A DNA stretch of 64,000 nt from the NCBI GenBank assembly GCA_030390025.1, contig CM059428.1, forward strand, positions 19,902,001 through 19,966,000. Direction: 5' to 3'. The position numbers and the translations under genes are program-made. Shown one piece after another: positions 1 to 64,000 of this stretch (the stretch's first letter is position 1; each line of letters opens with the position of its first letter). Origin of the DNA: Squalus acanthias (taxonomy: Eukaryota). The notes under the pieces were generated by a model. The model was not told the DNA's origin and searched no databases. It saw only the letters and a list, made by a program, of their open reading frames with translations.

Positions 1-155
1 TGCACATTTAGTACTAACAAGTGGTTGTGTCACAACTCTAAAGATCTACCACGCACCAAAGTCCATTGAACCAGCCGTGTGTACAGTTAGTATGCCATTG
101 TTATAAGTGAGAAGTCGCACAACACCAGGTTATAGTCCAACAGTTTTATTTGAAA

Positions 156-192
156 TCACAAGCTTTCAGAGTGCTGCTCCTTCGTCAGGTGA
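156..192 (-). ncRNA. Mirror copy of the hammerhead motif, stem II weakened
   Basis: Reverse complement reads TCAC-CTGACGAA-GGAGC-AGC-ACTCT-GAAAGCTT-GTGA, with two CpG-type changes in stem II. Confidence 0.65.
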
Positions 193-2342
193 AGTGAAGA
201 GATGTATATCGGCACAGCATATATAGTCAGAGAACACTGCCAGACGATTACAGTTAATCTTTCTAACTGCCCTTTATCACACCTCGGCAGAGAGACAATC
301 ACGGCAATCAAAGGTGTGAATGGTGTTCAAACAGGTCAGTCAGGAAAACATTGCATCAAAGACAATGAGGTGGGGTCACAAGGGGTCAAATGTGGCAGAT
401 GCTGGGGTCTGTATAGAAAACAAAAAACTTTTTTTGCTGGAAATCACAGCAGGTCCGGCCGCATCTGTGTAGAGAGAACAAGCCAACGACGACTCGAGTC
501 TGGATGACTCTACGTCAGGTGGGGTTACATGTAGCGTGACATGAACCCAAGATCCCGGTTGAGGCCGTCCTCATGGGTGCGGAACTTGGCTATCGGTTTC
601 TGCTCGATGATTTTGCGTTGTCGTGTGTCTCAAAGGCCGCCTTGGAGAATGCTTACCCGAAGATCGGAGGCTGAATATCCTTGACTGCTGAAGTGTTCCC
701 CGACTGGGAGGGAACACTCCTGCCTGGCGATTGTTGCGCGGTGTCCGTTCATACGTTGTCGCAGTGTCTGCATGGTCTCGCCGATGTACCATGCTCCGGG
801 GCATCCTTTCCTGCAACGTATGAGGTAGACAACGTTGGCCGAGTCACATGAGTATGTACCATGTACCTGGTGGGTGGTGTCCTCACGTGTGATGATGGTA
901 TCTGTGTTGATGATCTGGCATGTCTTGCAGAGGTTGCCATGGCAGGGTTGTGTGGTGTCGTGGACGCTGTTCTCCTGAAAGCTGGGTAATTTGCTGCGAA
1001 CAATGGTCTGTTTGAGGTTAGGCGGCTGTTTGAAGGCGAGTAGTGGAGGCGTGGGGATGGCCTTAGCGAGGTGTTCATCGTCATCGATGACATGTTGAAG
1101 GCTGTGAAGAACATGGCGTAGTTTCTCCGCTCCGGGGAAGTACTGGACGACGTAGGGTACTCTGTTGGTTGTGTCCCGTGTTCGTCTTCTGAGGAGGTCT
1201 ATGCGATTTTCCGCTGTGGCCCGTCGGAACTGTCGATCGATGAGTCGAGCATCATATCCGAGTCGAGTCTAGCGGGATATGACTCTCGACTTGTCGATCG
1301 ACAGTTCCGACGGGCCACAGCGGAAAATCGCATAGACCTCCTCAGAAGACGAACACGGGACACAACCAACAGAGTACCCTACGTCGTCCAGTACTTCCCC
1401 GGAGCGGAGAAACTACACCATGTTCTTCGCAGCCTTCAACATGTCATCAATGACGACGAACACCTCGCTAAGGCCATCCCCGCGCCTCCACTACTCGCCT
1501 TCAAACAGCCGCCTAACCTCAAACAGACCATTGTTCGCAGCAAATTACCCAGCTTTCAGGAGAACAGCGTCCACAACACCACACAACCCTGCCACGGCAA
1601 CCTCTGCAAGACACGCCAGATCATCAACACAGATACCATCATCACACGTGAGGACACCACCCACCAGGTACATGGTATATATTCATGTGACTCGGCCAAC
1701 GTTGTCTACCTCATACGTTGCAGGAAAGGATGCCTCGGAGCATGGTACATCGGCAAGACCATGCAGACACTGCGACAACGTATGAACGGACACCGCGCAA
1801 CAATCGCCAGGCAGGAATGTCCCTCCCAGTCGGGGAACACTTCAGCAGTCAAGGACATTCAGCCTCCGATCTTCGGGTAAGCGTTCTCCAAGGCGGCCTT
1901 CGAGACACACGACAACGCAAAATCGTCGAGCAGAAACTGATAGCCAAGTTCCGTAACCCATGAGGACGGCCTCAACCGGGATCTTGGGTTCATGTCACGC
2001 TACATGTAACCCCACCTGACATAGAGTCATCCAGACTCGAGTCGTCGTTGGCTTGTTCTCTCTACACAGATGCGGCCGGACCTGCTGTGATTTCCAGCAA
2101 AAAAAGTTTTTTGTTTTCCATACAGACCCCAGCATCTGCCACAATTGACCCCTTGTGACCCCACCTCATTGTCTTTGATGTAATATTTTCCTGACTGACC
2201 TGTTTGAACACCATTCACACCTTTGATTGCCGTGATTGTCTCTCTGCCGAGGTGTGATAAAGGGCACTTAGAAAGATTAACTGTAATTGTCTGGCAGTGT
2301 TCTCCTGACTATATATGCTGTGCCTATATGCATCTCTTCACT

Positions 2343-2379
2343 TCACCTGACGAAGGAGCAGCGCTCCGAAAGCTTGTGA
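2343..2379 (+). ncRNA. Minimal type I hammerhead ribozyme motif in the Penelope 3' region
   Basis: TCAC-CTGACGA-A-GGAGC(AGC)GCTCC-GAAA-GCTT-GTGA: core CUGAnGA/GAAA, 5-bp stem II, stem I TCAC/GTGA and palindromic AAGCTT stem III, the layout described for PLE-associated hammerheads. Confidence 0.8.
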
Positions 2380-2892
2380 TTTCAAATAAAGCTGTTGGAC
2401 TCTAACCTGGTGTTGTGCGACTTCTCACATTTGTCCACCCCAGTCCAACACCGGCATCTCCACATCATTGTTATAAGTGAGAGTGTAGATGGAATTGTGC
2501 CAGATACACTTTAAGATGGAAAAATGACCAATAGGGAAGGGTTAAAAATTGAAATATATATAATGCTCAGTTTGAGACCTGCATTTATGTAGTGAAAATT
2601 AAAGCAGGATATGTTATAGGGTGACTTAAGTAATTGAGAGTCCAATGGCTTTTTCAATTTAATTTACTTGCTTTAGTTGAGTGACTTTTGTCTGTTCTCA
2701 GCTAATTGAAGTGACTAAGGATAATTCACAACTGTTATTTTGAAAACTTAAACTTTTTATTGTACCAGGATTTTCATTTTGATCTATTAACTAGTTCATT
2801 GTTTTTCATATACAATCTATTCCTGATAATTCAATGTTTCTGCACTTGAAACATTGACTTAAAAAAAATGGACTTATCTGAAAATTGGAATT

Positions 2893-3213
2893 AACAACAA
2901 TTAAAGGTGCATCTATACAACATCTTTAACACAGAAAAACATCCCAAGGTACTTCAGGGGTGTAATCTGAATAAAATGGATGCTGACTCAAAGGAGGAGA
3001 CATTAGGAGGAGTGACCAGAAGCTTGGTCAAAGAGGTGGGTTTTAAGAAGGGTGTTAAAGAAAGAGAGGCACAGGTTTAGAGAGGGAATTCTGGAACATG
3101 GGGCCTAGACTGATGAAGGCACTGCTGCCAGTGTTGGAGCAATGGGAGGGATGGGATGCACAAAGGTTAGAGGAACACAACGTTTGTGGGAGGGGTAGTA
3201 GGTTACAGAGATA
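2893..3213 (-). mobile_element. L2 LINE 3' fragment
   Basis: Reverse complement resembles the 3' end of the L2 at ~9700-9940 (gaccagaagcttggtcaaagaggtgggttttaag; aacaacaa tail). Confidence 0.7.
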
Positions 3214-3215
3214 GA

Positions 3216-4627
3216 GCCCCCGAATTTAGATGGAGGGTGGGAACGGACCGTGTGATAACAGAAGCGGGCGTCGAGTCAGCAACTTCGGGAGACGTGGAGG
3301 CCAGGCCGATTTTAACAGCCAGGCCTCATTTACATAAGGCTTCCAGGTTTCCCGGCCAAGTGACACGACTGCCGGTGCCCCTCCCAACCCGCATGAAGCA
3401 ATCTCCAGTGGGAGTCTCGGCCACTATTCAAAGCGCCAGGGCATCTCTTCAAGGGAGGCTGCATTCAGTCAGGGCTCAAATCTGAGTAATTGTAAATCAT
3501 TGGTGGAAAGTCTCTACGTGTCTGCAGTTGTGCCTTCTCTGCTCCCATACTGGTGGAGGCTAGCTTGTCCAACTTGGGATCTTCAGCTAGTTCACGTGGC
3601 ATGGTGGAGGGATCAGTTTGTAATCCTTGATAGTGTAGCAGTAAAGGAAAGAAAGCTTCAAACAGTCATTGTGCAGGACTCACTGCCTTTGAAGGGGGAA
3701 CTTGATGACATGTTCTAATGCTCTGTTCTGATATGAAAGACAGGCTTCTGGCTTGCATTCCAATATCCTATACCTGATGTCCCCTATTTAGGCCACTGCT
3801 GGCGAGCATCTGTTCCTGGCAGCCAGTAATCAGCCTTCGTACATAGAATCAAAGGTATTGCCTCAGATCCGACTGCATTCTATTCTCAAGACTGTCCTTC
3901 CCTGAGCAATGAGTTACTTGAATGATGGACTCTGCATTAGACATAGCACCAATCCGAATAATCGGGGCTATTCCTCCATGTTGCTTGGTCCTTGGATCAC
4001 AAGATTTCCATTGCAGCTGTCATGTTGGTACCATTCCCTCTCTGGTGAACATGGTTGGTCAAGCACATCAGCCATGCTAGAGATGGAGCTACTAATCTGA
4101 ATTGGAAGTATTCATCCAGGCAATGATCTCCCCATCTTGCCCAGCCACTCACCCTGTATGGTGGCCAGGACATTGTGCATATTGTTTTGGTGTTCAACTT
4201 CCTCACGTAGTTGATGGCTCCACTGACCTCTTCTGACTTTTTAGGAAGAAGTCGTTAAATTCCCAAAAAACACAACACTGACTACAAATTCACAGCCCGC
4301 AATACAGTGAAAGACTACAGCTGTATTGTCATTGTGGCCTCTTTATATCCAGCACACTGAAAAGTGCCGATCCAATCCCACCAGGGTTCCCCGAGCAATG
4401 TTCCCTTCCTCCGTGTTTCCCGTGCTACACCAGTTAAAATTACACTGGGGTCCTAATTGTGTAATACATATATCCATGAGCGCCTCTCCATAGCGGGAGA
4501 CTTGTCGGCCCCAATAATCACCGCCGTTAATATTGAAGCGGGTTGAGTGCGGGATCACCGCTTCTGCCACTTTAACCTCTCGCCCGACCCTTTCCTGTCC
4601 ATCAGGGACGGGGTTAAAAGCAAGGTC
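3216..4627. mobile_element. Probable decayed non-autonomous DNA transposon (Harbinger-type) interrupting the L2 fragment
   Basis: GC-rich subterminal blocks at both ends, weak TIRs (GCCCCCGAATTTA / TAAAAGCAAGGTC), flanks AGA/AGG. Confidence 0.35.
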
Positions 4628-5121
4628 AGGGAGTTACTGTTTAGCTGATGTGGAATGTGCACATTCTCCCTGTAGGGACAAATCCCACTTAGCTAAGTGC
4701 AAAGAGCTTGGGTGCATTTTGACAGGACGGACTTAGGGGCACAGGAATACTGCTGGAGGTGAACCAAGTGAAAGCATGCAGCCTACCAGCGCAGTTAACT
4801 GGTAATCTTCCTGCTGCTTGTTCACCAGGGTCACCCAAACCATCAGATCTTTGACTTGTAGGGTTATTTGGAGCTACAGTAGTGGGAATAATCCCAGTGA
4901 CAGACATGCCCCTCTAGGTTCCATCAGTGAGACAGGCTGGCTGTTCAATCATCATTGTAACAGTACAAACCAGCCTGGGTTAATTTGTCTTTCTTAACTA
5001 GCTCAACAATAAAAATTGGACCATAAACTTTAACTATATTGTAATACTTATTCATGTGTGTATAATTTTGAACATGAGTAGTGAGTTTCTAACCTTTTTC
5101 ATTTTTTTTTGTCTCCTTTAG

Positions 5122-5166
5122 GATGGCTCGTATCTGGCAGAATTTCTGTTGGAAAAGGGCTATGAG
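5122..5166 (+). CDS. GMDS: GDP-mannose 4,6-dehydratase, coding exon (exon 2 equivalent, 45 nt)
   Basis: Polypyrimidine tract + AG, then DGSYLAEFLLEKGYE, then GTGAGA donor; phase 0/0. Confidence 0.96.
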
Positions 5167-6079
5167 GTGAGAGAATGCAGACTTGACTGGCTGCTTTTAA
5201 CTGCATTTACTCAGTTTCCTGTCTTGCTGTACTGTGTATTTTCCAGTGAAGTGGAGCTAAATAATCTCTGCTGTAGAAAAGAATATGCGACATGGCAAAC
5301 ATTTTGTGCCAAACCATGGTCTTCACTTGGGTCTGTTGCCATGTATGTTTATACAGTCAGATAAGCAACAACCTGCAGAAAGGGACATAAATGCTTAATA
5401 AAGAAGTTGGAAATTGCACTGCCTATTATTGAATTCTTGACCCATTTAAAAGCACTTTAGGGAATTAAACAACTTGGTGGATGAGTTTGAGAGACTGGAC
5501 TATCTGGTGCAAAATCACTTGGGGATCAACTGTAAATGTACTGGATTATGTGACCGGGTCTGCGATATCATCAATTGTCCCCATCACCTAGAGTAAGAGA
5601 AAATAACATCATTTAACTCCTTAAGTAGTGCATTTCCCTTTGAGCTTCCAAGATGCACAACTAGTTGATTATCAGATGAACCAGATGCAGTTGATTCATT
5701 AAAAACTGTTAATGGTTAGAAATCCTCTTTAATTGCTCCTCGTTTCTCTGCTGCTATACTGGATCTGCTTTTGTGCACTACTCACCTCCTCTGGACCCCT
5801 GGATCAATCTCTGCTAGCTCATGGCCTATTCTCTACTCCTCCTCGGCCCTCTGTTTTCCACAGGATGATCTTCAGCAGTTTGCCGACTGATACGCTGCCC
5901 CTTGAGCAATTCCTAGATTCACTTCCTCTCCACAAATTGTCTCCGAACCTAGACATTGGTTTGTTGATGCCCCAGGCTGACTCCACCCTATCTACAAGTC
6001 AATTTCATCTCATCATAGGACATCAGACTTTAATTTTGGATTCTCATGTTGTCTCCTTCCTGTCTTCTGTTTACGACTA

Positions 6080-9000
6080 GGTCATGTCTCTCCTAACCTT
6101 TGCCATACCTATGTAACCAACGATAATCTCGCCAACCTCCTTCCCGTCCCACTACCTCTTTGGACTCTGTCAACAGATCACAAGTCACCACCCCTCTCTA
6201 CACTTCCCTCACTTGCAAGCAAGGTTTTTGCCATTCAGGACCTAATTGTGGATAAATGCATTGACATTCTGGCTTTGATGGAAACTTGGCTTATCGATGG
6301 TGACTCCATGCCCCTTTCTGAAGCCTCCCCACATGGCAATACTTTCCACCACCTGGCTTACCCAAACCACTGTGTTGGCAGTGTAGCCCTTATCACCAAA
6401 TCACACCTTGGTCTCCCCTCTACTCCTTTGGTATCTTCTCTTCCTTCGAGCACCTCAGCTTATTTTGATCCTCTTGCCGCTCCTTTAAAATCCTTGTTCT
6501 CCACTTCCCCCAAGCCCCACCTTGAGTTTCTCACCGAGATATCTGCCTTCCTTTCTCCCTCAGCCTCTACACAGAGTGACTCCTTATCCTTGGTGATTTC
6601 AAACTCCATCTCAACTTGCCTTGCCCTCTCTCCTCCTAATTCCATTGATTTATTGTCCTCCCTTAAGGTCTGCATCCATCTAAACTTTCCTCCCCACATT
6701 CACCACCACCCGCTCGACCTTGCCATCTCACATGACCTCTATACTCCTATGATCTTGATCACTGACAAGGCCATCTCTGACCATTTCCTTGTATCCTTCA
6801 CCACCCACATTCCCATACCCCTTCCAACTCCACTTCCTTCTGCATCTCTCCCCAAGTCACTTATAACTGCACTTTCAAACTTCCAACTTTCTAGCCTTTG
6901 GCCTCCATTTGCCATGATACTTCTGTAGCTGATGATCTGCTCAAGCATTCCCTCTCCTCCACTTTGATGCTCTTATCCTCATTAAAACCCTTAGGGGGAG
7001 AAATTCAGTATCGCCCTGTTTGGGGCGCGATTATCGGCCGGGCGCAAAGTTTAGCGCCTGGCACTAATTATCGCCTCCGACTGCAAACTTGGCTTTTATC
7101 GCCCCTGGAGGTGATTGGAACACTAAATCAGGCGCTGCACACCTGTCTTAAGGCGCAAAGGCCGAGGAGTGAGGCGCTAACTCAGAGCGCTGGCGAAGCT
7201 CATGTGATGTCAGTCAGCGATGGAACACAGACGCACTGTCGGCGGCCAGTTCTTAAAGGGGATTGGGTCGATCTTGCTCTCCATCCACACCCTGCTCATT
7301 GCAGCCTTGAATCTAGGCCTGGAGAGACCTGTACATCAAATCTGTTGGAAAGAACAATGGAGAGGCCCAGGAAAGAGCTCAGAGTGCAGCCCCCACAGTC
7401 TCTTCTAAATCGATGCAAGGAAGATCAAATAAAAAAGAACCTGCAAAGTGCTGCTCAGTACCCAAAACTCCTCAACACAGCTTTGAATATCTCCTGCAGT
7501 CTCTCTCTCTCACTCAGAATGCGTGGTGAAAAAATTTCGCCGACAAAAAAAGGCAGGAAGCGGTCGCCTTTAAATAGCGCTCCCCAGTCCCTTCCTGACT
7601 GCAAAACACTCCCCTCAACCTGTCGTTGCTAGCGGCAAGCGGTAAGACAGGGGGCGCCACTCAATATCCGGTCCGGGGCGTTGCACGCTCGACTGATGTC
7701 ACAATCTGCGGGCGCAGGAGATCGTGGCGGTAGTGTTTAGCGCCGCCGCAAAATGTCTAGTCAATTTCATGAGCGGCGCAAACATCGCCGCGCACGGGCG
7801 CTAGTTGCTTTGCGCCACATTAGCGCCCTCTTAAGGCGCTAACGGGAGGTGCAAACCAACCGAATTTTTCCCCCCACCTTAGCTATTCCCCCTGATGTCC
7901 TGCATTTTCAGTCTCTCAAGTCCAAGGGGCATTGAGCACATGTGGCACACAACTAGTTTATCCATTCATTTCCAGATCTTGCAGGACCATATCATGCATG
8001 TCAATCAGGCCTTTCCATCCTCTGCCAAAACTGCTCACTACCCCAGGATCATCTCAGAGAGCAAAGATAACCCCCACTTCTTTTCTACATTACCAGCAGT
8101 CTGCTTAAACTCTCCTCCCCTACTCACTCCAACCTCGACTCCAACCAGTGTGAGAAGCTCAATGACTTTGTCAGTAAGATTGAAACCGTCCATTCAGTTG
8201 CCTCTGCCACATTCCCCCCTCCACCCCTTCCCTTTTCCACCAAGCTAAATCTCCCTTAAGGCTACCCCATGCCCTATCCTTGAACTTGTGTCTTTCTCTA
8301 GTTTCTCTCCGACTTCCTTTTATGTCCTCTCCAAGCTCATCTTGTCCATAAGACCCACCCCATGCTCCCTTGACCCCATTCTCACTAAACTACTGACCAC
8401 CCACCTTCTATTTCTGGCATGCTAGCTGACATTGTAAATGGCTTCCCCTCCTCAAGTACTGGCCTCTCTCCCCTTGAAAACTGCTGTCATCACCACCGCC
8501 TCAAATATCCCCCCTTGACCCCTTTCTCCTTGCAAACTCTCCATCTCCAACTTCCCTTTCCTCTCCAAAGTCCTTGAGCATGTTGTCGCCTCCCAAATAT
8601 ATGCCCATCTGTCCTGTAACTCCATGTTTGAAGCTCTCCAATCGGGTTTCTGTCTCTGCCACAGCACAGAATCGGCTCTAATCAAAGTCACAAATAACAT
8701 CCTCTGTAACTGTGACCCTGGTGCACTATCCCTCTTTATCCTTCTCTATCTCTTTGCTGCCTTTGACACGTCAACCACACCATCCTCCTCCAACGCCTCT
8801 CCTCAGTTGTCCAACTCCGTGAAACCTCCCTTACCTGGTTCCATTCTTATCTATCGAATCGTAGCCAGAGAATCACCTGCAATGACCTCTCTCCCCACTC
8901 CCGCATCGTTACCGCTGGAGTCCCCCAAGGCTCTATCCTTGGCCCCCTTTTATTTCTCATCTACATGCTGCCCCTCGGTGACTCATCCGAAAACATATCA

Positions 9001-9940
9001 GGTTCCACATGTACGCTGACGACACTCAGCTGTATCTCACCACCACCTCTCTTGACCCCTCCACTGTCTCTGATTTGTCACACTGCTCGTCCGACATTCA
9101 ATATTGGATGAGCAGAAATTTCCTCCAACTAAATATTGACAAGACTAAAGCCATTGTCTTTGGTCCCCGCAACAAACTCCGTTCCCTGGCCACCGTTTCC
9201 ATCCCTGGCAACTGTCTGAAGCTGAGCCAGTCCATTCACAACCTTGGTGTTGTGTTTGACCCCGAGATGAACTTCCAACCACATATCCACTCCATCACCA
9301 AGACTGCCTACTTTCACCTCCGTAACACCGCCCGACTCCGGGTCAGCCCGTCTGCTGCGGAAACCTTTGTTAGACTTGACTATTTCAATGCTCTCCTGGC
9401 CGGCCTCCCTTCTTCCATGCTGCATAAACTTGTGCTCATCCAAAACTCTGCTGCCCATATCTTAACTCTCATCAAGTCTCGTTCATCTATCACCCCTGTG
9501 CTTGCTGACCTACATTGGCTCCCGGTCTGACAATGCCTCAATTTTAAAATCCTTATCCTTCTTTTCAAAACCCTCTATGGCCTCGCCCCTCCCTATCTCT
9601 GTAACCTGCTCCAGCCCTACAAGCCTTCGAGATCTCTGCGCTCCTTCAATTCTGGCCTCTTGCGCATCCACGATTTTAATCGCTCCACATTGGCGGCTGT
9701 GCTTTCAGCTGCCTTGGCCCGAAGCTCAGGAATTCCCTCCCTAAACCTCTCTGTCTCGCTACCTCTTTCTCCTCCTTTCCTTAAAACCTACCTCTTTGAC
9801 CAAGTTTTTGGTCATCTGTCCTGATAGCTCCTTCTGTGGCTTGGTGTCAAAAATGTTTTTATTGATAATGCTCTTGTTAAGCGTCTTGGGACGTTTTGTT
9901 ACGTTAAAGGTGCTATATAAATGGAAGTTGTTGTTATTAT
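6080..9940 (+). mobile_element. L2 LINE, degenerate ORF2 (APE + RT) with 3' tail, interrupted by a MITE
   Basis: DILALMETWL and SDH (APE); [31 protein letters not shown] (RT and C-terminus); many frameshifts; ends gctatataaatggaagttgttgtt. Confidence 0.92.
6994..7874. mobile_element. Harbinger-type MITE inserted in the L2
   Basis: TIRs GGGGGAGAAATTC / GAATTTTTCCCCC; CpG-rich; termini shared with 33702-34466; no clean TSD visible. Confidence 0.8.
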
Positions 9941-9944
9941 CACT

Positions 9945-10157
9945 TTTGCCGATTACAGTTGTAGCCAGAGCATCTCCAGCAATGGCTTCTCTTCGCCCCC
10001 GCGCGTTACCTCTTGGGTCCCCCAAGGATCTATGCTTGTCCCCCTCCTCTTCCTCATTTATATGTTACCCTTTGGTGACATCATCCAAAGACATATACAC
10101 TGATGACACTCAGCTCTACCTCACCGCCATCTCACTCAACCCCTCCACTGCCTCTTG
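9945..10157 (+). mobile_element. Short L2 RT fragment
   Basis: [16 protein letters not shown] and YTDDTQLYL, homologous to ~8860-9065. Confidence 0.75.
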
Positions 10158-10899
10158 TTAGTAAAATAGATTTAAAATGGAATATGTAACCACCAGACAG
10201 ATCTGCTTTATTTTATAGACATGCATGTTTTAAGATAGAGGTTATTAGATTTTGAATTAAAATACTATGCAGACCATCGAATTGCAGCTGACGTTACAAC
10301 ACTAGTACTCTAATTGACCTTTTAACAAAAACAGTCCTACAAGCTCACCCCTGGGCAATTCAGTCAGGTGATAATATAACATTCCTTCAATTAGATGAAA
10401 GGCCTTTATTGTTCCGCTAATGTTACCACTTGCGGTTGTTTGTTTTGCAACTTTCCTTCAGCCCAATGATTTTAATTGGCAGGTGTGCTGAAAGTCACAT
10501 AGGGTGTAGTTTCAGGACTTGAATAGAGGGACGGTTAGTACCATAGTTGAGTTTGCACCCCCGGGGTAAGAAAGCTGACAATTACAGTTAAGGTAAAACA
10601 TCTTCTGGTGCCTCCCAAATTTGTTAATTATCAATCCGTTTAGTTTATGGATGCATCTTGTTCGATGAAGAACTTTACTGTACAACTATAATATTGCATG
10701 AATATTATAATGTGTTACTTTGTAGAATCTCTTGCAGGCAGAGTAGATTCCACAGTATTACAACTCATTTACTAAATGACTACAAAATATCTACTCTGGT
10801 GTTTTAGCCATTGTTCATGTATTAATGTGGTGCTAAACATTGAAACCTTTATTTTCAACACTTTGCATTCATGGACAGATTTGTGTGCACCTTTGGAAG

Positions 10900-11808
10900 T
10901 GGTTTAGTGAGTTGCAGTAAATTGTGAGACATAATGATACCCCCCGTGCAATGATGATTGGTGTGAAAGGAATGGCTTGGACATTGTAGGGGTGCTTTAT
11001 GTTATTGGTGTGGGGTGGTGCCAACCTGGTGCATCATGTGGCAGCCAGGGTGTACAGCGTCCAGTGAAGTAAATCTGGCCATGGTGATGCCATCCCTGGC
11101 CTCCCGGGCAGCAATGTCGTCAGGTGCTGATGCCCTGTGTCCTGTGCAGCATCAGTTGATTGCGGAAAAGGCTGGTGTTGTTGGTGGTGCTGGTGTGCCT
11201 GGTGATGCTGGTGTTGGAGCTGATCGTGGTGGGATTCGGAGGACCAAGGTGAGAGAGTTTTAAGGGCACCCACACTGATTGAATAGTTGACAGGTGAAGT
11301 AGAGATGACTGAAGCGATCTGTCAATGGTGGGAGAGGTAATGAGGTCAGACTGGATGGAGACTTGTGTAAAGACTTGCAGCATCCTGAGTCTGTAGTGGA
11401 AATGCAGTTTAGAGAAGCTAGTGGTTAAGGGAATATATCTCAATCAGCTGGGAACTTTGACTTTACATTTGAAGCTGTCAACTCATCAGCTGATTCAATG
11501 GCAATTGACCTCCCGCCTCAGCTTCACAGATGAGGTCTAGGCACAGCGGGAAACCGGTGGGCGACCTGCCAAATCCAAAAAGCTGGGAAAAAACCATTGA
11601 TAAGTGGCTGTAAACAAGCCACTAATGATTTTAATTGCCTCCCCCGCTGCTGCGTGTCGGGTCTGCTCAGCATTGACAGACCCGACATTTGGTAAAGGCG
11701 CCTGCCGGCGGGTTCACTGCAGGGTCCCGACCTGCTGGGGGGAAAAAAACACTTTTCCACCCGACCCGCCACTGATCGCGCTAGCTGACCCCCCGCAAAA
11801 TCCAGCCC
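10900..11808 (-). mobile_element. Internally deleted PIF/Harbinger element (left boundary uncertain)
   Basis: TIR GGGCTGGATTTTGC at the right end. The minus strand has a Q/H-rich segment (MGALK...QHQHHQ...AAQDTGHQH) joined to IAAREARDGITMARF, which resembles the two ends of Harbinger transposases. Confidence 0.55.
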
Positions 11809-11809
11809 C

Positions 11810-12925
11810 TGGTTTCTCTTTCCCACCCTTCTTAAATAATGGAGTGACACTAGTAAATGTCCAATCTAACAGCACATTTCTCGAATGAAGAAAACGTTGA
11901 AAGATTATGATTAACACTTCTGCAATTTCCTTACCTACTTCTTTGAATACCATAAGGTGGAAACCAGCATGTCCTGGAGATTTATTTGTCCTAATTAGCA
12001 TTATTTTCTCCATAACTTTTTTTTGGACTTATTTTGAATCCAATAAGTTCCTCCCCATGATTTATAATTAGTTTCCCTTCTATCACTGGTATTGTATCCT
12101 CTTCCTCAACTGTGAAAACGTATACAAAGTACTCGTTCAATAAATCTGCCATTACCATCTAGACTATTACAGTGCGACCTGCTTTAATGGGCCCACATCT
12201 CTCTTAACCACTCTCTTACCCAATATATTTATAAAAAACCTTTACTATTAGCCCTTGTATTACTTGCAAGTTTTTTTTTCATTTTTTTTGCAGTCCATAC
12301 TGTTTTCTTTGTCTCCCGTTGTTGCTTTCTATATTTCTCCTAGTCCGCTAGATTAGCACTTTTCTTGGCATTTGTGCAAGTCATTTCCTTTAACTTTCTA
12401 CTGTTTTTTACCTCATATGTTGACCATGGTTGCTTTAATGTGCAGGTAGAACTTTTGCTCTTTAGGGATATGTATTTGTCTTGTATTGTGCTAAATACTT
12501 CTTTGAATACTTCCCACTGTTTTTCTGTACGTTTTACCTGTTAAAAGCCCACTTTAATGTGTTCAGTTTACGTCTCATTGCTTCAAAGTCAGCCTTATTT
12601 AAGTTTAAACCCTTGGTTTATGTGTGATCTTTCTCCTTCTCAAACTCAATGTCAGACTCTATCATGTTATAAACACTGTTTGAAAGATGCTTCCTTACTG
12701 CCAAAATATACAATATACAGCCCTATTTATTGTTCCAGCCCGTTTCAGGTACAGCCCATCCCAGCGGTACAGCTCCTTCCTGTCCTAGTACTGGTGCCAG
12801 TGTCCCATGAAATGGAACTCCTCCTTCCCACACCAGTCTTTCAGCCAAGCATTCCACTTTCCTGATCTGTTTGTCCCTATGCCAGTTCGCACGTACCTTG
12901 AGTAATAATCCTGAGATTAGTACCC
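11810..12925 (-). mobile_element. Decayed CR1 LINE fragments (ORF2 part; ORF1 esterase-like part at ~12725-12925)
   Basis: KSPG..GFH..VFKEVGKEIAEVL...VTPLFKKG in minus ORF 11714..12013; RVLISGLL and HWHQY..RKELYRWDGL remnants. Confidence 0.75.
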
Positions 12926-13526
12926 TTGAATAACCACTAGAAATACGTGGGGACTGACCAGCACTTTTTCTCTCACCAGAAGAGTAAAACAAGGTTGTGC
13001 ATTAACATCCTTCCTGTTCAATGTTTTCAATGGCATGTTGAATGGCATCTTAAAGAGAGGCTGAGAATGCCCATTCCAAGCTTTTCTCAGATGATTTGTT
13101 GCTAATGGACTTGTCTGCTGTTTTGAACCCTGGGTTTACGAGTTGCAAGTGGTTGTGAGTGCACCCATGTCTTGTTTTATGGCCAATGTTCTGAAGATAT
13201 TGATTGGAAATTTCATACAGATACCAGAGATTTGGGGATCACAACTTTAGCTTCGAGACTGATTTTTGAGATCACCCCAAGAAGGGAGAAAGACTCTTGT
13301 GGTCTTTCTCATCTCTTAAACTGTGAGGTGTATTTGATACCAGATGACCCTGAAGTAGGGACAATCCAGTCCTCTGTGCTAGAAAGTTGCATGGTTCGAC
13401 CAGATTAAGCTTCAGCAATACCCCTACATACACCTGGAGGTATTCTTGTCAACTTGTGTCTAACTTCTCTGGGCTTAGATATGTGGGGTGCAACCCTACA
13501 GGGAAATAGTACACGTTCCATACCAA

Positions 13527-13745
13527 CAGCAACAACAACTTGCATTCATACACCGCCTTTAACATAGTAAAATGTCCCAAGGCGCTTCACAGGAGCATTA
13601 TCAGACAAAGTGTGACACTGAGCCACAGAAAGAGCTATTAGGACAGATGACCAAAAGCTTGGTCCAAGAGATAGATTTTAAGGAGCAACTTAAAGGAGGA
13701 AAGAGAAGTAGACCGGCAGAGAGGTTTAGGGAGAGAATTCCAGGG
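13527..13745 (-). mobile_element. L2 3' fragment
   Basis: aacaacaacttgcattcata...gaccaaaagcttggtc, reverse complement of the L2 tail. Confidence 0.75.
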
Positions 13746-14136
13746 CAAACGGATGCTCGACTTATGATTTCTCAATAGTTTCATTTGGAGACTCTTAAGC
13801 AAAGCTGGGTTTCTGCGAGAGTCAGATACGTAGCTGACCAAAAGATTCTGTAATGGCCTATATGACAGCATAGAATACCCGTGTTGCTGAAAACATCTTT
13901 GCATTAGGAGGTAAGCACTTTGGTTTCCCAAAAGAGTAACCGCAATAAAAACTATTGAGTTATTTTAGGGGCTGTGATTATTTTAAGGCCACTCTGGTAT
14001 TTATTGGTCTAGTAGAAGTTGTTACATTCCTCCTGCACATTTTGTCCTTTGAATTCAAATTTTTTAGGTCTGCTAATGAGACTCAATGAATGATGAATAG
14101 ATTTAACCTTTTTTGTTGTTGTACGTTTCTTCTCAG

Positions 14137-14224
14137 GTGCATGGCATTGTACGTCGATCCAGTTCTTTCAACACTGGGCGTATTGAGCATTTGTACAAGA
14201 ATCCTCGCACACACATGGAAGGGA
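14137..14224 (+). CDS. GMDS: GMDS coding exon (exon 3 equivalent, 88 nt)
   Basis: ttcttctcAG, then [29 protein letters not shown]+A, then GTAAGT; phase 0/1. Confidence 0.97.
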
Positions 14225-15728
14225 GTAAGTTCGTGTTTGTACATGGTTGACACTTTTCTTTTACCATTAAACTGTTCCCTTGCCGAATTTACTTCCCTTT
14301 TTGACTTTAGTTTTTTGTCCGGCTGCACTAATAAAAACTTTTTTAACTTGTTAATTAATAAGCATCCAATTTGGTGGTATGACAGCTTTTGAACCACATT
14401 TTCGTTTTCACAGTTTCGCCACCTTAGTCCATCAGTAAAACTGTGATAGCAGTTATTTGATGCATTTTATTACGCTGATGTAAATTTTAAAACCTTTTTA
14501 GGCAATTATGGTGATGTAAAACTATACATTGGCACAGATTCTGGTTGTTGCGAAGTTACCTTTTAATACTGTAAGGAATTTTCCTGTTAATTGCCAATAA
14601 TTTTATAAAACCTTTTTGTTGCGTTCTGTCATTTGTTTACTTCAGGTTATAAAGCTTGTTGAACTAATTTACTATGATGGGTTCTGATTGAATGTTTTAT
14701 TTTTTTTTGTAATAACATTGAGAAACTTCCATATTAAGAATATACTTAAACATTTAACATTGAGTTGATGCAGGTAATGCAAGAAAATTACATTTTAATT
14801 TGGTGATTCTTATTATCTCCAACGTATTTAAAATTGATTGATTGAATATTTTAAATTTGAAATTGTGGTGGCAGTAGGAGCTGTTGATGAGCAGTCACTA
14901 CGGTAGTGTCCATTGAGTTAATGCAATTATATCTAATATGGAGAATTAATTGTGTTGTGGTTCAACATTGGTCAATAGAACAGTAGTTCAAGGGCACCAT
15001 TGAATTCATACATGTAAGAAAGTGAAATATGGAGCTTTCGAACAATGGGGAGGATGAAGAGAGAGAGAGTTGTAAATTATAAACAGGAAGTGTAGAAACA
15101 AACCTAGCTGTGAACTGGCTCTGGTCCAGCCTTCTTTCTCTGGATCATTCTTAATAAGGACACTGGACCACTGACTGACTACTTTCTGTTGTTGGGCTGA
15201 GCCATTAAATTATTTGTGCACTTAGTTGTTTTCCCATTTTCTCCATCATAGTGCAAATATATGTTAATACTCTGCTTTGTAATATATTAAAATTTTGTTT
15301 TTCGATCTTTAATTCCAGTTGGTGGTTAATGACTCATTGTTTTGGAATGCCTCATTATTGACCTTTCATTTTCATTAAAAACCTTCATTCGCTTTTTCTT
15401 TGAATTATGATAACATTAAAGAGATAACATCATTGTTTTCTCTATAATTTTGATCCATAATTAAGCTGTTTGGATATTTTGTAGCACTAATATAGTAGCC
15501 CCTCTCTAACATTCTTGGATGGACCACTACTGCTTAATTAAGTGTTATCTTTTTTATTTTTATTTCATTAACAGAGAGACAATATAAAATAACCTGTCTA
15601 TAACACGGCCTGACCTAATTTCAGTTGGACTTCAAAGACAATGGTTTGGAGAATGTTCATTGTGTTGGTATTATTGATTTGGTAAATTCTAGACACTGCT
15701 GACACTAACTTGGGCTTTCAATTTACAG

Positions 15729-15838
15729 ATATGAAGCTGCACTATGGGGACCTCACTGACAGCACGTGCCTAGTAAAGATCATCAACGAAGTGAAGCCCA
15801 CTGAAATCTATAACCTGGGTGCACAGAGCCATGTTAAG
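15729..15838 (+). CDS. GMDS: GMDS coding exon (exon 4 equivalent, 110 nt)
   Basis: tttacAG, then (N)[36 protein letters not shown], then GTAAGT; phase 1/0, compatible with the previous exon. Confidence 0.98.
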
Positions 15839-16304
15839 GTAAGTGATTTTGAGCAGAATATTGTATTGCCTGTCAGTACATATCTAGAACGTAAACTTAA
15901 TGGGACTTGCATGCATAATGTCATCCTGAGCGATTCACAGTGTTTTAGGAAAATTAGGCAACTGTCTAATTGTGCTGATGGACACAGGTAAATTAAAATT
16001 AATTGATAATAAAGACCCTGCAATATTAAAATGGTTTCAAATCTAAACTGCACAAGTTAGCACAGCACAGTGTAGAAACAAATATAGAACCAAGCGCATT
16101 TTTTTCTCAATAAGTTGCTTTTTTCCTTTTCAAGATGTTTAACTCTGGTTTTATAATTTATGCAAGTATGACATGATGTTTGGGCTGAACTTTGTGGACA
16201 CTAATCTCTAGTTCCTCTGTAGTTAAAAGCTGAGATTGGGCTGTTTTGCCTGAGGGTAAATGTTTGCACATGGTGAACACGTCAGAGAAATAGCAATGGT
16301 CTGA

Positions 16305-19000
16305 CATCGAGAGAGTTTTCTAGATCAGTATGTCGAGGAACCAACTAGGGAACAGGTAACAGGCTATTTTAGATCTAGCATTGTGCAATGAGAAAGGGTT
16401 AATTAATAACCTTGTAGTAAAGGAGCCTCTGGGGAAGATTGATCATAATATGACAGAATTTTATGAGTTTGAGAGTGATTTAGTTAAGTCCTAAACTAGG
16501 TTCTTAAATCTGAACATACAAACTACGTAGGTATGAGGGCAAGTTGGCTAAGGTAGATTGGGAAACCAGATTAAAAGATATGACAGTAGATAAACAATGG
16601 CAAATATTTAAAGAATTAATTTATAATTCGCAACGAATATACATTCTTCTAAGGAATAAAAATACCATGGGATTACTAGTCCAACCGTGGCTAATAAGAG
16701 AAGTTTTAAAGAAAGAGGCTTATAATTTTGCCAAAAAGAGTAGCAAGCCTGAGGATTGGGAGGATTTTAGAATTAAGCAAAGGATGACCAAGAAATTGAT
16801 AAAGAAAAGAGAATATGAGAGTAAACTAGCAAGATACATAAAAACAATTGTAAAAGCTTCTACAGATATGTAAAACGGAAGAGATTAGTGAACATAAACT
16901 GGGTCCCTTAGAGGCAGAGACAGGAGAAATTATAATGGGGAATAAGGAAATGGCAGAGACATTAAACAAATACTTTGTACCTGTCTTCACGGTAGAAGAC
17001 ACAAATAACATTCCGGAAATAGTGGGGAACCAAGGGTCTAGCAAGATTTTATTTTTAATCTGTTCATGGGATGTGGGTGTCGCTGGCAAGGCCAGCACTT
17101 ATTGCCCTTGAGAAGGTGGTGGTGAGCCGCCGACTTGAACCGCTGCACTCCTTGAGGTGAAGGTATCCGACAGTGCTGTTAAGGAGGGAGTTCCAGGATT
17201 TTGACCCAGTGACGATGAAGGATCGGCGATATATTTCCAAGTCAGGATGATGTGTGACTTGTCCTTTTAGGTGGTAGAGGTCGCGGGTTTCGGAGGTGCT
17301 GTTGAAGAAGCCTTGGCGAGTTGCTGCAGTGCATCTTGTAGATGGTACACACTGCAGCCACAGTGCGCTGATGGTGGAGGGAGTGAATGTTTAAGGTGGT
17401 GGATGGGATGCCAATGAAGCAGGTTGCTTTGTCCTGGATGGTGTCGAGCTTCTTGAGTGTTGTTGGAGCAGCATTGATCCAGGCAAGTGGAGAGTATTCC
17501 ATCACACTCCTGACTTGTGCCTTGTAGATGGTGGAAGGGCTTTGGGGAGTCAGGAGGTGAGATACTTGCAGAATACCCAGCCTCTGATCTGTTCTTGTAG
17601 CCATGGTATTTATGTGGCTGGTCCAGTTAAGTTTCTGGTCAATGGTGACCCCCAGGATGTGGATGTTGTTGGTGGGGGATTCAGCGATGGTAATGCCGTT
17701 GAATGTCATGGGGAGGTGGTTAGACTCTCTCTTGATTGGGCAGAGTCAACATGGATTTATGAAAGGGAAGTCATCTTTGACAACTCTAATAGAGTTTTTT
17801 GAGGTTGTAACTAGCATGGTAGATAAGGGCAAACCAGTGGATGTAGTGTATTTGGATTTTCAAAAAGCATTCAGTAAGGTTCCACACAAGAGGTGCTCAT
17901 GGGATTGGGGGTAATGTATTAGCATGGACTGAGGATTGGGTAACGGACAGAAAACAGAGAGTAGGAATAAGCGGGACTTTCAGGTTGGCAGGCTGTAACT
18001 AGCGGGGTACCGCAAGGATCAGTGTTTGGGCCGCAGCTATTTACAATCTATATTAATGACTTAGATGAAGCGACTGAGTGTAATGTATCCAAGTTTGCTG
18101 ATGATACAAAGTTAGGTGGGAAAGTAAGCTGTGAGGAGGACGCAAAGAGGCTGCAGAGAGATATAGACAGGTTGACTGAATGGGCAAGAACATGGCAAAT
18201 GGAATACAATGTGGGGAAGTGTGAATTTATCCACTTTGGTAGGGGGAAGAAAAACAGAATATTTTTTGAATGGTGAGAGACTAGGAAATGTTTGCCTTCA
18301 GAAGGACCTGGGTGTCCTTGTACATGAATCACAGAAAGGTACAGCAATCAATTAAGAAAGCAAATGGTATGTTAGCTTTTGTTACAAAGGGATTAGAGTA
18401 TAAGAGTAAAGAAGTCTTACTACAATTATACAGGGCATTGGTGATGCCACACCTGGAGTACTGTGTACAGTTCTGGTCTCCTTACCTAAGGAAAGACATA
18501 CTTGCCATAGAGGGAGTGCAACGAAGGTTCACTAGACTGGTTCCTGGGATGAGGGAATTGCCCTATGAGGAGAGATTGAGTAGACTAGGCCTATATTTCC
18601 TAGAGTTTAGAAGAATGAGAGGCGATCTAATTGAAACATATAAAATTCTTAAGGGGCTTGACAGGGTTAATGCTGAGAAACTGTTTCTCCTGGCTGGGGA
18701 ATCTAGAACACGGGGTCACAGTCTAAGAATAAGGGGTCGGCCATTTAGGACTGAGATGAGGAGAAATTTCTTCATTCAAAGGGTTGTGAATCTTTGGAAT
18801 TCTCCATCCCAGAGAGCTATGGATGCTCAGTCGTTGACTATATTCAAGACTGAGGTTGATCGATTTTTGGATACTAAGGGAACCAAAGGGATATGGGGAT
18901 AGTGCGGGAAGGTGGTGTTGAGGTAGATGATCAGCCATAATCTGATTGAATGGTGGATCAGGCTCGAATGGCCTACTCCTGCTGCTATTTCTTCTGTTCT
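16305..19000 (+). mobile_element. CR1 LINE, degenerate ORF2 to 3' UTR, interrupted at ~17047-17732
   Basis: QHGFMKGKS, DVVYLDFQKAF, KFADDTK, HLEYCVQFWSP, RRMRGDLIE; 3' UTR gaatggcctactcctgc. Confidence 0.92.
17047..17732 (-). mobile_element. 3' fragment of a second LINE family (CR1/L2 supergroup, Crack/Daphne-like)
   Basis: ILGVTIDQKLNWTSHIN...YKAQVRSVMEYSPLAW; A-rich tail at ~17047; same family as 41742-43152. Confidence 0.88.
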
Positions 19001-20392
19001 TATCCGCTCTTTTTTCTGATCCATCTTCCCCTGAAAAATGTCATTTGAGAGAAATTATTTTGATCATTGTTGAAAAGGGCATCCCATTAAGTTGTTGACA
19101 AGTAGATTGAAGAGTATCAAACCCTGAATATCCTGAGGACAAAAAACAACAACTTGTCAGTTTATAGCTTCAATGTTCCTGGAATAAACCATGCTATTTT
19201 TTTAAGAATTATAAATTGTTGCTTGTGATTGATGTTTATTAGAGCTTAGTGGGCTAAAGGGTGTATTAATGTGGTTACCAATTAAAGCAGAAGAATGTGG
19301 CTAGGTGGGATGATAGCAGGTGATGGTTGGTGCATTATGAGACTGGATGTAGCAAAGGTGTCAGGGAGTGGTTTGAGGGTGGCATAGTAGCAGAGGAATA
19401 TTTTGGGTGTGGCATGAGTCAGGAGAGGATGCTATGAAAGTATATTAACTCCTACAGAACTGTGCCAAATCTTTCACATGAAAATAGAGTACAAGCGATT
19501 CCTGATTCTGTATAAATTGTACTTTATGCTAAATAAAAAGCTCTGTACTAAATTCCCAGGTTGGTACTTTAGGCCCAAGTGCAACCTGATCGACATTTAA
19601 ACCCTGCTCTTCTCAGTGAACAAAATGATGTGGCTCTCCGGCACAGTGGTAGATGGAATGCAGTGCTGTAGAACACTAATCCTTCCACAGTGGACTGACG
19701 AGACAATCTATGTGAAACCAAAGGAACAGGAAAAAGAACATTAAGCCTGTTCCTTCCACAGACCAGCTATCATGGACTGTACCCAAGTTTAATCATCTGA
19801 GGAAAAACTGTACAAAGTTTATCTTTCTCAGCCTTCCTCAAAGATCAATTGTGCAAAACCTCTAAAACCTATCTAATCTTATATCCTACATTATTTATTC
19901 TTGACAGATTATCTTCATTTCCATGGTCCCAGCAACTTGTTATAGAGCCTTCAGTTCCATTTTGAACCTTACATTCAACCAGCTCTTTATCAAAACAAAT
20001 CTTTTGATACCCCTTTTGCTGGTGGTCTATTGTATATAATCACTATTGTACATGGAAAGTTATCCTTCGAATCTCAAGCCTAGCTTGAGCCTCATCCATT
20101 TTATCATCAAGGCCTCCAGTTCCATGTTGATGGGCAAAGTTAAATATCTTTTATGAATATTAAATATCTTATTTGCTTCTACACCATTGTTTCCGCTCAG
20201 CATTTTACACATTAGGATTGTACTTCATCAGTTCAGTTCTATTATTTTCTCTTTGTAAGTTAGAGTCTTAAGTTCTAGGTGGAGCCCACATCCACCATTA
20301 TAGCTAAGGTACACCTGCTTCCACTTGGCGTACAGCCCGTCAACATTAGGTTCAAGCCTTATTCCTTTTTTCTTGAATATCACAATAACATT

Positions 20393-23076
20393 GGTAAGAA
20401 AGGTGGAGGAGTAGCATTGTTAATCAAGGATAGTTTAACAGCGGCAGAAAGGCAGTTCGAGGGGGATCTGCCGTCTGAGGTAATATGGGCTGAAGTTAGA
20501 AATCGGAAAGGAGCGGTCACGTTGTTAGGAGTTTTCTACAGGCCCCCAAATAGTAATAGAGATGTGGAGGAAGAAATTGCAAAGCAGATTATGAATAGGT
20601 GTGGAGGTCACAGAGTAGTTGTCATGGGTGACTTCAACTTTCCAAATATTGATTGGAACCTTTATAGGTCAAACAGTTCGGATGGGATAGTTTTTGCACA
20701 GTGTGTGCAGGAGGGTTTCCTGACACAATATGTGGATAGGCTGACAAGAGCTGGGGCCACGTTGGATTTGGTACTGGGTAATGAACCGGGCCAAGTGTTT
20801 GATTTGTATGTGGGAGAGCACTTTGGAGATAGTGACCACAATTCGGTAACTTTCACTATTGCAATGGAGAGGGATAGGGCCATACGGCAGGGCAGGGTTT
20901 ATAATTGGGGGAGGGGTAATTATGATGCGATTAGGCAAGAATTAGGGAGTATAAGATGGGAACAGAAACTATCAGGGAAAGGCACAAACGAAAAGTGGAG
21001 CTTTTTCATGGAGCAATTACTGCGTGTCCTTGGTAGGTATGTCCCTGTCAGGCAGGGAGGAAATGGCCGAGTGAGAGAACCATGGTTCACAAAAGAGGTT
21101 GAATGTCTAGTCAAGAGGAAAAAGGAAGCGTATGTAAGGATGAGAAAACAAGGTTCAGTTGGGTCGATTGAGGGGTACAAGGTAGCAAGGAATGAGCTAA
21201 AAAAAGAGCTTAGGAGAGCTAGGAGGGGGCATGAGAAGTCCTTGGCGGGTCGGATCAAGAAAAACCCCAAGGCCTTTTACTCTTATGTGAGAAATAAAAG
21301 AATGACCAGGGTGAGGGTAGGGCTGGTCAAGGACAGTAGTGGGAACTTGTGCATGGAGTCAGAAGAGATAGGAGAGGTGATGAATGAATACTTTTCGTCA
21401 GTGTTCACCGAGGAGAGGGGCCATGTTCTTGAGGATGAGAGTGTGATAAAGGTGGATAGGCTGGAGGTGGTAGATGTTCTGAGGGAAGATGTTTTAGCAA
21501 TTTTGAAGAACCTGAGGGTCGATAAGTCCCCTGGGCCAGATGGGATATATCCTAGGATTCTTTGGGAGGCAAGGGAGGAGATTGCAGAGCCTCTGGCTTT
21601 GATCTTTGGGTCCTCACTGTCCACGGGAATGGTGCCAGAGGACTGGAGAGTGGCGAATGTTGTTCCTCTCTTCAAGAAAGGAAATAGGAATGACCCTGGT
21701 AATTATAGGCCGGTTAGTCTTACTTTGGTGGTTGGTAAGATAATGGAAAAGGTCCTGAGGGATAGGATTTATGACCATTTGGAAAGGGGCAACTTAATCA
21801 GGGATAGTCAACACGGATTCGTGAAGGGTAAGTCTTGCCTAACAAATTTGATTGAATTCTTTGAGGAGGTAACTAAGTGTGTAGATGAAGGTAGAGCAGT
21901 TGATGTCGTATACATGGATTTTAGTAAGGCGTTTGATAAGGTTCCCCATGGTCGGCTCATGAAGAAAGTAAGGAGTTGTGGGATAGAGGGAAATTTGGCC
22001 GATTGGATAAGTAACTGGCTATCTCATAGAAGGCAGAGGGTGGTGGTGGATGGAGCATTTTCGGACTGGAGACCAGTTACCAGCGGTGTGCCACAGGGGT
22101 CGGTGCTGGGTCCTCTGCTGTTTGTGATTTTTATCAATGAGTTGGAGGAGGGGACTGAAGGGTGGATCAGTAAATTTGCTGATGACACCAAGATTGGTGG
22201 AGCAGTGGATGAGGTGGAGGGCTGTTGTAGGCTGCAAAGAGACATTGATAGGATGCAGAGCTGGGCCGAAAAATGGCAGATGGAATTTAACCCTGATAAG
22301 TGCAAGGTGATTCATTTTGGTAGGGCAAATTTGAATAAGGATTACAGGGTCAACGGCAGGGTTCTGAGGAACGTGGAGGAACAGAGGGATCTGGGGGTTC
22401 ATATCCACAGATCTCTGAAGGTTGCCACTCAAGTGGATAGAGCAGTAAAGAAGGCCTATGGTGTGTTGGCGTTTATTAACAGAGGGTTTGAGTTTAAGAA
22501 CCGTGAGGTTATGCTGCAACTGTACAGGACCTTGGTGAGACCACATTTGGAATATTGTGTGCAGTTCTGGTCACCTCACTATAGGAAGGACGTGGAAGCA
22601 TTGGAAAGAGTGCAAAGGAGATTTACCAGGATGCTGCCTGGTTTGGGGGGGAGGTCTTATGAGGAAAGATTGAGGGAGTTGGGGCTTTTCTCTTTAGAGC
22701 GGAGGAGGATGAGAGGCGACTTAATAGAGGTTTATAAGATGATGAGGGGGATAGATAGAGTGGATGTTCAGAGACTATTTCCTCGGGTAGAGGCAGCTGT
22801 TACAAGGGGGCATAACTATAAGGTGCATGGGGGGAGATATAGAAGGGATGTCCGAGGTAGATTCTTTACTCAGAGAGTGGTTGGGGTGTGGAATGGACTG
22901 CCTGCTGTGATAGTGGAGTCGGACACTTTAGGAACTTTCAAGCGGTTATTGGATAAGCACATGGAGCACACCAGAGTGATAGGGAGTGTGATAGCTTGAT
23001 CTTGGTCTCGGACAATGCTCGGCACAACATCGAGGGCCGAAGGGCCTGTACTGTGCTGTACTGTTCTATGTTCTAT
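20393..23076 (+). mobile_element. Young 5'-truncated CR1 LINE with uninterrupted ORF2 (partial APE + RT), stop at 22999
   Basis: GGGVALL, YRPP, MGDFNFP, LDLVL, SDHN (APE); NYRPVSL, QHGF, DFSKAFDKV, GVPQGSVLGP, FADD (RT); 3' UTR hairpin gggccgaagggcc and gttctat repeats. Confidence 0.97.
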
Positions 23077-23149
23077 TTGCTGTCCTCTTGCCCTTAGGTA
23101 CAACTTGTATATTTAAGAAATTCCTAAAATGTTAACCAGAGACTCTCCT

Positions 23150-24043
23150 ATTTCCTTAAAATAAGGTAAGTGGTGAGGGGGTGTCTGGAGGCATTTATGG
23201 TCAGGAGGAAGGAAACCTGGGGTAAAGGAGGCCCAAGGTTTCCTTGTGGGGCCTGAAGGAGCACTCCTGCACCTCCCAGCCCACAAGGAAACCAAAAAAA
23301 GATTTAATTTACTAGCTTTTCTGGACCACTTCTGGCCCTGCGGCTGCTTGCCGCCACTTTTCACTGCGACTCAGTGCGACTTGCACGATCCTTCCAAGCC
23401 AAGGGCACTGAGGCTAATTGTAGCATTACTGCCACATTAATAAACTGTTAGAATTATAGCACCACCGCGGCTCTCGGGTAAGTGGGGGGGGACGAAGGGG
23501 TAAGAAAGAACGCCAGAGTGGGGGAGAGAGAGAGAGAGAGAGCGATCGGGCGTCGGGAAGCCTGGAGGTCGGTGGGGTGGGGGCGGAAGGGAGATCGATG
23601 GTCAAGGAGCCTGGTGGTCGGAGCCAGGGGAGGTAGATTGGGGGACGGGGCCGGGGGAGAGAGATCAGGGCCTGGAGGTTGGGAATCTCGGGGCTGGGAG
23701 TGGCGATAATTGGGATGGTGCGTTACAGGTAAGTAACTTACCTTTTTTTGCAGGAGATCTTTAAGCTTGGTTTCCCCGAGTGCAGCCGGCGCTAGCACTG
23801 GCTGCCTCAGGGCAAACCAATGTTACAGTGGGGACCAGAAACAGGCATTGGGTCCCTTATTTGCATATGCAAAGGGCATGATGCCTGCTTCATATGTGAG
23901 TAAAGGATAACTCTTGTTTGGCATTACCCAATATGGCGGCCAGCGCATTTCTGGTCGGAAGTGCTTCCTCCCTGCCATTTTGGGGCCTAAGTAGGCCACC
24001 TATCACCTTAAAAACAAGTGCTATGCGACCTAATTTCTAGGCC
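23150..24043. mobile_element. Partial Harbinger-type MITE (right end visible)
   Basis: Ends AATTTCTAGGCC (TIR GGCCTAGAAATT, matching the family consensus); purine-rich interior; left end not identified. Confidence 0.5.
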
Positions 24044-24184
24044 TTAGAGTTTACAACATAAGATGAAATTACTAAACACTTAGAGAAGCATTGGTTTGTA
24101 AAGGGCTTGTTGTGATTGACTGATTTAATCTTTTCAGGAAATCAGAGTTTATAGATAAAGGAATGTGGTGGATGTATCAGTAGA

Positions 24185-24600
24185 TTTTTTTTATTCATTC
24201 GTGGGATGTGGGCATCGCTGGCAAGGCCGGCATTTATTGACCATTCCTAATTGCCCTTGAGAAGGTGGTGGTGAGCCACCTTCTTGAACCGCAGAGGGCA
24301 GTTAAGAGTAAATCACGTTGGTGTGGGTCTGGAGTCACATTTCGGCCAGACCAGGTAAAGACGGCAGATTTCCTTCCCTAAAGGACATTAGTGAACCAGA
24401 TGGGTTTTTATGACAATCCGGTAGTTTCATGGTCACCATTACTGACACTAGTTTTTTTTTTTAACTTCCAGATTTATTTAATTAACTGAGTTTAAATTCC
24501 CCAGCTGCCATGTTGGGATTTGAACTCTTGTCTCTGGACCATTAGTCCAGGCATCTAGATTGCTAGTCCAGTAACATATCCACTATGCTACTGTACCCCT
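24185..24600 (-). mobile_element. tRNA-headed SINE inserted in a decayed CR1 fragment
   Basis: Minus strand begins ggggtacagtagcatagtgg (A box) ... gagttcaaatccc (B box); 3' tail nearly identical to the tails of the LINEs at 17047 and 41742. Confidence 0.85.
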
Positions 24601-25047
24601 GATAAGGTGCCATATAAGAGACTTGTTGGAAAATGAAGGCACGTGGTATAAGAGAGAATACACTTACATGGATAAAGAGAGAGCAAGGGGCAGGGATTTA
24701 AATGGTGGATTATGTACTAAACCTCATAACATCTGCCCTAATTTACATGTTCCTTGAAGAAGCAATGTCTTATTATGTCTATGGCATTGCTTCATAATTT
24801 TCTCCTCTCTCTGGTTGTCGTTTTAACCTCTGGGATATTGAAATCCTAAATAATTATTATAATCAATTTCTGCTGCCACACTAACTTGTTTAAACGGTAA
24901 TCCATCTACCTATTAATCATGAGCTGACAGTCAAAAGCAGTTGCCAGTTATTACTTGGTTGCCCTTATCATTACTAATTTCTGCCTAATCTGCTTCCTCC
25001 AGCTTTCAATGGGGCTATTCTATTTTCCAAACATGCCATATTGAAAC

Positions 25048-25121
25048 AATACTGGAAATACCAGCAGGTCCATCAGCATCTGTAAAGAGAAAAGAGGGGT
25101 TAATGTTTCAGACGTGGACTC
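25048..25121 (-). mobile_element. Remnant of a short Penelope-associated repeat
   Basis: ctggaaataccagcaggtccatcagcatctgtaaagagaaa resembles 436-480 within the Penelope arm. Confidence 0.5.
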
Positions 25122-27605
25122 TAATTAGTTGCATAGTGTTTTTTTGACTTCATGTCGGTGAGACGGGTTTATGTCCATTTTTTAAAAACTTGGCCTACAT
25201 GGCTGAAGGAAGGTACCGTGATGAGTGGGAAAGCAACTAATATAAAATGAAAGCTTTATTGCCATAATTAGACTTGAAAATAGAATGAAAAATGTTTTCT
25301 CGACCTGTTGGCATAACCAGAACCCACCAAGCATTGAAACACCAGACAAGCACAGCAGTGCAGACTAGCACCATTGTCACTGTGTGGAATCAGTTTCCAC
25401 CAATTCAACCACTTAGTAAAACTTACTCACTGCCACAATATATCTGGTACACTGTATATTATGAAAGTAACACTTGAATGTGTTGTAGCCAAGGACTAAT
25501 TGCAATAACTTTTTTTTAAAAAGTGTTTAGGTATAGAAGTTTGTAATAGAAGCTCTGCACTCTGAAGGGTAATATACAATGATATACATTAATTAGGTTT
25601 CGTGTGCCTCACATCTGTATTCTGTAAATGCAACAGTTATAGCTAATCAGAAAAATGCACTGGCTTGTCTTCAGCATTTTTCTCATTTTCCTGTATCCTT
25701 TTAGCATCTTAACTATCCTTAATAGTGCGACTTGTTGTTGAAGAATAACCAGTATAAAAAAGTTCTTCCTATTTAGTGAAATCTTTTGTATTGGAGTTCT
25801 GATACAAAATGACTGCCTATCTCTTATTGTGTTTTCTTTTCACAGTACCATTTGTTTGTTTTGTATGTGATGTATGACTTCTAAGTTTGACTTCAGAGAC
25901 GTCGCCTGTTTCAATAAATGGAATGTTCGTCTGCAATATTTTTACATGTGTATATATTTGTGTTGGCTGCTGTCTCCCAGAAACTACAGTCCTCTATGCA
26001 TCTCTCACTTCCAGTTAATTAAAAATGGGTCATTCTGAAAGTAAGAAAGTAAAATAATAGGAAATTAGCCTGGTTTCCTATAGGAAACACATAAAGATAG
26101 AAGTGACTCTTACAATATGATTACAATACCGCAGCAGCATAATTTTCATAGAAATATAAACACATGTCATTGTGAAGTATGAAATTTGTCTCTCATAACC
26201 TATTTTTTCAAAAACCTATGACAAGAATACTCGACATCAAATAAAGAGGAAGTCCATTTTAATGTGTGTTACCATTTACGTTGTTCAATCAAAGTGCTGA
26301 GATGTAATTTATATGGTGCATGTCTAGTTAATAAAACAATAAAAATAGGCCCCTTTAGGGCAGGATGGTAGCATTGTGGTTTTGTAGAATGGAGTGGTAA
26401 GACATGATTTGAACTAGTGATTGTTTGTTTATAAGGGGAAATTCCTGACTGGCCATTGTATCAGGAGAGGGCAGGGGCTGGACATAAGCTAAATGCTCCT
26501 CTGCAAGGGTAGAAGAAAAAAATGACATGGTGAACCATCACTTGCCGATCTTTTGATGGCTGACTACAGATTGGCCTTGCGAGAGGTCGAAAGCCAGGTC
26601 CTGTCCTGCCAATGTGATGGTGCATAGCATGGAGAGACTTAAAAAAAAATAAAGGGAGAAAAATACATTTAAAAATCGGGGTAGTGTAAAGAGAAACAGT
26701 TGTTAATGACAAATATATATATTTTAATAATACATAGTGGTGAATAGTAACATAAGCAGTTTGAGTAATACTTAATGTACAGAATCAAGAAGGACTCCTC
26801 ATAAATGGAATATACTGGGCATTTCACCGTTTCCCCATTTTGTATTCCATCCATGTCACCAACACCAAGACATTATGCTATTTTCACCCATTGATTATGA
26901 ATAGGGCATGGGAGAAATCTGGCCCAATATTGTTTTCATCCATGCAAACCAACTGTCAGAATTTTATGCAGACAATATTTCAGACTTGAGTGTTTGTGTT
27001 TGTGGACAAAAATCAATGCCACTCTTCAATTGTCCCTAGACTCCTACCCGTAGCTGCTTCTCCATGGGATCAAAACTCTGCTACTTGCTGGGGGTGGGAA
27101 TTCCTGATCTTGTGAAACTACTGAACAATCAGGAATCCCTGCCCATAGTGTGCAGCAGAGTTTCAATCTCTGGAGCATTAGCTTCAGGTAGGGCTAAGAG
27201 GAGAATCTGGGCAGAACGTTTCTAGAGTGAACGGGAGAAGAATGCCTGTGAACTGGAGGGAGGAGTAGTAAGGGGGGAAATTGGAGAAAAGTGTGGGTAT
27301 GAACTAGAGGATGGAAGATGAACACCAGCATAAACTAGTGCTGAGAAGAAGAATGTTGGGGATAATTTGATGAGGAATTAGGGGAGAAGAATTGTGCCTG
27401 TCTGAACTGCAGAGAGTTAGAGAAGTACCAGAGTCACCGATGAGGTAGTGGGGAAATAAAAGGTATAATCATGACGGGGAGAGGAAGGAAGACTATCCGT
27501 GTGAATTGGGTGGAAAGGGAAGAGAAAATTACCTCCATATCACTAATAACTGTATAAACAATTTAGATACTTTAGTTATGGGAAGGATTGATACGTATCC
27601 ATAAC

Positions 27606-29135
27606 TAGACACAAAATTGGAAGAGTAGTAAACACTGAGGAAAATAGTAATAGACTTCAAGAGGACATAGATCGGCTGGTGGAATGGCGGACACATAGCA
27701 GATGAAATTCAACACACAAGTGTGAGGTGATACATCTTGGTAGGAAGAATGAGGAGAGACAATATAAACTAAATGGTACAATTTTAAAGGATGTGCAAGA
27801 ACAGAGAGTCTTGGGGTGCTTGTGTACAAATATTTGAAGGTGGCAAGACAGGTTAACAAGGCAGTTAATAAAGCATATGGGATCCTGGGCTTTATAAATA
27901 GAGGCATTGGGCTGGATTTTGATACTGGGGCGGGTTGGGGTCGTGTCATCCACCCGACTGCAATTGGATGTGGGAGATTGATGCAATTTTCACCTAATTG
28001 GGCAATTGAGTTGGAGCATGTGGGAACCCATGAACCAATTAGTGTTTTCAGTCTGAAAGTCGCCTCTGATGATGTCATCATTGCTGCTGCATTGAAGGGC
28101 TGCAAAGACTGCCTGGCCTTTGCTGAGAGGGAACCTGGATGCAAAATGAGCAGCAGCAGTCCTAAGTCTGCTCCCAGATATGTCAGTCATCCATCCCTCC
28201 TCCATCCCTCCCTCCATCCATCCCTCCCTCCCTCCCTCCCTAGCCAGATGTGCTCCCGCCAGATTTTACATTCGTGGTTCAGAACAGGCATGCTTCATGT
28301 AGAAAAAGGGTTAAAATCACAAAGGCCTTTCAAAATGGCATTATAGAGGCAATTTAGTGCTTGTTAAGGGCCTTAACAGCCTATCCCGCCTCTTAGAGGC
28401 GGGACCAGCAGACACGATTTAATGAAAATTGGATAGAGGCGGACTTGTGCCCGCCCGCCAGTTTTCGCAATGTTAACCCCCCACACGCCTCCAAACCCAC
28501 CTCCACGGGTCAATGAAAATCCAGCTCATAGAGTACAAAAGCCAGGAAGTTATGCTAAACCTATATAAAACACTAGTTTGGCCCCAGCTGGAGTATTGTG
28601 TCCAATTCTGGCAATCACACTTTAGGAAGGATGTGAAGGCTTTGGAGAGGGTACAGAAAAAATTTACCAGAATGGTTCCAGGGATGAGGGATTACACTTA
28701 TGTGGATAGACTGGAGAAGCTGGGGTTGTTGTCCTTAGAGCAGAGAAGGCTAAGAGGAGATTTGATAGAGGTGTTTAAAATCATGAAGGGTTTAGATGGA
28801 GTAAATAATGAGAAACTGTTTCCAATGACTGAAGGGTCGATAACCAGAGGGCGTAGATTTAAGGTGATTGGCAAAAGAACCAGAGGCGACATGAGGAACA
28901 ACTTTTTTACGTAACGAGTGTTTAGGATTTGGAATGCACTGCCTGATGAGGTGGATAAAGATTCAATAGTAGCCTTCAAAAGGGAATTGGATAAATACCA
29001 GAAGGAGAAACAATTGTAGCGCTGTAGGGGAAAAAGCAGGGGAGTGGGCCTTACTGGATTGCTCTTCGAAAGAGCTAGCGCAGACTTGATGGGCTGAATG
29101 GCCTCCTTCTGTGCTGTACTATTCTATGATTCTAA
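27606..29135 (+). mobile_element. CR1 3' fragment interrupted by a MITE
   Basis: KAYGILGFINRG | IEYKSQEVMLNLYKTL...RRLRGDLIEVFK; 3' UTR ...attctatgattcta; same subfamily as 62395-63735. Confidence 0.9.
27909..28527. mobile_element. Harbinger-type MITE
   Basis: TIRs GGGCTGGATTTT / AAAATCCAGCTC; 3-bp TSD ATT/ATA; removing it restores the CR1 frame (RG-I-EYK). Confidence 0.88.
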
Positions 29136-30606
29136 TAGCCTGCAATTTCTTTGCAAGACGTGAGAGAAAATTCCTGCACTTTTTGCTACACAAGTGATGG
29201 AATGTTGGCTGTACCTGCAACATATGTTATGACAAACCAATGCCCTACTGCATTTTTAATGTAACTACATGTTATGGGCTCACATTCAGGGCTGTTTTGG
29301 ACTTTATTTTTTGAAGCTGTTACTCAGCTTTTTCATGTTCTTGGGTTGTCATGTATGTGCTTCACCTTTCAGTTTATGTTTGATATTTCAATGAGGGAAG
29401 GGTTTTTTAATACTTCCCTTGATGTGTTGTAATATACCTCTATGGCCAGATATAATCTCTCTGGAACAGATTGTTTGGCTGCCTGGAAAGTTAGTTATTT
29501 TAGAGAGGAAGCTTACACAGCACCCCTTGCATAACCTTGTTTAAAAAAAATTGCTATGGCAAAGGTTTTAGTCTAAACTGACTAAAAGTTTTAATTTTTC
29601 TCAGGACTTCTCCTTTAGCTTCCCTGTTTCTGTCTGATATACTTTCATTTATGCCATTTTTTCTTTTGTCTCTCTTTCACTGTTCATTTGTCAATGCTAC
29701 GATTAATGTCCCCCATTTTTCATGCAAATCATGGATCACCTCATCAGTAGTTTGACCAAACAAATTTTGCTTCCATGTTAAGTACTCTTCCTCATTCGCT
29801 GCCCCTTCATCCTGTTCCTCCCTTTGGGAAGAAGGGACTTTTTTGTATAGGTACTTTTTTGAAGTTAAACGTTGAATTTAAAATGAGGAAAAGAAAGAAA
29901 TTGCAGCACTGGCAAATATGTTGGCAAGTGTAAAAGTAGCAGTTTAGGCCTGATTCAAGAAGCAAGGGCCAATTTTCTTTTACAGCCACCAGTCAGGAGA
30001 AGAAACTGCTCAATTTTTCTGTTTGGGTCATTTGCTTGTGCAGTGCTCCCTCCTGGTGCAGGTTTCCCCTGGCAGGGTCTTGCACTGGATTAGATGAGTG
30101 GAAACAGGAGCGTAGCTGCAGGCCTCAGAGGCTTGCAGCTATGCTGCTGGCCACCAGCATCAGGGCCTTCTGGCTACTGCTGAGCATCGTCCTTCTAAAC
30201 ATTGAAGAGGAATAACCTTCATCGAGGCTCCATTTTCAGGGCGCCTCTGGGACTCTTTCCCAGTTGTGGAGAATATGGTGACTCTGACTCTGCTTGGGAG
30301 TGGCCTGAAGGTCGGGGTGGGGGGGGGAGAGGGTGCACTCCCAAGAAAGATCAGCGGGGTGTGGCTCTGGCTTTCTATCAATCCTTTAGCCCAATGGGAA
30401 CAACTAGCATGACAAACCCAGGGTCCATGTTTGAGAGCATTGTGAAGTAGCAAGCGGACAGGTACTCACCTGGTTCTGGACTGAGTCACTTAATTGTATC
30501 ATTAACTTCTGGGCTCATTTGAAAGATGTATGATGATTAGAACACATGATTTAGCACAGCAACAATTGCAGAAATTCACATGATGGGTACAAATGATATG
30601 ACTCTG

Positions 30607-31050
30607 CCGTGACTCTGTGGTAGCACTCTCACCTCTGATTCAGAAGATCATGGGTTCAGGCTCCACTCCAGAGACCTAAGCACATAATCTAGGGTGGGAC
30701 TTTAGTGCAGTATTGATGGAGCGCTGCACTGTTGGAGGTGCTGTCTTTCAAATGAGATGTTAAACTAAGGTCCCGTCTGCCCCTTTAGGTGGAGGTAAAA
30801 GATTCCATGGCACTATTTGAAGTAGAGCAGGGGAGTTCTGCTGGTGTCCTGGCCAACATGTATCCCTCAACCAACACAAAAATCAGATTATCTGGTCAAT
30901 CGTCTGATTGCTGTTTGTGGGACCTTGCTGTTTGTGCAAATTGGCTGCCGTGTTTCCTTACATTCCAATAGCGACTGCAGTTGTAAAAAGTACTTCATTG
31001 GCTATGAAGAAGTTTAGGATGCCCTGCGGTTGTGAAAGGTGCTACAGAAA
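30607..31050 (+). mobile_element. Deu-domain tRNA SINE (SacSINE1/AmnSINE-like)
   Basis: tRNA-like head (gtggtagcactctc...gggttcagg), Deu core gctgcactgttggaggtgctgtctttc...ccatggcactatttgaag, 3' tail gaaaggtgcta. Confidence 0.85.
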
Positions 31051-31854
31051 TTCGAGTTATTTCTTATTCTCCAATTTTAATAAGGAGTGTCTTTTACCTC
31101 CTATTGTTTCAGGTTCGTTATTGTAATATCTTGTTTTATAGTTGGCAAGCGCTTGGCTCCTGTCTGTTCATTTTCACTTTCATTTAGACTAAGTTTAAAC
31201 TGTGCCGGTGAGCGAAGTGGAGCTGAGTGTTTACTGACCGCAAAAGCAGATGTTATAGATTGAACTCAGCATCAGTCCTTGGACCTGATTGTGGCCTGTT
31301 CAATTTTATTACTCTGTGGCATAGAAAAAAAGGTCAGATCATAAGTCCAACCATAGTTGGTGCTTACTGTTCGTGCCATTTTTATTGCGAAGCTGTAGGC
31401 GTAGTAGTATTATTTCCGGTCTTTAATATACAAATCAACACAATTCTACTCCTGCTACTTGCATGAATATTTGCATTGTTTATATGAAGGGCAAATAATA
31501 TTTAATTGCTTCCTTTCTTAATTAAAAAAAAGAAATTTGGTTCTGAAAGTACATTGTGGAATACCTGTGTACAAATGCTGCATGATTTTGTCTAAAATAA
31601 CACTTTCTACTTTAGCAAAGGCATTCCTAGATCCTTACAATGTAGAAGGAGACCATTTGGCCTGTCATGCCTGTGCATTAACCTATTCAAAGTAAATATA
31701 TTCCTTTACAGTTGCATTTAAAGAATAGAACATATTTTGAACGAATGTGTTGAGAATATTGAACACTTTTTATAATTTAAAAAAAACTCCTTATTTACAA
31801 TTAACTCATTTATTTCATTATTTTTGAAATTAAAAAAAATAGTGCCTGGGCTAA

Positions 31855-32720
31855 TCCAGGACAGTCAACAAGGGAAGGTCATGCTTGAATCATTTATTTG
31901 GAATTTTTTGAGGAAACCACAGAATGTATACGTCAAGGGAAATGCAGTGGATGTTGTACATATGGATTTTCAGAAGGCATTTCATTAAATGCCGTATGAG
32001 ACTTGTTAAGAAAATGAAGGTGTATGGTATTAAAGGATATGCATGGACAGAAAGATGGTTGGGGAAGCAGCGGAGGGATAAGGGGACATAGTCGCAGGGT
32101 AAGGGATCGGCCATTTAGGACTGAGATGATGAGAAATTTCTTCACTCAGAGGGTTGTGAATCTTTGGAATTCTCTACCCCAGAGGGCTGTGAATGCTCAG
32201 TTAATGAGTATATTCAAGGCTGCGATAGATAGATATTTGGACTCTAGGGGAATCGAGGGATATGGGAATCGGACGGGAAAGTGGAGTTGAGGTCGAAGAT
32301 CAGCCATGATCTTATTGAATGGCGGAGCAGGCTCGAGGGGCCGTATGGCCTACTCCTGTTCCTATTTCTTATGTTCTTATGATATTTTCAGATTGGTGGT
32401 ATTTGGGTGGTGGTGTGCCCCAGGGATATGTGCTGGGACCGCTCTTTCTAAAAAATTTATGTAAATGATTTGCAATCAATGTGAGAAATGATATTGAAAG
32501 TTTGTTGATCATAGCAAATTGGGACATAGCAATCTGGCAAATTCAAATAGAGAAATTGAAAGAAGGAAAGAATAGAAGTTATCAAAATTATAGAATGGTT
32601 TTGAGGGGACAAACAATTAAAACTCAGGATTATCACTAGAAGAACGAAGGGGAAGTTTGAAGAAATATTTACACACCGAGGTTATTAGGACGTAGAATGC
32701 TTTGAGCAGGAGAATGGAGC
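31855..32720 (+). mobile_element. Old CR1 fragment containing a younger CR1 3' end (~32065-32381)
   Basis: DVVHMDFQKAF remnant, then RGHSRRVRDRPFRTEMMRNFFTQRVVNLWNSLP with a ttcttatg tail, then the old RT resumes (gtgccccaggga). Confidence 0.75.
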
Positions 32721-33285
32721 ATGTGCCATCATTTAAAATAGAATTATTTGAAATGAGGGAATATAAAACAATATGGAAAGAGAGCACAGAAATGGGATTA
32801 GAGTAGATAACTCCAGCATAGTAGGACCAGCAGAGGCACAATCTGTCAGTCGGCCTGTTGCAATGTAAACTATTTGTGCTCACCAGTGTTTCGAGATGGG
32901 AATCCCGGGAGCTGGAATCCATTTCTTTTTATGTTACTGATGATATCAAACATTTGACTTTAGGTATACTCTGTAACATAAAAGCCAACCCCTACTGCAC
33001 TGCTGACTTTCCATTTTCCTCAGTCTATCTTTACCTCAGAGTAAATTTCTCAATTAATCCCAGTTGTTTTATGTTTAAAGGGTATTTATTTTGCGATGGA
33101 CTTGTGGTTGGTAACTGATTAAAATGACCCAGAATCATTTCCCAGAATTGTTAGTAATCATAAATGAGGGGTTTCTATTCTGTATGTCTGGGCTTGATTG
33201 GAACGCAGCTATGAAATAGCCCATCTTTCAATTATTCTTGAGAGTTATTAAAATGAACATGAATTTATTAGCATTTTTAAAAAGT

Positions 33286-34808
33286 GGGGTGGAGTTTCCG
33301 CTTTGGCCGCAGTCGGCAATTCGGGCGCAAATTGCATTCGTAATTGCGCTAGTTTCCCGAGGTGAAGTTATGGTTCAGGTTTCTGCTCAAACTCATTTGC
33401 ATAATCACAAATGTAAGCTCTTCCATGAACCAGAGCAATTGGGCAGCGTTTTTGTTTATTTTTTTCTTGCTTGGATTAAAAATATTCCATGATATATGTA
33501 AGGGTGGTAATCTGGTGCAGTTTTATTAATACAGCTGAAAATGGGTTTGTCACCAAAAATAAGCATTTTTAATAAGAGTGTCTGGTCCACCACCTGTGAG
33601 TAACCCCATTTTAAATAACTGAAAATAACTTAAAAAAAACTATGCAGAACCATTTACTAGTTTCATTGGTGTACAGTAGTCAGTTTCTTAATAAATTAAA
33701 TGGGGGAGAAATTCGGTTACGCCCCGTTTGGGGGAAGTAACCGAATTAGCGCCAGCCATTTAGTGCCCGGCGCGGGCGTACCACCCTGGCTGCTAAATTG
33801 GGCTTACCACCCCGGCAAGGAAGTGGAGCACTATCTCGGGCGCGCCATTTCCTCTCGGGGCGGTGTCTGGGGCGCAAAGCACGGTAGCGCTGGAGTACTA
33901 CGCGGCTGCTCCGCGTAGTGCTGACACGTTTCATCGCCCCTCCCCTTCCGTTAAAGGGGAGGGACACTGCGCACTCTGCAGCCCGTTTGACGGCCTCCAC
34001 TAGCCCACCAGGGTGGTGTGATGCCGTGGCTGCAGCCCGGCACTGAGACGCAGTGCCGGGCTGCGCGATGGTGGCCATGGCCCACGCCAAGGGCCTGCCA
34101 CGAGGGGCCGACCTGGAGGTCGACCAAAACAATGAATTGGTGGTGCGGGGTGCAGCTGGGCTTCCCCTTTAATTACCGCCTCATGAGCGGAGGTCAGCTT
34201 GGTTCGCGACCCGCGAGGCTGTCGCTGACATCGCCCACGGCAGCTTCACGGGGCGCAGCCGAATTTCTGCCGCAGGGCGGTAAGGGGCCATGACAGGGCG
34301 CTAAAGGATCGCGTTGCTCAGCGATAATGTCATCGCTGGCGGCGCAGTGCCTCAGGGTGCTACCGGCTACCGGCGCCGCTAACCTCCCGCTGAATTTCGC
34401 GGGAGGCGTTAGTGGTGCCGCGCCCGGGCACTAGCCAGAGGCGCAAACCAACCCAATTTTTCCCCCAATATTTTTTAATATTTAAAAGCTTTTAAAAGGT
34501 GCCTATTGGTGACCTTGCGCCTAAAAAAAAAAAGCTTAATTTTCAGAGTCTTCTCGAAGCCCCGCAAATGGGCACAATTAGCGGAAAATTGCCATGGTGA
34601 TTAATTCGATCTGGGAGTGTGGCCAGTTTCGTGGGCGGGGCTGGCTGCCAGCTCGCTGTTTTTTTAAACCAGCGCAAAAGATCGCGAAAGCTCGATTTGC
34701 GCTGCACGTAACTTGCGCTTGAAATTCAGCGATCTTCTGCGCTGGTTTGGCCAATTTCAGGCGAATTGCGCTGGAAAGACCAGCGCAACCAAACGGAAAC
34801 TCTACCCC
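33286..34808. mobile_element. Harbinger-type MITE (outer)
   Basis: 15-bp TIRs GGGGTGGAGTTTCCG / CGGAAACTCTACCCC; perfect AGT TSD. Confidence 0.9.
33702..34466. mobile_element. Harbinger-type MITE (nested, inner)
   Basis: TIRs GGGGGAGAAATT / AATTTTTCCCCC; perfect AAT TSD; very CpG-rich. Confidence 0.9.
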
Positions 34809-37374
34809 AGTGAATTTAATTGACAAGGGTATGATGTGAATTAAAAGAAAAATAATATATCTTAACAGAGACATGTGGTGGTAATCTTATTGGAGTCAGT
34901 TGTTCAAAGGCTTCACTTATTTTTATGTGTAGGCCCATGTAAAGTGACCTTTTTAATATGAGACTAATATTTTTGCTTTTACAGTAAATTACATTTTTGT
35001 AGACATGCAAGTTACTGTAGAAACAAAAGTATCACTTTTATCTGAACACAGTTATTCATTTCCTTTTTCAATTGACAGATGGCAGCAGAGTGCCATGCAT
35101 GTTAAGAAGCTGGCTGCTGTGCAGGTACGGTGCTGTGCAGAAACACCACACTTGCACTGTTAGTTTATATCGATTGTACTCTGAATGTATTCTACTCCTG
35201 GCACCAATTAAGTCAGGCAGGCTGGATTGCTAATTAACACTGAAGATGAACCGGAGTAAAGAAAGCAGGTGGGATTCTGAAGTGTTGTGATGGTTCTATA
35301 TTTGAGACTCTGTGCGTTTGCTTTTGTCCCTCTCTGTAACTCTGCTTGGAGAACTGATGTTGGCTTATAATTGAGCTTAACTGGAAAAAAAGTGCTAATT
35401 TTTACAGGTCAAATTGGCAAGATAAAATATTTATAGGAAATAGTTGTGGAACGTTCTGTTACTGAAAACATAGGGCTGCCTCAGGTTACGATATGGTTTG
35501 GCCAGTGTGCGTAGCTTTCAGTCAAGCAAGTTTTAAAAGGAAATGTCAGCTCATGAATCAGGCAGGCATGTCTTGGGAATGTTCGCTTGTCTCGCACAAA
35601 TCTCTGCCAGCATTTCAGAAAAGCTGCACTGCTGCTCTTTGCGTTGGGACGACAAAAATGAGCAAAACTCGTTTCAGTTCTCTGTGTCCTGCAATTCATA
35701 AGGAATCTAATTATCTACTTGTTAAGAGTAAGAGCCTGACAGCACAGAATGACTAGTTAGTAATTATGTATTATGTTATGCATATTTGTGTTTGTAGTGT
35801 TAAAACTGTAACCATGGTTTCCCACAGGTGGTTTTAGTGGCCTTTTCCACCCACGGAGCTGAGAACATGTATCTTGCTTCTTGCGTGTGATTATAGATGA
35901 ATAGCATTTATAGTTCTGAAATAATTTTTATCAGAAAACTCGGAAGTATGTTTTCTGTCTCGCAGATAAAGTGTAACTTTTAGGATAAGGTGGATTTTTG
36001 ATACTTAAAAGCTGTCCACTGTTGAAAAAGGGGTGTTAAGAGGCACCCCTGCACTTTTACCACGAATCACACTACCATGTAGAACATGCTCTCGAAACAA
36101 CAGTTAACAAATAAACAATAGCAATGATATTTTTAACAGGTGAAAGATGACTTCTGTTGGTGAAGAACTTGGGCGACTAAGAAAAAATAAAAACAATAGG
36201 TTACCCTTGTGAATCCCATTACAATGACACATTATTGACAATACAGATGTTCTTGTGGGATTAGAAGTGATTGTAAATTTAAAATGAAAACAATGAAGAT
36301 CACAATAAAAATTATTGCTTTTACATTAATGTTTCCATTTTTCTGGAGTATTTTGAATATAAAAGTGAAAATGCAGTGCAGAATTTTGCAGGAGAAAATC
36401 AGAAGCGGGTACGAACCATTGAGTTAAATTAATATGTTTGGAAAATGGGTTAAATTTCAATTATATCATGCAGAACTGTTCTATAGAGATTGAAATTGTT
36501 GTTAACTAGATTTGCGTCAAACCAAAATGAATATACTGAGACCAAGACAGGAACAAATTAGGACTTGGTACAATTACATATGCAGTGTACAAGTAGTCAG
36601 CAATTAGGTGATAGCAAGTTTAAATATAAGGGAACTATGTTTCAGCAGGTGTGATCCACATTTTGTATGTACTCACTACACTTTAGCTGCACAGTTTATC
36701 TCAGTACACCATTTGTAAAACAAAACCTCCTGTTTCATTGGGGTAGAGAAGGGATTTTTTTTTTGCTGTAAGTTTCACAATGTTTTTTGGTTTGGGTAAA
36801 ATGGGAGATTTCATTTAAATGCATATGTTCACAGACAAGTGATAATATAATAATTTTTCTGAAGGTTTGAAAAATTCTCTTCTGGATGCTTCCTGGAAAC
36901 TGACCACCTGCATTTTATACGATGTTGGATTCTAAATGTTTTGAGTTAAAGCTGCCAATAGACACTTGGCTCAGTCTGAATGTTTACAGCTGTATGTATG
37001 GAATCAATGCAGTGTTAGCATTTGGCACATGCATATGCCTTTGGATTTTCTTATACTTAACTTAGTTAAACTATTCTTGATTTAAATTTTATGAGGTTCA
37101 ACCAACTTTTAAAAATTATTTCAAATTTAATTTTAATTTTTAAAAATGTTCTTGGTACTTTTTGATACCATTCAGATTATGCATTTTAACTCTTTTTTAA
37201 ATGAATGTACATGCTATTAATGTGAAGCTTTGGAACTCCAGCTGTATTTATACGCAGTCGACATTATGGGTGGGTGGTAACAATGAAACCCGGTTTGCAC
37301 ACTTCAGCAGAGAAAACCTCGGAACTAATCTGAACTAGCAAAATCATCCTCCTGTAGTAGGTGAATGTACTCAA

Positions 37375-37827
37375 GTACAACAGTGCTTGTAACCGGGTTA
37401 AATTTGAGGACAGGTTGCATAGATTTGGCTTGCATTCCCTTGAATATAGAAGATTAAGGGGTGATCTATTTGAGGTGTTTAAGATGATTAAAGGGTTTGA
37501 TCGTGTAGATAGAGAGAAACTATTTCCTCTGGTGGGGGAGTCAGAACAAGAGGGTTTAACCTCAAAATTAGAGCGAGGCTGTTCAGGACTGATGTTGAAA
37601 AGCAGGTACGGGCACACAAAGGAACTCTCTCTTCCAAAAAGCTGTTGAGGCTAGGTCAATTAAAAATGTCAAAACAGAGAATGATAGATTTTTGTTAGGC
37701 AAAGGTATTAAAGAGTTACACTACCAAGGCGGTTAGATGGAGTTGAGATACAATTCAGCCATGATCTAATTGAATGGCTGAACAGGCTTGAGGGGCTGAA
37801 TGGCCTACTCCTAGTCCTATGTTCCTA
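37375..37827 (+). mobile_element. CR1 3' fragment
   Basis: EDRLHRFGLHSLEYRRLRGDLFEVFK; 3' UTR ...cctatgttccta. Confidence 0.85.
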
Positions 37828-38284
37828 TAACACAGGATAACAAATTGATATCCACACTGGTGTCACAAAATGTATTAGCATGTTCAGTAAAAGCCTGTCA
37901 ATATCAATATGTCAGGTTGGTGGAGAAACTAACTGCTGTATCATTTCAAACCTGTGTGTTTGTGCCCACATCTCCTGCCAGCTCCTCTTTTATTTTGAGG
38001 TGGCTTGGAGCTGGAAGGGGTAGCGGGCATTGTGTGTCGAGACAGCAGCCACAAAATTCAATACTTGGAGCGATTTATAGTGCATTGCACAGAATTGTTG
38101 CAGTTACTATTCGAGCTCCGTAAACGTTTTGTCATTTGTTTATTGAAAAAAATACTCATTTACACATTTATAAGGTAAAGACATCACTATTTCCCAAAAA
38201 GCAGGGTTGGGCGCACCTCATTTAATTGCAGCATAATGCTGAAGCTATGGAGCAAAATATTAAGTCGGCTTTTACTCATGTGAT

Positions 38285-38449
38285 CAATGTTCCCTGTAAT
38301 TTTTTCTTTCGGTGCATGGGCCCTTTAACTGGCTGCGCGGCCCATTCAATTTTTCGTGCATGCGCTGTTATTTCCATTGAAAAGCCAGTGAGCGGCCTGC
38401 GCGGGACCTCCAGACCGCTGCGTGGCCACACAGCTTAGCAGGAACGTTG
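38285..38449. mobile_element. Short hAT-type MITE
   Basis: TIRs CAATGTTCC / GGAACGTTG; 8-bp TSD CATGTGAT/CCTGTGAC; second copy at 48752. Confidence 0.8.
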
Positions 38450-41400
38450 CCTGTGACATATCCATCCTTGACAATAAGTATCGCCGACATCTATCTAATT
38501 CAGTATTTATCAAATTTTTGCTGTCGAAGCCCCACCAAAAACTTTTAGCCTCCTATGTGCCTTTTCTTAAGGATATTGGTACCAGTAAGTCTGCAAAAGA
38601 GTCTCTCCAGCATGCTGTTATAATGGCAGGGATAAGGTGAACTGTGAAGGGAGATTTGTCTTGAGTTGGTATTAAGCTGATACATGGGTTGTTCTGTTCA
38701 TGCACAAAAAAGCCCAAGATTGATAAAGGACGCAATACATTTTAGTAATCTATTTTGGGCCACCTGCTATTTGAATAATGACATTGTCACTTTATAATGA
38801 ATAGACTACACAGGTGAGCTGGCTGTTTGTAATTACATGCAATGGCCATATGTTGCTGGAGATATAAAATTACAGCTTTATTCTAGTGCATGCTCTTAAA
38901 AAAAAAAAAAAATTGGTTTAGAAAAATCAAGGGGTATTTAATAATTTTTTTTTAAAAAAACCACGAATAAGTTTTATTTCCCAAGCTCAAGTAACTAAAC
39001 TAAACTATGTTTCTGGATTTGTACCTATGTCACATAACCACGAACTGCATTTTAGTATTGTCAACTAGGGTAAGGAATACAGTTCCTTTGACCAACTGGA
39101 TTCTGACTTTAATTTGACAAAAATCTGTTTTTATTGCAGGACAAAATAATTTTTGCCATAATAATATGCTAATTTAGGGAAAAAGCCTAAATATTGAAAC
39201 TTTTGAAGACTGTATCACTACAGAAATATTTTCCCAGGAAACGCTGCACTGTAAGTGTAATAAACACAGATTGAGGATCAAACGAACAGTTTATGCCAGC
39301 TTGTGAATGATGTTTAAAGTTCCTGTGAGTTTTAACTGCTGGTCTTATGGTGTAAAATATTTACAAGGCTATAGTTTGTTTACGTTATTACATTGAACTT
39401 CATTTTTTTTCCCCCATTTAGAAAAATAATTTATGTAACTTCTTGTAACTCCACAAAATTCAGAAGTGTGTTTTTTATCAAAACATTTTTAGATTTTGAA
39501 ACTGACTGAATTTAATCAGATTAATTTTGTAAGAGCAAATTTATTTGTATAAGAATATTTTACAGTAATTTTTGTGCTTTTAACATTTTTATAGTAGTTT
39601 AAATATAGATCATTTTATCAATGATTTAAAAAAAAACGTATTTTCTGCTGATGTGTTACAAGTAAAATGTGGTTCCTACAAGAGATGATGCCCTTTTGTT
39701 GGACTTATCTGTATTATGCAATACTTTATTGGACTATCAGAATTTAAAAGAACTAATGGTGTAATTCTATTTTTTATGTTCCACATTAATTACTATATTA
39801 TTTATTTTCAAAGTTGCCAAATTTGAGCAGTTTGATAAGAAAAATACTTTCCTAAATTCATAGCAAATCTTTCCAACTCTATTTGAAGTTTAAAAGCTCA
39901 GAAATTCTACTTTGTTGCATACATGTTAGACTGCTTCATCTCGGATTTGTTATGCTAAATTTATAAATAAAGACTTTGTTTTAATCCTGTTAGTACATGT
40001 TACTTTGGAAAAAATCTCTGTGGAATTGAATTGTAATTGTAACTCGTGTGTGCGTAATTGCACATAATGAGCTCTGTACATGAATGGTGTTGTTCATAGT
40101 GCTCTTTCCTTTCTTAACGTCGCTTTTCTTTAAGAGATACTTAACTCCTAGATTATTCTTTAAATGTATAGTTTTGTAATGACTGCAATACCATGTTACA
40201 AATCTCAAAAAATGGAAATTCCACCGCTTCTTGAAACCATTATAATTTGTGACCTTTTTGTTTAGTTCATTTTTTGGGCCAGGGTGAGAAAGAAGAATAT
40301 TTTTATTTTAACAGTAAGTGTTGAAAAGAATTACTTGTGGGAGCACTTTCTGGCCTGACTCTCTGAACGCTCTCAAGTATTATCACTAGAAATACTCACA
40401 AACCTAGGGTTATTTAGCATTCTCATCCTTTTAGATATTTGTGTTAATTCATCTCATTATATTCTTCCTTTAGTTACCAGTATCTCTAATAATATAAGTA
40501 CTCATTTTTATTTTAAATGCAACAATAAAAATAGAAAAGGGAGGTGGATGGAAACTAAGGATGAGAGTTAGTCCTAAATCCTCGTAACTCTTAATTTAAA
40601 AAGGGTTATTGAAAGTGATATATACTTATAAAAAGTTGCAAAATACAGTATAAACTGCAATATTTTCCTAAAATAATTTAAAATTGGCATTTTTGTCATT
40701 TCATGGAGTTATTGAAATCTCTCAAACCAGGTGAACACATATGTGTAAATAAAATTCCTAAAAATACATATTTTTAAATATTAAACTGGATTGACATAGG
40801 GAAGCATTGTTCAGTATTTACACTGGGTAAATAATTGGGTACAGTAGGTGCACTGTATCGCCTACTTTACATTTCATACCAATAAAAAAATGTATTCATT
40901 GCAACTGTAAATATGAAATCTTTTGGTCAGTGTAAGTTCCCGCATATGTGTAGAACCCCGTGTATTACTGTAAAGGGCCAGTTTGGTATTCATTTACTTA
41001 AGTGGATTTTTAAATAGCTGAATAGAATTTAGCCATTTGATCATGAAATAGATTCATAAGCTTACACAAGTCAGGTGCATTGAAGGACATTGTAAAGCCC
41101 CCAGTTTCCCTGAGGCACTAATCACCAGTAGCCCTGTATTAACAAAATGATTATCCAGAAAAGTAGTTATGAATTGTAGCTCTGTTGTAGTTTTACAATT
41201 GAGCTACACTGTGTAACTTAATTGTAAATTACATTTGCTGTGCAGTTTTTAAACATGCAAACTAACCGTACTCTCAATGTTATGGGGAAAATAGAAATCT
41301 TTTGAATTTGTAACAAGTTCAATTTCAATGTTCATGAAGATAGACACTTACAATTCATTTACGTTGGATCTGTTAGGCTACCTGTCATTTGTAGAAAATG

Positions 41401-41741
41401 ATGCATCTCATATGGCACGCAGATACGCACAGACACACAAGTGGACCAATGCTATTATTGGGAATCATTTGTGACTGACAACTGTTTTCACAGACCTCAT
41501 GTAAGCAATTAGTGAATGCTTTTATTTAGAATTTTAATTCATCATAACTTCAAAATAGAACTTTCTTGAGATCCTGTAATTTTTTTGAATACTGTTAATG
41601 GGTACAATAACATGTAGCTTTTTGAGAGTCTGTTACATCAAATGGTTTTAAAAATAAATCATTCACAAAGAATTATGACCAAATTTAATATCCTTATTAT
41701 TGTTAATTTAGGGTATATTTGTTTAACCAGGGAATATATAT

Positions 41742-43152
41742 ATTTTTTTTTATTCGTTTGTGGGATGTGGGCGTCGCTGGCAAGGCCAGCATTTATTGCC
41801 TATCCCTAATTGTCCTTGAGAAGGTGGTGGTGGTGAGCCGCCTTCTTGAACCGCTGCAGTCCGTGTGGTGAAGGTACTCCCATAGTGCTGTTAGGGAGGG
41901 AGTTCCAAGATTTTTGACCCAGCAACAATGAAGGATTGGCGATATACTTCTAAGTCAGGATGGTGTGTGACTTGGAGGGGAACTTGGAGGTGGTGGTGTT
42001 CCCATGCGCCTGCTGCCCTTGTCCTTCTAGGTGGAAGAGGTCACGGGTTTGGGAGGTGGTGCCGAAGAAGCCTTGGCGAGTTGCTGCATTGCATCTTGTA
42101 GATGATGCACACTGCAGCCACAATACGTCGGTGGTGGAGGGAGTGAATGTTTAAGGTGGTGGATGGGGTGCCAATCAAGCGGGCTGCTTTGTCCTGGATG
42201 GTGTCGAGCTTCTTGAGTGTTGTTGGAGCTGCACTTATCCAGGCAAGTGGAGAGTATTCCATCACACTCCTTACTTGTGCCTTGTAGATGGTGGAAAGGC
42301 TTTGTGGAGTCAGGAGGTGAGACACTCGCTGCAGAATACCTAGTCTCTGACCTGCTCTTGTTGCCACAGTATTTATGTGGCTGGTCCAGTTAAGTTTCTG
42401 GTCAATGGTGACCCCCCAGGATGTTGATGGTGGGGGATTCAGCGATGGTAATGTCATTGAATGTCAAGGGGTGGTGGTTAGACTCTTGCTTGTTGGAGAT
42501 AGTCATTGCCTGGTACTTCTGTGGCGCGAATGTTGCCTGCCACTTATCAGTCCAAGCCTGAATGTCGTCTAGGTCTTGTTGCATGCGTGCATGGACTGCT
42601 TCATTATCTGAGGAGTTGTGAATGGCACTGAACACTGTGCAGTCATCAGCGAACATCCCTATTTCTGACCTTATGTTGGAGGGAAGATCATTGATGAAGC
42701 AGCTGAAGATGGTTGGGCCTAGGACACTGCCCTGAGGAACTCCTGCAGCGATGTCCTGGGGCTGTGATGATTGACCTTCAACCACCGCAACCACCTTCCT
42801 TTGTGCTAGGTATGACTCCAGCCAGTGGAGAGTTTTCCCCCCCGATTCCCATTGACTTCAGTTTTACTAGGGCTCCTTGATGCCACACTCGGTCACTCTC
42901 ACCTCACCTCTGGAATTCAGCTCCTTTGTCCATGTTTGGACCAAGGCTGTAATGAGGTCGGGAGCCGAGTGGTCTTGGTGGAACCCAAACTGGGCATCAG
43001 TGAGCAGGTTATAGGTGAGTAAGTGCCGCTTGATAACACTGTCGATGACACCTTCCATCACTTTGCTGATGATTGAGAGTAGACTGATTGGGTGGTAATT
43101 GGCCAGATTGGATTTGTCCTGCTTTTTGTGGACAGGACATACCTGGGCAGTT
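41742..43152 (-). mobile_element. LINE RT fragment with 3' tail (Crack/Daphne-like family)
   Basis: AQFGFHQDHS, GVPQGSVLGP, MFADDCT, YKAQVRSVMEY; poly-A tail at ~41742. Confidence 0.9.
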
Positions 43153-46084
43153 TGATAACATTTGAGACAGGCTTGGTGGGGTTACTGAGCTTGATTGTGC
43201 AAAGTAGCTGATAGTCATTAACCCAGAAACTTTGCAATAATTCTATCGTTTCAACTGGATCTTGGTATTAATTCAACTCTTTCTTATTGATATACTGTAC
43301 TCAGTAACTTCTCTGAGCCATTTCTTTGGTTGTGCTATTAATACTTGTTTGGCATATGTATTTCAAGTATTGGGAATAGACAAAAAATCCAAATGATTTT
43401 CTTTATCGTAGAGACTTAACTTTGATTGTTCAACAATAATGGTAAAATATAGTTTTTTTTTTAAAAACCCTACATTGCTGGATCACAGTAACTCTCTGTA
43501 AGTAGAGTGAAGTTGGTTAAGCAATTATACTCCATAAGTCCACTACAATTAATTTGCCAGTCTTGAAGCCTACTTTATGAAGATTACCGTATCTGGTCAG
43601 TTTTCAACATTTGCTTAAAGCCAGGAAATTTTCCATTTTTCTAAGGTTTCAATGTTTGTCAGGTAACTCAAGCAATGAAAAGTGTTAGGTTAGTTTACAG
43701 TTGCAGTGTATTCAGCATTAATTAGTTAAAGGGATGTTGTCATTGTCTTTAGGAGTTTTCTTGGGTTGCTTTGATACTGGCACTGTTTCAGTTTTGATTC
43801 CAGAAAACCAGCCTCTGGATTTTAAACTGTTAAATCCGTTCCTTTCGCCTGGTTGCAGCTTCATAAATCCACAAAAAACTGGCTCTACGAGTTTACCACC
43901 AGAACGAGGGAGCTGGATTTAGCAGCATAAATGTCGGGCTCACAAACGCTGGTCTCTGGAATTTGAACTGAAACAAAAGCGATATAAAAGTAATTTTAAA
44001 CTTTACCCAGTAAAAATGGGTCCACCCAACTATTGATCATGGCAAATCCTGGCAGGTTTACTTTTGGATTTCAACTGGCTGCGTGAGAGGCGTGTGTCAG
44101 TAGCCGGCTCCATTAGCACAAGTACCGTGCAATGTAAACACAGCTTTAGTGTGTGTTTTTTATCAAATTCTGCCACAATGACCGAACAGTTCAAACTGCT
44201 ACTATTCAAACTTTTTCTAATTGTTCTTCAGTTGCTTTATTTATGCTCCCCCTTAATCTGTCTATCCATCTAATTTGAAAATGCATTTTGGCAAGGATGA
44301 TTTGTGACTCTTGCCATACGCACCTAGATATTACAAGCCTGTACTAGGTCCTTGAAAGATAAATGGTCTTGATGACAGTGCCCCTTTAAATATCTCCAGT
44401 GAAGGAACACAGCCTTTATTGCAAAATTAAATAATTTTTATTTTGCTCGTTGGAAATCAAAGGCTTAGATTGAATAGAGGTGATCAACTGTTGGAGTGAA
44501 AATTAGCTCCCATGTATGATGTGCGCAGTTTGCCTTGGAATTGTACACTTTCTGCTGGGAAAACTTACAATAATAGCTGCTGTGTGATAGAAGAAGTAAC
44601 TGCTGCTGATGTACAATTCATCCTGCTTGTGTAGTGGGTGTTATCAACGGGTAATATTTTCTTTCTCTGTATTGTGAATTTGATGGGTCCTAATGCTTTT
44701 CACTGCTGAGGTTGGGAATGCATTCAGGGTAGCCTTTTGAGGGTGTCCAGGAGCTGATGTAAGGCTGCTATACTTCAGTGAATTCTCAGTATGTGTTTAT
44801 TTTATTCATTTACATTTTTTGTTGTAGCTGTTTGTTTCTACTAGCCCCTTTGGGATAGGTTCGGCCAGTGATATGGGAGCAGTCTGCAGATTATGAGGTG
44901 GGAACATATGGTTCTAGTAAAATCCTTTAAACCTGTTCCCAAATATAACACTTTCAAGAGCAGAAAATGCTCCCCCTGTCCACCTCCCATCAAAAAGTCC
45001 AAGTTGAGAGAAAGGTTGTAAAGCAAATGCTTTCCTAGATGTGTTAGCTTTTGCCACCTCTTATTGCTATGGAAAAGCAATAGTTCACCCTTGTATTTTG
45101 TGATTTAATGATGCCAGTGACAGCTGAAATATTACATTTAGTTTTGGAGGTAATGGTGCATTCTTGACTTTTTACTGAATTGTACTTTTTAGATTTAATA
45201 AGTATTTTCATACTTTTTTAAAAAACTGTGATTCTGAATGTGTAGCAATTCTCAATACAACACTTAATTTTGGATGTTGGGAAGTTCTCTAAGTGTTCCA
45301 TTTTGTGTGTTAAATACTGACAATTATTTTCGAATTTTGCTTTAATTCCTGTTAAATTATGCCTGCTTAACTCTCCCACCAGCTTTTGGTAATGTACAAA
45401 CGTTCTGACTGAGTCACCTGCTTGTGGTAAAGTTTTCTGAATCTTGCTTGTGCATTAATTACTAATGTTTCTTAAAAAATCATTTTGCTAAACATTCAAT
45501 TAGATTTTCATCTATTAAATTCCAAAATGCAGCACTGTAAGCCATGTTCGTGCCATGAGATGTGATGCCTCTGAAAGAGTTAAATTTTATCCCAACTACA
45601 GAATGTTCCACAAATATGAATGTTTGAAGCAAAGATAAATCTGCAAAAACCAACTGACGAAACATGCCAGTTCCATGCGGGATATATGACTTCAGCCCGA
45701 AATACAGCTTTATTGATAGTGAAAAGAATGACAGGAAGATGTTGTAGTAAAATGGTGCAGTTCCACAGACATTGTACTACATTTGTTATCTAGAACTTGC
45801 TGCATTTATGCCACCATGTACACAAACCCAGCTAATCTGCAGTCTGTCACCTCAGTCAAGTCATTGTTTAGTCTGTTGCATAAATGGAAATGTTTGTAAG
45901 ATCAAGTTCTTTCCCTCGTAACAGAAAACTTCTGTTTTCATGGAGGAAACAACACATTCTTACTTACATTACATTGCTGATGTACAGTAACTTGTTTGCA
46001 TGTTTTTTAGACTTTGTTTATTCTGCTTGCAGATAGGGAGCTGATAAAAAGTTACTTGATGCTTTCAACTATTGGTCTAATATG

Positions 46085-48010
46085 ATTTTTTAAATGTGTA
46101 CTCTGGATGTGGACAATGCTGGCAAGGCCATTGTTACTGCCCAACTCTAGTTACCCTGAGAAGGTAGTGGTGGCCCTTCTTGAACCGCTGCAGTCTTCGT
46201 GCTGTTGATGTTCTCATGATAGTTTTAAGGAATTCAAAGAATTTAAACCAGTGATGACGAAGGAACAATGGTATATGTACAAATCAGGAAGGTGTGTGAC
46301 TTGGAATGGAACCTGGAAGGGTTGCTGTTCCCATGATCTTGGTACGAATGTTCTGTCACTTTCAGCCCAAGCCTGTGTGATGTGACCCAGCTACTGCTGT
46401 AGGCTAGCATGGGCTGCTTCATTAATAGAAGTGGTTAATGGAGCTAAACACTGCAGAACCATCAACTCAGTCCCACTCCTGACCTTATGATAGAGGGAAG
46501 GTTATTAATGTAGCAGCTAGAGATGTTTGGGTGGAGGATGCTTCCCTGAGGAATTCCTGCAACCAAATTCTTGTGGCTATGATGACTGGCCTCCAACAAC
46601 CATAATCATCTTCCTTAGTGCAGGGTATGACTCCAGCCATTTGGAGAGTTTTCACATTGACCTCACACCCCTTGACCTCAGTTTTGCCATGGCTCCTTGG
46701 TGCCATACTCGGTTGAATGCTACCTTAATGTTGAGGGTAGCTACTCTCGCCTATCTTCCGGCATTCAGCACTTGTGTTTATGTTTGGATCAAGACTGTGA
46801 TGAGGTTTGGAGCTGACTAGTTCTGGTGGAACCCGAACTGAGCATCAGTGAGCAGACTATTGATGAGTATGTGTTGCTTGAGGGCAGTACTGATGACTCC
46901 TTCCATCACTTGGTTGATGATTAAGGAGGCTGATAGGGTGGTTTTCTTCTTGTTCCGTATGGTAGTAGCAAAAAAACAAATTAAATATCAATATCTAAGT
47001 CAGATATCCAGACCAAAACTTCCAGTGTAACAGCGTGGCTATCTTGTAGGCTGCCTGCGAATTTCCTCTGAGGGCACTGCTCATTGATGTGCTCCAGGAT
47101 CTGATTAGGAGCTCCGCAGTCGCTTTAATCTTCCCTCTATGGAGGCAGCAGCATCTACCATGACCGGTTCTGAGGCGGTTGATGGTTGTCCACTGTTTGC
47201 AAGGAAGGTTTGACCCTTCAGATTGTACTGTGAGGTCCTTTTATAAGCAATCCATTTAGTATGCTGCAGTTCTTCCAAACATTTCGCCATCGGTCATCAA
47301 GGCTACGGGTGGTAATTGGCTGTTTTTTTGTGATAAGACATACCTAGGTAATTTTCTACATTTTCAGATAGGTGTCAATTTATAACTGCGTTGGAAAAGC
47401 TATGTAAGGAGGATGGCTAGTTCCGGTGTGCGGGTCTTCAGCATTATGCCTGGATGTTGTCAGGGCTCATAGCCCTCACTGTTCTAGTGCACTTAGCCAC
47501 TTCTTAATGTCACATGGAGTGCTCGCAAAAGCTTCAGCCTTCTTTTGTACTCATGCTGGGCTCCACCACAGTTGAGATTGGGGATGTTCATGGAGTCTTC
47601 TCTTCTCATTAGTTGCCTGATTGTACACCACCATTCTTGACTGGATTTGGTAGGGCTACAGACCTCTGCCCTGATCGGGTTAGTTGTGAAACTGATTAGC
47701 TCTGTCTGTTGGCTGCGCGTTCTATGCTTATCATGCAGATAACCCTGTTTCATAGGTTCACGAGGTTGGTGCCTCATTCTAAGGTACACTAGGTATTGTT
47801 CCTGTCATGCTCTTCTGAACTCCCCATTGAACCAAGTTTAGTTTCCTGGCTTGATGGTGTTGGAAGAGTGAGGGATATGCCGAGTCATGATGTTACAGAT
47901 TGTGGTGGTGTACAGTTCTGCTGCTGATGGCCCACAGTGCTTCAAGGATGCCTTGTTAGTCTGCCCCACTTAGCACGGTGGTAAGTACCACACCATATGA
48001 TGGGAGGGTA
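46085..48010 (-). mobile_element. Older, fragmented copy of the same LINE family
   Basis: Patchy similarity to 41742-43152 (ggcaaggcca...gagaaggtagtggtg; ccctgaggaattcctgca; ggtggaacccgaactgagcatcagtgagcag). Confidence 0.65.
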
Positions 48011-48164
48011 TCCGCTCTATCATTGTACCATTTATTTTGGGAAGCTGTAAACATAATGCACATTAATAATTTACTGTCAAATGTGATTTTTATTTCATAT
48101 ATGACCTTTTCTCAAACTTTTCATTTTTTGTTTGGTACAGTTTACATTTCCCATTATTTAATTG

Positions 48165-49141
48165 TAAGTCTGCAATTGATCCGTGCAGCAGCCAGATACA
48201 CACTTTTAATTCTTAACGCTATCCGCCAAAATATACTGTAGCCGATGAACAAACGGCACCTGCCGTTAGTTAGACTTGCCCTTGCCAGTTTAATCGCCAT
48301 GAACTTTTACACGGCAAGTTGCTGTATGTGGGAGATCAAAATGGCGCGGCACCCTCTACAGGGCATCTGGGGCCTGTGTGAACAGGGCAAACAACTGTGT
48401 ATCTCCTTAACCAATCAGATTGAAAAATTGTTAATGAACAACACAGAGTCTGAACCAGGAAGTGTAAGTCAGAATAGTGAATTCAATGTCAAATCAGGTA
48501 AAGAAAGAGAAATAAAGAGAGGGAAAGAAAGATTGGCTTAAGAGAGAGAGAGAGATAAAAGAGACGGAAAGAAAAAGTATAAAAATAACTTAAATTTTGT
48601 TTTTAAATCTCCAACAATAGTTAAAAGCTGAAGGAATGAGACTCCACACTTCTAAAAGTTAATTTTCAGTGCCGGAGAGGTTGTTTGGCAGTAATTAAGA
48701 CTTATCACGCCATTAAAAAGGGTACTTTGAGTGAAATGGACAAGTCCTGACCAATGTTCCCTTTAATTTTTTTGGGTGTGCGGTCTATTCAAATTCCTGC
48801 GCATGCGTGGTTTTTCCTGTTGTAAAGCCGGCAAGCGACCTGCGCGGGACCTGCAGACAGCTGCACAGCTTAATGGGAACATTGGCCTTGACTTTCTGTG
48901 GCAATTTTAGTCTGTATCCAGGACGTCAGTACAGGAACTTCACGTCATTCAATACATTTGAATGGGGAGCCAGACAGCGAGATGCTGTTTTCGTGCAGCT
49001 TACGGAGGAGTGGCGCATCTCGGAGAGCAACCTCTGGATTTTCACGTTTAACTGCACATCTGCGCTGGCCTGAAGTTGCTGTCCGATTTGCGCATAAATA
49101 ACGGTAAACCTCACCGTTATTTTTATAGTAAATTCTGTCCC
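48165..49141. mobile_element. Harbinger-type non-autonomous element, related to 56954-58884 in opposite orientation
   Basis: Right end reverse complement GGGACAGAATTTACT...gcgcaaatcggacagcaact matches 56954 onward; AG-rich interior mirrors the CT-rich 58530-58620; left end unclear. Confidence 0.7.
48752..48884. mobile_element. Short hAT-type MITE nested in the above
   Basis: Perfect 10-bp TIRs CAATGTTCCC / GGGAACATTG; 8-bp TSD GTCCTGAC/GCCTTGAC. Confidence 0.85.
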
Positions 49142-49537
49142 TATATAGTTAGTGTTTTTTTAAAATTCTGTATTAAATAATGTTTTTTTTTACATAATGG
49201 AAGTGTAAAATATATTTTTCCATCTGAGGTCAAAGAAAAACAAAAAAAGAACTAAACCAGCAAAAATAAGTGAGCAAAAAGGAGCCTAATAAAGGGTGAT
49301 ACTGCGGCAGTGATAGAGATGAAACTGGAATAATAAGGGTCACCTATGAGGGTAGATATGGGAATCCAGTTTTGAGTGGATTAGGCTACATGTATAAAGA
49401 AGAATGTGACTATAGGGAAGTTGGCCATAGTGATCAAGGTTCTGTACAGATAAGATTTTGATTGTCAGCACTATTTAAACCATATATTTTGGGAATACTG
49501 ATTGCACCCTCTTTGTGTGCCATAGAATTATAGAATA

Positions 49538-49990
49538 AGAAAGAAAGACTTGCATTTATATAGCGCCTTTCACGACCACCGGACGTCTCAAAGCGCTGTA
49601 CAGCCAATGAAGTACTTTTTGAAGTGGAGTCACTGTTGTAATGTGGGAATACACTGTTGTGATACAGCACAGAAGGAGGCCATTAAGCCTGCGCCGGCTC
49701 TTTTGAAAAGCAATCCAGTTAGTCCCACTCCCCTGCTCTTTCCCTACAATTTTTTTGTCCTTAAAGGATTTATCCAATTTTTGAAAGCTACTATGGAATC
49801 TGTTTCCACCACCCTATCAGGCAGTGCACTCCAAATCCTAACCACTCGTTGCGTAAAAAAGTTTTTCCTCATGTCCCCTCTGGTTCTTTTGCCAATCACC
49901 TTAAATCTGTGCCCTCTCATTATCAACCATTGGAAACAGTTTCTCTTTATTTACTCTATCTACACACTTCATGATTTTAAACACCTCTGT
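49538..49990 (-). mobile_element. CR1 3' fragment with a Deu-SINE 3' tail (49538-49650) inserted at its end
   Basis: RGHRFKVIGKRTRGDMRKNFFTQRVVRIW on the minus strand; aaagaaagacttgcatttatatagcgcctttcacgacc SINE tail. Confidence 0.8.
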
Positions 49991-50809
49991 GCCTGAACCT
50001 GAATGCCATGGAGTCCCTAAATCCTACCCTCTCCTATAATCTAACGGCTTACCTTATCTTCCTTCCTACTTTTTTCAATCTTGGGGCGTCTTGCACTCTG
50101 ACCTGTATCTCAGTAAAAAAAAAATAATGGAATGATGTTTCATTTACTCTGCAAAAGAAATACAAATGTTAAACACTTTTGTTTGTGTGTCTCCATTCTC
50201 ATTTTCTTCCTTTTCTGTTTCTCTCTCCCTCTTTCTCTAGCACGCACAAATACACACTCACTCACTCACTCACTCACCTTTCTCTCTCGCACGCACGTGG
50301 AATATAAGCCTGAGACCAATTATTACCGTGAAATTACTTCATGGTATTGAGCTGATGTTTATGTTTTATTAACAATGTACAAAGCATGTTGTGGCATTGT
50401 TTTATTGCTTTCTTTGTGCTGACAACTGCAGTCAGTATGATTGTCGATGAGTGATGCTGCTTACACTGAAGAAGTGAGGATTTGATATCTCAATAAGTTT
50501 ACCAGTATGAGCATTGTTATTCTATGTTTGTGTGTATGTGTAAGTGAGACAGGTAATGGCTAAAGTACATTACCACAGGAATGACATTTTGCAGAAAAGA
50601 ACATTCCAGGAACAAATTTTGTATTGATTCTCAGTTTGTGCAAGGTTAGCATGAGTGGGAGTAGCATAGTCACACAGATGTTACATGGAGACCATCCAAC
50701 ACATGGTCTGTGCTTGAGCTTCACTCATGGTATGTAATACCACTGGCCTATTGTGCAGTTTATTTATTCTAATCTTTAATTTTCTCCACTTTTACATGAC
50801 ACACAAGGA

Positions 50810-51032
50810 ATAATTTTCCTGGGCACAGTGGTTTGCTTGGGTGCAGAGAATATCAGAAAATTGAGTGGCTCGGATCATATGGCTGTACTGGTTTTGCCTT
50901 CCACTAACTTAAATGGGAAGATAATAAAGCAGACTGCCTTAGTGGCATGAGCCCCGGCCTACCCGATTTTCCAATATTCATTGCACCCAGGGGATACAGT
51001 GCACCTGAGTGCTGACCCAGGAAAATCTCCCC
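50810..51032. mobile_element. Decayed palindromic MITE
   Basis: ATTTTCCTGGG / CCCAGGAAAAT and inner TGGGTGCA..AATAT / ATATT..TGCACCCA inverted pairs. Confidence 0.5.
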
Positions 51033-53309
51033 AGGAGTATCTTACAAAGATTTTAAGGGAAACACATGAATGTAGTCACCACACTTATTAAGAGCAGAAA
51101 TTAGAACTTGCATGGTATTAGCAGAGGTAGTGGAAAAAATAAATGTTGAAAGGTATGAAACATCGGAAAATATTTGAGGGTGTGGGGCTGGAGAGAAGGA
51201 ACAAAACTTTGGTGGTAGCTTTATTCTTTTGAAGATGATAGCAACATTGAAACTCTTTATATAAAAAAAAATAATTAAAAATAATGCAGGACCAATATCT
51301 TGCTTTTCTGAAGCAATACTGCAAACAACATCATTGACCACTGAAGATCTATATCGGGAAAACTTTGGAATATTTAGAAAAATCTGAAATTTGTTCCAGT
51401 TCAGATTGCTTTGATTACAACTTTCTGTTTAAAAAAAAAAGAGAAGGATTCTTATCTGGTGTCAGTAGAAAATTGTAGTTTTTGCCTGTTCTGTGGTACT
51501 TGTCATGTTATTTTTAAAAGTAGTATGAAAAGAATGCCTATATGGTTTCCATCAGCAGCTGGAAGAGAGAGTGGTACGTGTGATATTCTTTCTTGTTTTG
51601 GTAGTGCAGTATGTTGCTATACCAGTGCTTCATCAGAGAGGCAGAGAGGTTTAAACCTGTGGTTCCCCACATGTTGAGTTTCTGGATGATCTCAATCCTT
51701 TGTGAGAGTGGAAGTGCTGAGTAGAGGCCAAGCACTACATCATAGGAATAGGGTCAAACTGGGGGACAGTTGCAGACCTTCTAGCAGCTGGTTGCATTGG
51801 TCGAGGGTTTGGAGCAAGCCACTTGCCCTCACTCTCTCGGTTAGGAGTGATGTAGTTTGTGTGCGTAAGCTTCATCCACAGCAACTTCCAGATCGAGTAG
51901 TGAAGGCAAAAACCTTAGTATCTTTCAAGAAACATTTCTATTCTATAATGGGGGAATGTTAGGATTTCTTTGGAAAGGTGAATCAAGGTGGGCTGAATGG
52001 CCTTCCTCATTCATTATTCTCTTGGGATCTTGAGAGAAATTCTCCAGAGAGAGTTGTGTCTCATTGCATAGAAGACAACTAGTATCTGTGTTTGCAACAC
52101 GATGAAGATCCTTACAGCCTGGAAGAAATGAGCAACTGATTTTAACAGTGCATTTAGGGAAATCCTTTTCTGTCTCATTTAGCTTCCCTGCCTGACCCTT
52201 AACTCGTGCTACAAAATCAGCTGTCCATTTGGAACATTAGAAATTCTGATGTCCAGAACTCTCTTTGCTCCCTTTGGTTGAAGACTTTGACCAGTTCCCA
52301 GTCCTGGGCACTAACAGATGTCTGGGGATACATTTATGTTGGGTGCTTCTATAGTTTGGGTCATAAGAAAGCACTGTTTACATTGGTAAAACTGTCTACT
52401 TAATGGTTGCAGAATTGCTGGTTTTAGCAATGTAAATGCTGTTTTTTCACAATCTGAACGACTAGAAACACAAAAGAAAAATGTGCTTTAGGATCCACGA
52501 CCAAATCCAGCACATCTTAAAGACTGCTGCTACCAGTTTTAAACATGTCTTTGCTGTTTTGCCCTCCTGCACACTGCTTTACTTTCTACTAGTTTAGTGA
52601 CTTTGTGTGGAGCGACTAGAAATACAGAGGCCCCTCTTTTCAATGAACTGTACACATGCAACATGGCCCCACCCCCACTTCTTGTTTTCATTATCAACCA
52701 CCTGCTTGAACCCCTATCCCCAGACCCCCTCCTCCTTCACCGCCAACAAGTGAGGGGAGCTCATAGATTTTTTTTGTCACCAAGCTGGAGACTATCCATT
52801 CAGCTACCTCTACTACTTCACCCCCCTTGCCAATCAAGCCAAATCTACCCCCAAGTCCCCCCACCCTTAGCCCTAAATCCCATCTCTCTCTCTTTTCTCC
52901 CCGATCTTTCCCCGCCTATGTCCTTTCAGAGCCATTGATATTAATTTGATGACCCTGCCCAGAGTCCTCATTTTCCCCACAGGAAGTGAAAGCTTCAAAT
53001 CTGTTTGAAAGCATAAGTTGCTCTAGGCTGTCCTGCTTTAATCTTTCCTTCCTGCCTTTTCCCGCCCCTCGGACAGTCACTGATCTTTCCACTGCCTGCT
53101 CCCTATCTCTCATTGATGTGACTATCCTCTCAAGTTCTAACTGTCAAAAAAAATGCTCTCCTTGATGTGTCAAATTGTCTCCATCTCCTTCTCAAGTTCT
53201 GAGATTTTGAGCTTGAACAATGTGAGTTGGTGATACTGCCACAGGCATGTTTGCCTGAGTCAACACTTTCCCACGTAATGGGCTACTACATGAAGTCTAA
53301 GCCCATTAT

Positions 53310-54385
53310 ATAGGTGGGAATATATTAAAATAGATTGTTAAATGGTAGATTAGGTGGTAGACAACAATGAGTAGCAGTTTTGGACAGGTATCTGGTTGGC
53401 AGCCAGTTGCCAGTGGGGTGACACACAAGGTTCAGTTTTGGGGCCGCTGTTGGTTATAATTTTTATAAATGAGTTTGAGTAAGGAATTATGTTGAAAATG
53501 TCCAGATTTGCAGATGATACCAAATTGGGAGCAGTGGCAAATGATGCGCACAAATTCAAAAGGAACTTGACAAGCTCGATCAGTGGGTGGAAAAATGGCA
53601 GATGCAGTTTAATACATGGAAATGTAAGGTTGAGATTTGGCAGAGGGAAGGTTGATGTGGATTATGTGCTAAATGGGAATGTACTTGAGGTATTGGAGCA
53701 GGAGATAAATCTTGGAGTTTTAGTGGACAGGTTCAGCACAATGTTCCCAGACTGTTTTAAAAAAGAAAACAAAAAAAAACCTGAAGAATGTTGGGATGCA
53801 CAGCAGGAAGCATAACATATAAATCCAAAGCGGTCATTCTAAATCTTTGTTTTGCCCTGGTGAGACCACATCGGGAACACTCTGTGTAGTTTTGGTCTCC
53901 CTATTTTCAGAAGGTATTCAGTTATTGGAGGGGGTTACAGAGAAGAGCTACACATTTGATCCTAGATTTTAAGAGAGTGATTAATGAGGAAAGATTGACA
54001 TCCTGGGTCTTTTCTCTCTTGAAAAGAGAAGATTGAGAGGAGATACGATAGAAGTGTTTAAAATTAAGAAGGGTTTTGGCCAAATTGGATTCAGGTCAAC
54101 TCTTCTGTTAGGTGCAGAATTTAAGCACATAGGGTCATATTTACAAATTAAGAACAACAAAAGAAAATAGGAAATGCTTGAAGTACTTCTTTTTACTAAA
54201 AGGATGGTAAGAATGTAGAACAGATTACTGTCATAGGTAGTGGAATAAGAAACCTTAATGGATTTCAAGAAGGAATTATACAGGTTTTTTGTCAACAAAT
54301 GGGATTCAGGGTTATTAGAAATGCACAAAGAGAATACTGTGGATAGGTGAGCTAGATGGATCAAAGGTTTACTCCTGCCTGAAAC
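53310..54385 (+). mobile_element. Old CR1 fragment (RT to 3' end)
   Basis: TQGSVLGPLL, RFADDTKLG, LVRPH, KRRLRGD.IEVFK remnants. Confidence 0.8.
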
Positions 54386-55527
54386 TGTTATTATGTAACA
54401 CCTGGTGCTCAAAACTCCCACATCTTACAGAAATGACATTTTCAGGTTTAGTTAGTTTTTTTTCTACTTTAAACTTTATATTACCGACTCCCATTCTCAC
54501 AAAATTCCTGTTTTAGATCGCTTCACTCTCGCATTGTTCCCACCTCACTCAGTGATGTGCTCTCAGCTCAACTTTGTTCTATTCATACTGATGCTACATT
54601 ACGCGATACAGACGCAACCTACCAGTACGCAAGCAATGTGTTGTAAGATATATGAAGAAGGTGGTCACAGCAGTATTATGGTATTAATGCAGCTCGTGAG
54701 GCATTAGTTTTAGTGGCCATGCTAACTACATCTCCCGTGACACACATTATTCCACCTCTGAATGAAATCCAATGGCATGCAGCCACAACATATTTTATGT
54801 TAAAAGTATTTTACCATTAACATTAAAAATAAAGTCCCCACACATTCATTTGCTGCCGCATCTCAGTGAGCGAATGACCTTTTTTTTTACTGTGCCATGT
54901 GATATCATTTCCTTTGAAGGCATCGCGATGAATTCCACTGCAAGAATGTACATTGAACCTAATATTTATGTAAATTAAGTGATTAGCATTTATTTGCAAA
55001 ATCAAAAGTAACAAAGTAACCATTTCAGGGCACTAATACTAACATGTACAGTCACTAAAGCACTTAAAAGGAAAGCACATTTTTTCCCAAACCCATTTTT
55101 CCCCTACATTTGAGCTTGGCCATAAATCCCTCAATGATCGAATACTCTCTTGGCGCTCATTATCTAGGCTTACACATTTCAAATTGCCACTTGGTGAATG
55201 TATTGAAGGGATCCCAGCAACCATATTTCCTGATTTTTCAAAGTAATTGGTGAGAGAGCCTGATTCCGCATCTCAATGTGAGTCACCACATTCAGCAGAG
55301 GAAGCAAGAAAATGATTTGGGTGAAGAAAAGAGGGGAAAAAAGGTAAATGAACAAATATGCAACACAGAATTTTGCATAGATCTATCAAGTGTGTTTTGA
55401 TGCACAGAAAAATGTATTACATACAATATAGAGAGACTAAATTGTAACAACTTAGCCTCTTCTACACAGTAGAATCAGTGCAGACATCTTGACATCCTAG
55501 AGCCACACACATATGTCCTTTTATGTT

Positions 55528-55921
55528 AGAAAAAAGAAAGATTTGCATTTATATAGCATCTTTCACGACCACCAGACGTCCCAAAGTGCTTTACAGCCAA
55601 TGAAGTCATTTTTGAAGTGTAGTCACTGTTGTAATGTGGGAAACGCAGCAGCCAATTTGCGCACAGCAAGCTCCCACAAACAGCAATATGATAATGACCA
55701 GATAATGGTTGTTTTTGTGATGTTGATTGAGGGATAAATATTGGCCAGGACACTGGGGATAACTCCCCTGCTCTTCTTCGAAATAGTGCCATGGGATCTT
55801 TTATGTCCGCCTGAGAGAGCAGACGGGGCCTCGGTTTAACGTCTCATCCCCCTGGAGTGGGACTTGAACCCACAACCTTCTGACTCAGACAAGAGTGCTA
55901 CCCACTGAGCCACAGTTGACA
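55528..55921 (-). mobile_element. Deu-domain SINE with internal deletion
   Basis: Reverse complement of the 30607 family: gtggctcagtgggtagcactcttgtctgagtcagaaggttgtgggttcaagtccc head and Deu core. Confidence 0.85.
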
Positions 55922-57152
55922 CTGTATTGTAAAGGGCAAGTTCAAGTGCAAAGGATATGATTGGAGAAGCTCTACCTCTACTTAAGAGGGATCATCTTGA
56001 GGTTTATAAAAATATTAAATTGTACTGATAAAATCAACCTAGAATATTATTTCTAAGTAGGTCATAAATTTAAATTATTGAAAAATAAATTTAGAGCAGA
56101 AAATTGAATTATTTTATTCAAAGGACATTAAATGTTTGAGGATAGTCTTGGGAAAGACATTAGGAATGTTCAAAATGTAGTTTGGCATTCGGCTAGGCAG
56201 GTTACTATGCTGGAAGGACAAGCTTTGATGGACTGAATAACCATTTGCGTCCTTAACTGTTCTTGCATTATGATTAGGTAAGCCGTGATGACAGCCTCAC
56301 CTGGAGCCAGCTAACTAGAATGCACTTTAGTGTTTCAATTGTACACGTCAGTCTGGAATTTTAAGTTGCTACTTCTGAATCAGATAATTTAATGTCACTT
56401 TTACACAAGATTTTGCCTGTTTAACCAAAAGACAATAATTTAATTTATGTGCTTTTCTTTTTTTTTTAAAAAGGAAAGGTCGAAAAGTTCGTGGAATTTA
56501 TATTTAAAAAACCACAAACACATTGATGGATTTATGTCTAACAGTGCCAAATAATGTACCTTTACTGTCCTCAAACTTGCTGAATGTAGTTTCAGTGGAT
56601 GCTTTTTAAGATCATCTCTGATAAGGTCACCTCCTGGCTCCATGTATTCTGTCTAGCTGAGAGGCTAATATCTGCTTAGTGAACTATAAAACCTCAGTCT
56701 ATGCAATTCAGCCTGCAAATTATACAATAAATCAATCACCACACACTGGCACAGGCCATATAACTATTACGAAAGAAAAGCTATTTTGCTCAAGGGTTTT
56801 CCGGTACATTATACAAGCACCAGGTAAAAGTTGTTACCTTACTCTGCCTAACCAGTAATCTGCAAATGCCTTTGACAATAGAAAAAATTGGATGTGCAAC
56901 ATTTAATTATGCCTAGTTTTGCTTCACTGCATAGAGTTAAAAGATAAAATATTGGCCCAGAATTTGCTGAAAAAGTAACAGCGTCTGAACGACACTTGCT
57001 CTTATTTCTGTGCAAATCGTCCAGCAACTTATTGCAAGGAAGAGATTCCTCGTGAATTGTGAATCGCTACAAATTGCTGGCTGATTTGCACCACTCTGCC
57101 GTTAGCTTCGCAAAAATGGCACCTCGTCCTTAACCTCCCTGTGATTTTCATG

Positions 57153-58309
57153 AAACATAGAAAAAAAAATAGGAGCAGGAGTAGGCCATTCAGCCCTTCG
57201 AGCCTGCTCCGCCATTCAATATGATCATGGCTGATCCTCTATCTCAATGGCCCAGAAATTGATCTCGCTCTGTTCCCGCGGGGGTAAGCCTTCCCCGCGA
57301 TGTCTCACCTCGCTTATGCTTTTTCTGATCCAGCTCGCACGAACTTGATGTTCCAGACATCAGCTGTGCTGGGCTTGCGTATCCCAGCGGCGTAGTGAAT
57401 TCGTGCGAGCTGTGGGATCACGTGACTCAGTTAGAGCCAATGGCAGCACACCATCTTCCATTCATAAGTCTCACAGCATGGCTGTGAGACTTATGAATCT
57501 TACACCCCCCCAAAATAACAGCTAAACCTCAATTAAATTAAAAAAAAAACCCATCACATTAATAAAATAAGTATAGTTAATTAAATTAACCATTTTAAAT
57601 AAAAAATTAAATTTTTGAAAAAATTTAAAATCTTTTAAAAAGTTATAAAAATAAACTTACCTGTCTTTAAAGTCTATAAAAAAGATATACCTGTAAAAAA
57701 AAAAATTCAAAAAAATACTTAATTCACTACTTACCTTCTTAAAAGCGGGTCTTACTCCTCCTTTTTACATTTCCAAAATCTTCCCTACTTACCTGCGCGT
57801 CCAAAGCATGAAGTGCACAGCGTGCGCGCAGCCTGTAGCGCGCACGCGATGCACCCAGGCCCCGCCCCCTTTTCGGAAGAGCAATTGCCGGTTTTCAGCG
57901 CATGCGCAGGGCATGCAGAAAACCGGCAATTGGAGTGGGAATACGCGAGAGTACGCAGTGCGTACTCTCGCGTCCCGGGATCAATTTTCGGCCCAATATC
58001 ATATTCCCGCTCTCTCCCCATACCCCTCGATGCCTTTTGCATCTGGAAATCTATCTATCTCCTTCTTAAATATGTTCAGTGGCTTGGCCTCCACAGCCTT
58101 CTGTGGTAGAGAATTCCACAGGTTCATCCTACCCCGTATCCTGAGACTGTGACCCCTCATTCTCGCACCCCCCCCAGCCAGGGGAAACATCCTCCCTGCA
58201 TCCAGTTTGTCTAGCCCTGTCAGAATTTTATACGTTTCAATGAGATCCCCTCTCATTCTTCTAAACTCTAGTGAATACAGGCCTAGTCGACCCAATCTCG
58301 CCTCATACG
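57153..58309 (-). mobile_element. CR1 3' fragment (middle layer)
   Basis: YEARLGRLGLYSLEFRRMRGDLIETYKIL on the minus strand; 3' UTR at 57153-57248. Confidence 0.88.
57249..57994. mobile_element. Harbinger-type MITE (inner layer)
   Basis: TIRs GGCCCAGAAATTGATC / GATCAATTTTCGGCCC; perfect AAT TSD. Confidence 0.88.
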
Positions 58310-58989
58310 AAGTTGCTGCATTTGCGCATTCATTGCCCATTAAACTCGTCACAGAAAGTTAAGTCTAGTAATTAACAGTACAAGTACCCTTTTAATGACA
58401 TGATAATTGTTAATGACTGCCAATCAACCTTTCTTGCCCAGAAAATGAATAATTCTAAGTGTGGAGTCCCATTCCTTCAGGTTATGATTTGGTGTTGGCG
58501 ATTTAAAAAAAAAGTCAAATGTTTAATTTTTCATTCTTTTTCTTACTTTTCCTTTCTGTCTCTTTTTCTCTCTCTCTTAATCCAGTCTTTCCTTCCCTCT
58601 CTTTATTTCTCTTTCTGTACCTGATTTGACATTGAATTCACCCACTCTAATTCACCCTCCTTCTCAGTCCTTCCCCTGTTTATTTCTCAATCCTTTAAAT
58701 TCATTGGTTAAGGAGATACACTGTTTGTCCCGTTGTTCACCAAGGTCCCAGATGCCCTGTAGCCCTCGCTGCGCTGTTACCAGCTCACACTTCCAGCAAC
58801 TTTGTGGGCAAAAAATTTTAAACATGCATGAACCAGTCTAACGAACAGGGCCTCAAGATGCCGCGCTCTAGCAAAATCTGGGCCGTTATCACAGCAAACA
58901 TGGGATTGCTCAGCTGTTTAAATATAGAATTAAAAATATTAGTTACTCATTCCAGTTAATTATTTTGAGTGCTTTACTCTGAGTCTTGT

Positions 58990-59261
58990 CTTAGCGATAG
59001 CACCCTCAGCTTTAAGTCAGAAGGACGTGGGTTCAAGCCATACTCCAGAGACTTGATCACATAATCCAGGCTGACACTTCAATACAATACTGAGGGAGTT
59101 CTGCAATGTCGGAGATAGCATCTTTTGGGTGAGATGTTAAATCGAGGCCCGTAAGCGCTCTCATTGTAAAAATCCAATAGCACTATTCGAAGAAGAGCAG
59201 GGGAGTTGTCCCAGTGTCCTGGCCAGTATGTGTCTCTCAACCAACATCACCAATACAGATT
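58990..59261 (+). mobile_element. Deu-domain SINE, 3'-truncated
   Basis: agtcagaaggacgtgggttcaagcc head; gcactattcgaagaagagcagggg core. Confidence 0.8.
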
Positions 59262-59924
59262 GAAGGTGAGAGGGTGTCTGGCATCTCATCACCTCCCCTT
59301 GTGGGTGGGTGGGGGGGGGGGGGTGGTGTAGAGTAAGTGGGAGGCGAGTGAATGAAGAGTTAAGATGAGGTGAATGACAGTAGATCTGAGGGGGAGGGGT
59401 GGGTACAGGGAGTTCAAAGGGGAAGAGATATGGTTAGTGATGAGAGTGAGGGAGCGGTAGGAAACGGAAGGAATAATGGGAGGGTAAAAGGGTAGGGGGT
59501 CACATGATGGGAGTGGGCAGATGAAGGCAAAGGTAGGGGAACCATTGAGGGCCACGTTTCCCCCACAAATTCCCACCCTAAAATAGAACTTGCAACTGTT
59601 GGTGACTACTTTCTGTGCCACGCCACCCATCACCTCTCACCCAAAAGGATAGAAGAGAAAGACAGAGAGAGAATCTAAAAGAAAAGTTAGGGAGAGCAGT
59701 AGTAGAAGTAGAAGCAGAGAGAAACCGCAACCTTAAGAGAGAGACCATACTCTCCCAATTATATGCAACGCCACAGGAAATCAATTAGTGTATATTATAT
59801 ATGCTAGTAGATCTCTAGTGACACTTCATACAGAGAATAAAGACCAGACATAGTCATTAGGTGATGCGGAGTTAGCGGCTGAGGGACAGTTGGATCAGGA
59901 TGCGCAGGTGTAAGTTTATATGTT

Positions 59925-60652
59925 GGCCCGTAATTTCCGATGGGAGGCTTCCTGCGTGCAGGTGCCTCCTATCGGAAAAAAATCTACACACTTACCTGAG
60001 GGCTCCCGAGGTCCGGACACTTCCGATGCTGGGCCCTCTCAACAGTCGAAATGCGCCGGGCCCACGTATCCCAGGGGCGCATGCGGTTCGCAAGCGTCCC
60101 TGGGATCACGTGGGCCAGGCAAGCCAATGAAAGAAGGGAATCTCCCTTCATACTTTTGACAGATAGACCTGTCAAAAGTATGAATGGGGATCATTGAAAA
60201 AAGACACAAAAACATTAAATAAATTTTAAAAAAGCCACCACGTTTTTAAAATGAGTTAAAATTACATTAAATTAAATTAAATATTTTAAAAGTTTTTTAA
60301 GGAGCTAAAAATAAACTTACCTTTTTTAAAAGTATTTTAAAATTATAAATGAGTGGGGGAAAAAAATATTTTTTGTTACTTTTTTAAACTCTTATGCTGG
60401 TAAAACCTGCTTTTACCAGGCGTAAGATTTCTAAGGGTTTTTAGCGGGCAGAGGTTCTGCAGAAAGCGGAACTCTCCCCCCGCAGAGGCCCTTCTCCAGG
60501 GCAGGCGTCCGAACTGTCTAGAGGATTCTTGACAGATCGGAAATGCCGGTTTTCAGCACGTGCGCTTCGCATGCCTGAAACCGGCATTTCCGATGTCCCT
60601 ACGGGTGTGTACACAGCTCGTACACACCCGTAGGCATCGGAAAATACGGGCC
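59925..60652. mobile_element. Harbinger-type MITE
   Basis: 17-bp TIRs GGCCCGTAATTTCCGAT / ATCGGAAAATACGGGCC; same internal layout as 57249-57994; TSD degenerate (GTT/AAT). Confidence 0.85.
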
Positions 60653-60817
60653 AATATTTTGATGATATATATCGTAAAATAGCAGAATTTATGGCAATTT
60701 GGGAAGCAGAGAAATAGAGTTGTTTGGAGCATAGATGTTTCTCTGCAAGGGAGACTGCAGAGCTGGGAGAAGTAAAACTGAGGTGCTACAATGCCAGCAC
60801 TGGTGGGAGGGTATAAT

Positions 60818-61015
60818 TACTTTCTGTGTTTAAAACCTTACTTTCTGTGTTTAAAACCTTACTTCCAGCTGACACTATTTTGTCACACTTTTGCATAATT
60901 AAATAGGTAGTTTGCATTATAAATTGTGCACATAGGAATTTATAATAGGGAAGTTGATGTAAAAGTGTGACAACTGGAAGTAAGGTTTTAAAGACAGGAA
61001 GTGTGTGCATTTCTA
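60818..61015. repeat. Imperfect palindrome with an internal 21-bp tandem duplication
   Basis: AAAACCTTACTTCCAG / CTGGAAGTAAGGTTTT and TTGTCACACTTTT / AAAAGTGTGACAA; (TACTTTCTGTGTTTAAAACCT)x2. Confidence 0.7.
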
Positions 61016-61561
61016 ATATAGTACTGTCGATCTCCTGTGGTTTTTTTCACCCAGCGATTCAAAACCAAGTGGAGACTTTAGGTGGAGTGCCTTGGGATGT
61101 TTTACTACGTTAAAGGCGCTATATAAATACAAGTTGTTGTTGTTGTTGGAGCAGGGTTTGAAGGCGGGCGGAGAGTTCCGCTTTCTGCAGAACCTCCGCC
61201 CACTGAAAACCCTGAGAAATCTTACGCCTGGTAAAAGCAGGCGTAAGGCCTGCTTTTACCAGCATAAGAGCTTAAAAGTACAAAAAATAATTTTTTTTCA
61301 CTCATTTGTAATATAGAAATGCACACACTTCCTGTCTATAAAACCTTACTTCCAGTTGTCACACTTTTACATCAACTTTCCTATTATAAATTCCTATGTG
61401 TTGTTGTTTTTGGAGCAGGGTTTGAAGGCAAGGGATCATTGTTTTGGGGCATTCAGATATGATTCAGTTCCCATTTTAAATCCATGCATTCTGTCCTCCT
61501 TGTTTTTATATTACCATTATACGTTTCTGTGTCCACATTTATAATGGAAGTTACTTAGGTG

Positions 61562-61648
61562 AACTTGTCACAAAGTAATTACACTCTCCTGCCAGTAGTG
61601 CATCAGCGCCTCCAATGGCAGGAGGGTGTAATTACAATGTGATAAGTT
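61562..61648. repeat. Small hairpin element
   Basis: AACTTGTCACA..GTAATTACACTCTCCTGCCA / TGGCAGGAGGGTGTAATTAC..TGTGATAAGTT. Confidence 0.65.
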
Positions 61649-62394
61649 TACATCGGCAGTTTTCATTATCATAGCATCGTAGAATGATACAGCACAGAAG
61701 GAGGCCATTCGGGCATCGTGCCTGTGTCGGCTCTTCGAAAGAGCGATCCAGTTAGTCCCACCCCTCCTGCTTTTTCCCCATAGCCCTGCACATTTTATAT
61801 TACAAATGTGAACATCTGAATTTATAATAGAAAAATAATATCAACAGAGAACACATTGGGAAATGGCAATTTACAGAAAATGAACCATCACATGGCATAG
61901 GGCTGTGTAACTAGTTTTAAATTCCATTATATTGTATGCGTGGACAGAATTTTTATGATTTGCCTTTGTTGGGCAAATTGTGAAACTGGCAGCTTCTATA
62001 CTCATAAAACCACCATGCAATGTGTGATGCATGTGCATACAAAATGATAGCCTTTTGGTTTGTCTTGTCCTTTCTGCTAACATTTTTTAATCAGTTACAA
62101 TTATTCAATCTTTGCTACAACATCCAACTGTTGGAGATTACTGTGATTATAAAAAGAACAATAATAGTTTTGCCACTATTTTGTATCCCCCTGTTTTTCT
62201 CCTAACTTCACATTCTAACTACCACTTGACCAGATAATACTACAGTAATTCTTTCATAAAGAAAGCACCAGGTTTCCTCTGTGGCAACTCTCCATGAATA
62301 AAGTCATTTCATTGTTGTAATCTCTTTAAAAAATAACTTAACTATACTGACAAGATAACAAATAGTATAAGACCTACAAAAGGCCAGTCGGTTT

Positions 62395-63735
62395 AACGTC
62401 GGTGGTGGGGAAGCTTTTAGAAACAATAATCTAGGAGAAAATTTACAGCCACTTGGACAAGTATGGACGAATAAACGTGAGCCAGCGTGGATTTGTTAAG
62501 GGTAAATCGTATTTGACTAACTTGATTTAGTTTTTGATGAGGCAAGAGAGTGTGGATGAGGGTAATGCAGCTGATGTGTATATGGATTTTCAAAAGGTGT
62601 TTGATAAAGTACCACATATTAGGCTTGTTGGCAAAATTGAAGCCCATGCGATAAAAGGGGCAGTAGCAGCATGGATGCAAAATTTGCTAAGGGATAGAAA
62701 ACAAAATTTGCTACGGGATAGAAAACAGAGTTGTGGTGAATTTTGGACTGGAGGGAGGTGTACAATGGTATTCCCCAAGGTTCAGTACTAGGACCACTGC
62801 TGTTTTTAATATACATTAATGACTTGGACTTGGGGGTACAGGGCACAATTTCAAAATTTGCAGACAACACGAAACTTGGCACTGCAGTAAACAGTGAGGA
62901 AGATAGTAGCAGACTTCAAGAGGACATAGACAGGCTGGTGGAATGGGCGGACACATGGCAGATGAAATTCAACGCAGGAAAGTGTGAGGTAATACATTTT
63001 GGTAGGAAGAGTGAGGAGAGGCATTACAAGCTAAATGGTACAATTTTAAAGCAGGGTGCAAGAACAGAGAGACCTGGGTTGTTTGCACAAATCTTTGAAG
63101 GTAGCAGGACAGGTTAACAAAGCAGTTAATAAAGCATATGGGATCCTGGGCTTTATAAATGGAGGCATCGAGTACAAAAGGCAGGAGGTTATGTTAAAAC
63201 CTATATAAGACACTAGTTCAGCCCCAGCTGGAGTATTGTGTCCAATTCTGGACACTACACTTTAGGAAGGATATGAAGGCTTTGGAGAGGGTAGAGAAGA
63301 GAATTACTAGTCTAGTTCCAGGGATGAGGGATTACAGTTACGTGGATAGACTGGAGAAGCTGAGGTTGTTCTCCTTAGAGCAGAGAAGGCTAAGAGGAAA
63401 TTTGATCGAGGTGTTTAAGATCATGAAGGGTTTAGATAGAGTAAATAAAGAGAAATTGTTTCCAATGGCTGCAGGGTTGATAAGCAGAGGGCACAGATTT
63501 AAGATGATTGACAAAAGAACCAGAGGAGACATGAGGAAAATCTTTTTTACACAATGAGTGGTTAGGATTTGGAATGCACTGCATGATGGTAGCTTTCAAA
63601 AGATAATTGGATAAATACTTGAAGAAGGAAAAATTGCAGGGATATGGGGGAGTGGGACTAACTGGATTGCTTTTTGAAAGAGTTGTCACAGACTCAGTGG
63701 GCCGAATGGCTACCTTCTGTGCTGTATTATTCTTT
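62395..63735 (+). mobile_element. CR1 RT-to-3' fragment
   Basis: DVYMDFQKVFDKVPH, GIPQGSVLGP, KFADNTK, RRLRGNLIEVFK; 24-bp internal tandem duplication at 62678-62725. Confidence 0.9.
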
Positions 63736-64000
63736 GGGCTGGATTTTGCCAATGGGGAGCTTTTGGAGGGGGGACTCCCACTTGTCGGGTTTCAGTCCCA
63801 CCTCCATCAACCTCAGGTCAACCCACGCTATTTTCCCTTGATTGACCTTGTTAAGCCCAACCAGGGGGCTCAGCAGGCCAATTAAGGGAAAGCCAGTTAC
63901 AGAGAACGTCAACGTATGACGTTTCATCTGTCAAAAATTTTTGACAGATGAATTGTCATCGTTTGACAGCTCTGTGAAGCTGTCAAACACTGACATTCTC
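63736..64000. mobile_element. Left end of another Harbinger-type MITE (runs off the window)
   Basis: Begins GGGCTGGATTTTGC, the same TIR as at 11808 and 27909. Confidence 0.65.

Follow-up and report, generated by a model that had tools for sequence, protein, structure and literature searches.

A head-to-head pair of decayed, 5'-truncated PLE copies, most likely laid down in one insertion, in a GMDS intron of Squalus acanthias

The window analysed here, a stretch of 64,000 nucleotides of Squalus acanthias DNA, carries two inverted arms, each a shortened copy of a Penelope-like element (PLE), that align over 1155 columns with 39 differences (96.6% identity), namely 30 transitions, 6 transversions and 3 one-base indels. 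Four of the mismatches fall within the 19 bp adjoining the centre. The arms lie upstream of three exons of GMDS, and the features run as follows:

96-112, plus strand: target-site duplication, left copy, 17 bp, the final 6 nt of which (107-112) also complement the tail-less 3' end of the element
107-1259, minus strand: left arm (1153 nt), a 5'-truncated PLE copy without tail, with an ORF remnant (1259-525) and a stop codon at 630-632
156-192, minus strand: the left arm's hammerhead-like motif, substituted twice in stem II (at 168 and 172)
1260-1274, no strand assigned: spacer of 15 nt, a locally templated insertion, in which 1260-1267 repeats 1242-1249 and 1265-1274 matches 1242-1251 at 8/10 positions
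1275-2428, plus strand: right arm (1154 nt), a 5'-truncated PLE copy, with an ORF remnant (1275-2009) and then a 3' untranslated/pLTR region
1275-2009, plus strand: ORF remnant of the right arm, with a damaged C-x4-C-x2-C linker, a GIY-YIG endonuclease, and indels near 1820 and at 1954
2343-2379, plus strand: minimal type-I hammerhead-like motif, with core letters, a 4-bp stem I, a 5-bp stem II and a palindromic stem III region
2429-2465, plus strand: one-sided tail of 37 nt (40 nt if the family 3' end, position 2468, is taken as its limit), by which the right arm extends beyond the left
2466-2482, plus strand: target-site duplication, right copy, at whose first base (exactly 2466) the alignment of a contig from a related species starts
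5122-5166, plus strand: first GMDS exon in the window, with AG/GT ends, 2.6 kb downstream of the insertion
14137-14224, plus strand: next GMDS exon, with AG/GT ends
15729-15838, plus strand: third GMDS exon, with AG/GT ends, 36/36 residues identical to human GMDS residues 81-116

The two copies of the 17-bp repeat are exact, and the window holds no third. The spacer is likewise single-copy in the window, even with 3 mismatches tolerated, and a BLAST comparison of the element against the 64-kb window found no further copy of it. The right arm carries a frameshifting indel near 1820 and further ones at 1954 and 2304, all of them private to that arm by comparison with contigs of the family. The first-pass annotation had described this layout, and our analysis confirms it in each respect: near-identical inverted arms of about 1153 bp around a 15-nt spacer, a single 17-bp direct repeat around the whole unit, a 37-nt tail on the right arm alone, and a stop in the left arm and a frameshift in the right. 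Its remark that the arms had persisted long enough to diverge is borne out by their 3.4% divergence.

We located the three GMDS exons by GMDS motifs and then checked the third against solved structures. Their position on the plus strand downstream of the arms agrees with the earlier placement of the insertion inside a GMDS intron. The exon at 5122-5166 is presumably GMDS exon 2 by human numbering, and a motif of exon 1 was absent from the window in any frame; as exon 1 lies outside the window, the insertion site is probably intron 1. There is no indication of a host function for the insertion. Within the flank, two sequencing runs of the same species (X2 and X3, from two studies) both differ from the window at positions 2692, 2861 and 2905, so that either neither run carries the haplotype of the window or the window contains errors there. 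Further along, the segment 60334-61400 contains inverted repeats, 60334-60483 with 61164-61320 (81%) and 60929-61015 with 61314-61400 (98%), along with internal palindromes, and resembles a nest of miniature inverted-repeat elements. Short palindromes of 31-90 nt at 57460-57973 and 63894-63982 probably derive from DNA-transposon-like repeats.

Each arm corresponds to the last ~245 codons of an ORF of about 880 residues plus the 3' region, and has no RT core. The arm peptide is 92% identical to the C-terminal part of its full-length relative P0001 (91% for the left arm) and 59% identical to that of P0009, both of which contain Pfam RVT_1, and its closest proteins come from sharks. It can be aligned to the GIY-YIG domain that Pfam assigns to P0037 (E 4e-13); a Pfam search with the arm peptides alone gave no match. 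The top 8 matches of a fold search were all GIY-YIG nucleases, but none reached E<=0.001, and a profile search of solved structures returned weak matches only, T4 endonuclease II among them (E 0.039). The left arm retains a CCHH motif (VVYLIRCRKGCPGAWYIG followed by two histidines) and the linker C-x4-C-x2-C, which reads PCHGNLCKTC both there and in P0005. The same linker occurs in P0001-P0004 and P0006, and its third cysteine is gone from the right arm. Judged by these relatives and motifs, the element is an endonuclease-bearing PLE that encodes RT together with a GIY-YIG domain, the latter C-terminal, in one ORF, the RT being missing from the truncated copy. A CX2-5CxxC linker is described as a trait of Neptune and Nematis that is missing from Penelope/Poseidon in the account of PMC8557442. 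Since the linker precedes the GIY-YIG domain, we provisionally call the element Neptune-type, a label under which the motif alone does not separate Neptune from Nematis. A Penelope/Poseidon label was discarded, the linker being present in the element and absent from that clade.

The family to which the arms belong is very abundant, with a summed contig depth about 10^5-fold over that of the flank, a value that is not a copy number. Its 3' end lies at 2468, behind which 126 contigs of X2 and 104 of X3 leave the element. No metagenome contig matched a 30-nt pattern of the tail exactly. Pieces of the PLE ORF were also seen in annotated shark host proteins (P0007, P0010, P0019, P0028-P0033, P0035 and P0036), probably as a result of gene-model read-through into insertions.

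The motif at 2343-2379 has the hammerhead core letters and stems I and II, and fits the description of a minimal hammerhead given in PMC6765202. Its fold, with a z of -1.44 and 17/200 shuffles as good, is not significant. Rfam returned no hammerhead match; its 3 matches were under the gathering score, and 2 of them came from the hairpin itself. A second, degenerate hammerhead-like hairpin, with a CTGA start and a 5-bp stem, was noticed just past the ORF stop at 2013-2046 (plus strand) and in its left-arm mirror; its fold is not significant.

Head-to-head is the most frequent arrangement of PLEs, with palindromes at the junction (PMC3846280), an inverted 5'-truncated copy often adjoins a PLE (PMC8557442), and the large inverted repeats of PLEs vary in size (PMC2377424). 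Inverted pLTRs and short 3' extensions are listed among PLE peculiarities (PMC8969392), and the present insertion has both an inverted 5'-truncated copy and a one-sided tail of 30-40 bp. In two of three related metagenome loci (L001 and L003), coding DNA flanks both sides of the head-to-head junction, the arms being offset by 224 nt in L001 and by ~1 kb in L003; the comparison covers L001-L003, as L004-L006 matched over only 19-32 residues and were left out. In L003 (1-702) we also noted that the junction falls at ~166-185 and that the inverted copy begins far upstream, in the RT region. Given these loci and the accounts in PMC3846280, PMC8557442 and PMC2377424, the first-pass view that it is unusual for the inversion to include coding sequence finds no support. 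Among the family contigs, 4 of the 15 listed joints (of 64) connect opposite strands, with offsets of 91-510 nt and head/tail polarity not given; such counts have to be read with the difficulty that short contigs have in containing symmetric joints. The layout is thus a known PLE habit, and near-exact symmetry alone is unusual. What is distinctive is that both arms stop at one nucleotide and that the arm end served as the source of the spacer. Among the largely open-access article texts searched, none dealt with exactly symmetric palindromes of PLEs in sharks, and a 2026 preprint on retrozymes had nothing relevant under the terms searched.

A structure of this kind must be distinguished from an artefact. 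Substitutions between the arms affect 20/142 CpG columns as against 16/1010 other columns. At 16 tabulated differing sites the family majority base is found in the left arm at 15/16 and in the right arm at 1/16, a lean that is expected from a table made up of departures from the right arm. This comparison draws on 29 of the 35 element rows listed, with 131 more in the table; the six rows left out (1382, 1569, 1661, 2025, 2077 and 2181) are those in which the other letter is a minority in the species. It shows that the tabulated arm differences are mutations of one arm relative to the family. X2 and X3 each provide one 587-nt contig that runs from 2446 across the right junction, with 20 letters on the element (tail) side as compared with a 31-letter threshold for bridging. 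The contig support from independent runs concerns the right junction only; the centre of the palindrome is spanned by none of the contig pieces listed, which is uninformative either way.

In a relative, organism C, a 649-nt contig aligns from 2466 only, with 167 unlike letters ahead of that position, and in another, organism D, a contig aligns from 2469. Organism C thus offers a probable empty site, the alignment being known from 2466 onward. In the empty-site comparison proposed in the first-pass annotation, it is on the right side that the contig aligns as an empty site would. Taken together, an assembly artefact is unlikely: CpG decay proceeded separately in each arm, the right junction is present in contigs from two studies and the contig of a relative resembles the empty site; these grounds are internal to the sequence rather than drawn from reads.

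Both arms begin at the same base of the element. They share bases at 1323, 1532, 1570 and 2207 that each account for <=7% of the family depth in X2 and X3, 6 states that are typical of the family in this species and unlike both relatives, and 3 older states that have been lost from most copies in the species. The rarity of the four shared bases is overstated, because contigs drop rare variants and the residue that the 1570 state encodes recurs in P0001 and P0005. To judge from these comparisons, the four bases fit one common template. The exact target duplication around the whole unit, the shared rare bases and the same truncation point uphold the earlier proposal of a single insertion, and the two copies were most likely laid down in that one event.

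The flank differs from organism C at 20/481 letters and from organism D at 14/388, as compared with a difference of 1.6% between the arms at non-CpG positions, for which reason the insertion appears younger than the splits from C and D. A mutation rate of 7e-10 per generation is reported for the epaulette shark (PMC10587355). With this rate, borrowed from another species, 0.8% per arm corresponds to a rough age of ~11 million generations (6-57 million across the interval given for the rate).

The junctions are informative in their detail. The spacer starts with the 8-mer GAGTCGAG (1260-1267), which repeats 1242-1249, 18 nt back. One of the two mismatches between its last 10 nt and 1242-1251 is a CpG-decay site, at which the spacer agrees with the right arm, and the final 2 nt of the spacer could be element-derived. 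A match to the arm ends as good as this was reached by 170/20000 shuffled spacers and by 32/2186 15-mers of the element, and the claim that the spacer was copied from the arm end accordingly stands, as a locally templated insertion. The left junction has 6 nt of microhomology (107-112, complementary to element positions 2423-2428) and the right junction has 3 nt: the family contigs leave behind 2468, so that the right duplication opens with 3 nt that double as element end. Among the 24 loose-end rows listed (1836 more exist), family ends did not cluster around the tail-less site (~2428), a point against the two-strand priming proposed below. In both X2 and X3 the family 3' end is followed by an AT-rich majority sequence similar to the target at 2469-2482, a hint of target preference, at an agreement of just 0.37-0.38. 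A second template as the source of the 4 central mismatches was rejected, as CpG decay accounts for 3 of them; at one of the codons concerned, both residue states occur in P0001 and P0005.

We consider it rather probable that the locus is a decayed, 5'-truncated head-to-head pair of Neptune-type copies that arose in one insertion with both nicked strands priming, probably on the same broken RNA. In the proposed order of events, the endonuclease of the element would nick two strands 17 nt apart, after which one 3' end would prime at the end of the RNA tail with 3 nt of pairing and the other ~40 nt further in with 6 nt of pairing. The tail would be confined to one arm because the priming sites differ by ~40 nt. 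Both copies would run to the same 5' end of the template, and the ends would be joined once slippage had added a 15-nt copy of the arm end, either by the RT or by polymerase-theta-type end joining. The arms would have decayed neutrally since the insertion. A PLE from the anole cuts and extends both strands in vitro, is predicted to act as a dimer and uses two start sites that bracket the tail (PMC11167929), and templated insertions are a known signature of joined ends, described for polymerase theta (PMC9962433). The restart at the other arm's exact last base would fit a jump onto a free 3' end. Joints with offsets of 91-510 nt, 224 nt and ~1 kb elsewhere are as predicted if two copies stop independently. 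As a counterpoint to a shared template, each of the four shared bases is surrounded by a long stretch of identity and could stem from later conversion. We tentatively entertain, at a clearly lower level of confidence, a fuller version in which the symmetric copies and the templated spacer reflect two RTs working on one RNA from both nicked strands, with the arms later exchanging tracts of ~100 bp by gene conversion.

The strongest competitor, which we regard as possible but doubtful, is a cDNA primed at the tail end that added the spacer, snapped back, copied itself nearly to its start and joined the second strand via the 6-nt microhomology found at the left junction. It accounts directly for the symmetry and the shared bases; on the bottom strand, moreover, the spacer reproduces the arm's first bases in sense orientation, which is what snap-back synthesis gives (PMC9962433), and self-priming, on an antisense template, has been proposed for inverted PLE junctions (PMC3846280). 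However, it does not explain why synthesis should resume precisely where the first arm ends, with 1-2 nt of pairing at most, the offset of ~40 nt agrees with the pair of RT start sites observed in vitro (PMC11167929), and the 0.2-1 kb offsets of related junctions are large for snap-back loops.

Alternatively, the symmetry and spacer might have been made secondarily, by breakage and end joining at the centre, and the shared rare bases by gene conversion between the arms. Closely spaced inverted repeats do stall forks and break (PMC7999016), and the identical tracts that contain the four shared rare bases measure 123, 92, 92 and 81 nt (p 0.02-0.04, post hoc). Yet that test, besides being post hoc, was made on 29 of the 35 element rows listed, with 131 more, the longest identical tract is ordinary (p 0.40), mismatches are still present beside the centre, and private variants of a source copy account for the shared bases with no need for conversion; we therefore hold such remodelling to be improbable.

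A fold-back formed during assembly or library preparation is very unlikely: such structures are difficult for short-read assemblies (PMC8557442) and independent-read support does not take in the centre and the left junction, but the 39 arm differences show a CpG-decay pattern in both arms, and an artefact would leave no target duplication, one-sided tail or non-inverted unique flanks. Two independent insertions in opposite orientation at one site, although the family is very abundant, are largely excluded and the least likely account of all, given the single target duplication with none between the arms, the same truncation point and the shared rare bases.

The plus strand of 96-2482 is predicted to form 1132 pairs between the arms, and its longest uninterrupted helix has 140 bp. 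This hairpin is predicted because the arms are inverted repeats, and the fold by itself shows no biology. If transcribed as modelled, GMDS pre-mRNA would form a long hairpin, as would any with an intronic inverted repeat. RNA editing has already been reported for lizard Penelope repeats (PMC5625713), and these, like the palindromic Harbinger of a frog described in the same study, resemble the GMDS locus in having a long, near-perfect predicted dsRNA within a transcript. They differ in that the edited lizard and frog repeats were seen in RNA, the GMDS hairpin being a prediction. The first-pass annotation had also suggested that the DNA could extrude a cruciform. Such structures begin to extrude from the centre, and spacers and mismatches work against this (PMC7999016); we judge a cruciform at the locus today to be unlikely because of the 15-nt spacer and the 4 mismatches in the adjoining 19 bp. 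A hairpin in single-stranded DNA is possible. Inverted Alus with a 12-bp spacer are described as stalling replication forks (PMC7999016); here, a 1.15-kb inverted repeat with a 15-nt spacer has persisted in the intron of a conserved gene up to 3.4% divergence.

As a single locus, a decayed insertion of a described type carries little weight. It is, nevertheless, a clean specimen, in which the target duplication, both priming microhomologies, the tail, the templated spacer and a probable empty site can all be read. How PLEs form inverted copies is still undefined in the literature according to PMC8557442. If the reading with two RTs on one RNA and later conversion is true, shark genomes, where the family is abundant and decay is slow, would hold enough junctions to settle the matter by counting.

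Priming from both strands has a precedent outside PLEs. In LINE-1 twin priming both target strands prime cDNA, giving an inverted segment. The LINE-1 segments come from different parts of the RNA, whereas both copies in the GMDS intron cover the same 1.15 kb.

A closer parallel is PAc, the Poseidon element of Anolis carolinensis (PMC11167929), which is alike in its two 3' ends bracketing the tail, in its AT-rich target and in a hammerhead, a candidate one in the present element, just upstream of the start sites. PAc belongs to the other clade, Penelope/Poseidon without the linker motif, so that its biochemistry does not come from a Neptune-type element, and its in vitro priming as described there proceeds without target homology, in contrast to the 3 and 6 nt of microhomology at the GMDS locus. 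With the Neptune and Nematis clades the element shares a C-terminal endonuclease preceded by a CX2-5CxxC linker, in its own case C-x4-C-x2-C. Canonical endonuclease-bearing PLEs (PMC8557442, PMC3846280, PMC2377424) resemble it in their head-to-head copies, one-sided tail and variable target duplication, as well as in a C-terminal GIY-YIG domain with CCHH and a hammerhead-like motif near the 3' end. The texts of these accounts describe inverted pLTRs or inverted repeats of variable size, and their figures and supplements may show symmetric cases. In the GMDS intron, by comparison, the two copies are cut at the same nucleotide of the ORF and the whole insert is one palindrome.
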